Part shown: piece after piece, positions 1-64,000 of the stretch | How the letters are laid out: each line of letters starts with the position of its first letter | Position numbering within the stretch: position 1 is the first letter of the stretch | Origin: Promethearchaeota archaeon | GTDB taxonomy: Archaea > Asgardarchaeota > Heimdallarchaeia > Hodarchaeales > Hodarchaeaceae | Direction of reading: 5' to 3' | Assembly: GCA_048938105.1 (NCBI GenBank) | Contig: JBHLMN010000016.1 | Location: 32,001 to 96,000 of the forward strand | Length of the DNA stretch: 64,000 bases | The notes under the pieces: model-generated | The model's database searches: none | Seen by the model: the letters and a program-made list of their open reading frames with translations, nothing else | What the model was told of the DNA's origin: nothing | Made by a program: the position numbers and the translations under genes

Positions 1-616
1 ATTTCTTTTACAGGAGAAATATTCCGATGCAATCACAAAATATTTAGGTGAAACAAGTCCCTTAGAGAATGAGAGGATTACGAAATTACGACAGGAATAT
101 CAAAATACACATTCTTACGAGAAATTAAGGTCAGAATTTCCATACTCTTATAGGATAGAAAAGATGTTATTAAGAGGCCTAATAAGATATCATTCAGCTA
201 AAAGGATTATTTTAAATTTACCTAAGTCGTTTTTGAAATTAGCAATTTCTGCTTACCAATCTTATCTTTTTAATAAAATACTAAGTTATCTTAACGAGAC
301 CTATTTTCCCCTCCCTAGTGACATTTTTATACCTTTACCAGGATATAGGACTATTCAAGAACAATCTAGTGATGAAATATGGGATAAATTGGTAGTTTTA
401 TTAGAGGAAGATTCTTTAGATTTACAAAGTTTCAGACACGAGCAACTAAACTTACGTTCCAAAGGATCCTTAAGAAAAGCTATTGTTTTCCCAAGTGAAT
501 TCAATTATTTTCCAATGGATATTCAGGAAAAAGGTATAAAAGTTACATTTAGCTTACCCAAGGGTTCTTATGGGACCATTGTCATCCGAGAGATAATGAA
601 AAAGGAGATTTGTTAA
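1..616 (+). CDS. truD: tRNA pseudouridine(13) synthase TruD, C-terminal part (5' truncated by window)
   Basis: SAYQSYLFN and FSLPKGSYGT..IREI motifs typical of the TruD C-terminus. Confidence 0.9.
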   Translation, partial: FLLQEKYSDAITKYLGETSPLENERITKLRQEYQNTHSYEKLRSEFPYSYRIEKMLLRGLIRYHSAKRIILNLPKSFLKLAISAYQSYLFNKILSYLNETYFPLPSDIFIPLPGYRTIQEQSSDEIWDKLVVLLEEDSLDLQSFRHEQLNLRSKGSLRKAIVFPSEFNYFPMDIQEKGIKVTFSLPKGSYGTIVIREIMKKEIC

Positions 617-617
617 A

Positions 618-1028
618 TTATTCATAGGGGTAAAAAACCCCATTCTCAACTCTCCCATTAAGCTCACCCTGATTTATCAGTCTTTCAATAGCTTTGCCAA
701 CAGAAGCAGCTGAAATACCTGCGATCTCGATTTGGTCAATAGGAGTAGCCTCTTCTACAAGATTAACTGCTTGAATCAGTAATTCTCTTTTTGATTTTCC
801 AGAACCAATTTCATCTCCACGAATTTTCTTTAAAGAAGCACGAATAGAAGCATTACAAATTGGACAATGAAATGATCCCATTATTGTTAAAGTAACTCGG
901 CCATCCTTGTCAGGCATTGGACTAATTAATTGCCATGTTTTTTCCGGAGGAGTATCAATAGGATTTAGAATATGGCCACATTTTTTGCATGAAATCTTCT
1001 TCTTTTGCTTTTTATTGCGGGGATTCAT
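618..1028 (-). CDS. Cren7-related Zn-binding protein with a C-terminal winged-helix/PCI-like segment
   Basis: CxxC...PEKTWQLISPMPDKDGRVTLTIMGSFHCPIC resembles the Cren7-like family; C-terminal LINQGELNGRVENG. Confidence 0.55.
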   Translation of the reverse strand: MNPRNKKQKKKISCKKCGHILNPIDTPPEKTWQLISPMPDKDGRVTLTIMGSFHCPICNASIRASLKKIRGDEIGSGKSKRELLIQAVNLVEEATPIDQIEIAGISAASVGKAIERLINQGELNGRVENGVFYPYE

Positions 1029-1088
1029 AATTTTTGCCTTCTTTAATGGTCATAAATCAAGACTAATGAATACTAAATTCAGGAATTA

Positions 1089-1343
1089 TTATAAATTGAG
1101 TGCTTGAATAGTAGTTCTCAGACAGGCGTGACAAATCTCTCCTCCATATGGTCGATCTGCATGTCTTCTACTTTTGGAGTCTTTCAATGTGTTTGTTTGT
1201 ACTAATGTGCCACAAATCCTACAGTGAGACTTTTGGGTTTTTCTTTTGGTTTTATGGACTAACAATCGTCCCCCTGGACTTTTTTTCTTTCTGACATTCT
1301 TCGTCATTTTACTTGAACACCTATCACTTTGATTATTTCTCAA
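1089..1343 (-). CDS. rpl34e: 50S ribosomal protein L34e
   Basis: KKSPGGRL, CxxCG, RPYGGEICHAC. Confidence 0.93.
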   Translation of the reverse strand: MRNNQSDRCSSKMTKNVRKKKSPGGRLLVHKTKRKTQKSHCRICGTLVQTNTLKDSKSRRHADRPYGGEICHACLRTTIQALNL

Positions 1344-2638
1344 TCAGGTTGTAAGCCTGAAACTTTTCGTAAAATTGATCCAAATGCTAAGCTACCACCA
1401 AAATACCACCAGATGTAGTTGGGGACGAAAACCAATCCCCATCCTTGAACCTCTACATTCTTTCCGATTTGGAATATCCAAAGCGTCTCAAGCCCAAAGG
1501 TTGGATCAAAAGGTATTATGGCAGGGATATTTCCAGATACCATTTTTCCATTATAAGCTGGATTTAAAGCTAACTGCTGACCACTATTTTCCACATCTTG
1601 ATTAAGCCAGTCAGTCCATTCTCTGGCTTCTGTATCTCCAGCAGTTTTTTGCACAAAATAAGCTGTTTCAATAACAAAACTGATTTCAGGATCAACTCTT
1701 TTTGTTTCCTTAATTTTTTTAGTGTTACTCGGGACGTTACCATCCTCAACATCAGCACTATTAGCTATCGCATAAAGCCAAATCATACTTTTCTCCTGTG
1801 ATGTTTTCACACTTGGAGATACACAAGGCTCTTCTGTCTTTTGTTGAACTGCTCCTTTGATATGAATTGGAGAGGTAGTATTTATATTCCTAAAAGAATT
1901 AATCTGACCTATCCAGCTACAATTATCTGTCCAAGTCCATGAGTAATTTGAAGGTTCAGAATCACCTGCAATTTTCCAATAAATATAAACATGATTACCA
2001 CTACTTGCATTATGTATATAATCATGCTCAAGTGTCCAACCAGAGGGAGTAGAGCTTATTGAAGTACCATTGTTATCGGAACCAATTGTGCTAACTACAA
2101 GAGCAATCATTAAATCATCTTTCAATGTCCCTGATGGCTTATTTATCAGCATTGTTGTTACAGAATCACCATCAGTTGCCTCTGCATAACCAATATAAGA
2201 GATACCTGTTTGAAAGCTATAGAATCCTGAGAGAACAATAAAAAAAAGTATCATTGGAATAAACATAATCATCAATGGTTTCAAGTTCATCATTGTAAGT
2301 TCAGACTGTACTTTTCTCATTCTATCTGCATTTCTCTCATACTTCAATTTTAATTTACTATCAGCTGTTTTCATCATTTGCATACGTAATTTGTTGTACT
2401 TTTTAGTTTCTCTTGTTAACCTTCTTAGTTTATCAATATCAATCATCTTTCTAGATACTAATGTAGACGCTAACGATACAAAGAAAGCAACAATTAAAAT
2501 AAATATCGATGATAGAGGAGGTTGTGTTGGAATGACATCGGTTACATCTTGTAGAACAGCCATAGGCATTGTGACTAGATTAAAAAGAGCAGTTAATATA
2601 TCTTGAAAAATATACATGTTTATTCCCTTTGTAAGCAT
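1340..2638 (-). CDS. EMC3/TMCO1 (DUF106, Oxa1 superfamily) insertase with a ~215-aa soluble insert
   Basis: TM1, coiled coil, MMNLKPLMIMFIP, IWWYF..S...RK; next to rpl34e as in other archaea. Confidence 0.85.
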   Translation of the reverse strand: MLTKGINMYIFQDILTALFNLVTMPMAVLQDVTDVIPTQPPLSSIFILIVAFFVSLASTLVSRKMIDIDKLRRLTRETKKYNKLRMQMMKTADSKLKLKYERNADRMRKVQSELTMMNLKPLMIMFIPMILFFIVLSGFYSFQTGISYIGYAEATDGDSVTTMLINKPSGTLKDDLMIALVVSTIGSDNNGTSISSTPSGWTLEHDYIHNASSGNHVYIYWKIAGDSEPSNYSWTWTDNCSWIGQINSFRNINTTSPIHIKGAVQQKTEEPCVSPSVKTSQEKSMIWLYAIANSADVEDGNVPSNTKKIKETKRVDPEISFVIETAYFVQKTAGDTEAREWTDWLNQDVENSGQQLALNPAYNGKMVSGNIPAIIPFDPTFGLETLWIFQIGKNVEVQGWGLVFVPNYIWWYFGGSLAFGSILRKVSGLQPD

Positions 2639-2858
2639 CTTGTACCTTTTTTAGGGACTATAGATTCAATTCTTTCTAAAAATTCCTTTTTTTCGATTAT
2701 TTTTTATTTTTCCCGTTAGAGTAATAAGATCAAAGCTGAACTCGAAAAACAATAAATGAGATTTCTATTTAACAGACAATAGAAGAATCGTGATAAAGTC
2801 TTATAATGGTGAAAAGGGCTTATAAAAACCAGATCACTGTCTGTATTAAACAGGAGTT

Positions 2859-4244
2859 TCACTTCTTTTCAGTATAATGATTGTTTAAGATTGTTCGTCG
2901 TTTTAAAAAGTCATAAAATGCCTGTTTGAAATCTACTTCAGGTGAGAGATGAAATTGTAAGGGATAGTTTCTGGACACTGGTTTAGTTAAGTGTCTTTGG
3001 GCACAAACAGGGATTACATATCTTATCCCTGTTCGAATTTTTCGGCTTTTCTGTCGATAATCGTAGTTTTTCTTTGGAGAGATGTAGGAGCATTTCTTAC
3101 ATTTTAATCCTTGTTTTTTCCCTGCAGATGTTAGAGTAGCTCCACAAATGGGACATTTTGGAGTTATTTTTTCTTGGATATTGGTTAACTTGATGATTTG
3201 GATCTCTTCGATATTTATTGTAACAGGATTTTCTTCAGATGCAGGTCTAACTCCTCCAAAAACTAGAACTTCGTCTCCTTCGATTAGTTCTCTAATTATT
3301 TTTCGAAATCTTTTTGTCGGTTCGTATGCTGCACAATCGATTGAAGCGTTACCTGATTTAATGGTAAAGATGACATGTCCACCAGGGTAGTCATAAGGTT
3401 TTCTTTCCACTACCCCTCTTACTTTTACAGAAAGATAGGGTTTTAGTTCTTGTCCAAGGAACATTTTAGGAAAATTTACTTGTGTATGTTGATTGGTTCG
3501 ATAAACCATCGTAGTTTGGATCGGTTCTAAAATATCAATTAGTTCCCACATTCGGATAACTGCATCAGCGGTTTCGCCTCTGATTCCACAAAAAACAGGA
3601 TCAGGTCCATGAGGACTAATCATTATTTGTTTATGCTCATAATCATAATTATTGAAGGTCAACGGAGTTTTCTTATCAGCGTTTATGACAGATATGGGGT
3701 CGATTAAACGTTCAGGTTTCTTCTCTTTCGGATTTCGATAAGCAATGAATTCATAAGTATAATCTTGTGAGAGTATCGCCCCAATAGCGGCGGCAGCCCC
3801 GATCAGGCCTCTTCCTTTCTTAATATAGAAGTGTTTTTCTGATGGATGCTCGTAAAGTAGCTGCTTTACTGAATTCAAAGGAATTACTTGATATAATGCC
3901 TCATGGTACAATTCTTGGAAAGTAGAAGGAATTTTTCCTTTGATAAATACAAGACCTGGATCAGTGTGCGGATCATTAATGTCAGCATTCTTCTTTACTA
4001 AATCTACGGTACCATTCCAAAGATCATCAATGATTTCTTCATGTGTTATAAAAGTAATAGCAACAGCTCCATTTCCTCTAGTTTTATAAGGGATGTTGGG
4101 ATTTAAGCGAATCAATTTTGGAAAATCAAGAAATTCTACAGAGTGTTTGAGTAAGAAATCAACTATTATCGTCCCCAAGAAGGTTGTACACATACCATTT
4201 TGGGAATCAGTGTCATCTACTCCGATATGCCAGGTTTGTAACAT
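2859..4244 (-). CDS. tiaS: tRNA(Ile2) agmatinylcytidine synthase
   Basis: IGVDDTDS, MCTT, RLNPNIPYKTRGNGA, AYEPT, C-terminal Zn ribbon, RHLTKP. Confidence 0.96.
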   Translation of the reverse strand: MLQTWHIGVDDTDSQNGMCTTFLGTIIVDFLLKHSVEFLDFPKLIRLNPNIPYKTRGNGAVAITFITHEEIIDDLWNGTVDLVKKNADINDPHTDPGLVFIKGKIPSTFQELYHEALYQVIPLNSVKQLLYEHPSEKHFYIKKGRGLIGAAAAIGAILSQDYTYEFIAYRNPKEKKPERLIDPISVINADKKTPLTFNNYDYEHKQIMISPHGPDPVFCGIRGETADAVIRMWELIDILEPIQTTMVYRTNQHTQVNFPKMFLGQELKPYLSVKVRGVVERKPYDYPGGHVIFTIKSGNASIDCAAYEPTKRFRKIIRELIEGDEVLVFGGVRPASEENPVTINIEEIQIIKLTNIQEKITPKCPICGATLTSAGKKQGLKCKKCSYISPKKNYDYRQKSRKIRTGIRYVIPVCAQRHLTKPVSRNYPLQFHLSPEVDFKQAFYDFLKRRTILNNHYTEKK

Positions 4245-4258
4245 GAATATTCATTCCA

Positions 4259-5191
4259 TTAATCTTGAAGCCGAGATAAGACTCCAGAGATCATTAATGG
4301 TAATACTAGAGTGATATCAGAAGGAATATCAATCCATTTTGCTTCAGGTGCTACTTTTCCCCAAGATATTGCCTCTTTTACACTTGCTCCACTAATACCC
4401 CCATGTTCTGGACGATCCATTGTTATTTGGATTGCATATGATAATCCATTGTGCAAAAGAGACCCATTCATTATGAAGTGCTTGGGTACCCCTCCACCTA
4501 GGAATAGAGCTCCCATACGTTCTGTTTCGTAAATAATCTTAGTGAATTCTGAATGATCTTTCAAAACATCAATAAAAAGAGGATTTGTTTGAGAGAAAAG
4601 CCAAGCTTGAACACCTAACATACTGTCTGCAAATGAGGGGGAGAAAATTGGAACCTTTTTAAGAAAGGCAGCTCTTACTATTGACTGAGGATCATTCACA
4701 TGTCGGCCAAGCTCATATAAAAATCTTTGACTACTTATTCTTTCATCAGGGATATTCATGAGGATTTTTTGAGCCATTCTTTCAAATTTCACAAATGAAT
4801 CATAAGGAATTAGAGTACTAAAAATACGACTCATTTGCAGTTCCACAAGTTTTTCATCATCTAAGTATTCTGAACCATGATGATGAGAACCTCCAGATGT
4901 TTCTAACAAGTCGTGACTGATATTAGCTCCTGTTGTAACTATACAATTCACCATGTTTTTTTCAATCATTATACGAAGGATTTTTCGCATACCTCCTGGA
5001 ATCAAAGCTCCTGCAAGCCCTAAAAAGACCATACAACTATCATCAAGGATCATTTGTTCTAATAATTCAGTTGCTAAAGCAATCTTACGACATGTAAAAC
5101 CACCATTTTTCATGGATGCCAATAGTTCATCAACTGTCATATTTGGATGAATATCCACTTGTTTCATGCGTTTAAATTTCATACTTGCCAA
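4259..5191 (-). CDS. dys: deoxyhypusine synthase
   Basis: TTGANISHD, GGGVPKH, GGISGA..EAISWGK with the catalytic Lys present. Confidence 0.95.
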   Translation of the reverse strand: MASMKFKRMKQVDIHPNMTVDELLASMKNGGFTCRKIALATELLEQMILDDSCMVFLGLAGALIPGGMRKILRIMIEKNMVNCIVTTGANISHDLLETSGGSHHHGSEYLDDEKLVELQMSRIFSTLIPYDSFVKFERMAQKILMNIPDERISSQRFLYELGRHVNDPQSIVRAAFLKKVPIFSPSFADSMLGVQAWLFSQTNPLFIDVLKDHSEFTKIIYETERMGALFLGGGVPKHFIMNGSLLHNGLSYAIQITMDRPEHGGISGASVKEAISWGKVAPEAKWIDIPSDITLVLPLMISGVLSRLQD

Positions 5192-5373
5192 AACCTCTGA
5201 TTTTCAATGCCAATGAGCCTTAAGCAATAATTTTTTCTCCTTGAAAGTTATTTGAAACTTTATCTTTTCCAAAAGGATGTTTAATCTCTATTTTACTTGT
5301 TTTTAGATAATTTGATAAAGCTTTATTCAGTTAAACTGTCTTTAGTGGTTTGACTATAAAGTTGTGATATACT

Positions 5374-6300
5374 GTGAAAAACATTGATTTTGTGTGCCAT
5401 AAACCTGAAATGTTGTGTGGGATTCTTAAACGTGAATGGGTGGAGAATAAGCCTAATTATCACTTTTTAGGTGTACCTATAGATATTTCCTCTTCCTATA
5501 GGAGCGGAGCGCGTCATGGGCCAGATACTTTTAGAAGAATTCTTCGTTCGGAGAATTTTGAATGCATTACTGAAACAGGGGTAAGTTTAAAGGATTATTA
5601 TAGAATCATAGATTGGGGAAACATTGGGGTGATAACTACAAATCTACATGAGAGTTTAAGACTAATTTCTGATGGTGTTCTTGATTTAATTCTAAGTAAA
5701 TTACCATTTTTAGTATTTGGGGGTGATCATTGCTTAACAATAGGTATTGGTCAAGCTTACAAAGAAGCAGATCTTCCAGTCTACCTCATTTATCTTGATG
5801 CGCATCTAGACCTGTATAATGAGATGATGGGAACTGATTTGTCTCACGCGTGTACTTTAAGAAGGTTTTCAGAGATATCAAATTTCCAGGGAGCAATAGT
5901 ATTAGGATATCGGGATTTCACAAATGAACAACTAGCATATGCGAAAAATAACAATATTAAAGTTGTTTCTACAAATGAGTTGATTAATCAATCCAACTTA
6001 TTTAATTTTGGTCTTGAGTTCGCTCAAAATCTTCGTAAAGAAAATATTAAAATTCATATTTCTGTAGATCTAGATGTTTTAGACCCAAGTTTTGCCCCTG
6101 GAGTTGGAAATCCTGTTGCTGGAGGGATATCAACAAGGCAGCTAATGTGGCTTCTTACAGGGATATTTCGGGGGATTAACAAACAGGTAATCAGTTGGGA
6201 TATAGTGGAGTACAATCCTCTATACGACCCAGTTGAAATCACAGCTTTTTCCATCGTTAAATTACTTTTGGAGAGTTTAGGAGCGCAAATCATAAAATAA
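5374..6300 (+). CDS. speB: agmatinase (ureohydrolase family)
   Basis: GGDH, DAHLD, SVDLDVLDPSFAPGVG, VEYNP metal-binding motifs. Confidence 0.88.
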   Translation: MKNIDFVCHKPEMLCGILKREWVENKPNYHFLGVPIDISSSYRSGARHGPDTFRRILRSENFECITETGVSLKDYYRIIDWGNIGVITTNLHESLRLISDGVLDLILSKLPFLVFGGDHCLTIGIGQAYKEADLPVYLIYLDAHLDLYNEMMGTDLSHACTLRRFSEISNFQGAIVLGYRDFTNEQLAYAKNNNIKVVSTNELINQSNLFNFGLEFAQNLRKENIKIHISVDLDVLDPSFAPGVGNPVAGGISTRQLMWLLTGIFRGINKQVISWDIVEYNPLYDPVEITAFSIVKLLLESLGAQIIK

Positions 6301-6493
6301 ACTCCTTCAAACCAAAGTCATCATGAAAGTAATGTAATGAAGGTTAAAAATCCTGACTCATTTTATAAATCAAAAATTTTGAATTTACAAAACTTGTTTT
6401 AAGTCAGTTTCTTAGAATTAAGAAATAGATTTGAAGGTATTCTTGGTAATAATTGAATGAAAATAGAAAAAAAGGAAAATTGGTGAGATAGAA

Positions 6494-7708
6494 ATGCAAA
6501 GTGATTCCACATCTTTTCTAACTGATGAAATGCAAGAGATCCGTGAAGCTGGACGAGAATGGATACATAGAGTTCTAGAGGGCCCTAGTGACACAGTATG
6601 CAAGGTAGAAGGAAAAGAAGTTATTATGTTATGTTCCAATAACTATCTTGGCTTATCTAATCATCCCAAAATGAAGGAAGCGGCTATTGAAGCTATTAAA
6701 ACTCATGGGGTCGGTTCTGGTTCAGTTAGAGCGATTGCAGGGAATATGGATTTACATGAAAAATGGGAAAAAAGACTGGCAAAATTCAAAGAACAAGAAG
6801 CTGCTTTTATCACATCTGCAGGATTCGCAGCTAATCAAGGTGTTATCCAACAACTTGCTCCTACTGCTGATGATGTTATATTATCTGATCGTCTGAATCA
6901 TGGCTCAATAATTGATGGTGTGCGAACTACCAAGGCTAAGAGAGCAGTTTACGAACATTGTGATATGGCTTCTCTTGAAGTTGAGCTTACCAAACTAGCA
7001 AAAGGAAATCCTAGAAGGATTTTGGTAATTACTGACGGAGTTTTTTCTATGGACGGGGATCACGCACCCCTTGGCGAGATTTTCAAAATATGTGAACCTC
7101 ACAGTAATACGATCATTTACGTGGATGATGCTCATGGTGATGGAGTCCTTGGTCGTAATTATTCTGGGAAGGGTCTTGTTGATCACTATGGTTTGCAAGG
7201 AAAAGTCCATATTGAAATGGGTACCTTTTCTAAAGCATTTGGAACCATGGGTGGGTCGATAGTAGGATCCCAGGAATTAGTTACTTGGTGTCGAAATAAA
7301 ACACGATCATACTTATTATCTGCTAGCCACCCTCCTGCAACTGCAGCGGCATCTATCAAGGCTTTAGATCTCATTGAGCATGAAGAACCTGATCTTGTCA
7401 AAAGACTCTGGAATAACATTGATTACTTCAAAAAAGAAATCATAGCTATGGGTTATAACCATGAAATAACAAATGCTTCAACTACTGCGATCATTCCAAT
7501 TATTTTTGGTGATCCTTTAAAAGCAAAAGAAGCATCGAATTTACTCTATTCTGAATACAGCATTTTTGCCTTACCGATTGTTTTTCCGATGGTTCCTCGT
7601 GGATTGGATCGAATTCGTGTTCAAGCTAATGCAGCACTTACGAAAGAACAGCTAGATGAAGGTCTTCGTGCTTTTGAAGAGGTCGGTAAAAAACTCAAGA
7701 TATTTTAA
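6494..7708 (+). CDS. PLP-dependent alpha-oxoamine synthase (glycine C-acetyltransferase / BioF family)
   Basis: SNNYLGL, NHGSIIDG, DGVFSMDGD, DDAHG, TFSKAFG. Confidence 0.92.
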   Translation: MQSDSTSFLTDEMQEIREAGREWIHRVLEGPSDTVCKVEGKEVIMLCSNNYLGLSNHPKMKEAAIEAIKTHGVGSGSVRAIAGNMDLHEKWEKRLAKFKEQEAAFITSAGFAANQGVIQQLAPTADDVILSDRLNHGSIIDGVRTTKAKRAVYEHCDMASLEVELTKLAKGNPRRILVITDGVFSMDGDHAPLGEIFKICEPHSNTIIYVDDAHGDGVLGRNYSGKGLVDHYGLQGKVHIEMGTFSKAFGTMGGSIVGSQELVTWCRNKTRSYLLSASHPPATAAASIKALDLIEHEEPDLVKRLWNNIDYFKKEIIAMGYNHEITNASTTAIIPIIFGDPLKAKEASNLLYSEYSIFALPIVFPMVPRGLDRIRVQANAALTKEQLDEGLRAFEEVGKKLKIF

Positions 7709-7758
7709 ATTCTAAATGAGTATGATGGAAAAGAATTTTTCCTTTCACTTCTTCTTTT

Positions 7759-8214
7759 TTAAAAGAATTTCGTTAATCTTCTATTTTCTCTTCTGGTTTT
7801 GAGCGTGTCAAGAACTTCTTCTAGAATCTTGATTACTCGATCTTCATATGTTTCTCTTTTATAATAATAGCTCCAGTGATTCCAATGTGGTCGTTTATGC
7901 GCTACTTTATATTTTAATCCTGTCATTTCTGTCTTATAGGTATTCGCGTCTAGTTTGTTAACCCTTTGATCAGCAATGATATACCAGTGATATTTTGTGT
8001 TGTTTAAAGCACCCGTACCAACTGGTGCCTGATGAATTCTAAATTTATTACAAATAAACTCAAACTTCCATTTATCTGGTGCAATTTTCGTTTCATTCCA
8101 ATCTCCGTCTTTGTAATTCCATCTATGTTTTCCCCCAATTGTCATTCCTGTGTATTTTTGGCCATTATACTCTTTAAGAGAATTAAAATATTTCCTTTTT
8201 GGATCTTTGATCAT
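7759..8214 (-). CDS. conserved hypothetical basic, Trp-rich protein
   Basis: Open 151-aa ORF; YTGM.IG..H.W.Y..G.W.E pattern; function unknown. Confidence 0.7.
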   Translation of the reverse strand: MIKDPKRKYFNSLKEYNGQKYTGMTIGGKHRWNYKDGDWNETKIAPDKWKFEFICNKFRIHQAPVGTGALNNTKYHWYIIADQRVNKLDANTYKTEMTGLKYKVAHKRPHWNHWSYYYKRETYEDRVIKILEEVLDTLKTRRENRRLTKFF

Positions 8215-8488
8215 ATACTTTCAACCTATGGAATGAATTCATGAGTCTCGTCATTTAAGTTTTTAATAGAAAGAAAGTATATAAACTAAATTAAGAGACT
8301 TAATTGAAAGTAATTTTTACATTTAAAGGACTATGAACCTATAAAACAAAATTATCTTAGATTTTGGATAATAATTAAATCTGAGATATATCTTTCTCTT
8401 TTTTTTAACCATTTTATTCTATTAAATTTAAAAAGAGACGAAATTTCTCTGAATAAATACCTGTTCTTACTGTAAAGTTGATGATTTC

Positions 8489-8896
8489 TCATTTTTTTTT
8501 AGATATTATTCGCCGTTTAGGTTTCACATTAATTCTCCCCGAGAATCTAAAAACTTGGCCACAGTCTGGGCAAAACCAATATTTTCGTGACGCCTCATCA
8601 CCGCGAGAAAACTGATAAAATCCTTGAAAAACAGCATTAGGATGATTACATCGTTTTTTCTGACGTTCATCATATGTTTGAATGAAAATTCGTGGTATTG
8701 GGGGTGGTTCATTCTCTAAAATACGTGTATGGTCTCGTGGAGTGTGTTCTATTGGTGTACGTTCTTGAAATGCAGTCGTATCTTCAATTTCAACAGTTTT
8801 TTTACAATTAGGACATTCAAAAATCATCTGCTTCTTTGAACCCTTCCTCTTCGGTACTATCAACGATCCACATTTTTCACAAAATGGTGAGGACAT
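8489..8896 (-). CDS. transcription factor S / RpoM-family paralog
   Basis: N-terminal FCEKCGSL..P..CPNC; C-terminal Q.SRGDE...CPDCG. Confidence 0.75.
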   Translation of the reverse strand: MSSPFCEKCGSLIVPKRKGSKKQMIFECPNCKKTVEIEDTTAFQERTPIEHTPRDHTRILENEPPPIPRIFIQTYDERQKKRCNHPNAVFQGFYQFSRGDEASRKYWFCPDCGQVFRFSGRINVKPKRRIISKKK

Positions 8897-9200
8897 AAGT
8901 TTTCCACGGGATTTTCAGGATTTTTTACTTTTTTTAATTATAATTTCATTCTTATCTTTTGGATAGGAGGAATTCATCCCTTTAATTGATTCTATCATTA
9001 GTTTCCTTAATAATAAAACTCTTAAAAAGATATTGATTAAGTTTTTACAATTTATTAATATTCTCATAAGATGATTTCAAAAAGGTTTTCTCTTTCTTCT
9101 CTTTCAATAGTAGTAATTAATGTTAGAATGGTTTGATTTTTTTATAACCTTTTTCTCTCTAAACATGATTTTTTTAACTCTCAGTAGCGGCGACACAAAG

Positions 9201-11183
9201 GTGAAAATACCCTATCTAGGAAAAATAAGATTGTATTGGTGCGAGTTTTGTCATGTACCACTGATTCGTGAATATTGCTCTCTATGTGCGAAAAAAGGTA
9301 AAAAGATCCAGTTAACTCCTCCTGGAGATGTTCGTCCTGCTTTTGAAGGTGATCTAAAACGGATAACTTCAGTAATTAGATCTCAATTTGGTAAGATTTC
9401 AGCCCAAAAATTTCGACAACTGATTGAAAACCAAGTGATTTTATTAAATAAAGTACCCTATGTTGACCGTATGGATGAAATCATTTTACAAGGACACATA
9501 ATTGGAATATTTCGGTTTAATCTTGTTAAAGGGAATTTTGAGTTACTTCCTAGAATTTCTTTAGCAACAGAATTATGGAATACTCAATCTAAAGGATGGG
9601 TAGTCGTGGATGTCGGAGCTAGAAATCCAATCGTTAGGGGAGCTTCAGTCCTTTCTCCTGGTGTTGTGGCTGCAGATACGAATGTTTCTGTAAATGATCC
9701 TGTAATAATTGTATGTCAAGACGAGGTAATTGCAGTTGGTCTTGCAAAAATGAATGGTGGTCAAATGGGACCACAAAACAAGGGTATTGCAGTAAAAACA
9801 AAATATCGCAAAAAGTCCAGAATTTCTCCAATAAGATCAAAAATTTCAACTTGGGAACGGATAATTGACGCCAACCTACTTTCACTAGAAAATTTAGAAA
9901 ACGAAGCAATTGAATTTATTAAACGGGAAGCTAAGAAATTTAAAAAGCATGTCGTAGCATATTCTGGCGGAAAAGATTCTTTAGTAACGTTAGATCTAGT
10001 GGCTCGATCTAATGTGTCCTATGAAATTATTTTTTCTGACACAGGTCTTGAATATCCCGAAACGCTAGAAAATATAGCATTAATTAAACAAAAATATCAA
10101 AAAGAAGTGATTGTTCAAAGAAACAAGTTATGGGAGTTTTGGAATCGATTTGATCAATTTGGACCGCCATCAAGAAATACCCGATGGTGCTGCAAATCAG
10201 CCAAACTATCTCCAATAAACGAAATAATGGAAAAATTCTTTCCTAACGATAATCAGATACTTAGTTATCTTGGGAGAAGAAGGTATGAGTCACTAGGGAG
10301 ATCTCGGGAATCTCGTGTATCAAAAAACCAGTGGATTCCCAAACAAGTGATAGCTGCACCGATAAATAATTGGAACGCTTTTGAAGTTTTTTTATATATT
10401 CATAAAAATGGTCTCACTAAATTTCTAAACCCATTATATAATAAAGGGTTTATTAGAATTGGTTGCTGGGTTTGTCCTGCTTCCTCCATGGCAGATTTTA
10501 AGATTATGAAAGAATCACATCCAACATTAATTACCCAGTTGAATAAAAGGTTACTTAAGATCAAAAATCAACAAAGATTTCCAAGTCAGTATATTTCATG
10601 GGGATTATGGCGCTGGAAATATCTTCCTCAAAAGATTATTAATTTATTAAAGACTGAGAACGTACCATTTTCTATCACTAAACAAAGGTTTCACATAATG
10701 AATAATTTAGCTTTTAGAATTACATCTAATCCCTCACCCTGTGTTTATGGAGGTTTTTCTTCTTTGTTATCTGCAAATCAAATGTTGGATCTCTCTAGAA
10801 TGAAAGATTTTTTACCAATTTTAGGTTCAGTCCAACACGACGATGAATTAGATGTTCTTTCGATTTCAATGAAGAATCACAGCCATTTTGACATTTTTTG
10901 TGATGGTTCGATCATACTTAAGAGTAAAAACAGAAGTTTCTTCTCAAAACAAATTTCATCTTTGATTCGAGTATTGTATAGGGCAAATCATTGTGACGGT
11001 TGTGGAATCTGTGTTTATTCATGTAAAGAAAAAGCACTTGTCATAAAATCGGGTGTTATCAATGTTCTTAAGGATCAATGTATTCATTGTCTGACATGCA
11101 ATGATTTCTGTCCATTAGTGAAATATCAAGATGATACCTCTTTTTTAATTTCTTCCAAGGAAATAGGAGAATCTATTTCATAA
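9201..11183 (+). CDS. PAPS reductase family protein with PUA and 4Fe-4S domains
   Basis: SGGKDS, RWCCK, RIGCWVCP, PUA region and two C-terminal ferredoxin motifs; GTG at 9201 chosen as the likely start. Confidence 0.85.
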   Translation: MKIPYLGKIRLYWCEFCHVPLIREYCSLCAKKGKKIQLTPPGDVRPAFEGDLKRITSVIRSQFGKISAQKFRQLIENQVILLNKVPYVDRMDEIILQGHIIGIFRFNLVKGNFELLPRISLATELWNTQSKGWVVVDVGARNPIVRGASVLSPGVVAADTNVSVNDPVIIVCQDEVIAVGLAKMNGGQMGPQNKGIAVKTKYRKKSRISPIRSKISTWERIIDANLLSLENLENEAIEFIKREAKKFKKHVVAYSGGKDSLVTLDLVARSNVSYEIIFSDTGLEYPETLENIALIKQKYQKEVIVQRNKLWEFWNRFDQFGPPSRNTRWCCKSAKLSPINEIMEKFFPNDNQILSYLGRRRYESLGRSRESRVSKNQWIPKQVIAAPINNWNAFEVFLYIHKNGLTKFLNPLYNKGFIRIGCWVCPASSMADFKIMKESHPTLITQLNKRLLKIKNQQRFPSQYISWGLWRWKYLPQKIINLLKTENVPFSITKQRFHIMNNLAFRITSNPSPCVYGGFSSLLSANQMLDLSRMKDFLPILGSVQHDDELDVLSISMKNHSHFDIFCDGSIILKSKNRSFFSKQISSLIRVLYRANHCDGCGICVYSCKEKALVIKSGVINVLKDQCIHCLTCNDFCPLVKYQDDTSFLISSKEIGESIS

Positions 11184-11367
11184 ATACAAATCCATATTTT
11201 TTTCTAGAAAGTATTTTATGTTTAAAATTCCTCGGAAAAACTATTGTAAGTTAAAATTTCTGGTAATTTATTCCATTCATGTTAAGGTTTGTTACTAGTG
11301 AAACTGAATGACGATGTAAATCTGATTGGTATAATTCAAGACAGAGAAAAACAAAAAAAAACCAGAC

Positions 11368-11949
11368 ATGATTGGGCTTATGAGCTGCATTTGGAGAATA
11401 CAGAGTGTGAATGGTCGTAAGGAACGAGTTATTGACGGAGCTAAATCAATTCTTTCAACAAGAGGATTTAAAGTAACTTCTGAGATTGAAAAAGATGAAT
11501 TTTACGAAATCTATGGAAAAGACGCCAACAAGAAGACAATTATAGTACGCATTCCAACAAAAGAAGTTGTTGGTGTTCGTGAATTACGTGATTACAAGGA
11601 AGAAATAGAGAAAAAAGGTTACGATCACGCCATTCTTCTTGCTTTAAACAAATATACACATTATGCAAAAAGAGAGGCAAAAACCGCTGGTATTGAAACC
11701 TTTTCAATTAAGTTTCCATTCTTTAATTTATTTAAACATTATTTAGTACCCTTACACGAGTTTGCTAGCGAGGAAGAAATCAAAGAATTAGAGAAAAGAT
11801 ATTCCATTTTTAAGTATCAATTACCCAGAATATCAGCAGAGGATCCAGCTGTGCAACTTCTAGGTGCTAAAGTCGGAGATGTGCTGAAAATAATACGTAG
11901 AAGCCCCACAGCAGGTGAGTTTATCATCTATCGGGCTGTGGTACCTTGA
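11368..11949 (+). CDS. rpoH: RNA polymerase subunit Rpo5/RpoH with an N-terminal Rpb5-jaw/restriction-endonuclease-like domain
   Basis: C-terminal HYLVPLH..LPRI...DPAV..GDVLKIIRRSPTAG...YR; ~110-aa N-terminal extension; true start may be GTG at 11407. Confidence 0.9.
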   Translation: MIGLMSCIWRIQSVNGRKERVIDGAKSILSTRGFKVTSEIEKDEFYEIYGKDANKKTIIVRIPTKEVVGVRELRDYKEEIEKKGYDHAILLALNKYTHYAKREAKTAGIETFSIKFPFFNLFKHYLVPLHEFASEEEIKELEKRYSIFKYQLPRISAEDPAVQLLGAKVGDVLKIIRRSPTAGEFIIYRAVVP

Positions 11950-12073
11950 TCATTGAACCTAGAGAAGTAGTTTTCATCCTTATCAAAAAACCAAGTACAT
12001 AAAAAAGGCTGTATAAGGTGTTAAAATTGACATCCAACGCCTCCGAAGTTTTCCTAGTAATCGGATATACGAT

Positions 12074-13402
12074 GTGCGACATACTAATTCGAGCAAGGCA
12101 ACTAGCATTAAGAAAGAGGAATGTTTATTGAGCAAACTGAAGAATTCTTGGATCATAATAGTCATGGTATTCTTTCTCAATCTTCTTACTATAAATAATT
12201 CATATTTAAATCCTTTAATAGTTCAGGGAACAGTTAAACCCACGATTGAATCTGAAATCATTATTGGTATTGATTTATACCACCAAAGTGATATTAATAC
12301 TAGTGAGATCACTAATTTAACGTCTATTCTTAATACTACCTTTAGTTCGCAACAAGTTGTGTATCTTAAGGAGAAATTCACTTCCGAGAATTTAGCAGGT
12401 ATAGATGTATTAACTATATTAGCACCAACCTTAAGATTCGATCCTGAAACGGAAGTAGTGGTCATAGAAGAGTTCATAAAGAAAGGTAACTCCTTACTAA
12501 TAGCTTCTGGGTATAGAAACCAAACGAGAGAGCCATCGAATGACATCCTGAATGTTTTTGGTTTAAGATTCAATTATTCCAGTTCTATTATATCAGAAAA
12601 GGCCTTGGCTCGAAATTTCACAACGCCAGTTACTCCTTTAACTGAAAACATCTCCCAAATCATATGTCCAAATGGACTGGGAATTTCATTAAATAAATCA
12701 AAACTAGAAAGTTATCAAACTCCAGCTATAGTGTATTATAACCCTATTCTAGTTGTTAATTCCGAGAAAGCTCCATCGGAGAATAATACTTTGATTTCAA
12801 CCCTTGAGTTTGAAAATGGAGCCCGAATATTAGCTATTGGATCAGCAGACATGTTTAATAACAGTTTCATTGAACCTCTTGCCAATGCTACTAGTATTTT
12901 CTTAGATAACACAGATTTTATAACGAATGCTATAAGGTGGTTAGGAAGAAATACTGGACTAATGAATTTTTATAATCCATGGGTGGATTTAGATGAGCAA
13001 TCAATTGATATTGGAGAAGTAATTCATGGGAATGTCACATTGGTAAATTCTCAAAATCAAAGTCTTTCACAGGTACATCTAATCATCACGCTTGAACGAA
13101 CAGGAGCAATTCTGAGTTCAAGAATTATGCATATGTTTCCTAATAATGCTTCAAATTATTTTGGTTGGGTGAGTACAGAAGAATTAAGTTATGGATATTG
13201 TGATGTAGTATTCATCGCTAGTCGGGTCGGTTATCTGCCTGTGGAATTAAGTGCTGGGCGTATATACTTAAAACCCCCATTTCCCTCACCGAAACCACCA
13301 AATACAGCTCTCCAGGGTTTATTTTTGGCATCTTTTCTCCTTTTTTTATCAGACACAATAGTCATTTATTTGAATTTAGGGAAGAAAAAACCAATAGAAT
13401 AA
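12074..13402 (+). CDS. single-pass exported protein with GldG/IFT52/OST48(WBP1)-like domain
   Basis: Signal-like hydrophobic stretch; FIKKGNSLLI..NDILNVFGL and GARILAIGSADMFNN..N..F..N.IRW; many N-x-S/T sequons; C-terminal TM. Confidence 0.55.
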   Translation: MRHTNSSKATSIKKEECLLSKLKNSWIIIVMVFFLNLLTINNSYLNPLIVQGTVKPTIESEIIIGIDLYHQSDINTSEITNLTSILNTTFSSQQVVYLKEKFTSENLAGIDVLTILAPTLRFDPETEVVVIEEFIKKGNSLLIASGYRNQTREPSNDILNVFGLRFNYSSSIISEKALARNFTTPVTPLTENISQIICPNGLGISLNKSKLESYQTPAIVYYNPILVVNSEKAPSENNTLISTLEFENGARILAIGSADMFNNSFIEPLANATSIFLDNTDFITNAIRWLGRNTGLMNFYNPWVDLDEQSIDIGEVIHGNVTLVNSQNQSLSQVHLIITLERTGAILSSRIMHMFPNNASNYFGWVSTEELSYGYCDVVFIASRVGYLPVELSAGRIYLKPPFPSPKPPNTALQGLFLASFLLFLSDTIVIYLNLGKKKPIE

Positions 13403-13419
13403 CCATTATTCTATAAAAG

Positions 13420-13791
13420 TCAGGTTATTGCACTTAAAGCCTCAGTTGTGATTTCATAATCTTTTGGTAGAAGTAAAAGATAATCGAGTTTCCCTAGGTT
13501 CAACATATCATATTCATATTGCCGAATGAATGCATTTAGTCGCTGTAAAAATCGTTTAGCTCGTATAGGTTTTTTTATTCGAAATTCTTTGAAAAAGATA
13601 ATGATTAAACTGTGATGCTCCATCTCGAGTTCAATGTCATCTGTATCAGTGAAATCCTTTATTGAAATGCAGCGGATTCTATTTTTATTTATTCTAAAGG
13701 AACGATTGAAGGTTCCAAATATATTAGTAATGAAGAGGCGCATTTTTTTTTCCAAGAGAAGGTAGATGAATTCAAGATAAACAAAAAGCAC
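13420..13791 (-). CDS. hypothetical protein
   Basis: ORF only; likely start at the internal Met near 13743. Confidence 0.45.
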   Translation of the reverse strand: MLFVYLEFIYLLLEKKMRLFITNIFGTFNRSFRINKNRIRCISIKDFTDTDDIELEMEHHSLIIIFFKEFRIKKPIRAKRFLQRLNAFIRQYEYDMLNLGKLDYLLLLPKDYEITTEALSAIT

Positions 13792-14002
13792 TATTTTCCT
13801 AGTTGATTCTCACATATCATTAGTTCTTTTACATTGGTTATATTCCATCATGATATTGTGATATTAGGTCTAGTTAATTTCAGAAGTAATCAGATGAATA
13901 AGAGAAAAATACCCACTATTCTATTATTTTACAAAATTAAATAAAGAGTTGATGATGGCCAAATCTTTGCATAATCATGTTTGAAAATCATTCAATTAGG
14001 AA

Positions 14003-14159
14003 CGGGCCCGGTGAGATTTGAACTCACGATCCCAGCGTCTTACTGAAAGTGGTACTTATACCCACTTCTCGCAGCGCCGTACTCTGTCTGGAATAATCTA
14101 GGTTAAGCCTACAAAAAGCATGCTTAACCATGATTTCATCCAGGCTAAGCCACGGGCCC
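14003..14159 (-). tRNA. tRNA-Arg(GCG) with two introns (D-loop, 14086-14137; position 36/37, 14040-14069)
   Basis: Acceptor GGGCCCG/CGGGCCC, T arm GTGAG-TTCAAAT-CTCAC; removing two BHB-flanked introns gives a 75-nt cloverleaf with loop CT-GCG-GA. Confidence 0.88.
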
Positions 14160-14582
14160 TGTAAGATAAGCTCCGTGAGAAAAATCAATAGTTACATCGC
14201 TTTTGATCATTGTCTTAAATTTTTACTGTAGTAATTTGTATATTTTGGGAGAAATGGATTCTAACCATTACTTCTCTAACTTTAGGGATTTTAATATCTA
14301 ATTACACGAGAGTAACATTAAGGATTGCTAAAATATCTGGCTTTATTTTCCTTTTTGACTGATTAATAGACTCAATAGGCCGAACTTATGTTGTAGAAGG
14401 TTAATTGTACGAATTTGTTTCACAACATAACTATATCTTGGTAATAATTGAATATTTTATGATAAATATCTATCAAATTGAAGTATATGATGGTTCGAGT
14501 TCAAATATGAAAAAAAATAAAAATCATATCAGCTGTGAGAATCTAACTATCAAAGAAAGTATTTATCTAGAGGTCTGATGAC

Positions 14583-14942
14583 ATGAAAACCCCTACATTG
14601 ATTGGAACACTAATATTCGTGATTAGTATAATGATAGCAGTCATTACAGCTTTACCACCCCAACCAGAGACCCCATATATTGAATTATTTTTAATCTGGA
14701 TTGGTGGAATAGTTGGTGGTATAGGACTTGGGTATGGAAATCGGGAGAGTTTCGGATTCGATGAAGGAAATAGCGCAACGATTATTGGAGGTCTTGGTCT
14801 CGGATGGAGTATTCTTATATCGTTTTTGATGTATTATTATGGACATCCTCCCTTTGAAAGAGTCATTATATCATTTGTTGGATCAATTGTAGCAATTATT
14901 GGCTTATACATGGTGGTTGTTTCAACACAAGAGTCTTATTAG
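14583..14942 (+). CDS. small 4-TM membrane protein
   Basis: Four hydrophobic, Gly-rich segments; GAGGT RBS-like sequence upstream. Confidence 0.7.
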   Translation: MKTPTLIGTLIFVISIMIAVITALPPQPETPYIELFLIWIGGIVGGIGLGYGNRESFGFDEGNSATIIGGLGLGWSILISFLMYYYGHPPFERVIISFVGSIVAIIGLYMVVVSTQESY

Positions 14943-15039
14943 ATGTTTCCAAACTTAATGTTTGATTTCAATATTTCAATCCTTACAAGGATTTATCTTA
15001 CTAGGAGTGAAATTCTCAAATCATTGCTTAATTCTAGTA

Positions 15040-16374
15040 CTAAGTACTTTTTCCATGATCTTTCAGAAAATTTAATACAATTTCTTCTAAAGTAGGTGTA
15101 CCTTGCACTTCTAATTCATATTTTACTCTTACAGATGGTTTTTCAATTGTTATTAGTCGCTCTAAGTCAATGGGAGTACCTATGATGACTGTTTCACAAT
15201 CTGAAGCGTTTATTGTATCTTCAAGTTCTTTTATTTGGCTTTTTCCATAACCCATTGCTGGGAGAATATCAGTTAAATGAGAATATTTACTGTAGGTATC
15301 TTTAATAGTACCTACAGCGAAGGGGCGAGGATCAATAATTTCTTTTGCCTTAAATTTCTTAGCAGCAATGTGTCCAGCTCCATATCTCATTTCACCATGA
15401 GTCAAAGTTGGTCCATCTTCTACAACAAGAACTCTTTTGTTGGTAATCAAGCCAGGATTCTTCACTGAGATTGGAGAATTTGCTATAATGATTTTTGCAT
15501 TTGGATTGAGTTTTTTAATGTTTATTTTGAGTTGTTCAACATTTCCTTTTGGTGCGGTGCCAGCTTTGTTGATAATCACTACATCTGCTTGTCTTATATT
15601 TACCTCACCGGGAAAATAAGAGTGTTCGTGTCCCAAACGATGAGGATCCGCAATAGTAATCTTTAAATCTGCCTCATATAAGCTCCAATCATTATTTCCT
15701 CCATCAAAAAGAATTACATCCGTTTCCTGTTCAGCAGCCTTTAGAATATCAGCGAAATCAACCCCCGCAAAAACTAGATTTCCTTCCGTGATGTGAGGTT
15801 CATATTCTTCCATTTCTTCAATTGTGCACTCTTGTTGCAATAAGTCATCATAAGACCCAAATCTTTGACAGCGCTGTTTTAAAAGGTCACCATAAGGCAT
15901 TGGGTGTCGAATTACGGCCACACGTTTTCCATTCTGGCGGAGGATTTTTCCAATCTTTCGTGTTGTTTGACTTTTTCCACTACCAGTCCTCACAGCAAGA
16001 ACTGCAATGATTGGAAGTTTAGACTTTATCATGGTATGATCAGGGCCTAAAATACGGAAATCTGCCCCAATTGATAACACCCAAGAAGCTATATTCATTA
16101 CATAATCATAAGACAAATCTGAATAAGCCAGAATTACCTGTTCAACTTTGTATTGATTTATTAAGGTTGGTAATTCTTTTTCAGGATAAATAGGGATACC
16201 TTCGGGATATAGAGATCCAGCTAATTCAGCAGGATATTTTCGTCCTGAAATATCTGGAATTTGTGTGGCAGTAAAAGCTACCACATCATATCTTTCATTA
16301 TTACGAAAATATGTGTTAAAATTATGGAAATCTCGTCCAGCAGCGCCTAAAATAACTGTTTTTATTCGTTTCAT
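15040..16374 (-). CDS. cyclic 2,3-diphosphoglycerate synthetase-like P-loop GTPase
   Basis: GAAGRDFHNFN, RTGSGKSQT, RHPMPYG, DGGNND, EDGPTLTHG, LPAMGY. Confidence 0.88.
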   Translation of the reverse strand: MKRIKTVILGAAGRDFHNFNTYFRNNERYDVVAFTATQIPDISGRKYPAELAGSLYPEGIPIYPEKELPTLINQYKVEQVILAYSDLSYDYVMNIASWVLSIGADFRILGPDHTMIKSKLPIIAVLAVRTGSGKSQTTRKIGKILRQNGKRVAVIRHPMPYGDLLKQRCQRFGSYDDLLQQECTIEEMEEYEPHITEGNLVFAGVDFADILKAAEQETDVILFDGGNNDWSLYEADLKITIADPHRLGHEHSYFPGEVNIRQADVVIINKAGTAPKGNVEQLKINIKKLNPNAKIIIANSPISVKNPGLITNKRVLVVEDGPTLTHGEMRYGAGHIAAKKFKAKEIIDPRPFAVGTIKDTYSKYSHLTDILPAMGYGKSQIKELEDTINASDCETVIIGTPIDLERLITIEKPSVRVKYELEVQGTPTLEEIVLNFLKDHGKST

Positions 16375-16738
16375 TGGAAGGATCCCTAATTTATTTGTTG
16401 ATAGAAGGCAAAAAGGACTGAATTTTTAAAATATTCTTTCATAATTCAAAAAAAGATTGAGAATGTAGATAAATTAAAACGAGAGAAAGTAGATTCATAA
16501 TCAAATTTAAAATAGCACACCAATTGAAGTATTTTTATTAACATTATGGTCCTTGATACTATTCCCTCAACATTGGAGTGAGGTTTTTGTAAAAAGCTAT
16601 CAACTACAGGTTTGTAATAGCTTAACATATTACCAGATATTTCAGACTGATTACTAAACTTAGAGGAGATTAAAACACTGAAAACACTAAAAAAATTCTT
16701 AAAAAACTGTGTAATTAGACAGGTTAGAGGAAAATATC

Positions 16739-17074
16739 ATGAGTTCAGATCTTGAAGGATGGTTTAATCTTCCTAAATCAATCAAATTGCTGGATATCTC
16801 TCTTATTGGCTATGGTTTCATCTTGATCATTGCCATATTATTATATATGAGCGTACTTGACCATACTGTACAGAATTTGATGCCTATATTTCTTACAGCC
16901 ATACTTTTGTTGATCACATGGAATTTTCGGACACAATTATCAAAAACACATATATCAAAAGAAGAATTTGACCCTGGAGTCCAAAAACGATACTTTCTCG
17001 AATGGTTCATTATTTGCCTGCTTATTATTGTGATTATAGGAGTTATTCTCATTGTTTATCCAGTAACATATTAA
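16739..17074 (+). CDS. small 3-TM membrane protein
   Basis: Hydrophobic segments; AGAGGA upstream of the ATG. Confidence 0.65.
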   Translation: MSSDLEGWFNLPKSIKLLDISLIGYGFILIIAILLYMSVLDHTVQNLMPIFLTAILLLITWNFRTQLSKTHISKEEFDPGVQKRYFLEWFIICLLIIVIIGVILIVYPVTY

Positions 17075-17176
17075 TTTCTCTGTTTATCAAGAATTCAAAG
17101 TCTATTTTATGATTGAGATAAACCTAAATGATAAAATATGATTAATCATTCGCCTTAAAGATGTATCTGATCTCAT

Positions 17177-17257
17177 ACATTCGCTGTATGATGATGTTAT
17201 CCCCGGATGAGTTGTGTATCAACAATGAATATATGAAGAGCCGTCTGAAGTGAATGT
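17177..17257 (+). ncRNA. box C/D guide sRNA targeting the 23S rRNA peptidyl-transferase region
   Basis: 9-bp terminal stem ACATTCGCT/AGTGAATGT; box C ATGATGA (17188-94); guide TGTTATCCCCGG; D' ATGA; GTTG/CAAC stem; C'-like ATGAATA; guide GAAGAGCCG; box D CTGA (17245-48). Confidence 0.85.
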
Positions 17258-17300
17258 TCTTGATTTATGAGGTTTTAGTAAAAGTAAGAGAGGAAAAAAG

Positions 17301-17585
17301 ATGAAGAAGGACTTATTAGAAATTCTAGCCTGTCCAATATGCAAGAACCCCGAATTGGAATTATACATCTTTAAAGAGGATGGGGTCGAAATTGAAACTG
17401 GACTTATTGTTTGTTCAGAGTGTAATCGCTTTTATCCAATCAAAGGTACAATACCAGTTATGTTACCAGATGATTTGAGAAAAAAGGATGAAGATCTAAA
17501 ATTTCTTAGATCTAATCAGGAAAAAATTCCAGCTAAGGTTCTTACTGAAGGAAAACCTTTTTCATTGGCTAGCACTCAAAAATAA
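17301..17585 (+). CDS. Trm112-family methyltransferase activator
   Basis: LLEILACPICK...G.IVC..CNRFYPI...IPVMLP. Confidence 0.9.
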   Translation: MKKDLLEILACPICKNPELELYIFKEDGVEIETGLIVCSECNRFYPIKGTIPVMLPDDLRKKDEDLKFLRSNQEKIPAKVLTEGKPFSLASTQK

Positions 17586-17690
17586 ACAACACTCCAGTCT
17601 TTTTGTTTTACTAGCAGGTCTTAGGTGTAATTTTGCTGATTTATAATACTTTCAAGGATAGTTAATTCTAGATAAATAGAAATAAGAACA

Positions 17691-17795
17691 TAGCCCCGCC
17701 CAGAATATCGCAAATAAGCATATGATGTGCTCTTGATTCGAACTGGGGTCTCGAGGACCAAAACCTCGTATGATGGTCCGCTACACTACGGGGCT
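17691..17795 (-). tRNA. tRNA-Gln(TTG) with a 32-nt T-loop intron (17705-17736, position ~59/60)
   Basis: AGCCCCG/CGGGGCT acceptor; CGAGG-TTTTGGT-CCTCG anticodon arm; CCCAG/CTGGG T stem interrupted by a hairpin intron. Confidence 0.88.
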
Positions 17796-18031
17796 GAAAT
17801 ATTTTTGACATTACACATGACATTGATTGCTAATACAGGACAAATAACCTCACAAGCTCGACATTCAAAGCATAAGCTGGGATCTGTAATTTTAATGGTT
17901 CCTTTAGGAGTTTTCTCATCAAAATTTCCTTGAATTATAATCTCTGCAGGACAGCTTCGGATGCATTTTAGACACTTAATACAGATATTTTGGTTGATTA
18001 TAATCTTTTGAGGGATATTTGTCCACCTCAT
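17786..18031 (-). CDS. 2[4Fe-4S] ferredoxin
   Basis: Two CxxCxxCxxxCP motifs. Confidence 0.9.
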   Translation of the reverse strand: MRWTNIPQKIIINQNICIKCLKCIRSCPAEIIIQGNFDEKTPKGTIKITDPSLCFECRACEVICPVLAINVMCNVKNISAP

Positions 18032-20103
18032 TTAGTAAGCAATGAACGTAGATCAATTAAAACCTTATCGACTTCGTTGTTCGCCTTACGAAGCTGTTTA
18101 TCATAATTGATTTTTAGTTTCGCATAGGCATCTTTACTGATTCTCTCCTGTGTTTTTTTTCGTTCGAGTGATTCAATATTTTGTAGAATATCTTCTCGAT
18201 TAGCTTCCGCAACTTCGATGGATCTCATAGCTATTCTATATCGTGGTCCTTTTTCTGATAATTTTTTTGATACTGATACAATTGAACGATCGATTCCTTT
18301 TTGACGATTTCCTAGAATTATCCGGGTTTGTTCGTACTCTCGTTGACTCATTCTCTTTGATTTTCGTTTTCGATCAAGTCTTAAGATTTGTTCTCTGATT
18401 GCAGTTTTTTCTTCATATGCTTTAACAAACTCCTTGATTAAATCTAAAGGTATTTCTTCTAATGTCAATCTTTTTGGTCTAAAACCGAACGAAAGATTTC
18501 TAAAAATCGTATAAGCCAAACCCAGAAGTAAAAACAAAATACAGATCGAGAGAGGAACGTTAATAAAATAAAGAAGAGGTAGACTAAAATCGATATTGAG
18601 ATATTGATTGCTGAGAGGGGTTAGATCTTTGAAAATTATTCTGAAACCAGTTTTATCGAAGATCCCAAGGAGTTCTTTCTCTCGAATTCGAGAATTATAA
18701 GTTGAATTTCTTAAAGTTATTTCTTCTATGGATCTTACTATACTAGTCAAGTTGTAACTCGAACCATGAGGTAGTAATAGATTAAATTCAAATCTTTGAA
18801 TAGTCCAATTGAAGTTCATTGACAATGGGATTCTTAATTGAGCTTTACCTCCTCCTAGGTCCTTTACGAGATCTGAAACTTCTTCTTGATAAGATAAGTG
18901 TAAATCATATTTTTCATTATCTTCTATTTGGACTCTCGGCTTAATACTCAGTACTTTTTTACTAATGATAGAATCAATAGAGACGGTTGGCGTGAGATTC
19001 CCATATTTATCATGTAAGCTAATTTTTTTAGCACTTTCAGGCAAGTAAAAATTAATTTGTGGAAAATTTGATCCTCCAAGGGTTGTTGAAATGGTAGATC
19101 CTGATTTAATACCAATATTATGAATTGCGATTTCATATTCAGTATTGACATATCCCCATTCCGATACGGTAACAACAGATTTCATCTCTGTGAACTCAAT
19201 TTTTGTATTTGCTTGTTGAAAATAGGTGAAAGAGAGATAAGATGTGAGATTAGCGGCTAGAGTCGGGATATAAACTGGTATAAAAGGTCGATTTTGGAGG
19301 AAAGTAAGATTATAATTTCCAAATTCAGACATATTTAATGAAGATCTGTTAATACTTGAAATTTCAGTGATATTTTCAAAAATTAAGCCATATGATGTAT
19401 CTTTTGAGAAATTACCTGTAAAAAAATCGCTTGTTGGTTGAATGGAATCATTTTCCACGTTAACGTCAATATCTTCCCCGACTTTCCACTGTAAATTATA
19501 AGAAGTAATTGGAAAAGATATCAGAGGAAGAAAACTGAGATTGAACTGATAAGGATAGGTTGCCTCTTCAAGTTTAGCCTTCTCTTCAAATGTTATTGCA
19601 TTTAGATGATCCATCTTTATAATTATTGATAGAAATTGATTTTTTTCAATTGATGGAATTTGAATAACAAATGTAGTTGATTCATTTTTTTCTATTCTAT
19701 CTATAACTTTGGTAGATTCTGCATCAGTATCATTTAGAGAATAAATTTCCAGATATTTTGAATCAACAAGTTCATGAGTTGGAATAGTGTAATTAAATGC
19801 ATCTATCGGTTGGGAAGCATTTTCAGACAAGTGCAGATGAATTTTAGTGTAAGAGGTTGTGTAACCATATGGATTGGCTATGATCACCCTACTTACGTTT
19901 ATTTCGTGACTTGTGTTGGTAAAATCATTAACATCAAAAAAATTGAGTAAGTCTTCATTGTTCTTTTCTACTTCAGCTTGAGAAGAATTCTCATTGTTTA
20001 TGGAGATTCCACGGTCAATGTTTGTATTAAGTGACACAAGAAGGGTAGAAACTATCAATGCAATGAGTAATAAATTCAAGCTGGACTCTAGTTTTCTTTT
20101 CAT
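18028..20103 (-). CDS. ribophorin I (OST1/RPN1)-like oligosaccharyltransferase subunit
   Basis: Signal peptide; two beta domains (VTVSEWGYV...I.N.G, D.YGNL, KPR, LLLPHGS); TM; cytosolic helical bundle. Confidence 0.75.
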   Translation of the reverse strand: MKRKLESSLNLLLIALIVSTLLVSLNTNIDRGISINNENSSQAEVEKNNEDLLNFFDVNDFTNTSHEINVSRVIIANPYGYTTSYTKIHLHLSENASQPIDAFNYTIPTHELVDSKYLEIYSLNDTDAESTKVIDRIEKNESTTFVIQIPSIEKNQFLSIIIKMDHLNAITFEEKAKLEEATYPYQFNLSFLPLISFPITSYNLQWKVGEDIDVNVENDSIQPTSDFFTGNFSKDTSYGLIFENITEISSINRSSLNMSEFGNYNLTFLQNRPFIPVYIPTLAANLTSYLSFTYFQQANTKIEFTEMKSVVTVSEWGYVNTEYEIAIHNIGIKSGSTISTTLGGSNFPQINFYLPESAKKISLHDKYGNLTPTVSIDSIISKKVLSIKPRVQIEDNEKYDLHLSYQEEVSDLVKDLGGGKAQLRIPLSMNFNWTIQRFEFNLLLPHGSSYNLTSIVRSIEEITLRNSTYNSRIREKELLGIFDKTGFRIIFKDLTPLSNQYLNIDFSLPLLYFINVPLSICILFLLLGLAYTIFRNLSFGFRPKRLTLEEIPLDLIKEFVKAYEEKTAIREQILRLDRKRKSKRMSQREYEQTRIILGNRQKGIDRSIVSVSKKLSEKGPRYRIAMRSIEVAEANREDILQNIESLERKKTQERISKDAYAKLKINYDKQLRKANNEVDKVLIDLRSLLTK

Positions 20104-20873
20104 CTACAAATGCTCCTATGATTTAGCTTTGTTATCAACAGTAACGCTAGCATTGATTAAGAGATTGATATTCTGATAATCCACCTGAACTTGCAGATTA
20201 TGGCTGATACGGTCTCGTTTTGCACAGTATAAAATATTTTATCTTTTCTTAGAAAACTTTACCTAAATTAAAAAAAAAGATGATTACAAGTAATCATAAC
20301 TGTGTATTGTGATTTTAAACAATAAAACTTACAAAAAATGTCATTAGATTAGGAAATCAAAATTTTCAAACTGGAAAAAAAGATTAAAAGTCTATATAAG
20401 AAATAGAGGTGTTCTTAACAACAAATTTGGATGTATTAAAATCATTTATGATATTCTTTGAAGGGTCATTTATTAGGTACCTTATCCTAACAATAAGCAT
20501 ATTGTTTGATATAAAGTTTTTAGAAAGTCTCGTTTCTGGCTATATCCTTGTTTCAAACCTCTTTTCAACAAGTATATACCTTTTTTCCTCTTTTCCTCCT
20601 TTATTTCCATAAGGACTCTTGACTCCGTCTCTTTATATTCTTCAGCTGTTATTTGCGTCTTAATCTAGCTTAATATTTTTAAACCTCAATCCTATCCCTG
20701 AAAAAACTGAATGAATTCCTTCCTTCCTCTGAGGTTGAGAAATTAGCAAAAATCTAAATTAATAAAAAAAGATAATGAAGTTGAATAGTTAAGGAAACAA
20801 ATCCTTTAGTCTCTAATAGATTCGTCTGTAGCATAAATCTGAGTACCTATGTATTAGAACCACTTATTCAATT

Positions 20874-22403
20874 TTGGAGGTTCATTATGTGACATCTAGG
20901 TTTCTTCAAGCTGTTCGGCCATTCATGTCAATAACCCCAGAAGTCGTTAAACCTACTCGGGAGGTGCATTTTAATGAAAAAATGGTCTGGACATTTGCTG
21001 CTCTTGTTATTTATTTTGTGATGGCATCAACACCGATTATTGGAGCTGATTTAGGAGAGAGTGACCCTTTTGCCTTTATGCGGACAATCACAGCTTCAAC
21101 TCAAGGATCCTTAGCTGAACTTGGAATTGGCCCTATAGTGACAGCGGGACTCATTATGCAGATCTTGGTGGGATCTAAAATTATTAATGTAAATATGGGG
21201 GATCCAGAAGAGAGATCTCTCTATACTGGTGCCCAAAAGGTCATGTCAGTAGCAATGACGATTATAGAGGCATCTGCTTTCTTAATTGGAGGAACCTATG
21301 GAACTGATCTCGACCCTGGAAGTCAATTAGCAATAATTACCCAATTATTAGCAGCAGGCATCATCATCATTCTACTTGATGAAATGATTCAGAAAGGGTG
21401 GGGTTTAGGATCAGGAATCTCCCTTTTTATTGCAGGAGGCGTTGGCTTACAAATTTTCCAAGGATTATTTGCAGCACAGCCTGTTGGGGAAGGATCACTT
21501 GATCCGGACTCCATGGTGACCTCATTTCGAGGGATTGCTTTTGCATTTTTCGCTTGGGCAACACAACGAGGGCCAATTGAAGCAATAGGAGCCCTATTTT
21601 TCCGCTATAGTCCATCTGAGAATGTAAATCTTCCTTCCTTATCTCTCCTCTCTGTTATTGCGACTATTGTTGTGTTTATCATTGTGATCTATTTTGAATC
21701 AATGCGGATTGAAATACCAATCTCTTATGCCCAATATAAGGGGATCCGTTCAACCTATCCTATTAAGCTCCTTTATGTATCAAATATCCCTGTTATCCTA
21801 ACTTCGGCCGTATTCGCCGATATCTACTTTATCGCTCAAATGGTCTGGAATACGGTCGGTAGACAAAATCCAAATAATCCTATAGCTGCTTTTTTAGGAA
21901 CATTTAGGATTGATGAAGCTTCTAATCAGTATGTTCCTATGGGGGGTCTTGTTTATTTCTTAACCCCCCCACGATCGCTTATTGGAGATCTTGGGGTTAT
22001 TAATCCTAGTGATCCATTGAGTTCCTTAGCTCGTGCTTTTATTTATGCTGCTATTCTAATTGTACTTTCTGTCATTTTTTCAGTTATGTGGTTAGAAACA
22101 GCTGGAATGGGGCCGCGTGATGTAGCAAGCCAGTTCTTACAATCAGGAATGCAGATGCCAGGTTGGCGTCGAAGCAAAAAGATTGTTGAACGCCGATTAG
22201 AGATGTATATTCCTACAATAGCTGTAATCGGTGGGTTATTCATTGGTTGTCTTGCAGCCTTTGCTGATTTCCTTGGAGCAATCGGTTCGGGGATGGGTAT
22301 TCTCCTCTCAGTTAGTATTATGAGACAATATTTTGAATTAATAAGTAAGGAAAGAGTCGCAGAAATGAATCCTGCTTTACGTGGTTTCCTAGGAATATCC
22401 TAG
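20874..22403 (+). CDS. secY: preprotein translocase SecY/Sec61alpha
   Basis: LAELGIGPIVTAG, KGWGLGSGISLFIA, YPIKLLYVSNIPVIL, GSGMGILL; start probably near 20889. Confidence 0.97.
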   Translation: MEVHYVTSRFLQAVRPFMSITPEVVKPTREVHFNEKMVWTFAALVIYFVMASTPIIGADLGESDPFAFMRTITASTQGSLAELGIGPIVTAGLIMQILVGSKIINVNMGDPEERSLYTGAQKVMSVAMTIIEASAFLIGGTYGTDLDPGSQLAIITQLLAAGIIIILLDEMIQKGWGLGSGISLFIAGGVGLQIFQGLFAAQPVGEGSLDPDSMVTSFRGIAFAFFAWATQRGPIEAIGALFFRYSPSENVNLPSLSLLSVIATIVVFIIVIYFESMRIEIPISYAQYKGIRSTYPIKLLYVSNIPVILTSAVFADIYFIAQMVWNTVGRQNPNNPIAAFLGTFRIDEASNQYVPMGGLVYFLTPPRSLIGDLGVINPSDPLSSLARAFIYAAILIVLSVIFSVMWLETAGMGPRDVASQFLQSGMQMPGWRRSKKIVERRLEMYIPTIAVIGGLFIGCLAAFADFLGAIGSGMGILLSVSIMRQYFELISKERVAEMNPALRGFLGIS

Positions 22404-22432
22404 TTATTTTTTTCATTTTCTATTTATTAATC

Positions 22433-23212
22433 TTAATCAATGAAGCGAATTTGGATTCGATCACCAGGAGTAATGTCTAAAATATCTACTGCTCTACCAT
22501 TTCGAAGACTGATTTCTAATGTTTCAAAGCTACTAAGAACGAGAAAAGGATTTTCATCAGAACCTTCAAAGTAACTTCTCTTAAACCTTAATGACACTCT
22601 AGTCCTTGGCGTTAATAATAGATACTTTTTGTCATGTTGTAGATTCATTGAACTGGGAATGTTGGTTATAATATTACCAAAATGATCGATAAAGATAACT
22701 TCTCCAGTCTTTGTCGTCTTATCCCAAAAGAAATCTAAGGAAGTTTGAATGTCGCTGGGAGGGCCTAGACCATTAAGTGAATAAATCTGACTGAGGTTCC
22801 CCGCTGCAGGAGCAAATACATCTCGTCCATGAAAAGTGTGAGAAGTATCATTAGGGATTTGAAGATCAACAATAAAAACATCCTCATTATCGGAGATGAT
22901 AGGTGATAAAACACCATTATCAGGTCCAATGAAGTAATAATCCTCTTTTTGGGCAGCGATTGCTTTCCTAGAGCTACCAACCCCAGGGTCTACAACAACT
23001 AAAAAAATTGTATGAAGAGGAAAATATTTGTATGATTTCAACAAAACAAATGCAGCATGACGAATATCTTGTGTTTTAATATTATTAGTAAGTGAAATAA
23101 TTCTAACTAAGGGATTAATTTGAAGAATTCTCCCTTTCATTATACCAACATAAGGATCACTGCCAAAATCTGTTATAAAAACAATAAGGGGATTTTTTAA
23201 GGCCTCAATCAG
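22433..23212 (-). CDS. SAM hydroxide adenosyltransferase / chlorinase family (DUF62)
   Basis: ITDFG (upstream of the first ATG), VVDPGVG, GPDNG, TFHGRDVFAP, IDHFGNIITN; needs a non-ATG start (CTG at 23212). Confidence 0.9.
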   Translation of the reverse strand: MIEALKNPLIVFITDFGSDPYVGIMKGRILQINPLVRIISLTNNIKTQDIRHAAFVLLKSYKYFPLHTIFLVVVDPGVGSSRKAIAAQKEDYYFIGPDNGVLSPIISDNEDVFIVDLQIPNDTSHTFHGRDVFAPAAGNLSQIYSLNGLGPPSDIQTSLDFFWDKTTKTGEVIFIDHFGNIITNIPSSMNLQHDKKYLLLTPRTRVSLRFKRSYFEGSDENPFLVLSSFETLEISLRNGRAVDILDITPGDRIQIRFID

Positions 23213-23312
23213 AGTTCACATCTTAATACTCAAATACTATTAATGAAACTTGCTTCGAGTGAATTGAAGAGAAATAAAAAAATATTACTTTCCAATTCAT
23301 TCTTGTTATCTT

Positions 23313-24701
23313 TCAAAGAACGAGCTTTTGTGACGCCCCTGAATTCTTTTGAGGTTCATTGACAAGAATCAATATAAGAATTCCCAAACAACTTATTACA
23401 AGTAAAAAGATCAAAGCACCCGTAAAACTGAAAAATTCAAGTGTTGCACCTAGTAATCCATATCCTATTATTGAAAGAAACAAATTAATTGTGTTAAAAA
23501 GAGATTCCTGCGAGCTTCTAGTTTCAGAAGAAGTGATATTGAGATATACTTGCCAATATAGGCCTGTAGTAAGCCCTATTAAGATAATTCTCAGAAAAAA
23601 TATAAAAATAACCAGAATTAGTTTTAAAAATGGGGAGAAATTAATGCCTACAATGCATAAATAAGCAATCCAACCAACTGGATAATTGAGAGTATAAAAT
23701 ATAAGTAACCCTTTATAGGGAGAGTTAATGAAAGATGATATTTTTCCAGATAGGCGACTAGCAAACGCAAAAACGATTTCTGAAATCGCTCGGGTTATAG
23801 ATACGAGTATTATTGAGATTGTAGCGAATTGAATATTATAATTGTCTTGATTGAAAATCTGAATTGGAGAACTGATATCATATAATAAGGAAGAAAAGAC
23901 TACTGTACTAAAAGAAACTGAAGTAAAAGCTAGGAGTGAGAAACCTACGAAGAAAGGAGCGACATAAATATATTTTTCTTTAATATATTGAATTTTTCTA
24001 TTAATCCCAGATGTATTATGACTGTAAATTTGAGATATAGAATTTATTTTCTCTTCTTTTCTCAATATTCTTCTTTTCATCGAAGGAGGAGAGGAAATGA
24101 ATTTCAATCCGAGAAAAACTCCTATAACAGCAATCATAGCTTGTATTAGAAATATTGTTTGCGGTTTAACTTGGTTTAAGTGAAGTAGACACCCTCCTAG
24201 AAATGCTGCTAAAGCAGCTACAATTGTCTTTACAAAATTAACACTTCCCATTACACTACGGAAAGACAGTTCATTACCTTTTGACGAGAATAACTCCCAG
24301 GTATTCATGAACCAAACATTAAATGAACCAGAGAGGAGGGCAGAATAAATTCCTACTATAATTTCTAGAAATAATAATTCAATGGGCTTTACAGCAAAAA
24401 TAAGTCCTAAATAGTACACAAACAAACAGGATAATGCACCACAAAAGGCAAGTCTTTGACCCAAACGATCCGTTAGGATACCTAGGGGTAGATCAAGAAT
24501 AGCTCCACAAAACATTCCAATGGACAGGATTATTCCAAAAGCGATAAAAGAATCTAAAATTGACAAATAATATAATGAAATCCAAGCATAACTCAGATAA
24601 ATTCCAGAAACTACTACCTGCAAACTACAATATTTGAGACTTAGGTTTTTTAAATCCGAAGGAAAAGCTGATATACCAAGAATTGTGTGAATGAAAGACA
24701 T
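23313..24701 (-). CDS. MFS transporter
   Basis: DLPLGILTDRLGQR motif A; about 12 TM segments. Confidence 0.85.
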   Translation of the reverse strand: MSFIHTILGISAFPSDLKNLSLKYCSLQVVVSGIYLSYAWISLYYLSILDSFIAFGIILSIGMFCGAILDLPLGILTDRLGQRLAFCGALSCLFVYYLGLIFAVKPIELLFLEIIVGIYSALLSGSFNVWFMNTWELFSSKGNELSFRSVMGSVNFVKTIVAALAAFLGGCLLHLNQVKPQTIFLIQAMIAVIGVFLGLKFISSPPSMKRRILRKEEKINSISQIYSHNTSGINRKIQYIKEKYIYVAPFFVGFSLLAFTSVSFSTVVFSSLLYDISSPIQIFNQDNYNIQFATISIILVSITRAISEIVFAFASRLSGKISSFINSPYKGLLIFYTLNYPVGWIAYLCIVGINFSPFLKLILVIFIFFLRIILIGLTTGLYWQVYLNITSSETRSSQESLFNTINLFLSIIGYGLLGATLEFFSFTGALIFLLVISCLGILILILVNEPQKNSGASQKLVL

Positions 24702-24747
24702 ATTTATCCTACTCTATTATTATCTAAATTAAATTAAACGAGGGGTT

Positions 24748-26127
24748 TCATTGAGTAGGTGTGGTCTTATTTGCTACATGAGAAACTGTAGTAAAATTTA
24801 CTATGGGATAATCTTGAGAGTTAACTTCCCCACCTGATAGGATAACAAGATATGGTGTTTTCCCAAGGTAATTTTTGAAAATGTCAAGATACTGACCAAA
24901 TTTATCTCCAAGAACCATTGTTCTATTTGCACAATCAAAAAATAACCCAAATACAGTGTTTTCTGTTACTAACCTTTCTAGAGTTTTTCTCAAGGAATTC
25001 TCAATTGTAGTCGAACTTTGGTCTCCTATGAATGCATTATATCGGTTTGGATCGTTGGAATGTAATTTCTTAGCTATTTGTGGAGGTGCTGTGATAAGTG
25101 CATGCTTTAAGTTCGGATTAACCATTAACCCGTATGGATTTAGGTTCTGTTGATCATCAATGACACAGAGAGGTCTGTAAGGATGAGCATAAAATGATCT
25201 TTGAGTACACCTTTCCAAGATATCTGGACATTTTTCCATACCAAATAATTCGAGTAAGGCGTCTGCGCCCCACTTTCCGTGAATTCGTGGAGTAAATCCT
25301 CCGTTAATAAAACTATCTAGACTAAAACTCTTATCAGGGATAATCTTAGCCCCTGAATCAGCTTTACTTTCAAACTGGAGTTCAGGAGAGCTTATTGACA
25401 TATAAGCCAGCGAATCTTTATAAGTTTTGCAATTATGGAATTGGTATGCTTTAAGCATGGTTATTGGATCAGCGCCAAAACTACCTGTAAAATGTATTCC
25501 TCTTTTATGAAGCTGTGTGAAAAGAGGCCAAGAAGAAGAATAGGAAAAACCAATTCCAGCAATATTCATTAATAGCTCAGTTGGTTTTCCAGCTAATTTT
25601 GAAAGAATAGGAAATTTGCACCAAATGCGGTTATTAAAGGCCATGAATGGATTTATGCCTTCAATGCGGTGATTCAACATATTTACCATAAATTTTGGAA
25701 ATCCAATTCCAGGGGGAAAGAAGAGGTGCGTGGTGTTTGAATTTCTTTTATACTCTTTTTGAACTGTTTTTCTACAGTCTCTAACAACCTTTTTTGTCTT
25801 GATCCAGTTACCAATCCGGAATCGTTTTACAATGGTACTTTTAGCAGTAATACCTGCAAACAACATCAATCCTGCCCCTTTCAAACCATAATCATCCTTA
25901 TTAGCCATACCAAGACCAGAACATCCTGCTAGTGGGACATTTGGATATTTGTCATTTATTATTGCCATTGCGCTGTCATATGTTTTCATTCCCCCAGAAT
26001 GTGATCCAGTGAAATACAGAATAGCACTTGGTTGCGCTCTTAATTCATCTTCAGCTTGTTTAAGAGCTTTTATAGTAGCTCGCTTTAAATTATGGTCTAT
26101 ATGGAGACCTATTGCTGTTTTTATCAG
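24748..26127 (-). CDS. FIST-domain sensory protein
   Basis: PLAGCSG.G, FFDCANR, SGGEV..NFT; ORF extends upstream to a CTG at 26127 with GGTGA 6 nt before it. Confidence 0.72.
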   Translation of the reverse strand: MIKTAIGLHIDHNLKRATIKALKQAEDELRAQPSAILYFTGSHSGGMKTYDSAMAIINDKYPNVPLAGCSGLGMANKDDYGLKGAGLMLFAGITAKSTIVKRFRIGNWIKTKKVVRDCRKTVQKEYKRNSNTTHLFFPPGIGFPKFMVNMLNHRIEGINPFMAFNNRIWCKFPILSKLAGKPTELLMNIAGIGFSYSSSWPLFTQLHKRGIHFTGSFGADPITMLKAYQFHNCKTYKDSLAYMSISSPELQFESKADSGAKIIPDKSFSLDSFINGGFTPRIHGKWGADALLELFGMEKCPDILERCTQRSFYAHPYRPLCVIDDQQNLNPYGLMVNPNLKHALITAPPQIAKKLHSNDPNRYNAFIGDQSSTTIENSLRKTLERLVTENTVFGLFFDCANRTMVLGDKFGQYLDIFKNYLGKTPYLVILSGGEVNSQDYPIVNFTTVSHVANKTTPTQ

Positions 26128-26129
26128 GT

Positions 26130-26570
26130 TTAGTCACCTAAGGGGGTTTTCTTATCTATAATTTCGCCTACTCGTCTTGCATTACGACTCATTTCGATTT
26201 CCATTAGACCTGTATTAGCTATCGTAGTGAGAATTGTTACAACAATACTAGTTTTTCCAGCACAATAAAAATAAACTGGGATAGCATCCTTATCATTGAT
26301 TTCTTTATCATATTTAATAGACCTTGATCCTGCTTGAAGTTCCTCCATTGTTTTAGAAATTATATTTTTCACCCATTTAATAACAACTAATAGATTTTGA
26401 GAAGCTTCAGAACGATATTGAGACTTTATAACTTTGCCATCCAGTCGAAATAGGATTACAGATTGTACATCATCAAAATCCGCAAGATACGTTAATTCCT
26501 TGTCAATTGAGGCTATCACTGGCGATAAATCGATAGAATGAACATTAGAATCAATTTTATGAGATCTCAT
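26130..26570 (-). CDS. roadblock/LC7 (MglB/LAMTOR-like) protein
   Basis: VQSVILFRLDGKVI...ANTGLMEIEMSR pattern. Confidence 0.75.
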   Translation of the reverse strand: MRSHKIDSNVHSIDLSPVIASIDKELTYLADFDDVQSVILFRLDGKVIKSQYRSEASQNLLVVIKWVKNIISKTMEELQAGSRSIKYDKEINDKDAIPVYFYCAGKTSIVVTILTTIANTGLMEIEMSRNARRVGEIIDKKTPLGD

Positions 26571-27309
26571 GGACTAACAGTCCTTTATTTTTCTCGAAAC
26601 CAATAGGTTGAGGCGTCTCTGAATGGGCAGATCCTCTAAACTTACGTATGCTTAGTGTTCTATTGTATATTCCACCTAGTCCTATATGATCAAGTTCAAT
26701 AATTGAGTCAGACAAAAAAAGTGGTATTCTTGCCAAAGTTTTGCCAAAACCCTTTTCGATTGTAACTACAGATGTGCCGATCTTTCTTAAGGAAGTAAAA
26801 ATTCGGTTGATTACATTTCTTTGGTGATTTGGTTCTGGAATTTCAAGAAGTAATGGAGTGAGAGGATCAATGGCTATACGAATACCGCCATGATAGCTAT
26901 TTGCTGTTTCCTTGATGACTTCTAGATACTTTGGTAGCTCGGACATAAAAAAGCGTAATGCAATCTCACCTGAAGTTAAGTCTGAATCTTCAGAAAATGC
27001 AACTTGAAATTGCAAATTTCCTTTTCGATATTTCTCTTCAAATTTCACAAGACCAATATCACTACAATCTTGGAACACTGAATCAATATTTTGTTCTAAA
27101 GATACATATAAAGCTGGGGATTGGGGGTCTTCAGAACAAAATTGCCAACAAAAAGTTGATTTACCGCATCCAGGGTCAGCGATAATTACGTTAACTGAAT
27201 TTTTGCGAAATCCACCAAAGACTAAATTATCGAAACCAGGGACACCACTTAATATTCTATTATATTCTTGTTTATACATTTTTCTTAACAATTTTTGCAT
27301 TAAAACCAC
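26557..27309 (-). CDS. single-domain KaiC/RAD55-like ATPase
   Basis: SGVPGFD, Walker A DPGCGKST, IAID, IRKFRGSAH. Confidence 0.9.
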   Translation of the reverse strand: MVLMQKLLRKMYKQEYNRILSGVPGFDNLVFGGFRKNSVNVIIADPGCGKSTFCWQFCSEDPQSPALYVSLEQNIDSVFQDCSDIGLVKFEEKYRKGNLQFQVAFSEDSDLTSGEIALRFFMSELPKYLEVIKETANSYHGGIRIAIDPLTPLLLEIPEPNHQRNVINRIFTSLRKIGTSVVTIEKGFGKTLARIPLFLSDSIIELDHIGLGGIYNRTLSIRKFRGSAHSETPQPIGFEKNKGLLVHEIS

Positions 27310-27310
27310 C

Positions 27311-27922
27311 TTAAGAGATTAATAGATGTTTTGAGATTTCAAATGATAATTCTGAGGAAAATTTAGCCCTTCCCCTCTCGATATTCTGAATATATTCAAT
27401 AACAGTTTGAAAAATACCTATTACGGAAATAACATCCTTTACTGAACATTTGAAAGAAGTTATGCACTGAAATCTTTTCTGAAAGGGTATTAAATCGAAT
27501 CCCCTTTCTTCAGAAGAAGCCATATCAGATTTTGTTCCAATTAAGAACCTGGGTACATGAGGTTCAATAAAATCTATCCATTCAGGGATAGAAAAAAGGG
27601 ATGATAGATCTGTTAGATCAAAACATAAGAGTGCAGCATCAGAACCCTTGCAAAACTCCCTAAAAACTCCCATATTCTTAAATTGTTCTTGTCCTCCTAG
27701 ATCCCAAATTTGGAGTTTACAAAAGGTATTCTTACGATCTGAAAGTATTTTCGAATGAAATTCTACAGCAATTGTTTGTTTTGCTTCACTAAAAAAAGAA
27801 TTATTGATGAATGTCTTTGATATAGTTGTTTTTCCAACTCCTCCTTCCCCTAAGATGACAATTTTCATTGGTTTTTTATTATCTGGAGGCAATAACCTCA
27901 TAAGCCACACCAATACTCCCAA
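27311..27922 (-). CDS. Rab-like small GTPase
   Basis: G1 GEGGVGKT, G2 TIAVEF, G3 WDLGGQ, G4 GTKSD, G5 CSVK. Confidence 0.93.
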   Translation of the reverse strand: MGVLVWLMRLLPPDNKKPMKIVILGEGGVGKTTISKTFINNSFFSEAKQTIAVEFHSKILSDRKNTFCKLQIWDLGGQEQFKNMGVFREFCKGSDAALLCFDLTDLSSLFSIPEWIDFIEPHVPRFLIGTKSDMASSEERGFDLIPFQKRFQCITSFKCSVKDVISVIGIFQTVIEYIQNIERGRAKFSSELSFEISKHLLIS

Positions 27923-28055
27923 TACAAAATTTGATTTTAATTACCCAAGAATCATATTTGTATTGCTAATTTTTAGGAGGTTAAAAGACACAATGGAATA
28001 GGGAGATTGATGAAGAAATGACATCAATTATAGGAAAAAAGGAGATTCTTTTATA

Positions 28056-28229
28056 GTGAAACGATTAAGAAAGGATAGAAGAGGTTCACCTTTAGTTGAA
28101 GAAGGAATATTAATAGGGCTGAGCTTATTCGGTTTTTTGCTTATTTTATCAATTGTGACTGGAGTTCTTGATTGGCTTCTAATTAATGCTGATGAATTAC
28201 TACAAGAGTTAGGATCTTTGTTTACTTAA
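28056..28229 (+). CDS. small Flp-like type IV pilin with class III signal peptide (57 aa, absent from the ORF track)
   Basis: MKRLRKDRRG|SPLVEEGILIGLSLFGFLLILSIV...: basic leader, Gly at -1, Glu at +5, hydrophobic helix; GGAGA upstream. Confidence 0.8.
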   Translation: MKRLRKDRRGSPLVEEGILIGLSLFGFLLILSIVTGVLDWLLINADELLQELGSLFT

Positions 28230-28406
28230 ACGATAAACATTATTTTCTTGAAAATATTCCAAGGGCTAAAGGTCTGATAAGCACACTCCTTTTTTAAAGA
28301 ATTTTCCTTATTATCATATTTAAAAAGAGTTCAAGGCTACAATAATACAACCTACCATCCTATATTCATAACTATGCTCTTTTTCGAGATTTTTTTAAAG
28401 AATTAG

Positions 28407-28481
28407 TGGACCGAATGGGATTTGAACCCACGACCTCCTGATTGCAAGCCAGGCGCTACTTCCAGGCTGAGCTATCGGCCC
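28407..28481 (-). tRNA. tRNA-Ala(TGC)
   Basis: Intronless 75-nt cloverleaf, G3:U70 pair, loop CT-TGC-AA. Confidence 0.95.
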
Positions 28482-28524
28482 TAAATATCCAGAACGTTGA
28501 AGTTATTTTTTTCTTAAAAATTTT

Positions 28525-29091
28525 TCAATTTTCGTCGAGATGACGGTTTTTCCAAATTCTCTGAGGTTCCTGTTTAGATCTAAATCGTAATTGCTCTAGA
28601 TAACGATAAACAGTACCATGTTTCGATCCATGAACTAGCTGCATAATAGCTTCTCTTGCATTTTTGATTTCTGAAATCTCTCCAATGAGCGAAACCTGAT
28701 TACCGAAAATAGAAATCATTACTTCAGTACTTGTCTCTATCATCTTTCTTGCTTTTCCTTTCTCTCCAATAATTCGTGATTTTATTCTCTTAATCGTATT
28801 TTTCGATCCTTCTAGCTCAATGGTCTCTAGAAAGACATCATCGTCTAATAAATAGAAAGCTTTTTCCGCACTGAAACCTCTACCGATTGCTTTAACAATA
28901 TCGCGAGCCTTCCATACAACTGTAGGATCTGTCATATCTGAAGTTGATGATATATGAACTGAACCGTCTTCACTGTTGATTTTGATAGAAACACCAGTAA
29001 TAGACTCTATTTCTGATTTTACTTTCCCTTTTTTTCCAATCACTACCCCAATTCGACTTTTTGGAATTTTTAAGTGGCTTTCTATTACCAT
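28525..29091 (-). CDS. KH-domain pre-rRNA processing protein Dim2/Pno1
   Basis: RIGVVIGKKG, KAIGRGFS, RIIGEKG, GSKHGTVY. Confidence 0.93.
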   Translation of the reverse strand: MVIESHLKIPKSRIGVVIGKKGKVKSEIESITGVSIKINSEDGSVHISSTSDMTDPTVVWKARDIVKAIGRGFSAEKAFYLLDDDVFLETIELEGSKNTIKRIKSRIIGEKGKARKMIETSTEVMISIFGNQVSLIGEISEIKNAREAIMQLVHGSKHGTVYRYLEQLRFRSKQEPQRIWKNRHLDEN

Positions 29092-29135
29092 TCGGTCAAT
29101 TTCACCCTAAAACTTCTTCAGGTCTATTAATAGGT

Positions 29136-29966
29136 TTATAATATAAGATTTTTATCTGGAAAATTAATGGTTATTTCATTAAATAACTCTTTTTCGTTAG
29201 GAACCACCAATCCCTTCATTTTAAAGGACGATAGAACATTTTTCAGGTCTCGTTTTAGAAATTCTAAAGCCCTAGGATGCGAAATTAGAACACTTTGACT
29301 CATGTCAATGAAATAAGGAGTCTGATCTGCCATTATAACGTTGAATGGTGATAAATCAGCATGTACAAGGTCAGCACGTTGAAAAAGAAGTTTAATCTGA
29401 TTTATTATCTGGATTAATGTGGATTTTGTAAATGCTTTTGGTGTAAATTTTAATAATGGATATGGATTTCCTTCTTTTCCTAGGAGTTCCATCAGTAGAA
29501 TGTTGTTTTTTACTAAAATTGGCTTTGGAACATTAATTTTTGCCAAAGAGCTTCGCTGGAGATTACTATATTCCTTTTCAACCCAAAGATTTATGATGTG
29601 ACGGGTTTTTTTGCTATGCTTCTGAAACCTTTTGTCCCCATGAATATAACGGATAATTTGTTTGAAATTTAATGTGCTTGTACGAAATATCTTCACAACA
29701 ATAGGTGATTTTATTGAGTATGCTTCACAATATTCCATTCCTTTTGGTCCGAGTTCGGCCAGAAAAACACCAGATTCTTTTCCAGAGGCAATTGTTCCAG
29801 TAATTGAATCTATAAATCCTTTATTTTGCAGTTGTTTCAAGTATTTTGCAGTATTCAGATCAATCACTGCATCAACAGTCTGAAAATCTTCAGACCTCTT
29901 TTTTCTTTTCCGCCATCGATCCTCATTTAGGCCTATATTCCATATCTTCTTATCATTTGGTTTCAT
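29136..29966 (-). CDS. rio1: RIO1 serine/threonine kinase
   Basis: SGKESGV, KE..NL, VHADLS.FN, IDMSQS. Confidence 0.93.
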   Translation of the reverse strand: MKPNDKKIWNIGLNEDRWRKRKKRSEDFQTVDAVIDLNTAKYLKQLQNKGFIDSITGTIASGKESGVFLAELGPKGMEYCEAYSIKSPIVVKIFRTSTLNFKQIIRYIHGDKRFQKHSKKTRHIINLWVEKEYSNLQRSSLAKINVPKPILVKNNILLMELLGKEGNPYPLLKFTPKAFTKSTLIQIINQIKLLFQRADLVHADLSPFNVIMADQTPYFIDMSQSVLISHPRALEFLKRDLKNVLSSFKMKGLVVPNEKELFNEITINFPDKNLIL

Positions 29967-30618
29967 TCCTTGATGGCCTCAAATTAAGAATTAATTGTTT
30001 ACCAAAGTATTTTGATGTGATTCTTGATTGGATAGTTTCACAATTCGGGCATTCTAATCTATTTCGTCTTTTGTACTCTAATTCATGGCCACACTGGACA
30101 CAATAGGAAATTACTACACCCAATCCATCCCCAATTAAACTAATATAAACTGGTTTTATTGCTCTAATTATTCGAAATCTAAGCCAATCCCCTGGTCGAG
30201 CCACCTCGTACATATTCTTCACAAAACGTCGTGAAGCTTCCGAGATATGCAGCACAGCGCTGATAGGAATCGAAAGGTTTTCATTATTTAGGTGATATAT
30301 ATTAACTGATGCAATTTGTTTTTTCATGAATTCTACCCGTCCCAATCCAACATCACCATTCTTCACTGAACGGTGAGGGTGTTTTGGGATCACCGAGATT
30401 TTATGTTTTTTAGAATCCGTTACTACTTGACCGACGATTTTTGAATAAATGCTCCCATCTTGTTCATAACAGGTTTCATCTGGTAAGAATTCTTCTATTA
30501 CTGCAATCTTGTCACCTGGTAATACCCAATCATTGTTAACTTCAGATTTCTTGATATTATTCATCTTCATTCCTAATAGTTCTATCCAATATAGCTTTTT
30601 AATATGATTCGAGTACAA
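29953..30618 (-). CDS. csl4: exosome RNA-binding subunit Csl4
   Basis: VLPGD.IAVIEEF, S1 domain, C-terminal Zn ribbon; start probably internal. Confidence 0.88.
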   Translation of the reverse strand: MYSNHIKKLYWIELLGMKMNNIKKSEVNNDWVLPGDKIAVIEEFLPDETCYEQDGSIYSKIVGQVVTDSKKHKISVIPKHPHRSVKNGDVGLGRVEFMKKQIASVNIYHLNNENLSIPISAVLHISEASRRFVKNMYEVARPGDWLRFRIIRAIKPVYISLIGDGLGVVISYCVQCGHELEYKRRNRLECPNCETIQSRITSKYFGKQLILNLRPSRNETK

Positions 30619-30966
30619 AATCAGCGAAGTGATTTATAGAATCAGATTGACCATGAAGTCATCTCATATCTCTCTTTAGACCTCATTCATATCTTCTAAA
30701 AATGTGGAGCTAAAATATCAGAATCAAACGGTACAAAAAACGGTACAGAGGAGGTATTTCAATTGGGTATGGTCCTGAATGGAACCAGGGATCTCAGCTT
30801 GGAGAGAAGAATAACCAAAATATTATCGCCATCACTTATAATAAATATATGTAACAATTGGCAAAAAAAACAAAGCACGGGGGATATTGGTTGTTAAAAT
30901 AAATTAAGGTAAACTGTAAATTTACTATTTTTAATTTACTTTGGTTATTAGAGGAAATATTCGCTT

Positions 30967-31674
30967 TTATATTATTTCATTGATTCTATAGACATCAACA
31001 CGAACATAATGGCTCTTTTTTTTATGAAATCTAAATAATGGTGGAATCGGGAATTCTAAAGTTGCTAATATTTCACATGATTTATTATAAGATCGACTTA
31101 TCCTATTAATGAGCTTTCGTGATTCCTGATTTGATTTATGAATAGAAATTACTTTTTTAGAAAAAACCAAAGCTTTTTCCAAAAATACAACGTCAATGCC
31201 CCTACGCTTTGTGCCAAATGGTGGATTCATTATTGATAATTCATAAGAATTCTTCCAGGAATAGGTTTCGAGAAATTCAATAGCTGATATTAACAGCTCT
31301 ACTTCGAGCTTTTGCTCTTTAAAGAGCCTTTTCAAATCATATATGGTCTTAGAATCTACATCAACGCAGAGTAAATGTGTTGAAAAGAATTTTACTAGTG
31401 GTAAACTGATTCTCCCAGTACCTGACCCAAATTCAACAATTCTCTGATTTTTTAAATCTTTTTCTAAAGAAACTAGAATAAAAGCAATGAGCTGCGCTGG
31501 TAATGTATATTGTTCTAATTGTATTTTTCCTTTGTGAAATGAATTGATGGTATTTACATAATTAAATATATTTTTATACAAAGAAAATTCATCATGTGTC
31601 CAATTCACGGCCTTAGGAAATAATAATCTGAATTCAGTAGGAACCCATTTTTTCCCAGACATTCTTTCTATCAC
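30967..31674 (-). CDS. METTL5-family N6-adenine RNA methyltransferase
   Basis: LEQY, EFGSGTG, MNPPFG, FH. Confidence 0.88.
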   Translation of the reverse strand: MIERMSGKKWVPTEFRLLFPKAVNWTHDEFSLYKNIFNYVNTINSFHKGKIQLEQYTLPAQLIAFILVSLEKDLKNQRIVEFGSGTGRISLPLVKFFSTHLLCVDVDSKTIYDLKRLFKEQKLEVELLISAIEFLETYSWKNSYELSIMNPPFGTKRRGIDVVFLEKALVFSKKVISIHKSNQESRKLINRISRSYNKSCEILATLEFPIPPLFRFHKKKSHYVRVDVYRINEII

Positions 31675-31731
31675 ACATCAAAACAATATAAAACCGAGAA
31701 ATTATGGGCTTCTATCTAGAAATGATTAAAA

Positions 31732-32175
31732 CTACCGCATAGGTTTCTCTTTTTTTCCAGAGAGTAAAGCACTGAGGCTAACTCCATTTACATGAACAAC
31801 TTTATATCTCACGCCTGGTAAGTCACCTATGGCACCACCTTTTGCACCACCGATCCCTTCTATTATTATTTCATCATGCTCATCAATAAATAAAAGACCT
31901 CCATCGCCAGGAACAAAGGCAGTAACTTGTTTTCCATTTTTTATAAGTTGTACTCTTACACATTTTCTAATTGCAGAATTTGGTTGTTTAGATTCAATTC
32001 CTACTTTTTCGATAACAATTCCACGCGCTTGAGGAGCTCCTTCCAAAGGGTCGAATTTTTCCTTCAAACGGAGTACTTTTCTTTTATATATTGTACTCTT
32101 CCAACGAAACCTCTTTCGTTTCCGTAATAACTTGTTTGCGGCAAATTCTCCTCGTGGTGACTTTAATCCTGTCAT
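31732..32175 (-). CDS. rps12: 30S ribosomal protein uS12 (S12/S23e)
   Basis: [25 protein letters not shown]. Confidence 0.98.
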
Positions 32176-32316
32176 ATTTCTTCGCCTAAATGAAATACTT
32201 CCTTAAGTTGAATCATCAAACAGTTTAAACTGATCTCTGACATAATTAATGATCTCTGATTCTTGTTTCGATTTTATATAAGTAAAGTTTTGCATTGGAA
32301 AACTGAATTTATTACA

Positions 32317-32757
32317 CTAAGGAGAGCTTTGAATAATTACGTTATTGACTCCAAAGTGTCTTTTCATTAAAAGTCGTGATCTTTGGATATTTCTACCATT
32401 TTTTCCTATTGCTTTACCCCTTTCTTTTGGAATGACTGTTACAACGACGGTTCTTTTTCCTGATTTTTCAATAATCTCTACATTCTTCGTTTTAGCAGGT
32501 GCGAGTGTATTTGCAGCAAAAATCTCTAAATTTTCAGAATATTCGACAATATCAATTTGCTTATGGAAATGTTCACGAAGACGCCTAATGGTTGTACCTC
32601 CACGACCTATTACTTTTCCTGTATCATTACGACGAACCACAAAAATCACTCTAGTTTCTGTTTTATCCCAAATACAATCAACAGCAAGCGCACCTGTAAG
32701 ACCTTCAAGAATGGAAATAAAGCGAAGCTCCTCCTGAGACATGCGAATATTCGACAA
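32317..32757 (-). CDS. nusA: archaeal NusA (two KH domains)
   Basis: GKVIGRGG, GKAIGKNGRNI; conserved position between rpl30e and rps12. Confidence 0.93.
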   Translation of the reverse strand: MSNIRMSQEELRFISILEGLTGALAVDCIWDKTETRVIFVVRRNDTGKVIGRGGTTIRRLREHFHKQIDIVEYSENLEIFAANTLAPAKTKNVEIIEKSGKRTVVVTVIPKERGKAIGKNGRNIQRSRLLMKRHFGVNNVIIQSSP

Positions 32758-32771
32758 TGAAAAACATCCTA

Positions 32772-33071
32772 TTAAAGATAGTCCAGTATTTTAGAATTTC
32801 CTGGGTCTAAAATCGCTATTGTAGAAACCATGTGAGGACGTCCACATATAGCACCTAGGTCGAGACCTGTTTTCTCATATTTTATAATAGGTATCTGAGA
32901 GAGTTCACAATTCCGTAATAAAATCTCTTTTGAATCTAATGGTAAGTTATTTGAAATAATTGTTGCTTTAACCTTACCGCTTAGAACACTTTTAATTGTG
33001 GCGTTATACCCTAATTTTACTTTTCCTGTACTTATAGCCATACTAATGGCTTTTTCCAACTCTTGTTTCAT
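32772..33071 (-). CDS. rpl30e: 50S ribosomal protein L30e
   Basis: TGKVKLG, LGAICGRPH.VS.IAILDPG.S. Confidence 0.96.
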   Translation of the reverse strand: MKQELEKAISMAISTGKVKLGYNATIKSVLSGKVKATIISNNLPLDSKEILLRNCELSQIPIIKYEKTGLDLGAICGRPHMVSTIAILDPGNSKILDYL

Positions 33072-33073
33072 GA

Positions 33074-35860
33074 TTATACATCTTTTATGCTTTTGTTATT
33101 ACGTTGATATCCAGACCACATGATGAGGTCAACCGTACCTGTCCCAAGGGGTATTATTTGGCCAATGATAACATTTTCAGTTATTCCACGAAGTTTATCT
33201 CGTTCACCTCGGGCAGCAGAATTCAATAAGTGTTTAACTGTTACCTCAAACGAGGCCCTTGCTAGGACACTTTCTTTCTCACCACTGATACCATGCCGTC
33301 CTATTTGACGTAAATTTCCATCTTGAGTCATAATATCCGCTACTAGCATTATATGGCGGATATCCACATCTAATCCTTGATCTTGTAACACTGCTGTAGC
33401 TTCATCGATTATAGCTTGTCTTGTAGCTTCAATTCCTAGGGTATCACGAATTTCCTGAATATGATTGGTTTTAATCCTTGTGGGATCCACACCAGGTATG
33501 CTTAAAACATCGGGAAGATTACTTCCCGCTGTAAAAAGAACCCACTCATCTAATTCCTGATCTTTTGATATGATGACTCGTGTAATCCCTTTCACCCCTT
33601 TTAATTTAAGATCCCTGATTTTTTCATTCAATTTATAGATGTCATCAATTGTTAGGTCTTTTGAGTCAATGATGATCTCATTATTCTTAATGTATACTTC
33701 CCCCTTTTTTAATCTTGATAGTTTTTCAACGATTAATTCAGCTGTCAAACCTTTATCTTTCATTAAAATGTCGTTTAATGTTACTTTTATTTGCATAAGT
33801 GCAAGATCTACTGTTATATCATCGCTTATTGATTCTATAGTAGATAATTCTATCCTTCGTTGAACTTCTTGAGCTTTTTCTTTTTCTTTTGAATAAGGTT
33901 CTTCAAGATAAACTGTCATAAAAGGAGAAGCAGGATTTTTTCGCGCGTCTAGAATCTCTATTAAGCGGGGTAAACCCAAGGTGACGTTTAATTCAGCAAC
34001 GCCTGCATAATGAAAGGTTTTCAAAGTATTGTGAGTAATTAATCCCTCAAATGTCATGAATGTCTCATATCCTTCTATAGTAAAATCATAAACAAATTCT
34101 GTTGGCGAAGATATTAATTCTAATTTTGTTATCTCGTCCCAGATGGTTCCACTATCATAAGCTTGGTGAAGAATTTGTAATTTCTCTTTCAACATTTCAT
34201 TTTCATCAGCAAACTTATAAAATTCTTCTAAGTATCTCCCAAGCGTTTGACGACCAATCAACTGATTTCTCGTATATTTTCTAATTGTTACACCCAAAGA
34301 AGATTTACTAGATATTCCTGACATCGATCTTAATTCTTTTAATAAATCTCCAAAACCTGGAATCATGTCTATTTTGTCATATGTGTGTTTTTCCATTTTC
34401 ATTTTTTCTTTTTCTTGGTCTACAAGATTGTTTAAGGATATAAGTTTGTGAGGAATGTCTGAACCAATAAATTTTTTAAAAATAGGCGAATATTTTCCAG
34501 GGATCCGAATAGAGAATAAACCTTTATTTGTCCTATGTTTAGATGCAAAAATCCCTAATCTAGATAATAACAGACACACACCATCTAATAATTCTTTAGA
34601 TTTAGAACTTACTCTGATTTGAGATTTCTCAACACTTATACTTCCATCACCATCAAAATAACCTCTTAATAGAGCGCCAATAAAGACTTTAGAAGTATTG
34701 ATACTCCAAAATGGGATATACTTATCTTTTGCTCCTTTTCCACACATCTTATCAAATAATCTACACAACAGAGTTGAATGTATATTTACACTTATACTAG
34801 GACCGTAATTTCCTTCCGATTCAACAGTTCGATAATTTATACCCAACTTATTTGCAAATAAAATAGCTTTCTCCCTGTAGTTTTCATCAACATTTGTTAT
34901 GGCTAAATAAGTTCCAGCATTGGTTCCTTCAGCTAGATAAGCTCCAATAAACCATCCAAAAAGGGGATCTAAAGGAAATTCTTCTGGGATCCTTGTGTGT
35001 CCACTATGTTGCATTTTAGGGTAAATAAAACCTGGTAGAAGTTTATCTCTTGCTCCTTTATCCAAAGCTTTTCGTAAAGCTTCACCTTTAACTGGCACTT
35101 TTGAAAAATCAATATGTTGTAACCAACTTCTACCCTTCAGATCACGCATTGTTGCGATTTGTGTAACTTCTGATCCATACCAAATTTCATTTTTTTCTAA
35201 ATACATATCTACTGGAAGACTTAGGATTGGATTAACTTCAGGTAAAGATTTGACAAGTGGAATACGATGACCAATACTCAGATATCTACCTGCTATTGGC
35301 ACAATTTCATTATCTCTACGAATTACAAATGAATGTGATAATGTTGCTGTTATTTCTCTCCCACTTCTGGTTGTTAGTTTTAGAAGTTGACCATTTGGTT
35401 TATGACGACTGACTTGTAACAATCTTTTCCAATGAATCTTTTCATCAAATCCAAGAGAAGGCACATATATGTTAGAACTTTCAGGGATATCACAGATAAT
35501 TGAGTTTTGATATTCATATGGTGATAATGTTGTAATCAACTCATCTACGAAATCACCTATCTCTATTATTCTTGAAATAGAATTTCTTTTCAAAATAACC
35601 TTTTCGTTCCCTGGGATACTCATTTGGGTTCCAGGTTCTCCTATTGATTGTGCTGCCACTGTTCCAATAGCTTCTCCTGGTTCGACAAGAGATCGTAAAT
35701 ATGCATCTTCAACAGAATCTAGAATTTTATTAACAGTTTGTTTACTTAAATTTGGTAGCTCTGATAGTTTACGAAAAATATCTTCTCGAATGCTTTTAGG
35801 GAAACTATCCTCTCTTTTATTGATTAGCTCAAAAAGCTTGTCATTTGACAGTTTTGGCAT
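33074..35860 (-). CDS. rpoA2: RNA polymerase subunit A'' (Rpo1C) containing an intein
   Basis: AQSIGEPGTQM|intein|TLKTFHYAG..GLPRLIEI; RHIMLVADIM; SVLARASFE. Confidence 0.97.
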   Translation of the reverse strand: MPKLSNDKLFELINKREDSFPKSIREDIFRKLSELPNLSKQTVNKILDSVEDAYLRSLVEPGEAIGTVAAQSIGEPGTQMSIPGNEKVILKRNSISRIIEIGDFVDELITTLSPYEYQNSIICDIPESSNIYVPSLGFDEKIHWKRLLQVSRHKPNGQLLKLTTRSGREITATLSHSFVIRRDNEIVPIAGRYLSIGHRIPLVKSLPEVNPILSLPVDMYLEKNEIWYGSEVTQIATMRDLKGRSWLQHIDFSKVPVKGEALRKALDKGARDKLLPGFIYPKMQHSGHTRIPEEFPLDPLFGWFIGAYLAEGTNAGTYLAITNVDENYREKAILFANKLGINYRTVESEGNYGPSISVNIHSTLLCRLFDKMCGKGAKDKYIPFWSINTSKVFIGALLRGYFDGDGSISVEKSQIRVSSKSKELLDGVCLLLSRLGIFASKHRTNKGLFSIRIPGKYSPIFKKFIGSDIPHKLISLNNLVDQEKEKMKMEKHTYDKIDMIPGFGDLLKELRSMSGISSKSSLGVTIRKYTRNQLIGRQTLGRYLEEFYKFADENEMLKEKLQILHQAYDSGTIWDEITKLELISSPTEFVYDFTIEGYETFMTFEGLITHNTLKTFHYAGVAELNVTLGLPRLIEILDARKNPASPFMTVYLEEPYSKEKEKAQEVQRRIELSTIESISDDITVDLALMQIKVTLNDILMKDKGLTAELIVEKLSRLKKGEVYIKNNEIIIDSKDLTIDDIYKLNEKIRDLKLKGVKGITRVIISKDQELDEWVLFTAGSNLPDVLSIPGVDPTRIKTNHIQEIRDTLGIEATRQAIIDEATAVLQDQGLDVDIRHIMLVADIMTQDGNLRQIGRHGISGEKESVLARASFEVTVKHLLNSAARGERDKLRGITENVIIGQIIPLGTGTVDLIMWSGYQRNNKSIKDV
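34028..35620 (-). mobile_element. intein (531 aa) with LAGLIDADG homing endonuclease in RpoA''
   Basis: Begins SIPGNE, ends VYDFTI...ITHN, +1 Thr; FIGAYLAEG and LLRGYFDGDGS motifs. Confidence 0.95.
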
Positions 35861-35872
35861 ACTACAAAACCC

Positions 35873-38578
35873 TCAATCTTCTTCTGTTGAAAGAACTTCT
35901 TCTATAATGGCATCGATGTCAACTGGCCTACCATGGTACGATTTCATTGGATCCACTCCATCTTCTCCATATCGTAATTGAACTACATCTCCTTCCGTTG
36001 TTCGGACTATTATATCGTAATTGACATGGAGATCTTGTAAGGCATTCACCAATCGTCTTTGGAGATATCCACTGGTTGAGGTTCGAACTGCCGTATCTAC
36101 TAATCCCTCACGCCCTCCTTGAGCATGGAAGAAAAATTCAGTAGGAGAGAGCCCTGTTCTATAATTGGACCTTACAAAACCTCGTGCAACAGGTCCAATG
36201 TCATTCTTTCTGAAATGAGGTAAGGATCTTTTACGATAACCTCTCAATATCCTTTCTCCCCGAATTGATTGTTGCCCAACACATGCAGCCATTTGGGCAA
36301 TATTGAGTTGAGTTCCTTTAGCCCCAGTTGAAGCCATAACCACCGCAGAATTTGAAATTCCCATGTAATCGTTCGCTACGCTACCTGCACTATCCCTAGC
36401 TTTGGCCAGAACACTCATAATACGCATTTCTAGAGTTTCTTCTAGAGATTTACCTGGAAGTGGTTCCAGTTCTCCTCTTTGATAAGCCTTAATTATTTCG
36501 TTTGCTGCTTTTTCATTCTCCGTGATTAATGCATTTATCCTCTTCTTGCCTTCCTCTGGCATATTGACGTTAGAAAACCCTAAACTAAATCCTTCATGTG
36601 AAAGAAATTCTAAAAGCATTTGAGTCAGAGAATCCAAGAATTCCCTAGCCCTGTCACTTCCGTGGTCTTTAACAACAACATGTAAAACACTCTCAGACTC
36701 ATCTGCACCTATTGCTCTTCTATCAATGACTCCAGAAAGTAACTGACCTGATCTGATATAGATTGAGCTATCATATTCGCAGAGTTCTCCCTTACAAACA
36801 TCATGTTTTCGACAAGTTCGAGATTTTGCGGTAACATTGACATCTGAAGGTAATAATAAACTAAAAACTTGTTTTCCAGTCCATAATTCATTGGGGTACG
36901 CAATTGCGGGTAAAGGTAGTTCTCTTTCATATTTTCCTGCAAGTAAAAGCTGCCAAACATCTTCTTTTGAGATTAATGTTTTCTTTCGGGTGAGTAAAAA
37001 CGAAGCAGAAACATAATCATGAAGGGCTCCAATAATAGGGCCACCATATCTAGGAGAAAGAATCTGTTCTTGGACTCTCATTAAGACACGGGTTTCTGCA
37101 CGAGCCTCTTCACTTTGGGGTACATGAAGATTCATTTCATCTCCATCAAAATCAGCGTTATATGGTGTACACACACATAAATGTAATCTAAAGGTCTTGA
37201 AGGGCATGACTCTAACTTCATGAGCCATAATTGACATACGATGAAGAGATGGTTGTCTGTTAAAGAGAACCATATCACCATCACGTAAGTGACGTTCTAC
37301 AATGAAACCTTGATCAATCATCTCTGCGGTGTTATTTAGGTCTCCAACAAATCTTAAATCAATTCTTTTACCGTCTGGTCTGATTATATAATTAGATCCT
37401 GTTTTAGAAACTCCTGTTTTCTCATTTATTTCTGGATTAGGACCATTCATTACTAATTCTTTCATTTCCTCAATGTTCCATTCCGTTACTCTCTCGGGAA
37501 CAGTTAAAATTTTAGCTATTTGTTCAGGTACCCCTACTTCATTTATAGAAATGTTGGGATCAGGAGAAACTACTGTCCTTGCAGAGAAGTCTACTCTTTT
37601 TCCAGACAAATTTCCTCGAAAACGACCTTCTTTTCCTCTCAATCTTTGAGTGAGTGTTCTTAATGCACGACCTGATCTGTGTCTTGCTGGGGGAATTCCT
37701 GCGACTTCATTATCCATAAAAGTTGTGACATGATATTGTAAAAGCTCCCACAAATCTTCTACAATGAGCTGTGGAGCTCCGGCTTCAATATTTTCTCTTA
37801 ACCTTTGATTAATCCTGATTATATCTACTAGTTTGTGTGTTAGATCATCTTCACTTCGTACACCTGATTCTAATGTTATCGAAGCACGAACAGATACAGG
37901 AGGTACTGGTAACACAGATAATATCATCCATTCTGGACGAGAATGGTTTGCATCAATACCTAAGAGGTTTAAATCCTGTGTTTGAATTCCTTCAAATCGT
38001 TTTTGAATTTCTGAAGGTGTAATTCGGACGGATCCTTCAGGCGTTTCTTCATAAAAGCTGGTTGGTTTTTCATACTTTATTTTAAACTGAGATTGGCTGC
38101 AATGAGGGCATTCTGATTTTTTCCTGGCTTCTTTAACTACTTCCTTAATTATCTCAGAAGTGGTCTTAATATCTTCTTCTTGAGCTGCTTTCTCTATCAT
38201 TCGCTGGTATTTTTTTATAGTAAGTGAATCTAATAAAATTCGTGAACATGCTCTACATGATGACCGAAGTAGCTTGTAAATAATGGATTTGGCGTATCCA
38301 ACATGGATGACTGGTCTTGCTAGTTCTATCATGCCAAAGTGTCCTGGACAATCTCCAACTTGATTTCCACAGGTTTTACAACGCTGTCCAGGTTCAATTG
38401 TGCCAAGTCGACGATCTATCAATCCCCCCTCAATAGGTGTCCCATCTTCGTTATAAGTATCAGCAGTAATAATTTTAGTAACTGCGATTTTTCTAATTTC
38501 ATCTGGTGAAAGAATTCCAAATTGAATTTGGTTAATTTTTTTTAGCTCAGGCGTCCACATCAGGTAGTCTCCCAGCAA
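35873..38578 (-). CDS. rpoA1: RNA polymerase subunit A' (Rpo1N)
   Basis: YNADFDGDEMN catalytic motif, GKRVDFSAR, NRQPSLHR. Confidence 0.99.
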   Translation of the reverse strand: MLGDYLMWTPELKKINQIQFGILSPDEIRKIAVTKIITADTYNEDGTPIEGGLIDRRLGTIEPGQRCKTCGNQVGDCPGHFGMIELARPVIHVGYAKSIIYKLLRSSCRACSRILLDSLTIKKYQRMIEKAAQEEDIKTTSEIIKEVVKEARKKSECPHCSQSQFKIKYEKPTSFYEETPEGSVRITPSEIQKRFEGIQTQDLNLLGIDANHSRPEWMILSVLPVPPVSVRASITLESGVRSEDDLTHKLVDIIRINQRLRENIEAGAPQLIVEDLWELLQYHVTTFMDNEVAGIPPARHRSGRALRTLTQRLRGKEGRFRGNLSGKRVDFSARTVVSPDPNISINEVGVPEQIAKILTVPERVTEWNIEEMKELVMNGPNPEINEKTGVSKTGSNYIIRPDGKRIDLRFVGDLNNTAEMIDQGFIVERHLRDGDMVLFNRQPSLHRMSIMAHEVRVMPFKTFRLHLCVCTPYNADFDGDEMNLHVPQSEEARAETRVLMRVQEQILSPRYGGPIIGALHDYVSASFLLTRKKTLISKEDVWQLLLAGKYERELPLPAIAYPNELWTGKQVFSLLLPSDVNVTAKSRTCRKHDVCKGELCEYDSSIYIRSGQLLSGVIDRRAIGADESESVLHVVVKDHGSDRAREFLDSLTQMLLEFLSHEGFSLGFSNVNMPEEGKKRINALITENEKAANEIIKAYQRGELEPLPGKSLEETLEMRIMSVLAKARDSAGSVANDYMGISNSAVVMASTGAKGTQLNIAQMAACVGQQSIRGERILRGYRKRSLPHFRKNDIGPVARGFVRSNYRTGLSPTEFFFHAQGGREGLVDTAVRTSTSGYLQRRLVNALQDLHVNYDIIVRTTEGDVVQLRYGEDGVDPMKSYHGRPVDIDAIIEEVLSTEED

Positions 38579-39298
38579 TATTCACAGCTAGAACATATTA
38601 CAGAATCTAGAGAAGATTAATGAGTTTTTCAGGAAAGGAATTGGCGAGGAATATGAGAATTGCTTAACTAAAGCGAATCACGAAAATGCTTATGTATTTT
38701 AACGCTAAAGGTTCCCGATTGAAATTGAGAGTTAGTGACTCAAAGGAAGGAAACAATGAGTTACTTATCTATCTTATGTCAACCATGTAACTTGATGAAA
38801 GCGTACTTAAAAGAAGAAGGCTGAATCAGATCTAAGATAAGCTGGTTAAACTTTTTAACCATGTTATAAATGTATTCGCTTTTAGGTGAGCTTTGTATTT
38901 GAATATTTTGGTTTAAAATTACCTGTAATCAATATAAATCCTTTTAATACGATATCAACAAATCTAATGGGTTCTATTCCTAAGATAAAAATTATAACTA
39001 ATCTCAAAATAATATTTTGAGATAAAATGGATGAGAATATTTTAGAAGAGACCATATAGAAACTAATTAGTTTTCTTTTTACAATTTTCTTCTCGTTCTA
39101 TCCCTCTCCAATTCTTTAGCTAGTCCAATTTTTCAATTATATCATTAGTATTTTCTCTCCCGACACTTTTAATGATATTGGGATTTTTTCTAGATTCTAA
39201 ATTAAATTAATATGGTATAATTACTGTCAAATAGATAATGTATTTATGTTCATATAAGATTATTTAGTTAAATATGACAGAATTAGGTGAAAGAATGA

Positions 39299-40315
39299 AT
39301 GCAGGTGATTCCGATTGCATCAGAATCTTTAGGAACTAGAGGACTTTCCTTATTTGTAATTTCTGAAGATCAAAGAATTTTAATTGACCCATCGGTTTCT
39401 CTTGCTCCCTTCCGAAATGGTTATCCCCCACACATTCAGGAGGTAGCAGCCTCTTATCTTTCTCGTCAATATATTATGAAATTTTGGGAACTTGCTACAA
39501 TTATTATTCAGACTCATTATCATGCGGATCACTATTCATTAGGCATGGATCGGCCATACGAGTTCACAAATCAAGTTATAGCTGACACATTGTATTCTCA
39601 TCCTAAAAAGAAGATATTAGCTAAAGATCCAGAAAGAAATATAAATTTTAATCAGAAAAAAAGGGCATTCTGGTTATGGAGACGTAATGGAGTACCTTTA
39701 TTTGTGGCAGACGGCAATACATTCATGTTTGGTCGAACTAAAATTGTTTTTTCAGAAGCTTTACCTCATGGAAAACTATATTCAAAACAAGGGTGGGTAG
39801 TTGCAGTTCATATTTCGGATTCCTATGATAGTGTCTTGATCAGTTCTGATGTTGTAGGTCCTGGTTCTGATTTAGCATTGAATTTTATCAATGAAAATCA
39901 AGCTGAGTTGATAATCATTGATGGGCCATCAACATATCATCCTAAACAAAGTACTGAAGATACGGTTCGAGCTTTTGAGCGATTGATGGCAGTAAATGAT
40001 ATAGATCACATGATCATTGATCATCATCTTTTACGAGATCCAGATTGGAAAACATTATTGAAAGATCATAGTTTTTCAAGAGAAATTACTCTCGCAAGTC
40101 TTTTAGATATACCACCGTTTTGTTTAGAAAATAAACGATCTCTACTATATAATCAAGCTCCCTTAGATTCTTCATTTCATTCTCGATTTCACTCACATGA
40201 TAAGGAAATTGTGATGAAGATTAGAAAGGTGGCAAAAACTCTTCCACATAAGCCTAAAATTGATAGTCTTTACAAAGAGGTTCTTGAAAGACGTAAAACT
40301 ATCAATTTCCAATAA
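39299..40315 (+). CDS. MBL-fold metallo-hydrolase (UPF0282-like)
   Basis: ASESLGTR, IDP, THYHADH, DHHLLRD. Confidence 0.85.
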   Translation: MQVIPIASESLGTRGLSLFVISEDQRILIDPSVSLAPFRNGYPPHIQEVAASYLSRQYIMKFWELATIIIQTHYHADHYSLGMDRPYEFTNQVIADTLYSHPKKKILAKDPERNINFNQKKRAFWLWRRNGVPLFVADGNTFMFGRTKIVFSEALPHGKLYSKQGWVVAVHISDSYDSVLISSDVVGPGSDLALNFINENQAELIIIDGPSTYHPKQSTEDTVRAFERLMAVNDIDHMIIDHHLLRDPDWKTLLKDHSFSREITLASLLDIPPFCLENKRSLLYNQAPLDSSFHSRFHSHDKEIVMKIRKVAKTLPHKPKIDSLYKEVLERRKTINFQ

Positions 40316-40457
40316 TTTCAACTAAATAACTTAAATTAATTACCACCAACCGAGGGCTTCCTATGGATTTTTTAGATCCATAAGTGTTTTATAAACAGGA
40401 GAAAGAAAAAGAAATTTTGTTTCAGAAACGAGTGTGCTCTTAGATTACCAATAATTC

Positions 40458-41975
40458 CTAAATGACTAATTTAGTTAAAGCATTTTTAACAAAAATGTAG
40501 GTAACAAGAAATAAAACAAATTTTGATAATCTAAAGATTTCTTTCCAAGGGATTACACCAATTTTTTCAAATTTTTTATTATTAACTCTCTTAATTGGTA
40601 AAATACTAATTACAAGGGCCATAACAAAATAAATCAACTCATATACATAATTATTCATTACTATGGACGATTGAGTAAATGAATGGTTTAACATATTTGA
40701 AACAAGGAGAAAAAATGGACTAGCTCCTGCAATAAAAGCTAATGAAATTAATGCAAGCACTTGGACAATGTTACCATGTAATTTTGCTGCTTCGAGTCGG
40801 GAAATACCTTTATTCAACAAATCATTAGTCTTATTTAATTCTTCGGTAATTGTTAATAATTTCTTACCAGCAATGAGAGTATCAATCATGGAAAATTTTT
40901 TTATCAACAAGATAAGATGCAAGATTCTTTCAGGAAAAAATTCTGCTAAGAAAGTTGGATTTATATCATTTTCTTCTGATATTCCTAGCCTAAATTGAGC
41001 ATATTTTTCTAATTTCTTAGTGGAATAGTCTTGCTGTGAACGATTTAGAATAATATTTAAAGCATTATTTAAGCTTTTATCGAACGAATTTCCCCTTAAC
41101 AGGTTCTCTGAAAGAATGACCAAAAGCTCTAAGGATTTTTTGTCATGAGATAGAAAAATCTGATTATTTTGGGAAAATAGTGTAAGGTGTCTTTCTGGGT
41201 GGATGAAAAATGATCCAATCACTATACTGATGATGATTAAAAGTCCGAAAAAGACACTCATGTTCCCAGAGATCAATAAAAAACATAAAATAACTGGAGG
41301 GCTTAAAAATATGATTCCAGATGATAATGAGGCCCAAGAGTCAATTTTATCAGTTTCTTCTGTTATTTGTTCGGAAATTCTGCTAAGAATCCTGTTTTTT
41401 GAAAGAAGAGCAATATTTTTGCCATTTTCCCAAATATCCAAAATATAAAGAAAAAGCGTCTGTATGTTCCCATGGAGATATTTTTTCATTTGAGTTTTTA
41501 AGGAAAATTCAAGGGGATTTCCGAAATGTGTTAAAATCATAGCTTTTTCGAATATCTTTGAGAATACGGGATAATTACTCAAGATAATAAATTTTGTTGA
41601 TTCTTTTAGGGAAGAAGATGTATCTAATATTACTAATAGCTCATTGATAACAAAATATCCTATTGTTTCAATGGATGTACAATATTCTTTAAATTGAAGA
41701 AAAATTATGTAATTAAATAGCCTTAAAGATACAATAATTAATACGAGCTCGATTATAATAACTTCAAGGAAAATATTCTTCATTATAAATATTTGAAATC
41801 CTACGAAAAAAAGAGATAAAGTGAAAAACGCAAAGGTAATCCAGAAAATATCTTTTTTACTTATTATATACTTTGACTCAAAATAATCCCCGAAATTATA
41901 GTGATTGAAGAAATCAAAATTCCCAAATAGTATAGAATGGAAATATTTCAATGTAATACCAATTTTCCTTGGCAT
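40458..41975 (-). CDS. TadB/TadC (T2SS F)-like pilus platform membrane protein
   Basis: Two repeats of cytoplasmic helical domain plus TM segments (LILSENLLRGNSFDKSL; HFGNPLE); divergent from the secretion ATPase. Confidence 0.6.
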   Translation of the reverse strand: MPRKIGITLKYFHSILFGNFDFFNHYNFGDYFESKYIISKKDIFWITFAFFTLSLFFVGFQIFIMKNIFLEVIIIELVLIIVSLRLFNYIIFLQFKEYCTSIETIGYFVINELLVILDTSSSLKESTKFIILSNYPVFSKIFEKAMILTHFGNPLEFSLKTQMKKYLHGNIQTLFLYILDIWENGKNIALLSKNRILSRISEQITEETDKIDSWASLSSGIIFLSPPVILCFLLISGNMSVFFGLLIIISIVIGSFFIHPERHLTLFSQNNQIFLSHDKKSLELLVILSENLLRGNSFDKSLNNALNIILNRSQQDYSTKKLEKYAQFRLGISEENDINPTFLAEFFPERILHLILLIKKFSMIDTLIAGKKLLTITEELNKTNDLLNKGISRLEAAKLHGNIVQVLALISLAFIAGASPFFLLVSNMLNHSFTQSSIVMNNYVYELIYFVMALVISILPIKRVNNKKFEKIGVIPWKEIFRLSKFVLFLVTYIFVKNALTKLVI

Positions 41976-42266
41976 ACCTCTACACCAATATTTTAGGAGA
42001 TTCCTTAATTTTAAACGATGAAAATAATAAACACAATTGAATTTTCAAACATTAAATCATCATAATGATTCACCTTCCTTTATTTAAACCCGAGAATCCT
42101 AAAAGAAAAAATCCGATCTAATTTGGATTAAATCTTCACAGTCGTAACATACTTTACGTGCTAAAACAAAGTAGATCAATTCAATCTTTACTTCTCTGTA
42201 TTTATTTCAATTTAGTTTGACTTGTGATAAACTTGGGTTATTTTAATTTCATATACAAAATCAATT

Positions 42267-42590
42267 TTGGTAATAGAATTGACTGTCCTTCAAACACATA
42301 AAACTGTCATTGAAACTACCTGTCCGATTTGTGGAAAGAATGAATCAATACTAGTAACTGCATCTGAATTGAATATTGCAAGAGAACAACATTCTCTTAT
42401 CACTAAAGCATTGACTCACTTAAAAGAAGGCCATATTCTTACTCTTTATATTGACGGGCAAGGAATTGTCCGAAGAAAATATTGTTTTGATATTGCAGAA
42501 CATAAAGCTAATTCTTTTAAAGGATCTCTTCCTAAAAAATTGAATTTAATTTTTGATCAAATGATTCAGGAGTCGAAGAAACAAAAATAA
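42267..42590 (+). CDS. hypothetical protein with CxxC and H..GH..TLYID motifs
   Basis: ORF directly upstream of the ATPase, same strand. Confidence 0.6.
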   Translation: MVIELTVLQTHKTVIETTCPICGKNESILVTASELNIAREQHSLITKALTHLKEGHILTLYIDGQGIVRRKYCFDIAEHKANSFKGSLPKKLNLIFDQMIQESKKQK

Positions 42591-42622
42591 AACCAAATAT
42601 TTTCTTTTAATGGAGCGAAAAA

Positions 42623-44092
42623 ATGAATCAATCGTTAAATATAGACTTAAATCTAAATCAAAATGAAGAAATTATGATAGATTCCTATTCATTTCATTGT
42701 TATATAGCTTCGATAATTAAAATACCACACAAAGAAGAATACGTGTATCAGGTACGATATGATCCTTTAACTTATAATCACTTGAAGGATTTCAGTCATT
42801 ATGAAAAGGAGGTTCATTTCTTTCTTAAAGAATTTGTTTTGCACCAAAATGATTTCTGTACATTTGATCAGCTTTACACTTCCTTATCAAAAGCTACTTA
42901 TAAGGAATTACAAATCCCTAAACAATTTCTAATCCCCGTTATGTTCCGTAAGCTCAATCTTGAAAAAATTGGTCCATTATTAATTGAAGATCAGATTGAC
43001 GAAATATATTTAGATTCGAGTAAGAAGAATCTCTATATAGATCATTCCCGGCATGGGAGGTGTGCTACCTCAATACAGCTTTCGAAGGAAGAAATCGAAT
43101 CTTTTGTTCATCGAATTGCACTGGAAAACGATTTTTCTCTAAATCAAAACAATCCAACAATGAAAGCAGATTTTGTATCTAAATTGTTCCATTCCCGGAT
43201 CACAGTAGATATTCCTCCTCTTATTATCGATGATATTCACATTGATATCAGGAAATTTCATTCAAAGATATTGAGAATTTCAGATCTGATTAAGAATGGA
43301 AGTCTTACCCTAAGTCAAGCAATTTTCTTAGTATATTTAATTCAAAATCAGGTTTCGATTTCAATAATTGGGCCTCCAAATTCAGGGAAAACAACATTGC
43401 AAAATGCTTTGATTGAATATATTCCTCCTCATTTTCGACTTCTATCAGTGGAAGATGTTTTAGAAACCGCTGAAATAAGACGTGGAAACACTGTTAGATT
43501 CCGTTTAGGTTATGATCCGCATGAAAGCATGATTTTTTCAAAATCGCTTGAAGTCCAAAAAATACTACATAGAAGTCCAGATTTTATTAATTTAGGGGAG
43601 CTTTCCACAAAAAATCATTTTACTGCTTTTTTGAATGTTCTATCTGTTGGAATCCCATCAATTCAAACAATACATGGAAGAACTCCAGAATTTCTTTTCG
43701 TACGTTTGAGAGACATATATAACATTCCTCTAGAACTCTTAAAAGCTTCATTTCCTCATATTTTCATCGAGTTGAACGTTTCTTGGATCAAAAATAAGAA
43801 AAAACGTACAATTATGCGGATTGCAGAATTAACAAATGAAGGTGAAATTACTAATTTGTCTAACAAAGCAATCGAATCATTTGTCGCCTATCCTAATACT
43901 GAATCAGGAATTTTCACACTTGCTTATCTGATTAAGAACAATCAGACTAATCTCAATGATTTTATTGTTAATATCCAAAAAACAGCCTTATTATTGTCTG
44001 GAAACTCGTTTCATAAAGAAATTAAACAAGAAGCGGTTGATTTCAATCATCGGAATAAGAATGAAAATAAGATTGTAAAAAATAAAAACTAA
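42623..44092 (+). CDS. TadA/VirB11/FlaI-type secretion ATPase
   Basis: IDIRK, Walker A GPPNSGKTT, Asp box VEDVLE, PDFINLGE, His box TIHG. Confidence 0.9.
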   Translation: MNQSLNIDLNLNQNEEIMIDSYSFHCYIASIIKIPHKEEYVYQVRYDPLTYNHLKDFSHYEKEVHFFLKEFVLHQNDFCTFDQLYTSLSKATYKELQIPKQFLIPVMFRKLNLEKIGPLLIEDQIDEIYLDSSKKNLYIDHSRHGRCATSIQLSKEEIESFVHRIALENDFSLNQNNPTMKADFVSKLFHSRITVDIPPLIIDDIHIDIRKFHSKILRISDLIKNGSLTLSQAIFLVYLIQNQVSISIIGPPNSGKTTLQNALIEYIPPHFRLLSVEDVLETAEIRRGNTVRFRLGYDPHESMIFSKSLEVQKILHRSPDFINLGELSTKNHFTAFLNVLSVGIPSIQTIHGRTPEFLFVRLRDIYNIPLELLKASFPHIFIELNVSWIKNKKKRTIMRIAELTNEGEITNLSNKAIESFVAYPNTESGIFTLAYLIKNNQTNLNDFIVNIQKTALLLSGNSFHKEIKQEAVDFNHRNKNENKIVKNKN

Positions 44093-44258
44093 GGATATTG
44101 GACTTGATCCAAAAAAAAAGAATTTTCCTTCAAAATATGGATATATTTCTTTAATTGAGAGGAGTAAGAAATCTGTATAATAAAAATTTCGGGACTTTAT
44201 ATGCCTTGGTTAATCTTTAGTGTTAGATCTTTTATTTTATTGAGAATTAGGGATAATC

Positions 44259-44457
44259 TTGATTCATTTCCATCAGGCTTTAATAATAGGTGAAAAGAAC
44301 GATTTATTCTCTCCAAACATTCTAGAATATCTACAGGAGCTTTCAAAGCAGCTGATTGAATCAATATCATTTCTATTCCCTACATTACTTAGCATTGCAA
44401 TTGTAACAGTAAATCTTTCTTTGATTTCAGGAACACTCGTTTACCTCTTAGATTATA
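44259..44457 (+). pseudogene. 5' half of a small membrane-protein gene interrupted by the IscB element
   Basis: Hydrophobic ORF runs into the GTCAA element end; joins in frame with 51287-51612. Confidence 0.7.
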
Positions 44458-44730
44458 GTCAATCACCCCGAGCTCAAACCTCAGGGCTTTTTCGGTGACG
44501 AGAAAGAGTAATTGGTTGATTAGCCACAGAAAAGTTGAAGGAATAGGTAATTATGAAATCAACAGTATCTAAGTTATCAGGAGAGTTCAGGAACGCACCA
44601 AAAGATGCTTCTCTAGTCTCTTGCTCTGCAAATGAGGGGTTAAACAGAGAGGAAACTCTCAGTGCTCCTCATACAGTACTGCCTGATAACCTTGGCGAAG
44701 AGAACCAACTCCGTAATACTACGGAGAGAC
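44458..44730 (+). ncRNA. omegaRNA (HEARO-like) scaffold of IscB
   Basis: GTCAATCACC...GGTTGATTAGCC first stem; GATGCTTCTCTAGTC..GCTCT; TTAAACAG-GAGGAAACTC-CAGTG; GATAACCTTGGCGAAG; terminal hairpin CTCCGTA..TACGGAG. Confidence 0.85.
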
Positions 44731-44735
44731 AGAAC

Positions 44736-45962
44736 ATGAGTGTATCTGTCAATGTCTATGTACTGAGTATGAGAGGGTCACCTCTCATGCCAACCACACC
44801 TCGAAAAGCGCGTCTATTGTTGAAACAAGGAAAAGCATCTGTTGTTCAACGAACACCATTTACAATTCAACTCAAATATGCTACAGGTGAAACTACGCAG
44901 CCCATCACCTTGGGAATTGATGCGGGGTATTCTACCATTGGTTTTTCCGCAATTGCAGCAAAAAAAGAACTTATTGCAGGTGAAGTAGTATTAAGAACAG
45001 ATATCTCAAAAAGATTAGCCCAAAGACGCATGTATCGTAGAAACAGACGTAGTTATCTTTGGTATCGAAAGCCCCGTTTTCTTAACCGTACTCATGCCAA
45101 AAAAGAGGGATGGTTTGCTCCAAGTATTCAACACAAATTCGATTCTCATATTCGATTAGTGAAAAAAATTCAGAAGATTTTATCTATTACAAATATCATT
45201 GTTGAAGTGGCATCATTTGATACTCTAAAGATGCAGAATCCAGAGATAAACGGGATAGAATATCAACAAGGAGAATTACAAGGTTATGAAGTAAGGGAAT
45301 ATCTACTTGTAAAATATGGAAGAAAATGTGTCTATTGTGGAAAATCTGGCATTCCCTTAGAAGTAGAACATATAAAACCGAAATCGAGAGGAGGGTCAAA
45401 TCGTGTTTCAAACTTGGCAATTTCGTGCCAAAAATGCAACCAAAAAAAAGGTGATCAAACTGCTGCTGAATTTGGACATTCTAAAGTGCAAAAACAGGCC
45501 AAGCGACCCTTAAAAGCTCCCACATTCATGAATAATGTTCGTCAAAAAATCGTGGCTAAATTGAACAGTCAATATACTTATGGTTTCATCACAAAGTATA
45601 ATCGAATTAAACTCGGTTTAAACAAGTCTCATATTAATGATGCATATGTCATTGCTGGAGGGAAATTATGTCAACAACGAACTAAACCATTTTATGTTAA
45701 TCAAATCCGACGTAATAATCGTAGTCTACAATTAAATCGGAAAGGATTTAGAGTATCTATCCGAAAGTCTCACTATCCTTTTCAACCCAATGACCTCGTC
45801 AAAGTAAAAACAACCAATTCTCTATATCGAGTTAAAGGAACTCATTGCAAAGGGACACGGATTATGGTACAGTCACTCAATTTAGTTAAGAAAAAGATTA
45901 GTTTAAGTTTCAAGAATATTGAGTTGGTCACCTATGGTAAGGGATTGTCATTTAAATATTAA
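44736..45962 (+). CDS. iscB: RNA-guided endonuclease IscB
   Basis: PLMP, RuvC-I GIDAG, Arg-rich bridge helix, RuvC-II VEVASFD, HNH (EHIKPKSRGGSN...C..CN), RuvC-III SHINDA; all catalytic motifs intact. Confidence 0.96.
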   Translation: MSVSVNVYVLSMRGSPLMPTTPRKARLLLKQGKASVVQRTPFTIQLKYATGETTQPITLGIDAGYSTIGFSAIAAKKELIAGEVVLRTDISKRLAQRRMYRRNRRSYLWYRKPRFLNRTHAKKEGWFAPSIQHKFDSHIRLVKKIQKILSITNIIVEVASFDTLKMQNPEINGIEYQQGELQGYEVREYLLVKYGRKCVYCGKSGIPLEVEHIKPKSRGGSNRVSNLAISCQKCNQKKGDQTAAEFGHSKVQKQAKRPLKAPTFMNNVRQKIVAKLNSQYTYGFITKYNRIKLGLNKSHINDAYVIAGGKLCQQRTKPFYVNQIRRNNRSLQLNRKGFRVSIRKSHYPFQPNDLVKVKTTNSLYRVKGTHCKGTRIMVQSLNLVKKKISLSFKNIELVTYGKGLSFKY

Positions 45963-47085
45963 TTGGTTAATTATGAGTTATACCACCTTTGGCTCTTATA
46001 GAGATCCCATTTCCATTAAGTAATGCCTCTTATTCTACCAATGTAGTCTTAACTTTTGCTTAAAAACCCGAGAAAAACTCCTGGAATGCCCTTTTTTATG
46101 CCCTTATTTTATAGATTTCCCCTCTAGGACTCTCACTGAATTTCCATACGAGAAAAAATGCCTGAACCTTGAATTTCTTATTTAGTGAAAAAGAGTTGCT
46201 TCATTGAGGTCGTCAAATTAGTCCATTGACGACATGAACACATTATAATTGCTTCCTCACTATTCTACTGTAGAAGAGATGTAATCAACCTTATTGGGCA
46301 TAAAAGTATCTCCCTCCTGAAATAATTGTCATTAAGGAGGAATAGTTAAATTCATTAAGGAAGAACCATCTAATACAATCAGGAAGACAAGTTTTTTCTT
46401 CACACAAAGGCTATTGAAAGAAGAAACTCGCCTCCAAGAATTAAGATAGTAGAGATTGACTCTTCCCAAAGAATTCAATCCTCTTTTATCTTTTTTCTCA
46501 GTTTGTGTAAGCTTCCTTAGATAAAATTAAAAAAGAATTCTTACCATTTTTCTTCTAATCTATGATATCTAGAATAGCCCAAACTCTCTTTCTAACATCT
46601 TTGAAATTTAAGAAAATCAAAATGGATAATGATTTCCGCTGTAAAATCATGAAATATATGGCAAGCTATTCTTTTTATCGATACGTTGAAAAAAGGTTTT
46701 ATAGAATAAATAATAACCCTTACATACTCTAAAATAATGAATAAGCATACCTCGCTAGTTTGAATAATTGTCAAAACGATTTAATTACTCTTAGTATCAC
46801 AAACAACGTTAAACAAGCTAGATTAAGTATCATCGCCTCTCTCGGTTGTGTAAAGAAATCAGAACGAGATGGAAGAATCACATTACATCTTATACTATAT
46901 AATATTTGCATAGCAGAAACAACAGGTAGAGAAACATTTTCAAAATAAGAAATCCCTAAGAATGAAATCGTACTAATACGATATGTCACATATTTAAAAA
47001 TTGATATAGTACTAAGCCCCACACAGTTCAGAATAATGAAAACAAACTAATCATATGATATGTAAAGGCATAGGAGGAGAAATAT

Positions 47086-47586
47086 ATGGTATTAACTTAC
47101 GAACCTGAACTATCCAAAATAAATGACCTCTTAAATTATGGAAGGTTGTATAATAACACGTTAATAGCTATTAATCGTATTATACATGGTCTTGAACTGA
47201 ATGAGAGGCATCAAGATTCTTTGAACTCCATGAAAAATCTTTTTGATGAAGTGATAAGAGGAGAAGGACAAAACATCGAAATTAAATTGAATAGAGCCCC
47301 AAATAATGTTTCCAGCCTCAATGCTTACAGAAGAATGACTTTGTTGAGCTTACGTGATATTCTAAGAGATGTTAAAGAAGAAAATGAAGTTAAAGAATAT
47401 CTCATGGGACTTAGAGATACATTAATCAGTTTTATAAGTAATACATTAGATTTAGAAACAGAAGAAAACATAAATTCGCTAATGAAATTTCTAGGAATTT
47501 CATCAGAAACCTGTCACAAGGAAATTGAGAGACTGAGGATCGAGGAGGTTGAATTGAAGCCTTGGGAGACGAGAGAAGAGATTTAG
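47086..47586 (+). CDS. hypothetical alpha-helical protein, first gene of the cargo operon
   Basis: AGGAGGA RBS; overlaps the next ORF. Confidence 0.8.
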   Translation: MVLTYEPELSKINDLLNYGRLYNNTLIAINRIIHGLELNERHQDSLNSMKNLFDEVIRGEGQNIEIKLNRAPNNVSSLNAYRRMTLLSLRDILRDVKEENEVKEYLMGLRDTLISFISNTLDLETEENINSLMKFLGISSETCHKEIERLRIEEVELKPWETREEI

Positions 47587-49169
47587 CTACAATTGAATCT
47601 TGCATTCAACAAATAAATTTCTTTGTGGATGAAATCTATCTACTAGAAAAGGCCTCCTTAATTAATTATCAAAGATTCTATCAGCTTTTAAATAAAATAT
47701 GCAGAATTATCCTTAATCAACTAGAGGACTTGAAAACTGAAAGAGGTGATCTGGAAGAGTTAGAAGAAAATAATCATATTACGAAAGTAAAAAGAACCAT
47801 TATCATTCAAGCAAAAAACCTACTTGAAACTGTTTCACAACTTCAATGGTACCTTAAGCAGCTATCTTTAGGTACAGGGAGAGAAGAAAACATCCCCGTT
47901 GAATTTATTTTTCCTCTAGAGCCTATCATTGAACATTTTATTGAAGAAAATTTGATTTTTCTTATTGCATCCTGGGAACGTAATTATAAGATCGTAGATT
48001 TTTCTAATGTGTTGAGCCGCATTTTTAAGAATGATAAGGTGATTCTAGACGAGATTAATCACTTCAAAGATCATATCATAATTATCAATCTTCCATGTGC
48101 ATGGAAAGAAGCAGCTTTAATGCATCCATTACTTTTTCATGAGATCGGTCATTTATTGATTAATCTTAATCCTCAAGGGTATAAAGAAAATTTCATTATG
48201 TCAATCGATAATAAAAAGATTGAAAGGATTCTAAAAAGAATTCGATCTGATTTTTCCAATAAGAACTCTAAGGTACTGAAAGATCTTCAATATTTCATTA
48301 ATCAAAGTATTTTTCAGGTAGATATCGTAACAACATCATTGAATTGGTATAATGAGATTCTTTGTGATTTTTTTGGCTTTTCATTAATGAATCTTGGATT
48401 TATATTCGCTTTCACATCATTTTTTAGAACATCGGCCAGTTTAACATCGTGTGGACCGACTCATCCCCCAGGATTCTTAAGATTTGGATTACTTTACTAT
48501 AAGTTATCTAAAGATAAAAGGATTCTCGATTTTTTGAAAACTATATCACCTGATGTTTATAATCTTCTTAAAGATTCAGCTACAAGATGGGAATACTATA
48601 AATCAAAATTAACTTATCTTAATCAGGCTTGTGTCGAAGTTTTAGAGAATTATAAAGAACACCTTCTTGACTCAAACTTGCATGAAATGAGAGGTTTGAG
48701 TATTGAGGAATTTATATACAACCATGATAGGTTTATAAAGTATAAAGACAAATTGTTTGAACTTTTACTTAATTTTATACCAATTAACGAAATAATAATA
48801 AGTGAAACTGAATCCTACCAATGTAATCTAGCATTAATTATTAATGTTGGTTGGTTCTTTTATTATAATAAAGAATTTGACTTATTTAAAGAAAAAGCTC
48901 TAGAACATAAAGAAAAACCTGAATCACGTTACTCAGGGTCTTTAGGTCCAGGGATTAGTCAAATTCACAGAGATAAGGAAATTCCAAAGCTTCATGTGGC
49001 TTTTGATATTTCAAACAACGAAAAATTTGAAAATAACTTTTACAAGGAAAGGCCTAGTCCTTTCTCTTTTTTAAATTGCATTATAAACAAATCGATTCAG
49101 CTTTCTTTCATCCAGGAATATCTAAAAGATATTTGGGAGAGAAAACAAGATGTTTCTACCAAGAATTGA
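47562..49169 (+). CDS. HEXXH zincin-like protein (putative metallopeptidase or sensor)
   Basis: LFHEIGH, WYNEILCD third-ligand motif, THPP..LR. Confidence 0.7.
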   Translation: MGDERRDLATIESCIQQINFFVDEIYLLEKASLINYQRFYQLLNKICRIILNQLEDLKTERGDLEELEENNHITKVKRTIIIQAKNLLETVSQLQWYLKQLSLGTGREENIPVEFIFPLEPIIEHFIEENLIFLIASWERNYKIVDFSNVLSRIFKNDKVILDEINHFKDHIIIINLPCAWKEAALMHPLLFHEIGHLLINLNPQGYKENFIMSIDNKKIERILKRIRSDFSNKNSKVLKDLQYFINQSIFQVDIVTTSLNWYNEILCDFFGFSLMNLGFIFAFTSFFRTSASLTSCGPTHPPGFLRFGLLYYKLSKDKRILDFLKTISPDVYNLLKDSATRWEYYKSKLTYLNQACVEVLENYKEHLLDSNLHEMRGLSIEEFIYNHDRFIKYKDKLFELLLNFIPINEIIISETESYQCNLALIINVGWFFYYNKEFDLFKEKALEHKEKPESRYSGSLGPGISQIHRDKEIPKLHVAFDISNNEKFENNFYKERPSPFSFLNCIINKSIQLSFIQEYLKDIWERKQDVSTKN

Positions 49170-49668
49170 AATAATAAATCGTATTTTTAATGAACAAGAT
49201 TTTAATAAACGAATAATAGTAACACCCTTTTTTGACCCTGATGAGCAAATTGGTGATGGTACTCTTGATCTGAGGTTAGGTTTTTCATTTTTGAAAATGT
49301 CTCGTGAATATATTCCTTATGTTAATGTTTTGGATGAGGATGTATACACTAAAATTGATTCTTCTCATAAAAAGATTCTTTATTATCCTCGTTGGACCAC
49401 AAAAGAAATAACTCTTCATCCTGGTGACTTTTTATTAGGTGCTACTCTTGAATACGTTAAACTTCCAGATGATTTAATGGCACTCATTTCAGGACGTTCC
49501 TCGTGGGCTCGATTAGGAATCGTTATTCAGGCAACTGGAGGTGTTATTCATCCCAATTTTAACGGTACTATAACTTTTGAATTAGCTAATGTTAGTTCCA
49601 TGCCTGTTAACCTCTACCCTGGGATGAGAATTGCACAATTAGTATTTTCAAGTTGTTCCAATGATTAA
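49150..49668 (+). CDS. dcd: dCTP deaminase (trimeric dUTPase fold) lacking the C-terminal lid
   Basis: LDLRLG, LHPGDFLLGATLEYVKLP, GRSSWARLG, IHPNFNGTITFELAN, LYPGMRIAQLVF, then stop. Confidence 0.9.
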   Translation: MFLPRIEIINRIFNEQDFNKRIIVTPFFDPDEQIGDGTLDLRLGFSFLKMSREYIPYVNVLDEDVYTKIDSSHKKILYYPRWTTKEITLHPGDFLLGATLEYVKLPDDLMALISGRSSWARLGIVIQATGGVIHPNFNGTITFELANVSSMPVNLYPGMRIAQLVFSSCSND

Positions 49669-49901
49669 TATGGATTATAATGATATAGACAATCTTTATT
49701 CTTGTGGTATGGATGGTTGAAACTCATTTAATAAAAATAAGTATTAATATCGAATAAATCGATTTTGTCATTTTTTTCTGATAAATATTATCTATTTATT
49801 GTGTAGCTAATACTACATAAAATTGCTAATATTGTAAATAACTTTACAAATAACTATATACCCACGATTTGGAAGGGTGAGGCAAATGTGTTTAAAACTA
49901 A

Positions 49902-51242
49902 ATGATAAAGGATGAAACTGTAAATGGATGCAGGAAAGTGAAGAGAAAATTTCTACTTATTTTCCCAGAATGGCCGCCTGCCATTGGAGGGATGCAAACT
50001 CATGCTATTTGTTTATCTAATTATCTTTTTTCTAATGGTCATAAAATACTTGTTGTTACATACAAACCAAATCATGCACAATATTCAAAACAAGAATATT
50101 TACAATCTGATAAACTCTTTAACTTCCCTGTTATAAGAATTTTATCAAGAATCACTTATTATCAAAACCTGAGAATAATTCAAAAGATTTCAAGAAAATT
50201 CAAACCAGATCTGATTTATTCAAGTAATATTTTTTATGGAATTCTTAAAGATTGGACTGGTAAACCCACAGTATGTCGATCAGTCGGAAATGATATCTTA
50301 AGGCCTTGGATTCCTTATCCTTTTAATTTTGGATCAAGATTATTGTACAACAAGGCCATAGAGGAAATTTTAGTAAAAATCTTTTTTAAATATTTAAGAG
50401 AGTTAGACATATTCCCTTTTTTAAGCTCTATTTTTCGTAAAAGACGATTAAATATTACTATACAATCTGCAAGATCAGCAGATACAATTTTACCTAATAG
50501 TCACTTTACAACGAGAATTCTTGTTGGATTTGGTGTGAATTCAGCAATTATAAAACCTATAATTGGGGGGGTTGATGTTAATTTCTTTAGAAGAGAAAAA
50601 TCAATTGATAAAAGGCCATTACGAAAAAAATTAAATTTACCAGAAGATAAAATTTTATTGTTAACTGTTTGTAGATTAGTCCAAAAGAAGCGAGTAGATC
50701 TTTTGATTAGAACTATTAAAACCGCTATCTCTAAAGATAAAAATTGGCATTTAGTAATTATTGGAAATGGTAAACGACGTAAGAAATTAATAAAATTAAC
50801 CCATGACCTTGAATTAACGGAATTTATAACTTTTATAGGCTCAATACCATATTATTCAATACCACAATATTATTGGACTGCAGATTTGTTTATTCTTGCT
50901 AGTAAAATCTTCTATCAATCTAAGACAAAAACTTATGATGTCGAAACGATGGGTAGGGTATTATGTGAAGCCAATGCAGCAGGAGTTCCAGTACTCGCCT
51001 CAAAAAGTGGTGGTATTCCCTCTATTATAACTAATAAGAAAAATGGTTTGCTTTTTAACACAGATGATCAGACTGTTCTTTGTGAGAAAATTACTTACAT
51101 GCTTAACAATAAAAAAATGCTTGAGGATTTTAGTCGAAATGGATTGTATTATGCTGAAGAGAAATTTGATTGGTCTATAGTGTTTCAAAAACATGAAGAA
51201 ATATTTGAAAATCTGTTAAATGGGAAAAGAACTGGTACCTAA
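49902..51242 (+). CDS. GT4 family glycosyltransferase
   Basis: WPPAIGGMQT, VCRLVQKKRVD, ETMGRVLCEANAAGVPV..SGGIP. Confidence 0.92.
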   Translation: MIKDETVNGCRKVKRKFLLIFPEWPPAIGGMQTHAICLSNYLFSNGHKILVVTYKPNHAQYSKQEYLQSDKLFNFPVIRILSRITYYQNLRIIQKISRKFKPDLIYSSNIFYGILKDWTGKPTVCRSVGNDILRPWIPYPFNFGSRLLYNKAIEEILVKIFFKYLRELDIFPFLSSIFRKRRLNITIQSARSADTILPNSHFTTRILVGFGVNSAIIKPIIGGVDVNFFRREKSIDKRPLRKKLNLPEDKILLLTVCRLVQKKRVDLLIRTIKTAISKDKNWHLVIIGNGKRRKKLIKLTHDLELTEFITFIGSIPYYSIPQYYWTADLFILASKIFYQSKTKTYDVETMGRVLCEANAAGVPVLASKSGGIPSIITNKKNGLLFNTDDQTVLCEKITYMLNNKKMLEDFSRNGLYYAEEKFDWSIVFQKHEEIFENLLNGKRTGT

Positions 51243-51286
51243 TGATTATTCAACATATTACTTTCTTTCGGTGAATAAAGATTAGA

Positions 51287-51612
51287 ATGAGGAAAATGGA
51301 AAAATGATGATTCTTAGATCATTTATAATTCTAATACTCTTAATCTCTATTTTTAATCTAAAATTTCCTAGGTCAACGGTGGTTATGGAACCATTTGAGG
51401 GTTTTTTTCCTTTAACTTCATTTATCACATCATATTTATTGTTTATTTTTGCAGTATTATCTCTTATAGTCTTCATTGGAAATTTAGGCCTTTATCTCCT
51501 TACCTCAGATTCAGAACGGATCAAGAACTTGAAAAAAAGCACATTCTGCCTTTTCTGTATTATTTTACCATTAGGTTTTCAATTTCCACATATGCCGATA
51601 TGGAAAATGTGA
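51287..51612 (+). pseudogene. 3' half of the interrupted membrane-protein gene
   Basis: Frame continues ..N-EENGKMMILRS.. from the 44259 ORF once 44458-51286 is removed. Confidence 0.65.
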
Positions 51613-51616
51613 TTTT

Positions 51617-51805
51617 ATGCCGAATGAGATTCTAGTAATTATAATATCAGCTTGTTTGGATATATTTTCATCGGAACAATTTAGGGCATTTTTAATAGCT
51701 CTTGGGTCTATAATCTATGCTCCCACTGGCAGTCGAATTGGAAAATATTGTCTATTGTTTGGTCTTTTCATTTTTACACTCAATAATCTAATAATAGGCA
51801 TTTGA
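51617..51805 (+). CDS. small 2-helix membrane protein (VirB2/CedA1 pilin-like?)
   Basis: FLIALGSIIYAPTGSRIGKYCLLFG helix-turn-helix; 4 nt after the previous gene. Confidence 0.5.
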   Translation: MPNEILVIIISACLDIFSSEQFRAFLIALGSIIYAPTGSRIGKYCLLFGLFIFTLNNLIIGI

Positions 51806-51932
51806 AGAAGTAAATCAGTAGTTCTCAATTTAACAGATATTACAGTTTATATGACATTTTTTTTACATCAATATTCTTGGGAGTTTTTTAAGATCCTCTT
51901 AATTTGATAGTGGAGCGAAGAAACAATTTTGA

Positions 51933-54900
51933 ATGAGGAATGATATGAAGATGTGGAAGATTCCTAAGGCAGAATTGTTTCAAAAATTAAAAATGTTTAT
52001 GATTATCTTTCTATTTCTCATTTCATTTGTACTGAACACTCTCAATGCTAGTGCCCCCCTATTCTCTAATTGTATGTCCTCCTTAAATCGAAGTATGCCT
52101 TTAGAAAAGGAGATTGATTCTCAAGAAATTCAGAAAAATCCATCTAATTTAGAAATTAACAATTTAATGGTTAATGAAGAACAAATACAATATTATGTAG
52201 AGCAGAGTACTCAGTTCAATATAAAAAATCATCAAATGAAAGAAATGGCCTCAAATTCGTACACTAATGTTTCTATTAAGTCAAAAGTGATAAATTCATC
52301 ATTTCGGATTTTTTCGAATGGTAATAATGGCAGCAATAGATGGCAAAATGATATTGAACCTGATTATGGGGATGTTAACGCATCTACAATTTTTTCGGAG
52401 AATATCAACTTCTTTCGCTTAAATTTTTCTGAAAATGTTGAGACCCCTGCTTCAGGAATAACTAATACAGATTTTCTTGTTTCATCAAATCCAGACATTT
52501 TTAGTTATCCAACAATTATTTCCTTCGATTTCAGAATCCCATTTTTAACGTCAACTATCATAAATTCATCTCATACTTTGGGTTTAGAATTTAGGTTCAA
52601 CAATGGTTCAATAACCTTCATTTTATCAGATTTTGGGGGGAACCTTGGAGATATTCTTGAAGAAAATGTTACACGACCAAACGGGTCTGATTATCTCTAT
52701 ATCCTATGCAATGAAACACCACCCTTCAGTTGGAGACACATTTCACACAATATTACAAGATTAGTTAGTACCTACTTTACTCCAGAGGAGTACTACAAGT
52801 TTTCCTCTCTTGAAACTCTCTTCTGTTATATGATAACTTTCACCCCAGGTTACAAATTGACTCTAGACATAAACAACTTAGATTATTTTACCTTATTATC
52901 TCCCTGTCCTCCAATTAATTACACAATTGGAGAAACGATGATTTTTACTAGTAATGGTTCATTATCTTATAATTCAATGTTGGGAAACTTCACTTTTATT
53001 GCATATGAGGATTCTTCTTGGATTAATAATACATTAACATATTTAAAGGTAAATATTACACGAATAAAGAGCTTTAAAAGTTTTTCTTTTGCTAAAGATT
53101 GGAATGAAACCAAAGTTCGAATAAATTTGTACGTTGACATCCCTGATATCATTGAAGCTGTAACTTCTAGTTTTATTAACATTATTCTTCCCTCAGATTG
53201 GATTAATATCAATATTATTAATCAAAATATCAACTTTGAATTTACAAATCAAACTAGAATTCTGAATGAATACCTATTCGGAAACTTTTATCGTGCAGAC
53301 GTCTATGGAATACATTGGGGTATTATTGAAGCATGGTCACCAAATTATCTCACTAATATTGTAGTTCCCACTGATGTTAGCAGAAATGATGTTATCAAGG
53401 TTAGAGGTGATTTACATTATCCCTTATTAGGAAATATAAACTTGTATTATTTTAGTGAATCTTTCTTTTTTCACAAAAGTACACTTCCTATGATTAATTC
53501 TACATTTATCTTTCCTGAAATAACAATAACTGATGAATTTCCAACTGGGATCTTACAATTTACTCTCAATTGGTCAAACTCATGGGAGTATGGTATTTAT
53601 GAAAAACTCGTTTATGTTCATGAGGAAGTGAGTTCTTACTCAAACATTCTATTTAAAACATCTCAGAATGTTAATATTTATCGATTCGAACCATTATTAG
53701 TAAATTTAAGTCTAACGAAAAATGGAAACAAATATTTTTCTAATTCAACATTCGTTTTCTTAATCAAAGGAAAAGAATGTCTTTCTTTTTCCCCAACATC
53801 ACACAATGATTTCATTCTCAATGTTTCTCATATTATTTGGGATCCTGGAGACTATACTTTAAGTGTCATTGCATCTGATGGCGATCTATTCTTTGCAAAG
53901 GATGTGATGAATTTGACAGTTAAACCAGCTTCAATTTTTTGGAGTTTTGAAAACTTACAAACAACTTTGTTAAAAAATGAGAGTATTTGTTTTCGACTCT
54001 ATTCTTATATCCATCCTCAAGGAGAAGAATACTTCCAAACCTTATCTGGCCTCAAGATTAGGATTTGGATCAATGATACAGTAATTTCTAATTACGAAAC
54101 AAATTCAAAAGGATTTTCTGATATTGACTTCGATTTTAAATACTCGTCTTCTATGGAATTCCTTCAAGTCGCAGTAGAGGGAATGGTAGAGGGAGAAGTG
54201 TTTAAAATGCAAACACTACTATATTATATCTCAAATGAGACAACCGTAGATGGTGGAGACAGAGCTTATATGCATGAAATAATGAGATCACCTATTAAGG
54301 CAAATGAAACCTTTTTTATTTATTATAACATTGAATACTCAAACAATAATTCTAATTGGTTTGTTCCTATCGAATCATATACTGATTTAGTATTAGCCGC
54401 GTATATTTTACGAGATAATTATGTTATTGGCACCAGTATTGAAAATCACATGTTAATCTGGACACTAGAAGCGAATCAATCTATAAATGATATATTGGTA
54501 ATTGAATTACCAAGCCCATCTGTATTAGTCATAAAGGAAGTGTTATCGAAAAAATTCAGAATTAAATTGGAAGCTTATTCCGAAATAACAGTTAATAATT
54601 ATTCAATTGAAATTGATCTTAAATTCTTAGGATTTCCCTTTACCAATATTTCTCTCTTAGATTCATTGAATCGCGATATAACTCATCTGTTTAAAATAAC
54701 CAGTTCAAGCTCAATTGTTTCGATATATCAACTTAATATAATAAGCGAGCTCAAAATGTCTTATTTTTTGAGAGGAGATCTTCAGGAAATTGAAATTAAA
54801 ATTAGAAACCCTTTTCAGTCATCATATGCTTATAATGAAAGCATTCGGGGTAGTTGGGAAATCAAAACACCAATCAACTATTCTTATGTAGTTTTGTACA

Positions 54901-55490
54901 CAATATGGGATTTAGGATCTTGGGAATGTTATAATACTTCTCTTGAAACCTTTTCAAATGCATCAAGTGTTATTACGGCTTTCCTGCCTCTCCAAAGATG
55001 GAACACTTCAATATCTATTCAATTAAGAATGAAATACTTCAATGATCTAATAATAGCTAGTCCGTTGCAAAATTTCACAATCAGTGACGATTTTGCACCA
55101 GTATTAGATTATTCTATTGAGGCAAAGATTGATGTTATTCGAATACATGCCTTTGTTTACGAACCCGAAAGGGCTTCAGGTATCAAGAATGTCTCTTTAA
55201 CATTGAAAGATCAGAGTAACACTGCTAATTCCATTTCCGTAAATCATTATGTTTTTGACATCCCATTTAAAACTATTAATTCCTATTTTATTATGATAAT
55301 TGTGTTTGATTGGGCTGGAAATGAGAGATCATCTGAATTTATAGATATTAAAGAAATGATTCCAGGTTCTTCTTCTCTATCAAGCTTGATTATGTCTCAA
55401 TTTTTCTTTCCAACACTTTTTTCTATTGGAATAATGGGCGGTATTTTTATTGCTCGAATAATTAGGAAGAGGCGAACTTCAATTCTTTGA
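51933..55490 (+). CDS. large exported surface glycoprotein with C-terminal TM anchor
   Basis: Signal peptide, beta-rich repeats, many N-x-S/T sequons, DWAGN, TM followed by RKRR. Confidence 0.8.
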   Translation: MRNDMKMWKIPKAELFQKLKMFMIIFLFLISFVLNTLNASAPLFSNCMSSLNRSMPLEKEIDSQEIQKNPSNLEINNLMVNEEQIQYYVEQSTQFNIKNHQMKEMASNSYTNVSIKSKVINSSFRIFSNGNNGSNRWQNDIEPDYGDVNASTIFSENINFFRLNFSENVETPASGITNTDFLVSSNPDIFSYPTIISFDFRIPFLTSTIINSSHTLGLEFRFNNGSITFILSDFGGNLGDILEENVTRPNGSDYLYILCNETPPFSWRHISHNITRLVSTYFTPEEYYKFSSLETLFCYMITFTPGYKLTLDINNLDYFTLLSPCPPINYTIGETMIFTSNGSLSYNSMLGNFTFIAYEDSSWINNTLTYLKVNITRIKSFKSFSFAKDWNETKVRINLYVDIPDIIEAVTSSFINIILPSDWININIINQNINFEFTNQTRILNEYLFGNFYRADVYGIHWGIIEAWSPNYLTNIVVPTDVSRNDVIKVRGDLHYPLLGNINLYYFSESFFFHKSTLPMINSTFIFPEITITDEFPTGILQFTLNWSNSWEYGIYEKLVYVHEEVSSYSNILFKTSQNVNIYRFEPLLVNLSLTKNGNKYFSNSTFVFLIKGKECLSFSPTSHNDFILNVSHIIWDPGDYTLSVIASDGDLFFAKDVMNLTVKPASIFWSFENLQTTLLKNESICFRLYSYIHPQGEEYFQTLSGLKIRIWINDTVISNYETNSKGFSDIDFDFKYSSSMEFLQVAVEGMVEGEVFKMQTLLYYISNETTVDGGDRAYMHEIMRSPIKANETFFIYYNIEYSNNNSNWFVPIESYTDLVLAAYILRDNYVIGTSIENHMLIWTLEANQSINDILVIELPSPSVLVIKEVLSKKFRIKLEAYSEITVNNYSIEIDLKFLGFPFTNISLLDSLNRDITHLFKITSSSSIVSIYQLNIISELKMSYFLRGDLQEIEIKIRNPFQSSYAYNESIRGSWEIKTPINYSYVVLYTIWDLGSWECYNTSLETFSNASSVITAFLPLQRWNTSISIQLRMKYFNDLIIASPLQNFTISDDFAPVLDYSIEAKIDVIRIHAFVYEPERASGIKNVSLTLKDQSNTANSISVNHYVFDIPFKTINSYFIMIIVFDWAGNERSSEFIDIKEMIPGSSSLSSLIMSQFFFPTLFSIGIMGGIFIARIIRKRRTSIL

Positions 55491-55500
55491 GCTGAAAACC

Positions 55501-56955
55501 GTGAATCATGATATCTTGATAGAAAAATTAAAGATTTTTATGATAGTCTTAATTTCACTTGTCATACTAATCATTATTGAAAGATTACTTATTTCAAACG
55601 ATTATACAAGTATCCTTCAAAACATTGCACAATCACCTTCTAATATGGCACGATATTTTCCAATTACTATTCTGTTGTACCTTTTAACAAAAGAAATAAT
55701 TTTCTCCTCCAAGCAAAATGATCCTCTGCTGAAGTTTTCAGTGATACAAAAAGGATTAGTTTTTATTCAAAATTTTAACATGTATCTTGCTTTATTCGAA
55801 ACTTTTTCTGTTGGAAAAATTCAGACAAGTGAATTAAAACAATTGAAGCATCTAAAGGCATTCTCATTAGAATTAGATACAAGTAAAGCATGTGCTAGAG
55901 TTTTTCTTTATTCAAAATCTTATAAAGAGTTAAAAAAACGAATTAAGAAATCAATGCCAATTCTAGAGGTTGTCTTACCTGATATAAAATTCATATCCAA
56001 GGATAATATTACTAGATTCTTGGGTGAAAACAAATTGTTAAAGGTTAGAAAAAAATTTCTTTTAGAAGAAAATTCAGAGTTAATTTTACCTAAATCTCTA
56101 AATCTTGATACCAAACTTTCTCCCACCGTTTCTAGAATGATTCTAGCTTGCATTTTTCCAGAAGAAATGAGTATTGAAGAAAGCACTGATGAAAAGAAAA
56201 TGGTACAATGTTACTTATTTCATTCTTACAGCACAAATTCCTTCTTTAAATATATGAATAATATGCTCTTCAATACTCCGAAAAAAAAAGGGGATTATTT
56301 TTGGGATATTCGTGAACTACAGAGAATGAGATTAAAATATCAGACAGAAGAAATATCAAAGATTAATCTTCAAAAAGGGCTCCATCATTTTAAAGAAGGT
56401 TTATCTATGGTCTTATCAGAACTAAAACAAGTAATTATACAAGAACAGCAAATTAATTACTCCCCTATTAAATTATCAAGTGAATTAAAATCAAAAAATC
56501 TTTTGAGTTCAGGAAAAACTATTAAATCCCTTGAAATGAATCAGATCTGTTCTGAATTATGTAACATTCCAGGAAATATTAGCTTTTTACAAGAAGAAAA
56601 GGAAAGGAAATGTCAACAAAGAGTAAGTTTTTGTCGAAAACTATTGACAAATGACAATTTCTCTTCGATATTAGAGATCATTTTAGATCAGAAGTATGAA
56701 AAAGATCAAATTCGTCTTTTTACAGAATTAAAAAGTCATTTTTCTCATCAACAACTTATTTGTGTTTTAGCTCATCTATCTCAATCAAATTCCTTAGAAA
56801 TTCCTTATCATAAGATCATCAATATGATCTATATCCTTTTGAAATTAAATTACAAGGCACAAGGAAGTCTTAATGCAAACAAAAGACATCAATCTTCAAA
56901 TTTTTTTAAGGATGAAAAATTCAAACAGATTTCTTTATCTTTGGCAAAAAAATAA
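55501..56955 (+). CDS. hypothetical protein with two N-terminal TM helices
   Basis: 484-aa ORF directly after the surface-protein gene. Confidence 0.7.
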   Translation: MNHDILIEKLKIFMIVLISLVILIIIERLLISNDYTSILQNIAQSPSNMARYFPITILLYLLTKEIIFSSKQNDPLLKFSVIQKGLVFIQNFNMYLALFETFSVGKIQTSELKQLKHLKAFSLELDTSKACARVFLYSKSYKELKKRIKKSMPILEVVLPDIKFISKDNITRFLGENKLLKVRKKFLLEENSELILPKSLNLDTKLSPTVSRMILACIFPEEMSIEESTDEKKMVQCYLFHSYSTNSFFKYMNNMLFNTPKKKGDYFWDIRELQRMRLKYQTEEISKINLQKGLHHFKEGLSMVLSELKQVIIQEQQINYSPIKLSSELKSKNLLSSGKTIKSLEMNQICSELCNIPGNISFLQEEKERKCQQRVSFCRKLLTNDNFSSILEIILDQKYEKDQIRLFTELKSHFSHQQLICVLAHLSQSNSLEIPYHKIINMIYILLKLNYKAQGSLNANKRHQSSNFFKDEKFKQISLSLAKK

Positions 56956-57013
56956 AGATGAGCTTACTTGAATTTGATCCTGTTATTAATTTCTCAATAA
57001 AAAACTATGGTAG

Positions 57014-57121
57014 TGGGCCCACCCGGATTTGAACCGGGGATCTCTCGGTTATCAGCATCGCCCGCTCTGATGAATACCCTTCAGAACGCCGAGCGCTTTA
57101 ACCAGGCTAAGCCATGGGCCC
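57014..57121 (-). tRNA. tRNA-Ile(GAT) with a 33-nt intron in the anticodon stem (57057-57089, position 30/31)
   Basis: GGGCCCA/TGGGCCC acceptor; BHB CGCT/GGCG flanked by 3-nt bulges; spliced form is 75 nt with loop CT-GAT-AA. Confidence 0.9.
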
Positions 57122-57181
57122 TTTTTTAAGAGGAAAAAAGGTAAGAATATCACTCGGTCTACCTTAAATAAATCTTATGGA

Positions 57182-57583
57182 TTATCTATAGCTTTTAGTA
57201 TATTTTGCTCGTGCTCCTGGTCCACCAAAATGTTTAGGCTCACGTCGTCGGGGGTCGCCTACTATCATGTGACGGTCATATTCGATGAATTTAACTCGCA
57301 ATTCTTCAGAATCAATCCAAGCTAAAAGAGCTCGCGCAATTGCAGTTCTTGCTGCATCAGCCTGTCCCATGTACCCTCCACCCTTGACTTTAACCTTGAT
57401 ATCTACACCTTGTTTTGTCTTTTCATCGATAAAATAGAATGGTTCCATTAACTTCATCCGTACAATTTCTGGCTCAATGATCTCTATTGGTTTTCCATTT
57501 ATTAGTATTCTACCTGTTCCTTCTTTAATTATGGCACGTGCGATAGCGGTACGTCGTTTTCCACTTCGTAATAGACTTTTCAT
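57182..57583 (-). CDS. rps9: 30S ribosomal protein uS9
   Basis: SGKRRTAIARA, GGGYMGQADA, GGPGARAKYTKSYR. Confidence 0.98.
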   Translation of the reverse strand: MKSLLRSGKRRTAIARAIIKEGTGRILINGKPIEIIEPEIVRMKLMEPFYFIDEKTKQGVDIKVKVKGGGYMGQADAARTAIARALLAWIDSEELRVKFIEYDRHMIVGDPRRREPKHFGGPGARAKYTKSYR

Positions 57584-57594
57584 TATTTGTACCT

Positions 57595-58029
57595 TCAGAT
57601 TTTTGATTTTAATTCATCAAGTGAGAGATAAGCCGCTTTTGGATTAATTCCTTGTGTTTCTGGAATGACTTCGATATCTTTTTCTTTTAATTGCTCAGGA
57701 AAGTTTTTATATACAATCAGACGATGATAGGCCTCTTTTCCTGTGCTTTTATGATATGGAAGCATGCCACGGATCGTTCGTTTTAAAATCTGGTCAGTTT
57801 CTCTAGGGTAAAAAGGACCTTTTAAAGGATTTGACTTTGTTTTGAGTTGCCTTCTTTGTAAATATTTTGCAGCAATAAAATCTTTTTTACCTGAAATCAA
57901 CCCCTTGTCTGCATTAACGACAATGATTTTTTCGCCATTTAGTAATCGTTTTGCGATAATACTAGCTAATCGACCAAGAATTGAATTCTCTGCATTTATA
58001 ATTTTGGTCTCATCTGAGGTTTCTAGCAT
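57595..58029 (-). CDS. rpl13: 50S ribosomal protein uL13
   Basis: ILGRLASIIAK, GPFYPR, RTIRGMLP. Confidence 0.97.
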   Translation of the reverse strand: MLETSDETKIINAENSILGRLASIIAKRLLNGEKIIVVNADKGLISGKKDFIAAKYLQRRQLKTKSNPLKGPFYPRETDQILKRTIRGMLPYHKSTGKEAYHRLIVYKNFPEQLKEKDIEVIPETQGINPKAAYLSLDELKSKI

Positions 58030-58051
58030 TGTTATTTTCCTCTCATCTCCA

Positions 58052-58444
58052 TTATTTGATTAATCGAACTTGGGATCCTTTAGGATTCTTTTCCACTAGT
58101 TCTTCAATAGTTAAACATTGACCTCCAGCATTCTTAATTTTCATTTGAGCTAATTTTGAAAATGATTCTGCAGCGACATTAAGTCGATGATTTAACGATC
58201 CAGTACCGAGGACCTTCCCTGGGATCAACAATGTGTCTCCTGGAGAAGAAACTCGATTTATCCGGGATATATTAACTGCAACACGCATTCTATTCGGTTT
58301 AGACATTTCAGATGCTAACAATGCCCAGATTTTTGTTTTGTTTTTATTGGCAGCTCCCATTAAAATTCTGATCAAAGCAATCTTATTAGGATCTGTTCTT
58401 CCTTTAGTTTTCAATTGAGTTCCTCTTTTAAAATTCTTCAACAA
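58052..58444 (-). CDS. rpl18e: 50S ribosomal protein eL18
   Basis: VNISRINR, IPGKVLGTG, NPKGS; real start probably the TTG near 58414. Confidence 0.95.
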   Translation of the reverse strand: MLKNFKRGTQLKTKGRTDPNKIALIRILMGAANKNKTKIWALLASEMSKPNRMRVAVNISRINRVSSPGDTLLIPGKVLGTGSLNHRLNVAAESFSKLAQMKIKNAGGQCLTIEELVEKNPKGSQVRLIK

Positions 58445-59228
58445 GAATGTTAAATTCTTTTGCTTTTTCTTTCAAGAGTTTTAGAGCTTCTATCAAAATA
58501 TTTTTGATTGTAAGTGCCCCAGTACTTTCTATGATAAAAACAAAATCTCTACCAGTTGTGGATACAGTAACAGCATCAAGTTCACAAACTTCAACACATT
58601 GATTGCATAAACTACAATTTATCACATTAACAGCTATTATTTCGTCATTTTCGATTTTGATGATATCTCGGGGGCAAACCCCAACGCAGTCTCCACAAAA
58701 AGTACAGTTATCTAAATTGAATTCAACACATGGATAGTATTTATAAGAAACTGATGAAATTGGTTGCCATTTTGCATGATCCAGACCTCTTCCAAGTCTA
58801 GCTATAGCTTCAAGAAATATTTTTTGATCTTTAGCCATTTTAAGAATTGGAATATTAGGGTGGACTGGAACTATTTTAGAATCTTGAGATAGTAGATCAT
58901 TTGAAAACACTACTTCTATGTCTTTTTCGCCATTTTTTTCTAATGTTAAAGATACCTCGCAGGAGGTACAACCTTGTCCTCCACAGGAACATAATTCTGG
59001 CCTAACATAGTTTTCTAGATCAGTTTTCAGAGGAATTAATCCTAAACGGTGGGCTACTATTTCATCATAAAGAGGTGTAGTGTTTTCTATAATGATTACT
59101 TCATCAATAGCCATTGTGGGAACTTCACTTAGGATCATTCTTCGAATAGTATTAGCGAATGTTGGGGTTACATCAGAGAGGATAAACTTAACATAATTTT
59201 CTTGTCGTTCGACAATCTCCAGTTCCAA
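58428..59228 (-). CDS. rpoD: RNA polymerase subunit D (Rpo3) with Fe-S domain
   Basis: ANTIRR...VPTMAID, HRLGLIPL, HAKWQP, two ferredoxin Cys motifs. Confidence 0.96.
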   Translation of the reverse strand: MELEIVERQENYVKFILSDVTPTFANTIRRMILSEVPTMAIDEVIIIENTTPLYDEIVAHRLGLIPLKTDLENYVRPELCSCGGQGCTSCEVSLTLEKNGEKDIEVVFSNDLLSQDSKIVPVHPNIPILKMAKDQKIFLEAIARLGRGLDHAKWQPISSVSYKYYPCVEFNLDNCTFCGDCVGVCPRDIIKIENDEIIAVNVINCSLCNQCVEVCELDAVTVSTTGRDFVFIIESTGALTIKNILIEALKLLKEKAKEFNILVEEF

Positions 59229-59707
59229 ATATATACTACCGCCTTTTATTGGATCATTGTATTTTAGAACCTAACACGAGAACCAATGAAAAAAAAAGGA
59301 ATTTCATCTTCTTCTCTCTATTGGCTACTCGTAGTGATGTATTTTGTTTGTTATGGCCACAATTGAGTTGGCTTTAAATTTTTTTTCTAAATCTGGTTTC
59401 TTTTCAGAAGAAATATTGAATAAAACCTTTCAAGAAGATTGATAATCCATTTAGTGACAATTATGGCTACAGGATAAAAAAATAGGGTGATAAATTAAAT
59501 ATTTTTATTTGATTTTATCATATTTTTGGAAGATTTCAATAAAAAAAACCAAAATCGTACATATTTGATTTATAACTCAATCCAAAATTCGTACAATAAA
59601 CTTCAAGCTCCATTCTTATGAGCGTATTAAAACTCTAAATCAGAGAAATTGGGAGATTAAAAAAGACTAGAGGATTCATTTAATGGATTCAAATTTGGTG
59701 TTTTCTT

Positions 59708-59986
59708 TTGGAAATAATAATCCTTAGCCAATGGAATGAATATATTCGTGGATGGCAACTTTTAATCGAATCTGGAGATCAGATTTTTTGGACAATCCTA
59801 ATTTTTGTCGCTTGGGTAGTTCGAGCAATTTCTTTAACAATGATCCTCATACAACTTGGAGATCGATTAATCCGTAAGCCAAAAAATTTTGAGTTTAATC
59901 TTTTAGTTACGGGTATTGTATTCATTTTAGTAACAGTTCCTTTTTTTCTGGCAGGTTTACCTTTAATTTATCCTTTTATTCCATAA
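59708..59986 (+). CDS. small 2-TM membrane protein
   Basis: Two hydrophobic helices joined by a basic loop. Confidence 0.55.
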   Translation: MEIIILSQWNEYIRGWQLLIESGDQIFWTILIFVAWVVRAISLTMILIQLGDRLIRKPKNFEFNLLVTGIVFILVTVPFFLAGLPLIYPFIP

Positions 59987-60878
59987 AATTGAGAGGATTT
60001 TTATTCAAAGGTGAAAAATTAACCAATATCTCATTAAATTGTTCAAAAAGGTCTAGAATTTCATTTGGTGAAAGGCTAGCAGGATGGTTGCTTCGATATT
60101 CAAGCTTGTCAAGTTCACGTTTAAAAAACCTTCTAAGCTCCTTTGGGTAATGTTTCGCATAAATCTGTAGGTTATTTCTAACTTTTTTATGCTTTCGACA
60201 GAATAAATTTGTTAGAAAAATGAAAAAGTCTTTATTCCTTATAATTTCTGGAGGTTCCAATTTGGTTCCATGAACAAGACTTGAATGAACGTGAGGCCGA
60301 GGAGTAAAGAAGTGAGGTGGAAAAGTTTGTAATATCTCAAATTTATAGAAAAATGAAGAATAAACAGAGATTCGACTATAATCAGGATCTCCTGGTTTTG
60401 CACATAGATGATTTGCGAATTCACTTTGTAAAGTAACAGCGATTAAATCTGGCCGATTTTTGCTTTGGGTGATTTTTTTGATAAAAGGTGATGAAATACC
60501 ATAAGGAAGATTTGAAATTAGTTTTTGATGATAAGGAAGTTCTAATTTGAGGAAATCCCCTGATATAACTTCTAATTTTTCATTATAATCAATAAATTCT
60601 TTTTTAATAATGGTAGAGAGAATAGGATCTAACTCATATGAAAAAACTTTCTGACAACTTTGAAGAAGGAAATAAGTCAAGGTTCCAATTCCACTACCAA
60701 CTTCAACAATTATATCTTTCTGATTCAAAGCTATCTCTGAAAGGAGGGCATCAATAACCGATTTTTCAATAACGAAATTTTGACCCCAAGATTTTTTAGG
60801 AGAAATAGCATAATTCTGAATTAGAGATTTTGTATACTTTTTCAGATTCCCTTTTTCAAGAAGGTGGAAGAAGCTCAA
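59976..60878 (-). CDS. rsmA: 16S rRNA dimethyladenosine transferase KsgA/Dim1
   Basis: KKSWGQNF, EVGSGIGTLT, SNLPYGISSP, FTPRPHVHS. Confidence 0.95.
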   Translation of the reverse strand: MSFFHLLEKGNLKKYTKSLIQNYAISPKKSWGQNFVIEKSVIDALLSEIALNQKDIIVEVGSGIGTLTYFLLQSCQKVFSYELDPILSTIIKKEFIDYNEKLEVISGDFLKLELPYHQKLISNLPYGISSPFIKKITQSKNRPDLIAVTLQSEFANHLCAKPGDPDYSRISVYSSFFYKFEILQTFPPHFFTPRPHVHSSLVHGTKLEPPEIIRNKDFFIFLTNLFCRKHKKVRNNLQIYAKHYPKELRRFFKRELDKLEYRSNHPASLSPNEILDLFEQFNEILVNFSPLNKNPLNFME

Positions 60879-60889
60879 TCTTAATCATG

Positions 60890-61492
60890 TTAAATCGGTT
60901 TTTTGGTAAATAAATAATATTTTGGTTCCCCTTCAAGCTCTAATAAAATTCGGTTTGTAAAAATTAACGCTGGATCTGAAATACCAGTCCTTTTAGTGAA
61001 ATCACTAAAAGACGAGAATAAATTGTGTTTTCTGGCCTCTAGAATTGACCACAACCTTTTCTGGCCTATACCTGGTAATAGCTGGATTTGATGCATTTGG
61101 GTAGTTAATGGCTGTGCTTGATTGAAGAAAGCTACAAAACGAGATTCGAAACTAGCTACAATATCTTTTATTACAACTGGTAGAATTTCCAGAGCAGAAC
61201 TAGAAAGTTGATTATAACTTAGTTTGTTTAACCTTAGAATTTTCTTGTTAGTAGACGATAACAATAATCTATCGCCTACAGAAATTTCTGATCTGCTAGT
61301 TAAAATAACATCAAAAAATTGGAACCCTTCAACTGTGACGACAACTGCTAGTGGATTATAATCTTCAGAACGCCTGTGACTTAATGATTTTCCCTGTGGA
61401 TAAAAATCTAATACAACACTCTCTCCTCTGTAAACAAATTGTGGTTTTAATTTCTTTTTTTCTCGTTTTCGCTGTTGATCTCTTCTTTTCAT
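60890..61492 (-). CDS. DUF655 putative RNA-binding protein
   Basis: VVLDFYPQG, FFNQAQPLT..MH.IQLLPGIG; upstream of rsmA as in other archaea. Confidence 0.9.
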   Translation of the reverse strand: MKRRDQQRKREKKKLKPQFVYRGESVVLDFYPQGKSLSHRRSEDYNPLAVVVTVEGFQFFDVILTSRSEISVGDRLLLSSTNKKILRLNKLSYNQLSSSALEILPVVIKDIVASFESRFVAFFNQAQPLTTQMHQIQLLPGIGQKRLWSILEARKHNLFSSFSDFTKRTGISDPALIFTNRILLELEGEPKYYLFTKKPI

Positions 61493-62346
61493 TAATTAGA
61501 TTCCTCAGATAAACAAGCAGGAAATTAATTTCCTCTTACTCTAATACTTTTAAAGAATTGTTGTATATATAATTATCAAAAATCTTCTTCAAGCAAGTTT
61601 GTAATCAATTATCTTCAATTAACATTGCTGGCTTAAACTTATAAAACACAAGTTAACCTCTCACGTTACATTAGGTCGATTGATGGACATTCAAAGCAAG
61701 AAAAACATTTTTACAGGTGATAATTCTCCTTTAGGCTTTGTTTTATGTATATCTTAAACTGTCTTTTTCTTCAGGATTTGAAGGGTAATTTCCCTTGAAA
61801 CTTCTTCCAAGGGGGATACGAGGAAAAGATTTGGAGTTTTGTAATAAAATCCTTAAAAGAGGTCTTGAGAGATCCAAATTTTATAGTAATTAAGTTTAAA
61901 ATCCTTGGTACTTTGCTTTTATACTTTATTTTTAATATTCCTATAGTGACTGAAATCAATGACTTCTTTGCGGATTCTTTTATGTATGGTGATAAATCAG
62001 TCAAGTTTGAACGATATAGGAAAATAATAATAGACAAAAAAAGGCTGATTAAGGTAAATATCATATCTTCATTCTACTGTTATACCTCTAAAGGCTTTTC
62101 TATTCTAATCAAGCTTTTAATAAACTAAAATTATATTCTCTCTTTGGTGAGGTTGAGCTAGTTTAGAATTCTCTTCGTTTTTCGCTTAAAACAACTTCTC
62201 ACACCTTTAATGTAATGAAACCTGAATTTAATTGTTTCAAAAAAAACGGTTTTTAATTCTCTTTTCTTATTGACTTAATACTCATTTTTATCCAAGTCTC
62301 TCTTTCTGTCTTTTACTTAGATATAAGATTAATATCTAATTTTTCG

Positions 62347-63381
62347 GTGGACTTGTTGAAATATGGATGCTTAGAATGTGGTGGAAATCTTATTCAAACC
62401 GAATCTGATATCGTTTGTGTGAATTGTGGATTAGTTGCAAATAAAATTTATGAAAAACCAAATATCCAACTAATAAAAGCTGAAAATAGTTTTGGAAGCC
62501 AATATGCTTCAATAAGCGAAAGACCTAGTGCAATGAAATCATTAGGAACATACATTGGTTCTTATGGAAAAAAATTTTTAGCAGATGCAAAAGGATCTCA
62601 ATTAAAAATACCATCTAAACAGCAATTTATGCGATTAAAATCCCTTAATGACATATATCTTCATTTTAATGGCCGTCAGCGGGAGTATCGTGGATTTCAT
62701 TTTCTTACAACGATATGTAGCACTTTACAAATCACAGATGCAGCAAAAGCAGACGCTCTTTTCTTATTTCGAAGTGTTCAATCTCATTTACATGGAAAAA
62801 TGAAACTTTCTAGTTTGATTATGGGTTCTCTTTACTTATCGATACGATCTAGAAGAGAAAATATAGAGCTAGCTCGATTAGTTGCAGCTGCTCAAAATCG
62901 TGGATATTTAATCCTCGGTAAAGATATAATAAAAGCTGCCTCATTAATTAGACAGCATGCTAGAATTCGAGTAAGTCACGTTAAATCAGAGGAGTATTTG
63001 GATAATATTATTAGTCGTCTCCAAAGAGATAATGATATTATAAAACAATTCAAGAAAAAAATCATTATCAATAAGAATGAATATTTTCACTATTTGAAGC
63101 TTGGATCAAAAAGATTACTCATCAATTTTCCTCAATCTGATCGTGGGGGACGTAATCCATTCATTCTTGCAGCAGCAATTATTATTGCTTCAGATATATT
63201 GTTAGCACGACAAATTTTTTTTCCACACTGTTATAAACGTAAATCTAGACGAGGAATTTTAACACAAAAGCACATTGCTAGAATCTTAAGTATCGCTGAA
63301 TTCACATTACGTGAACACTTTTTATTATTAGCAAAACCTCTGATGGAATTGGAAATTCGTAATAACCAATTACCGGTGTGA
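62347..63381 (+). CDS. divergent TFB/TFIIB-family protein
   Basis: N-terminal CLECGG...VCVNCGLV Zn ribbon; cyclin repeats with GRNP..LAAA and TQKHIA...I...TLREH. Confidence 0.75.
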   Translation: MDLLKYGCLECGGNLIQTESDIVCVNCGLVANKIYEKPNIQLIKAENSFGSQYASISERPSAMKSLGTYIGSYGKKFLADAKGSQLKIPSKQQFMRLKSLNDIYLHFNGRQREYRGFHFLTTICSTLQITDAAKADALFLFRSVQSHLHGKMKLSSLIMGSLYLSIRSRRENIELARLVAAAQNRGYLILGKDIIKAASLIRQHARIRVSHVKSEEYLDNIISRLQRDNDIIKQFKKKIIINKNEYFHYLKLGSKRLLINFPQSDRGGRNPFILAAAIIIASDILLARQIFFPHCYKRKSRRGILTQKHIARILSIAEFTLREHFLLLAKPLMELEIRNNQLPV

Positions 63382-63632
63382 CTAATATAAAGAAAATTAC
63401 ATTAAGCTTAAACCAAAACGTTTGAAACCAGAACTAAGTCTATGTTAACCATTGATCTACATACAAGAATTAGATAGTACCTTTAAAGCGATACCAAATC
63501 AAAAAAATACCTCGAAAACATGATAAACTGTAGTCCATGTCGCTGACTCTTGGGATTAAATAAAAAAATTGGATTTTTATTCCAACATTTAATCCTAAAT
63601 TAACAAATCGAGTAATTTTCTGGTGAATAATT

Positions 63633-64000
63633 ATGGCAGATCTCGAAAGAATGAATTTAGTGGTCACAGGACATGTCGATCATGGAAAATCGACTGGTTT
63701 AGGCCACATGTTATTCCTACTCGGTCAGATTCACGATCCTAAAAAGAAACGACAACCATGGCGTATTGCTGAGAGATACTTTAAAGATAGTAAAGCTCAA
63801 GGTATGGGAAGTTGGTCGTATGCCTGGATTTTAGATCCTCTAATGGATGAAAGAGAACGGGGACTTACAATAAACGTATCTTTCATGGAATTTAAAACCA
63901 AGAATTTTATTTTCAACCTTATTGATGCCCCTGGGCATAGTGATTTTATTAAGAACATGATAACAGGAGCCTCACAAGCAGATGCTGCAATCTTAGTAGT
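63633..64000 (+). CDS. EF-1alpha-family translational GTPase, N-terminal part (3' truncated by window)
   Basis: GHVDHGKST, ERERGLTI, IDAPGHSDFIKNMITGASQADAAILV (translated by hand). Confidence 0.92.
   Translation, partial: MADLERMNLVVTGHVDHGKSTGLGHMLFLLGQIHDPKKKRQPWRIAERYFKDSKAQGMGSWSYAWILDPLMDERERGLTINVSFMEFKTKNFIFNLIDAPGHSDFIKNMITGASQADAAILV

What the first reader, a model, noticed from the sequence alone, without database searches (positions are those of the whole stretch)
17177..17257. snoRNA-like box C/D RNA with two guides for peptidyl-transferase-centre sites also methylated in eukaryotes
Seen: an 81-nt RNA with a 9-bp terminal stem, C, D', an internal stem, C' and D. It is longer and more stem-closed than typical 50-60-nt archaeal sRNAs. 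The D' guide TGTTATCCCCGG is complementary to conserved LSU CCGGGGAUAACA; the D guide GAAGAGCCG is complementary to CGGCUCUUC. The +5 rule gives E. coli-equivalent G2446 and C2510. Knowledge (recalled): these positions correspond to the targets of snR38/SNORD1 (yeast Gm2815) and U49/SNORD49. Inference: a possible Asgard homolog or ancestor of eukaryotic snoRNAs, combining two guides in one molecule.
Basis: partly seen in the sequence, partly recalled or inferred. Interest (0 to 1): 0.75.

Follow-up and report, generated by a model that had tools for sequence, protein, structure and literature searches.

The report
Asgard double-guide rRNA methylation RNA
This is a real, conserved small guide RNA of an Asgard archaeon, predicted to direct sugar methylation of two nucleotides in the ribosome's catalytic centre that eukaryotes also methylate; the same two-site guide is already published for another archaeon, so it is a well-supported new example of a known kind, not a proven ancestor of eukaryotic snoRNAs.

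Summary
Confirmed: an intergenic archaeal box C/D guide RNA upstream of trm112 in a Hodarchaeales genome. Boxes and both guides are invariant in 16/16 aligned congeners while spacers drift. The +5 rule gives 23S G2446 (D′ guide) and C2510 (D guide), the sites of snR38/SNORD1 and U49/SNORD49.

Corrections: the conserved D′ guide is 10 nt and pairs through one G·U, because Hodarchaeum-type 23S has G2448; the host's own copy is mostly unassembled there. The 9-bp stem is genome-specific, and the 61-nt C-to-D core is ordinary.

It is not Asgard-specific. Methanopyrus sR7 is published with the same two targets in the same order, and Methanococcus sR101 shares its first 19 nt.

New here: the same-order double guide also occurs in Odinarchaeia, a Thorarchaeia-like family and at least one more Asgard family. 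Its guides covary with each lineage's rRNA, even at the methylated base (Odin U2510 opposite guide A). Ancestry of the eukaryotic snoRNAs is plausible but cannot be decided: similarity is confined to boxes and guides, and Rfam scores are below threshold. Expression and methylation are untested.

The scan noted this RNA before in another Hodarchaeales genome (e1-5416574).

The parts
17177..17257 (+). Box C/D sRNA, whole, including this genome's 9-bp terminal stem (C-to-D core 17188-17248, 61 nt)
   Evidence: covariance-model hits at E below 1e-11 in 18 of 21 genomes of the genus
17177..17185 (+). 5′ arm of terminal stem; only a core of about 4 bp is conserved
   Evidence: 89% of cells paired, no two-sided changes
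17188..17194 (+). Box C (RUGAUGA)
   Evidence: UGAUGA invariant in 16/16
17196..17205 (+). D′ guide, 10 nt, pairs 23S 2443-2452; +5 base C17202 lies opposite G2446; U17200 forms G·U with G2448
   Evidence: covaries with rRNA 2444 and 2448 in other Asgard families
17207..17210 (+). Box D′ (AUGA; NNGA across the genus, CUGA in one genome)
   Evidence: GA invariant
17211..17223 (+). Internal 4-bp hairpin between D′ and C′ with a variable 5-7-nt loop
   Evidence: 16/16 paired and invariant, so no covariation support
17225..17231 (+). Box C′ (degenerate; UGA invariant)
17235..17243 (+). D guide, 9 nt, pairs 23S 2507-2515; +5 base G17240 lies opposite C2510
   Evidence: target present in the host 23S; invariant in 16/16; compensatory changes in Odinarchaeia and family f11
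17245..17248 (+). Box D (CUGA)
   Evidence: invariant
17249..17257 (+). 3′ arm of terminal stem
17301..17585 (+). Trm112-like gene 52 nt downstream on the same strand; conserved neighbour in the genus, different neighbours in other families
   Evidence: PF03966 E 3e-12; synteny

Best explanation
An archaeal double-guide box C/D sRNA. L7Ae binds the C/D kink-turn and the C′/D′ motif, Nop5-fibrillarin assembles on both, and the two guides pair with nascent 23S rRNA at 2443-2452 (helix 74) and 2507-2515 (helix 89/90 junction). Fibrillarin then methylates the 2′-OH of G2446 and C2510, 64 nt apart in the peptidyl-transferase centre; holding both segments may also help fold domain V. Shown here: sequence anatomy, conservation, target complementarity, guide-target covariation, presence of the protein genes. 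Inferred from the established C/D mechanism: expression, RNP assembly, methylation. It is the Hodarchaeales form of an old archaeal guide pairing, also seen in Odinarchaeia, a Thorarchaeia-like family, family f28 and Methanopyrus sR7. Both sites are targeted across archaea and in eukaryotes.
For: Boxes and guides invariant with variable spacers in 16/16 genomes. Null test 0/300. D target in the host 23S, 9/9 pairs. D′ target in 10 Hodarchaeum-type 23S sequences with one G·U; duplex -15.5 versus -16.1 kcal/mol for A2448. Covariation: Odinarchaeum has U2510 and its guide has A at +5; family f11 has GG at 2515-2516 and most of its guides CC; lineages with A2444 (Heimdallarchaeaceae, f11, f28) have guide U there and lineages with G2444 have guide C; G2448 is matched by guide C in those three families. 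Nop5 and fibrillarin genes lie side by side, and L7Ae-family genes are present. Published precedent with RNA-seq support: Mka sR7 D′ to G2720 and D to C2784, which equal E. coli G2446 and C2510 (PMC4644070).
Against: The host's own 23S lacks positions 1423-2449 in the assembly, so most of the D′ target is taken from relatives. D′ and C′ are non-canonical, and the D′ duplex carries a G·U two bases from the target, so the D′ site may be methylated less well. One congener has lost box C and part of the D′ guide and another carries the gene in two pieces, so it may be dispensable. No methylation data exist here for this lineage.
Confidence: 0.9

Rival explanations
1. Direct ancestor of eukaryotic snoRNAs: this double guide was present in the Asgard ancestor of eukaryotes and split into the single-site families snR38/SNORD1 and U49/SNORD49. 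This adds to the best explanation rather than replacing it.
For: The same-order pairing occurs in Hodarchaeales, Odinarchaeia, f11 and f28, and in degenerate form in f18. Eukaryotic guides for both sites are in the same register; Giardia GlsR6 has the same short C-guide-D′ layout. Both sites are methylated in human and Arabidopsis and, by offset, in Dictyostelium (Gm3148 and Cm3212).
Against: Rfam scores are far below threshold (snoR38 22.2 of 45 bits, SNORD49 11.3 of 37). Similarity is confined to boxes and guides, which the rRNA dictates. Guides for these sites change partners and sides freely: G2446 with C2498 in Heimdallarchaeaceae and Ignicoccus, C2510 with G2251 in Njordarchaeales and Thermoproteota. 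SNORD49 uses D′ for C2510, this RNA uses D. Hoeppner and Poole judged such cross-domain matches insufficient to infer homology (PMC3511168).
Confidence: 0.3
2. Only the D guide methylates (C2510). The D′ guide, with its G·U pair and non-canonical D′/C′ boxes, pairs with helix 74 as an anchor or folding chaperone and leaves G2446 unmodified.
For: U is kept opposite G2448 in all 17 intact D′ halves although C would pair better (-18.1 versus -15.5 kcal/mol); D′ varies as NNGA.
Against: The +5 pair itself is Watson-Crick and the register is fixed across lineages. The same U·G2448 arrangement occurs separately in family f13. Dennis et al. accept G·U in double guides.
Confidence: 0.1
3. The element acts mainly in cis as an L7Ae-bound kink-turn in the trm112 5′ leader and regulates its translation; rRNA complementarity is secondary.
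For: It lies 9-52 nt before the trm112 start on the same strand in the congeners where the start could be placed; the simple terminator scan found none between them.
Against: A cis element would not need invariant guides that covary with rRNA. Homologues in Odinarchaeia and other families lie next to unrelated genes.
Confidence: 0.04
4. Chance arrangement of UGA-rich motifs in AT-rich intergenic DNA.
For: Loose C/D-like patterns are common (114 loci), and single 9-bp guide matches arise by chance. The folding z-score is only -1.0.
Against: Invariance across the genus, the 0/300 null result, and covariation across classes.
Confidence: 0.01

Closest known systems
Methanopyrus kandleri C/D box sRNA sR7 (Dennis et al. 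2015, PMC4644070, Additional file 1)
   Same: Double guide; D′ to 23S G2720 and D to C2784 of their alignment (E. coli G2446 and C2510); same order and same register; expressed (coverage 5100).
   Different: GC-rich, shorter D′-C′ linker, different boxes; one mismatch in its D′ guide; D guide adjusted to Methanopyrus rRNA. Orthology versus convergence not resolved.
Methanococcus maripaludis sR101 (same paper)
   Same: Box C plus the whole D′ spacer identical over 19 nt (17188-17206); target G2446.
   Different: Canonical CUGA D′; its D guide has no predicted C2510 target.
Ignicoccus hospitalis sR414 and sR473 (same paper)
   Same: Target G2446 and C2510 respectively.
   Different: Two separate RNAs; G2446 is served from the D box and paired with C2498.
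Eukaryotic snR38/SNORD1/snoR38 (Rfam RF00213) and Giardia GlsR6 (RF02475)
   Same: D′ guide in identical register for yeast Gm2815, human Gm4362, Arabidopsis Gm2805.
   Different: Score 22.2 of 45 bits; no C2510 guide in the Rfam consensus; no similarity outside boxes and guide.
Eukaryotic U49/SNORD49 (Rfam RF00277, clan CL00062)
   Same: Guide in identical register for human Cm4426 and Arabidopsis Cm2869.
   Different: Score 11.3 of 37 bits; uses the D′ box, not D; no G2446 guide.

Membership tests
Archaeal box C/D sRNA (2′-O-methylation guide) | Boxes C, D′, C′, D in order with 10-13-nt spacers | tested here: met
   C and D canonical, D′ NNGA, C′ with invariant UGA; spacers 12 and 13 nt
Archaeal box C/D sRNA (2′-O-methylation guide) | At least 9 bp guide-target complementarity with a Watson-Crick pair at +5 | tested here: met
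   D guide 9/9 with host 23S; D′ guide 10 pairs including one G·U with Hodarchaeum-type 23S; host D′ target only partly assembled
Archaeal box C/D sRNA (2′-O-methylation guide) | Boxes and guides conserved over spacers; guides covary with targets | tested here: met
Archaeal box C/D sRNA (2′-O-methylation guide) | Host encodes L7Ae, Nop5 and fibrillarin | tested here: met
   PF01798 and PF01269 adjacent on contig C38; two PF01248 genes, not sorted into L7Ae versus L30e
Archaeal box C/D sRNA (2′-O-methylation guide) | Expressed as a small RNA, bound by L7Ae, directs methylation | not testable with these tools
   needs RNA data or biochemistry
Mka sR7-type double guide (G2446 + C2510) | D′ guide to G2446 and D guide to C2510 on one RNA, in this order | tested here: met
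Mka sR7-type double guide (G2446 + C2510) | Common descent with Mka sR7 | tested here: inconclusive
   No same-order double guide found in 141 Thermoproteota and 101 Thermoplasmatota genomes searched with the model or 301 by strict pattern; methanogen lineages could not be searched
Rfam snoR38/SNORD1 (RF00213) | Covariance-model score at or above gathering threshold | tested here: not met
   22.2 versus 45 bits
Rfam snoR38/SNORD1 (RF00213) | Same target nucleotide and guide register | tested here: met
   guide aligned in register with the D′ box; site table in PMC3511168
Rfam SNORD49 (RF00277) | Covariance-model score at or above gathering threshold | tested here: not met
   11.3 versus 37 bits
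Rfam SNORD49 (RF00277) | Same target nucleotide and guide register | tested here: met
   64-nt spacing of the two sites in E. coli, human and Arabidopsis numbering

The most novel reading that the evidence does not exclude
The G2446 + C2510 double guide is a vertically inherited gene of the Asgard common ancestor, kept in Hodarchaeales, Odinarchaeia, a Thorarchaeia-like family and others, and split on the way to eukaryotes into snR38/SNORD1 and U49/SNORD49. That would trace individual snoRNA families across the archaea-eukaryote boundary.
Probability: 0.3. Interest if true: 0.65.

Novelty: new member of a known kind. Interest (0 to 1): 0.37.

Why it matters
My searches of the paper library found no description of Asgard C/D guides (open-access papers only), and no snoRNA family has been firmly traced into archaea (PMC3511168). 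This RNA gives a clean prediction of two peptidyl-transferase-centre methylations in Hodarchaeales, proposed as the closest relatives of eukaryotes (own knowledge). It also gives natural guide-target covariation at the methylated base itself, and a case of a guide keeping U opposite a changed rRNA base. It shows that both sites are old and pan-archaeal, so a shared site alone is no evidence of an Asgard-eukaryote link. The family can be tested with recombinant proteins, and in Odinarchaeia or Thorarchaeia material if any is available. It does not reveal a new mechanism.

Tried and rejected
Rfam at gathering threshold: no hit at the locus. Alternative C′ at 17233-17239: rejected, it would leave a 5-nt spacer and overlaps the invariant guide. 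Host D′ target: not assembled; laying contigs of four runs on the contig end did not reveal the upstream letters; five congeners had no assembled domain V. The 23S piece in congener G001 (A2448, 75% identity to the host, altered D target) looks misbinned and was set aside. Expression: no RNA holder listed, which is no evidence either way. First alignment had strand errors (redone). Model R1 and one search had pairs mis-registered; R1 was run only within the class, where it found nothing convincing outside the genus; corrected R2 and the broader R3 were used afterwards. R3 was trained on f1, f8, f11, f18 and f28 members, so hits in those families are partly by construction. The strict double-guide pattern in Thermoproteota (0/301) is insensitive; it would miss the Odin and f11 forms too. 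A loose genome-wide C/D scan was too noisy to count host sRNAs (27 loose double hits; with two references 7 real versus 1-6 shuffled), so enrichment for eukaryotic sites was not measured. The first E. coli 23S fetched had indels and was replaced by K-12 rrlB. The sigma-70 promoter scan is uninformative for archaea, and no conserved TATA box was evident upstream in congeners. Covariation within the two stems is not shown: pairs are invariant or change on one side only.

Full report
Observation. The 81-nt element lies at 17177-17257 on the + strand, between a 111-aa gene without a Pfam match (16739-17074) and a Trm112-like gene (17301-17585, PF03966 E 3e-12). Its parts are box C 17188-17194, a 12-nt spacer, box D′ AUGA 17207-17210, a 4-bp hairpin, a degenerate C′ 17225-17231, a 13-nt spacer and box D 17245-17248, closed by a 9-bp stem. 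Rfam has no hit at threshold.

Host. The Trm112 protein is 70-86% identical to proteins of Hodarchaeales genomes, including Ca. Hodarchaeum mangrovi. The genome encodes adjacent Nop5 and fibrillarin genes and two L7Ae-family genes.

Is it real? Yes. A covariance model finds it at E below 1e-11 in 18 of 21 genomes of the genus, upstream of trm112 in the loci examined. In 16 aligned copies the UGAUGA of C, the 10-nt D′ guide, the GA of D′, the hairpin stem, the UGA of C′, the 9-nt D guide and box D are invariant, while the letters beside the guides and the loops vary. Of 114 C/D-like loci in the genome, only this one has two guides that hit one rRNA within 100 nt with at least 18 Watson-Crick pairs; 300 shuffled rRNAs gave none.

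Targets. Against E. coli K-12 rrlB, the fifth base upstream of D′ (C17202) faces G2446 and the fifth upstream of D (G17240) faces C2510. The D target is in the host's own 23S and pairs 9/9. The host contig starts at A2450, so the D′ target was read from one congener and nine metagenome contigs that share the host's downstream sequence. All ten have G at 2448, so the guide pairs with one G·U two bases from the target, at a cost of about 0.6 kcal/mol relative to A2448. G2448 is the majority state in the Asgard 23S genes sampled. Family f13 also keeps a U guide opposite G2448, so the wobble appears to be tolerated (inference).

Wider family and covariation. A corrected model and a broader one find the same RNA, with both guides in the same order, in Odinarchaeia (4/4; G082 is Ca. 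Odinarchaeum yellowstonii), in family f11 (28/33; Thorarchaeia by my inference from family size and GC content), and in f28 (1/1). Family f18 (3/3) has it with a shifted, possibly non-productive D guide. Guides follow each lineage's rRNA. Odinarchaeum has U2510 and its guide carries A at exactly +5. Family f11 has GG at 2515-2516 (one 23S read) and most of its guides have CC; f11 and f28 D guides carry one mismatch at G2508. Where rRNA has A2444 and G2448 (Heimdallarchaeaceae, f11, f28) the guide has U and C at those places. This is the strongest evidence for the targets. Other Asgards keep the sites with other partners: Heimdallarchaeaceae use a D′ guide for G2446, in several genomes with a C2498-type D guide; Njordarchaeales use a D′ guide for C2510 with a G2251-type D guide, or in one genome with a G2446 guide in swapped order. 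Family f14 (Lokiarchaeia by inference) gave only one marginal hit in 31 genomes.

Mechanism. By the established archaeal pathway, L7Ae binds the two kink-turn motifs, Nop5-fibrillarin assembles, and fibrillarin transfers a methyl group from SAM to the 2′-OH at +5 on each side: Gm2446 and Cm2510, 64 nt apart in domain V. Double guides with targets within 100 nt are the archaeal norm (PMC7994747, PMC4644070). Anatomy, pairing, covariation and protein genes are shown here. Expression, binding and methylation are inferred.

Comparison with eukaryotes. The Rfam consensus guides of snoR38, Giardia GlsR6 and SNORD49 align in the same register relative to their boxes, but the scores are 22.2 of 45, 12.7 of 75 and 11.3 of 37 bits. 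Hoeppner and Poole list snR38 sites Gm2805, Gm4362 and Gm2812 and U49 sites Cm2869 and Cm4426 (PMC3511168); in Arabidopsis and human the pair is 64 nt apart, as in E. coli numbering. Dictyostelium has Gm3148 and Cm3212 from separate snoRNAs (PMC8817022); equating Cm3212 with C2510 is my inference from the offsets. It works like snR38 plus U49, but it is not a member of either family.

Comparison with archaea. In Dennis et al. 2015 (PMC4644070) alignment positions in this region equal E. coli plus 274. Methanopyrus kandleri sR7 is listed with D′ to G2720 and D to C2784, the same two sites in the same order. Methanococcus maripaludis sR101 is identical to our RNA over box C and the whole D′ spacer (19 nt). 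Ignicoccus sR414 and sR473 target G2446 and C2510 separately. In 141 Thermoproteota and 101 Thermoplasmatota genomes I found many single guides for either site, joined to other partners, but no same-order pair. The sites are therefore pan-archaeal. The pairing is common in Asgards and published from one euryarchaeon.

Verdict. A new, well-supported member of a known kind: an sR7-type double-guide C/D sRNA. The claim of ancestry to eukaryotic snoRNAs is open (about 0.3). It gains from the spread across Asgard classes. It loses because all similarity is dictated by boxes and rRNA, guides change partners readily, and non-Asgard archaea hit the same sites. I reached the sR7 match before consulting the scan's notes, which record the same RNA and the same verdict in another Hodarchaeales genome. 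Interest 0.37.

Noticed in passing
L054 (G000 C8:44000-54756): The host 23S 3′ part starts exactly at A2450, is interrupted near position 2575 by an insert of about 320 nt, and two further matches to LSU model positions 2721-2973 lie at C8:46367 and C8:27759. The 16S gene on C9 also carries inserts.
   Followed up: partly
L058-L077, L214: Heimdallarchaeaceae 23S genes carry an insert of about 335-425 nt between 2449 and 2450, and one f11 genome has a shorter insert at about the same place. This is inside the G2446 guide's target, so pairing of the full guide would need splicing first.
   Followed up: partly
23S position 2448 across Asgard genomes: A2448, near-universal beside the catalytic A2451, is G in most Asgard 23S genes sampled (Hodarchaeales, Heimdallarchaeaceae, Njordarchaeales and others) but A in Odinarchaeia and f18.
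   Followed up: partly
L016 and L131 (G012 C488): This congener's sRNA is in two pieces: the 5′ half on one strand, and the D guide with box D about 1.6 kb away on the other strand. Insertion with inversion, or misassembly.
   Followed up: no
L021:1485-1561 (G020): Copy with an intact 3′ half but no box C and a degenerate D′ guide.
   Followed up: no
G157 C45:21883-22074 and G203 C38:1047-1240: Two f11 genomes carry tandem duplicates of the sRNA about 127 nt apart.
   Followed up: no
G000 C11 near 157710 (-), C9 near 80616 (+), C9 near 67675 (+), C11 near 62650 (+), C20 near 25118 (+): Other well-formed C/D sRNA candidates in the host, including a G2251 P-loop guide and a 16S G1051/G1197 double guide; several have a long D′-C′ hairpin.
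   Followed up: partly
window 44458-44709 (+): HEARO RNA (RF02033, 115.7 bits), suggesting an IscB-type element nearby.
   Followed up: no
window 57014-57121 (-) and 28407-28481 (-): Two tRNA genes, the first with an intron in the anticodon loop.
   Followed up: no
window 12074-13402 (+), 18028-20103 (-), 20874-22403 (+): OST48-like gene (weak PF03345), a 691-aa membrane protein without a Pfam match, and SecY/Sec61 lie close together: a possible translocon and glycosylation cluster.
   Followed up: no
L079 (G001 C57): 23S fragment only 75% identical to the host's, probably a misbinned contig.
   Followed up: no

Follow-up and report, generated by a model that had tools for sequence, protein, structure and literature searches.

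An Asgard archaeon, which is the kind of host that the first-pass annotation had supposed, carries a gene that is genuinely split by an IscB insertion, and about 5.3 kb of mosaic, partly decayed DNA separates iscB from the motif at the far junction. The reading that we favour, and to which we give about an even chance, is that an ordinary IscB insertion suffered a break at its far end and was then patched in place, probably in the repair of an IscB cut. The window is the whole 64,000-nucleotide stretch that was analysed, its features are collected in Table 1, and all inferences concern this one locus, known from its sequence.

Table 1. Features of the interrupted gene, the IscB element and the intervening DNA (positions in the window)
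Position	Strand	Feature	Model or basis
44259..44457	+	Host gene, 5' part, 66 codons; multi-hairpin membrane gene of about 175 aa
44442..44457	+	Predicted omegaRNA guide flank; the imperfect repeat has its left copy in the final 8 nt (44450-44457)	Position relative to HEARO start
44458..44709	+	omegaRNA scaffold (HEARO), IS200/IS605 right end, begins GTCAA	RF02033
44736..45962	+	iscB, 408 aa, intact	NF040563, 390 bits
45961..45977	+	Break point of the canonical distal end (AATT), then 8 nt and internal ATGAG at 45973	Comparison with relatives
46168..46218	.	Exact 51-bp repeat, also at contig C38:10987-11037; att-like
46270..46450	-	Decayed fragment of Hodarchaeales HerA/VirB4-type ATPase-family gene, internal stops
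47086..47586	+	Cassette gene 1, 166-aa protein of no known family
47562..49169	+	Cassette gene 2, 535-aa HExxH gluzincin-like protein
49150..49668	+	Cassette gene 3, dCTP deaminase of the Dcd fold without the C-terminal lid	PF22769, TIGR02274
49902..51242	+	GT4 glycosyltransferase; closest homologs share only 47% identity
51260..51278	+	Possible vestige of the tail that follows the hairpin in an IS distal end; hairpin absent, guide bases changed
51279..51286	+	8-nt repeat, right copy
51287..51291	+	ATGAG transposon-adjacent motif (TAM), host-derived
51287..51612	+	Host gene, 3' part; own ATG at 51304, 102 aa, no decay

The interrupted gene

A clear match to the intact gene of about 175 aa is present in 18 of 20 genomes of the same genus (Hodarchaeales), where both halves form one open frame, 3 nt apart, and deletion of 44458-51286 from the window in silico gives a single frame of 174 aa. 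The coordinates and the reconstruction proposed at first pass, which had named an uninterrupted gene in relatives as a check, are therefore right. The closest relative (G012) reads TTAGATTATA|ATGAAG at its empty site and the window reads TTAGATTATA, the insertion and then ATGAGG, so that no base was lost or gained (with a 1-nt ambiguity), and the insertion is as precise as had been claimed. The single open frame in relatives and the exact empty site rule out that the two halves are separate genes. Homologs in databases are mostly 161-176 aa long, and three of 101-102 aa may represent alternative start calls; neither half of the host gene nor iscB has decayed. The gene stands in a TadA/VirB11-type ATPase locus, and a VirB2/pilin-like nature of its product (atlas feature score 0.84-0.89) is a lead only.

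Both junctions are bridged, with no differences, by Logan contigs from the probable source sample; those of a second sample bridge the right junction, pieces of cargo and flank occur at about 100% in a separate study, and the Logan matches listed include no empty-site joint. A mis-joined contig, most plausibly across the 51-bp repeat, with a true insertion that is larger or otherwise arranged, would be very improbable. The genome was binned from a metagenome and has 7% contamination, and in two samples Logan contigs, which are built from short words, branch and break at the repeat; but both outer junctions lie within unbranched contigs, the gene halves are in the correct order and frame, and contig ends overlap by 77 nt, which implies an assembly word length greater than the repeat.

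The nuclease, its guide and the insertion motif

The omegaRNA scaffold matches the whole HEARO model (1-211 of 211, 115.7 bits) from exactly 44458, a start position shared with relatives and with sibling elements, and the terminal GTCAA/TTGAC and subterminal hairpin of an IS200/IS605 right end are present. In such elements the guide is taken from the upstream flank (Meers et al., 10.1101/2023.03.14.532601), and the left flank, from which the guide had been predicted to derive, directly adjoins the HEARO start; a promoter scan stayed at chance level. The protein has the PLMP/RRXRR N-terminus and a split RuvC with HNH, and its catalytic residues are kept (RuvC D62/E157/H299/D302, HNH H212); judged by these motifs, the nuclease is an intact IscB, predicted to be RNA-guided.

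The insertion lies beside a fixed motif with no loss of target bases, and the empty site consists of the predicted guide followed by that motif. At the distal ends of relatives, the guide TCCT[TC]G accompanies ATGA[AG] in 9 of 9 cases and TTCT[TC]G with ATAAA in 12 of 12, while in the window's own genome ATGAA follows four sibling element ends, one of them confirmed by the rejoining of csaA. A C-terminal column holds His in 10 of 12 ATGA-type IscBs and Phe in 14 of 16 of the ATAAA type, so that a single residue tracks ATGA versus ATAA motifs across relatives, and the window's IscB has the His of the ATGA type (His370). The exact empty site, the siblings' ATGAA, the guides of the clade and His370 all agree with the ATGA-type motif predicted at first pass: by these comparisons ATGA[AG] is the insertion motif of the clade, and the TAM of the nuclease itself is inferred to be of the ATGA type. 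The locus offers a compact IscB with a predicted TAM. Against the window's genome, no empty sites could be established for the other Asgard copies of IscB, and L037 of the same genus, considered as a parallel hairpin-less end beside ATGA, was dropped as it is of the Phe/ATAAA type.

The missing distal end

The distal end of an IS200/IS605 element consists of a hairpin and a DNA guide placed 9-13 nt away from the motif. In 26 of 27 relatives this canonical end is found no more than 103 nt past the iscB stop, in the remaining one at 320 nt, and none of the 27 holds kilobase cargo inside its ends. Across the whole insertion in the window, the hairpin (z -0.4) and the DNA guide are absent, and Y1 TnpA was not found in the genome (a 99%-complete bin), which bears out two caveats of the first-pass annotation, namely the lack of tnpA and of a clear distal hairpin. 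TnpA occurs in 2 of 21 genomes of the genus, and the sibling elements indicate its past activity in the window's genome. The passenger genes are not enclosed by two functional ends; with one transposon end destroyed, the locus has probably lost the ability to jump as a carrier of cargo and the 6.8-kb block is probably immobile for TnpA. The earlier picture of an OMEGA element with cargo as a mobile unit is not supported, since the end carried by 27 relatives is absent, a single copy of the unit was found and the cargo includes decayed host-type DNA.

One candidate signal was rejected and another is doubtful. The hairpin at 46209-46233, followed by ATGAA, was rejected as the original element end: the clade guide is lacking, the motif abuts the stem whereas in true ends it follows the guide by 9-13 nt, and the left arm falls within the 51-bp repeat, which also occurs on C38 without IscB. 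The sequence TTTCGGTGA, common to both ends, is doubtful as a TnpA signal because its left copy is an ordinary second omegaRNA hairpin.

Two other stretches admit conflicting parses that cannot both simply be true. The tail-like stretch before the right junction is the best of about 5,300 positions against a profile of six close Asgard ends (p of about 0.004 per 30 nt), with p about 0.1 against a broad profile. The internal ATGAG lies 8 nt past the broken end, and the 8 nt in between agree with the tail of an element of the same genus; with 24 ATGA[AG] sites in the cargo, this one is weak by itself. It would fit a history in which the donor element ended at about 45972 beside its own ATGAG, TnpA excised instead at a second ATGA 5.3 kb further on and pasted a 6.8-kb circle, and the internal hairpin was lost later, that is, the cargo element of the first-pass annotation, now dead. 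We consider this unlikely. Both junctions are exactly at positions where TnpA would cut, the cargo resembles Hodarchaeales accessory DNA, and GstTnpA has been seen to choose a boundary outside its element, its authors noting that flanking DNA may be captured (10.1101/2023.03.14.532601). That case, however, involved the other end and a short distance; a single-stranded circle of 6.8 kb would be required, the scarcity of TnpA and the absence of cargo among the relatives weigh against it, and the junction repeat described below and the tail-like match would be left to chance.

The intervening DNA

Downstream of the 51-bp repeat, whose flank is about 70% similar to C38 and whose right edge bears an imperfect inverted repeat, lies a three-gene cassette. 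Counterparts of its first gene stand upstream of the zincin in L213, L226, L227 and L229. The gluzincin-like protein has invariant H193, E194, E265 and D269 and an insert at about 447-477 that resembles the dCTP-deaminase lid; fold searches gave only weak M48 (ZMPSTE24) matches, and a wide search was filled by helical bundles. The conserved operon and the fusion support a functional module, and the putative defence operon of the first-pass annotation stands as a candidate, the cassette being conserved in other loci; PADLOC gave no substantial match for it. No paper was found that treats IscB elements with natural cargo or an HExxH/Dcd cassette.

No second copy of the omegaRNA-iscB-cargo unit was found in its own genome, 20 relatives, 399 genomes of the phylum or plasmids, the lineage being thinly sampled, and no other cargo-laden IscB turned up; nor was a cargo donor found in 82 genomes of the class, viral contigs or plasmids. 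The cargo might have arrived independently, as a 5.3-kb islet or excised circle with the repeat as att-like core, by site-specific or illegitimate recombination in or beside the distal end and with no IscB cut, which we regard as improbable. A region of C38 that looks mobile has the exact repeat, the cargo has an ATGAG on either side, and the zincin/dCTP-deaminase cassette occurs in unrelated contexts without IscB. The cargo has, on the other side, no integrase, transposase or terminal inverted repeats, the core is internal and away from the junctions, and the copy of host sequence exactly before the TAM goes unexplained. No joint of a free circle came up in four runs, and there was no match across its putative junction; contigs cannot show absence.

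The junction repeat and a proposed history

The imperfect repeat at both junctions, which the first-pass annotation had raised as a caveat, is real and 8 nt long. Its right copy agrees at 7 of 8 positions with the bases that precede the TAM in the empty allele, the match stops exactly at -8, and 95 of 42,663 genomic ATGA[AG] sites (0.2%) match at 7 of 8 or better, a junction statistic that is post hoc. IS200/IS605 elements make no target-site duplication, and the repeat may be chance or a later scar. A cut of the non-target strand at -8 has been reported for another IscB (PMC12477157, cited via a review), and the right junction looks more like a repair scar than like a transposon end.

The favoured history, an ordinary insertion broken and patched in place, begins with a well supported step in which TnpA, acting in trans, pasted a compact non-autonomous IS200/IS605-family IscB element at TATA|ATGAG; the omegaRNA end came to lie at 44458, with ATGAG beyond the opposite end. 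The distal hairpin and DNA guide that TnpA requires are now seen to be gone, with the 5.3 kb of mosaic DNA between iscB and the motif. This cargo was probably patched in at the locus after insertion, for which its mosaic and partly decayed state beside undecayed host halves and iscB speaks, and most likely while IscB's cut in an empty allele was being repaired: synthesis templated by the filled allele may have switched to other DNA at or close to the distal hairpin. Its product would have been joined to the piece on the TAM side, where a staggered cut would leave 8 protospacer nucleotides, and this would explain the repeat. The single mismatch, which falls in the seed, would shield the junction from re-cutting. 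Microhomology joining is documented in archaea (PMC12019639), and we found no literature documenting kilobase templated insertions at breaks for them. Against this reading stand the single locus, the post hoc nature of the junction statistics, a cut position taken from another IscB, the two conflicting parses above and the fact that neither cargo donor nor intermediate allele was found.

In its present state the block would be frozen for transposition by TnpA, while read-through from the host gene may still yield a guide that matches empty alleles (guide plus ATGA[AG]), and homing by the intact nuclease could then carry the entire 6.8 kb into such alleles. The fullest form of this idea is doubtful: a natural RNA-guided cargo gene drive, in which an IscB element that had lost the end used by the transposase would have acquired the candidate defence cassette when its own staggered cut was repaired, with the 8-nt repeat as scar, and would now spread the 6.8-kb block into empty alleles by homing alone.

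Comparison with known systems

IscB elements have been thought of as minimal selfish units, and IscB is the ancestor of Cas9. Kilobases of accessory genes, found in nature inside an intact guide/TAM frame, suggest that OMEGA homing could move useful cargo without a transposase, and the right junction may preserve a trace of the way in which an Asgard archaeon repairs IscB breaks. As to the cassette, the fold of defensive dCTP deaminases differs from the Dcd/dUTPase fold. The cassette shares a dCTP deaminase, here in an accessory setting, with dCTP-depleting defence (Tal et al., 10.1101/2021.04.26.441389) and with housekeeping Dcd (TIGR02274), but is distinguished by a Dcd/dUTPase fold with an obligate HExxH partner and a small upstream gene, and is a candidate only.

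Among the closest known systems are the non-autonomous IscB (ISC2/OMEGA) elements of the IS200/IS605 family, such as the ISGst IscB element of Geobacillus stearothermophilus (Meers et al., 10.1101/2023.03.14.532601), which likewise has the omegaRNA at its right end and an upstream-flank guide. The window's element resembles it in its orientation to the host gene, intact IscB, lack of tnpA, scarless empty site and TTCAT/ATGAA-type motif at the far junction (ATGAG in the window), and differs in that the distal hairpin and DNA guide are missing, 5.3 kb separate iscB from the motif and an imperfect 8-nt duplication marks the far junction. Boundary mis-selection by GstTnpA and engineered cargo mini-transposons (10.1101/2023.03.14.532601) also place extra DNA inside TnpA-compatible junctions; the mis-selection concerned the other end, in the laboratory and with both hairpins, whereas the window's case is natural, spans kilobases and has one hairpin absent. 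In restorative homing of transposons and the TnpB gene drive (PMC13565253; PMC11870625), an RNA-guided cut of the empty allele is repaired from the filled one; by contrast, homing from this locus would carry along three cassette genes and a glycosyltransferase.

Split gene and its empty site

Deleting the 6.8-kb insertion in silico joins two ORFs into a single frame encoding a 174-aa membrane protein, and the splitting of this gene by an IscB element, proposed in the first-pass annotation, is real. The right half has a clear match within a longer ORF in 18 of 20 same-genus genomes, the halves lie 3 nt apart in those where both were matched, and annotated homologs, mostly of 161-176 aa, come from Hodarchaeales and from related Asgard archaea. 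The closest genome, G012, carries the exact empty site, TTAGATTATA/ATGAAG (slash, insertion point), with zero bases lost or gained apart from a 1-nt ambiguity. Both halves remain free of stops, which suggests a recent insertion; compared with G012 they show 37 synonymous and 37 non-synonymous codon differences. The block containing the split gene itself has the opposite orientation in G012 and in the other relatives compared, and no repeat was seen at its breakpoints.

Each junction is crossed without differences by Logan contigs of the likely source sample, the right one also by a contig of a second sample, and pieces of cargo and flank recur at about 100% in a separate study; no empty-site joint was found among the Logan contig matches listed. 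These contigs branch only at a 51-bp repeat inside the insertion, and contigs of the assembly overlap by 77 nt, more than the length of this repeat. A misassembled contig is thus highly improbable.

Table. Features of the insertion and related loci (window coordinates unless a contig is named)
Feature	Position	Remarks
Host gene halves	44259-44457, 51287-51612	
Insertion	44458-51286	
OmegaRNA (HEARO)	44458-44709	matched full length, from first inserted base
iscB	44736-45962	408 aa, all catalytic motifs present
51-bp exact repeat	46168-46218; L125:10987-11037 (contig C38)	diverged flanks, imperfect inverted repeat, att-like
Cassette: 166-aa gene	47086-47586	
Cassette: zincin	47562-49169	535 aa, HExxH, gluzincin-like
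Cassette: dCTP deaminase	49150-49668	Dcd fold
GT4 glycosyltransferase	49902-51242	nearest homologs only 47% identical
ATGAG motif	51287-51291	
Elements with the same end type and ATGAA	C39:66812-68215, C4, C14 (two), C63	TnpB elements, 430-bp mini element, solo end; one splits csaA precisely
Second IscB of this genome (L129)	C9:64975-66195	frameshifted, own omegaRNA, different clade
Same-genus IscB (L039, genome G004)	compared with about 17165-17260	at inversion breakpoint; two flanks in inverted relation, about 10 bp common
Inverted block	40474-51803	TadC-like gene, ATPase, split gene
tRNA gene	57014-57121	about 33-nt insertion in anticodon loop (intron-like)

IscB module and flanking motif

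Judged from its sequence, this is an ordinary, intact IscB module. Its orientation is that of the host gene, the direction that a flank-derived guide needs (Meers et al., 10.1101/2023.03.14.532601). At the distal end, 21 non-redundant relatives show the order hairpin, DNA guide, 9-13 nt and motif, and the guide predicts the motif perfectly (ATGA[AG] in 9/9, three of them ATGAG; ATAAA in 12/12), a count from related sequences that does not amount to 21 independent tests. TnpB and mini elements of the same genome have ends in common with this IscB, followed by ATGAA, and removal of one rejoins csaA exactly. One C-terminal IscB column (residue 370 of the window protein, about 45843) is His in 10/12 ATGA-type and Phe in 14/16 ATAAA-type sequences, an association that recurs at separate points of an IscB tree with weak support; the window protein carries His370. 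This residue, covarying with motif and guide, is a candidate TAM-specificity switch. The ATGA-type TAM proposed earlier therefore stands as a flanking motif, on the guide pairing, the sibling elements and His370; that ATGA[AG] is also the TAM of this nuclease we infer. TTCAT, the reverse complement of ATGAA, is the motif used by the G. stearothermophilus IscB.

Missing distal end

In 26 of 27 relatives with a recognisable end, this end lies at most 103 nt past the iscB stop (320 nt in the other). The window agrees with the distal consensus only as far as AATT (45961-45964), no hairpin-plus-guide end occurs anywhere in the insertion, and shuffled sequences fold as well as its distal 100 nt. IS608 and ISGst need both hairpin and guide. 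The genome encodes no Y1 transposase (genus-wide, 2/21), so that the caveats first raised, no tnpA and no clear distal hairpin, hold. Lacking hairpin, guide and transposase, the 6.8 kb is not a working cargo transposon, and its excision by TnpA is presumably impossible now. No second copy was found in its own genome, 20 same-genus relatives, 399 phylum genomes or plasmids, the lineage being thinly sampled. The earlier reading as a mobile OMEGA element with cargo is not supported.

Cargo and its entry

The cargo is a mosaic whose composition is inside the host's range. Its first part is non-coding and has a homologous counterpart, with 51 identical bases, in a region of contig C38 that looks mobile. 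Then follow a degraded remnant of a Hodarchaeales HerA/VirB4-type gene, a further small gene fragment, the three-gene cassette and the glycosyltransferase. The C38 copy of the repeat adjoins a region with RmuC-like, restriction-like, Fic and membrane genes. The cassette, which none of the 20 other genomes of the genus contains and for which there is no PADLOC model, keeps its gene order in homologs at about 25% identity, the last two genes sometimes being fused, and a role in defence is plausible. Its deaminase has no C-terminal lid, and a lid-like segment lies within the upstream zincin (about aa 447-477), as also in a homologous cassette (L213); in genome G076 the match to this segment falls downstream of the zincin gene, at the expected position of the deaminase end.

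Three clues at the junctions bear on how this cargo entered. (a) ATGAG recurs at 45973, 8 nt past the break, and those 8 nt match a same-genus tail, a weak clue because the cargo contains ATGA[AG] 24 times. (b) The imperfect junction repeat noticed earlier is real: the final 8 bases of the insertion agree at 7/8 with the host octamer that precedes the motif, as do 0.2% of genomic motif sites, and the match ends exactly at -8, the reported non-target-strand cut position of IscB (PMC12477157). (c) Close Asgard ends have a tail after the hairpin, which 51260-51278 resembles; of about 5,300 positions this one scores highest, with p about 0.004, but only about 0.1 under a broad profile. In-place repair of an IscB cut, to which we give an even chance, would account for (b) together with (a), through a template switch after the motif, or alternatively for (b) and (c), the cargo having replaced the hairpin. 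Flank capture by TnpA, for which a laboratory hint exists, would explain (a) only and is rather unlikely; the separate insertion of an islet, which would explain (a) and perhaps also the 51-bp site, we consider unlikely. These weights, and that given to misassembly, were set in view of junction statistics that are all post hoc and from a single locus.

Possible homing

Transcripts reading through from the host gene should still yield an omegaRNA whose guide, together with ATGA[AG], would match empty alleles only; elsewhere in the genome no site comes closer than 4 mismatches in 16, and at the right junction there are 9. An empty allele, once cut, could be repaired from the filled one, by which all 6.8 kb would be copied. 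One contig of sample X2 (window 51120-51879) joins the identical cargo end to a divergent host flank with 16 differences, the first 85 nt past the junction, and about 3.5% divergence from 51372 on. It fits homing into a divergent allele, a weak hint, and would be explained equally by a low-depth chimera or local recombination.

The gene really is split, with precise junctions and with guide and motif in the expected geometry, all of which is standard for IscB. What is unusual is the kilobase cargo inside that frame, combined with the destruction of one end and a possible scar of a cut; we found no published natural example.

Follow-up and report, generated by a model that had tools for sequence, protein, structure and literature searches.

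A three-gene cassette within an IscB-type insert

We analyzed a window of 64,000 nucleotides of the Promethearchaeota archaeon assembly GCA_048938105.1 (contig JBHLMN010000016.1, positions 32,001–96,000 of the forward strand), and all coordinates below are those of this window. Three overlapping genes on the plus strand encode a small helical protein, a 535-aa protein with an HEXXH motif (hereafter the partner) and a dCTP deaminase (Dcd), the ORFs of the last two overlapping by 20 nt. The features of the locus were as follows:

44458–51286 (no strand): mobile insert of about 6.8 kb, an IscB element with cargo, which contains the cassette and interrupts a host membrane-protein gene
44458–44709 (+): HEARO (omega) RNA, with which the insert begins on the left (Rfam RF02033, 115.7 bits)
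44553–45962 (+): IscB-type RRXRR-HNH nuclease ORF (Pfam RRXRR, E 5e-64, plus HNH)
47086–47586 (+): small helical protein of 166 aa, cassette gene 1, with homologues 5' of the partner in many loci
47562–49169 (+): partner of 535 aa, a probable M48-like gluzincin with an inserted lid (176 relatives; AF2 pLDDT 89)
48138–48368 (+): zinc site H193-E194-x-x-H197 with third ligand E265, plus D269 (conservation in 107 sequences)
48771–48821 (+): predicted Dcd-docking surface, residues 404–420 (IPxNE), acting with the last helix, 510–522 (from the complex model; conserved in cassette partners)
48921–49052 (+): transplanted Dcd C-terminus, an insertion of about 44 aa (residues ~454–497), with the lid motif at residues 454–475 (nt 48921–48986)
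49150–49668 (+): tail-less trimeric dCTP deaminase of 172 aa, with S117, R121 and E144 intact
49902–51242 (+): GT4 glycosyltransferase (Pfam PF00534), insert cargo outside the cassette

The flanks of the insert abut directly in five congeners, and the interrupted host gene is a whole frame of 169–230 aa in congeners. The cassette Dcd was present in none of the 20 congeners searched, and the insert ends occur as a single copy in the genome. The cargo of the IscB/HEARO element, about 5.3 kb, consists of the three-gene cassette and the GT4 glycosyltransferase; the latter is absent downstream of the Dcd in a second locus (L001) and is thus not a cassette member. Immediately to the left of the insert, a T2SSE/VirB11-type secretion ATPase (42623–44092) belongs to a conserved host locus that also encodes membrane and surface proteins. 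The host genome encodes a true actin (442 bits), in keeping with an Asgard archaeon, and a separate housekeeping Dcd on another contig (C6). The small helical protein had no family match or other usable match in family and profile searches; it is fused to the peptidase-fold partner in loci L007–L011. Promoter and terminator scans gave a signal no better than chance.

A local misassembly, which the initial annotation had named as something that could overturn its reading, was excluded because a Logan contig from a separate assembly matches the locus at 100% identity over 5812 nt and because L001, from a second sample of another run, is colinear at 67% nucleotide identity. L001 carries the same three genes, including a tail-less Dcd of 177 aa and a lid motif in a 50%-identical partner.

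The deaminase tail and its counterpart in the partner

The Dcd scored 132.6 bits against TIGR02274, above the curated cut-off of 92.8, with a match spanning only positions 13–155 of the 180 in this profile. The initial annotation had described a Dcd with its catalytic core kept and its chain cut short, and both statements were borne out. S117, R121 and E144 are present (these residues were invariant in 48/48 cassette Dcds), and the chain ends 6 aa past QLVF, the last core strand, whereas the tail following this strand measured 34–68 aa in 82 of 82 other Dcd homologues. The only other short-tailed homologue was a close orthologue (P0004) with 11 aa. Also in agreement with the initial annotation, no lid-like text was found 3' of the Dcd stop in any frame, so that a frameshifted tail beyond the stop was rejected. 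The lid that trimeric dCTP deaminases carry at the C-terminus of the same chain is missing from this Dcd and was found in the partner.

The two tail-less Dcds, from the window and from L001, are 77% identical with intact catalytic residues, and two further positions are noteworthy in both. They have a histidine (His134) in place of the motif-III Asp of bifunctional, dUMP-forming Dcd:dut enzymes (D119 in M. tuberculosis). Because of this histidine, the product would probably be dUTP. Moreover, a glycine (G130, window 49537–49551) replaces the otherwise near-invariant Ala of the allosteric loop in only 2 of the 48 cassette Dcds, both tail-less. Given the role of this Ala in base recognition and dTTP control (PMC4827122), the substitution may, by analogy, alter dTTP feedback or base preference in both split Dcds.

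We compared the partner with a lid profile made from 82 homologue tails, the query being excluded. Residues 452–475 scored 21.1 bits, against 6.8 for the best of 5000 shuffles, and this motif was the top match among the 16,181 ORFs of the genome (E 2e-4, the next one at E about 5); a chance motif was rejected on these grounds. Profile–profile comparison of the motif with Dcd tails gave E 7e-6. The motif retains the functional consensus (basic residue, Tyr, GP, S and D), and its basic residue and Tyr correspond in the alignment to the KY pair that binds the triphosphate in the tails of the E. coli and M. tuberculosis enzymes. The initial annotation had thus correctly reported both overlapping ORFs, a loop matching the Dcd tail and its position at partner residues 454–474 (nt 48921–48983), but the moved segment is longer than it had assumed, extending over residues ~454–497. 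The span N428–K510, which contains it, measures 83 aa, versus a median of 39 and a maximum of 48 in 105 other family members.

Over residues 454–490, the partner is identical at 18 of 37 positions, ungapped, to the last 37 residues of the Dcd of locus L012, a cassette of the same class, the match ending at the final residue of that Dcd. The insert scored 23.6 bits on cassette-type tails versus 12.4 on housekeeping tails. Since it matches both the end of the L012 Dcd and cassette tails, we concluded that the complete 3' end of a cassette dcd was relocated. In a tree built without the insert, the L012 partner was sister to two insert-bearing partners (SH-aLRT 89), with long branches. An origin from the housekeeping Dcd of the host was rejected, its tail being unlike the insert; the upstream Tyr of the housekeeping tail is missing from the insert, and many cassette tails also lack this Tyr. 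No duplication remnant was visible in the DNA of the locus.

The lid is under purifying selection, as judged from the comparison of the window and L001 partners: it is identical at 18/22 positions (82%) versus 2/20 and 4/24 (10–17%) in its flanks, and its codons have undergone 8 synonymous and 4 amino-acid-changing changes. A third lid-bearing protein, the 133-aa fragment P0087, likewise gave 18/22 in the lid, and no Dcd was recognized 3' of it. Among about 150 family members, the insert was limited to these two loci and this fragment.

The cassette family, the partner fold and its predicted docking on Dcd

The trio of the window consists of three coupled genes in fixed order with a Dcd of the cassette clade, and it belongs to a small-protein/M48-like-peptidase/Dcd cassette. 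The lid is on the Dcd, and the partner is free of any insertion, in 46/46 other cassettes examined, where the Dcd has a tail of at least 35 aa and either follows the peptidase gene or forms a fusion with it. These loci are spread over Asgard genomes, Methanobacteriaceae and a large number of bacterial phyla. The initial annotation had suggested looking for lid-less Dcds associated with the partner motif, and tail loss and insertion indeed co-occurred exactly (both in 2 loci, neither in 46), a count that is not a statistical test because it includes only two complete loci and one evolutionary event. The tail-less pair nested within the cassette clade with support values of 98/92, so that the split is the derived state. 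Two aspects had been missed by the earlier reading: the lid-in-partner arrangement derives from a cassette that is itself widespread, and it is the cargo of an IscB element.

We recovered no further lid-in-partner loci in JGI metagenome contigs, in viral contigs, in 399 genomes of the same phylum and 82 of the same class, or among the best 80 GTDB Dcd loci; the arrangement is rare within these limited searches, which do not establish its absence elsewhere. Neither the cassette nor a split Dcd was described in the literature searched.

Several loci depart from the common organization. L014 (410–1459, minus strand; G160) contains an ORF of 349 aa that runs, without a change of frame, from the peptidase core into the final third of a Dcd, lid included. 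This chimera may be the type of product needed by a duplication–deletion route, or alternatively a broken copy or a misassembly. The Dcds of two Asgard cassettes (L015 and L018) have long degenerate tails below the lid-profile threshold, with partners devoid of lid. In a Marispirochaeta cassette (L003, 4449–4997), the peptidase gene is cut by insertion sequences and its C-terminal docking part remains before an intact Dcd. The contig of P0005 (SRR13394437) encodes a cassette-like trio of a 210-aa protein, a 508-aa protein and a Dcd, after which come a thymidine kinase gene and two further genes of the Dcd family.

The partner is built of an N-terminal three-helix bundle, a probable M48-like gluzincin domain and a C-terminal subdomain predicted to dock on the Dcd. 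Its AlphaFold2 model had a pLDDT of 89, the lid motif being the sole stretch under 50 (residues 458–467). As in gluzincins, the HEXXH motif is combined with a third-ligand Glu on a later helix. H193, E194, E265, D269, P302 and R307 were invariant in the 107-sequence alignment and H197 was at least 90% conserved. The partner had no Pfam match, and no Foldseek match at E 0.001 or better. The top structural matches of the isolated peptidase domain were ZMPSTE24, Ste24 and BepA (Z 8.1, 7.8 and 6.4), the first with an rmsd of 8.3 over 161 residues. These matches give moderate support to the assignment as M48-like.

The zinc ligands are intact in both insert-bearing partners. Among the 46 cassette partners with a readable zinc site, 11 have lost it; proteolysis is thus not a universal part of the module. 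Since the catalytic residues of the Dcd are never lost, it is the deaminase that appears to be conserved as the output, with peptidase activity being optional. In the Asgard cassettes whose zinc site is dead (L007–L011, L016 and L019–L022), the docking motif and the Dcd remain intact. Two of them, L007 and L016, adjoin rpl16/L10e, and L007 also adjoins a SpoU methylase; the position next to rpl16/L10e suggests domestication at a housekeeping site. A distant Asgard subgroup of HEXXH proteins (L023–L031 and L035; 372–408 aa) is found without Dcd. Within it, the HEXXH gene of L030 converges on a Piwi/Argonaute gene (E 4e-8), and genes of about 410–440 aa are placed in the same way in L027, L028 and L031.

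The partner and the Dcd probably bind each other, as suggested by fusions of the peptidase and Dcd (P0101, P0139, L043, L060, L062, L064 and L088) and by complex modeling. The model of a Dcd trimer with partner residues 385–535 scored 0.64 versus 0.00 for the best control, a mark reached by 58/80 solved and 2/110 mismatched pairs, a calibration set unlike the present case. A pass can also arise when a model resembles Dcd trimers of solved structure. The runs had at least 42% of their contacts in common, with a partner pLDDT of at least 36, and one of the three runs scored 0.00. The confident interface involves partner residues 400–420 and 510–522 and Dcd residues 9–30, 44–45, 100–104, 138 and 158. 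Both sides of the interface are conserved. In cassette partners this applies to I406, P407, N409, E410 and K510, while the Dcd residues at positions 23, 25 and 102 distinguish cassette-type from housekeeping-type enzymes; a docking site common to the family is therefore suggested. The insertion falls between both halves of this predicted surface. The initial annotation had proposed modeling to see whether the motif docks over the active site; the binding was supported, but none of the confident contacts involved the lid, an uncertain outcome that does not count against docking.

Possible functions of the split and comparison with known systems

We consider that, through an intergenic transplant, a complex that already existed probably became a deaminase of two obligate subunits with its lid supplied in trans. 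Before the split, the peptidase-fold protein of the cassette would already have docked on the Dcd via its C-terminal subdomain. The lid and the terminal helix, encoded by the 3' end of dcd, were relocated in frame into a loop of the docking subdomain within one Asgard lineage, and dcd lost its own copy; operon duplication followed by deletions would be the simplest route. The bound partner would now provide the lid that closes over the active site, the Dcd alone would be poorly active, and the turnover of dCTP to dUTP would need the partner. This is the most likely reading because the insert is a real Dcd tail, its presence coincides exactly with tail loss, the lid is under purifying selection and the two proteins probably bind.

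The dependence of the Dcd on its tail is argued from the presence of a tail in every other Dcd examined and, by analogy, from related dUTPases, in which loss of the C-terminal arm lowers efficiency about 1000- to 100,000-fold (PMC5519681, PMC1802613), the motif V of dUTPases being not the same element as the Dcd tail and absent from Dcds (PMC4827122). The initial annotation had proposed a Dcd inactive alone, completed in trans and gated by conformation or proteolysis. Of these proposals, completion in trans is the most likely, given the tail homology, the co-occurrence, the selection, the fusions and the model; proteolysis is not common to the whole module, 11 of 46 partners being zinc-dead.

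Gating would be compatible with completion in trans: the resting partner would withhold the lid and release it only when the peptidase domain or the small protein sets off a cleavage or a change of conformation, so that dCTP is depleted upon infection. We regard this addition as possible but doubtful. It is consistent with the intact zinc ligands of both insert-bearing partners, with the lid motif being the least ordered part of the model and with the M48/U49-type neighbours of the partner, Lit (U49) being a peptidase triggered by infection. The host also has its housekeeping Dcd, and an uncontrolled additional one should be costly. However, the analysis revealed neither a trigger nor a cleavage site nor a second conformation, and 11 of 46 partners do without the zinc site. 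Moreover, the 46 cassettes that keep the lid on the Dcd itself need another control, so that the gate may lie elsewhere. The wider idea of a natural split enzyme used as a switch, an Asgard antiviral module in which a zinc-peptidase regulator delivers the lid of its effector when triggered, is equally tentative. Signalling in the reverse direction, with a Dcd that senses nucleotides and a lid whose closure on bound dNTP pulls on and switches a peptidase effector, seems improbable. A lid tethered at both ends could pass force, and the glycine replacing the allosteric-loop Ala (whose role is described in PMC4827122) is restricted to 2 of 48 cassette Dcds, but the tethers are variable (10–17% identity) and look slack, and invariant deaminase residues (48/48) beside a zinc site lost in 11/46 point to the Dcd as the conserved output.

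Binding of the partner and conservation of the lid would fit equally well an inhibitory cap, in which the motif blocks the active site in an antitoxin-like manner and the released tail-less Dcd is active. Toxin–antitoxin logic is common on mobile elements, yet none of more than 120 other Dcds examined dispenses with its tail, and the motif keeps the functional consensus; we consider this version improbable. There is still less room for a neutral leftover or an assembly error accompanied by a decaying pseudo-enzyme. This reading could draw on the fragmentary state of P0087 and on the deletion-type chimera of the same two genes in L014, perhaps non-functional, but it is largely refuted by the identical independent contig, by the tail-less Dcds that remain 77% identical with intact catalytic residues and by the synonymous excess in the lid. 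Since the second locus, with a partner only 50% identical, keeps the arrangement and 82% of the lid, the insert is neither a misassembly nor a relic.

An antiviral or conflict role is conceivable, considering the mobility of the cassette, its patchiness and its redundancy with the housekeeping Dcd. We treat it as hypothetical because few defence genes occurred in the neighbourhoods sampled: 92 neighbour proteins of cassettes, a sample without a control set, gave few matches to methyltransferases, UvrD/GajB and RT-helicase. PADLOC returned no match for the Dcd, which instead matched dUTPase-fold families in profile searches.

The locus illustrates with unusual clarity how, in nature, a functional part of an enzyme can move into the middle of a neighbouring gene and stay under selection. 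The 46 other loci show the ancestral state, and a sister lineage as well as a candidate intermediate (L014) can also be seen. It also provides genetic evidence for a complex between a peptidase-fold protein and Dcd, with a docking subdomain predicted near the active site, which narrows how the family works, and the split offers a direct test of the function of the Dcd lid with the core, the partner and the peptide. If gated, it would represent a new control of a toxic nucleotide-pool enzyme in archaeal relatives of eukaryotes.

Compared with other copies of the small-protein/HEXXH peptidase/Dcd cassette, the window has the same genes in the same order and the opposite location of the lid, which sits on the Dcd, with no insertion in the partner, in the 46 others. 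The partner shares HEXXH, the downstream Glu and an HPxxxxR motif with M48 gluzincins (ZMPSTE24/Ste24 and BepA) and Lit/U49, which are among its Atlas neighbours; it differs from them by its additional helical bundle, its Dcd-docking subdomain and the lack of a Pfam match, as well as by the loss of the zinc site in some lineages of its family. The defensive dCTP deaminase (Tal et al.) and AvcD of AvcID deplete dCTP against viruses with a zinc-dependent cytidine-deaminase fold; the outcome proposed here would be the same, whereas the Dcd of the window has a dUTPase fold. Housekeeping Dcd and Dcd:dut enzymes (E. coli 1XS1 and M. tuberculosis 2QXX; TIGR02274, PF22769) belong to the same fold family, with the same catalytic Ser/Arg/Glu, and their KY...S-x-I tail aligns with the moved motif. 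In contrast to them, the window Dcd reads SSW where they have SSL, carries Gly and His at the positions of the allosteric-loop Ala and the motif-III Asp, respectively, and has its tail encoded by a different gene; it also resides in a mobile cassette, the host having a separate housekeeping copy. A parallel to the proposed lid in trans is found in trimeric dUTPases with a swapped arm, in which a C-terminal segment from another chain closes the active site (PMC5519681, PMC1802613); the donor of the arm is there an identical subunit, whereas at our locus it would be an internal loop of an unrelated protein.
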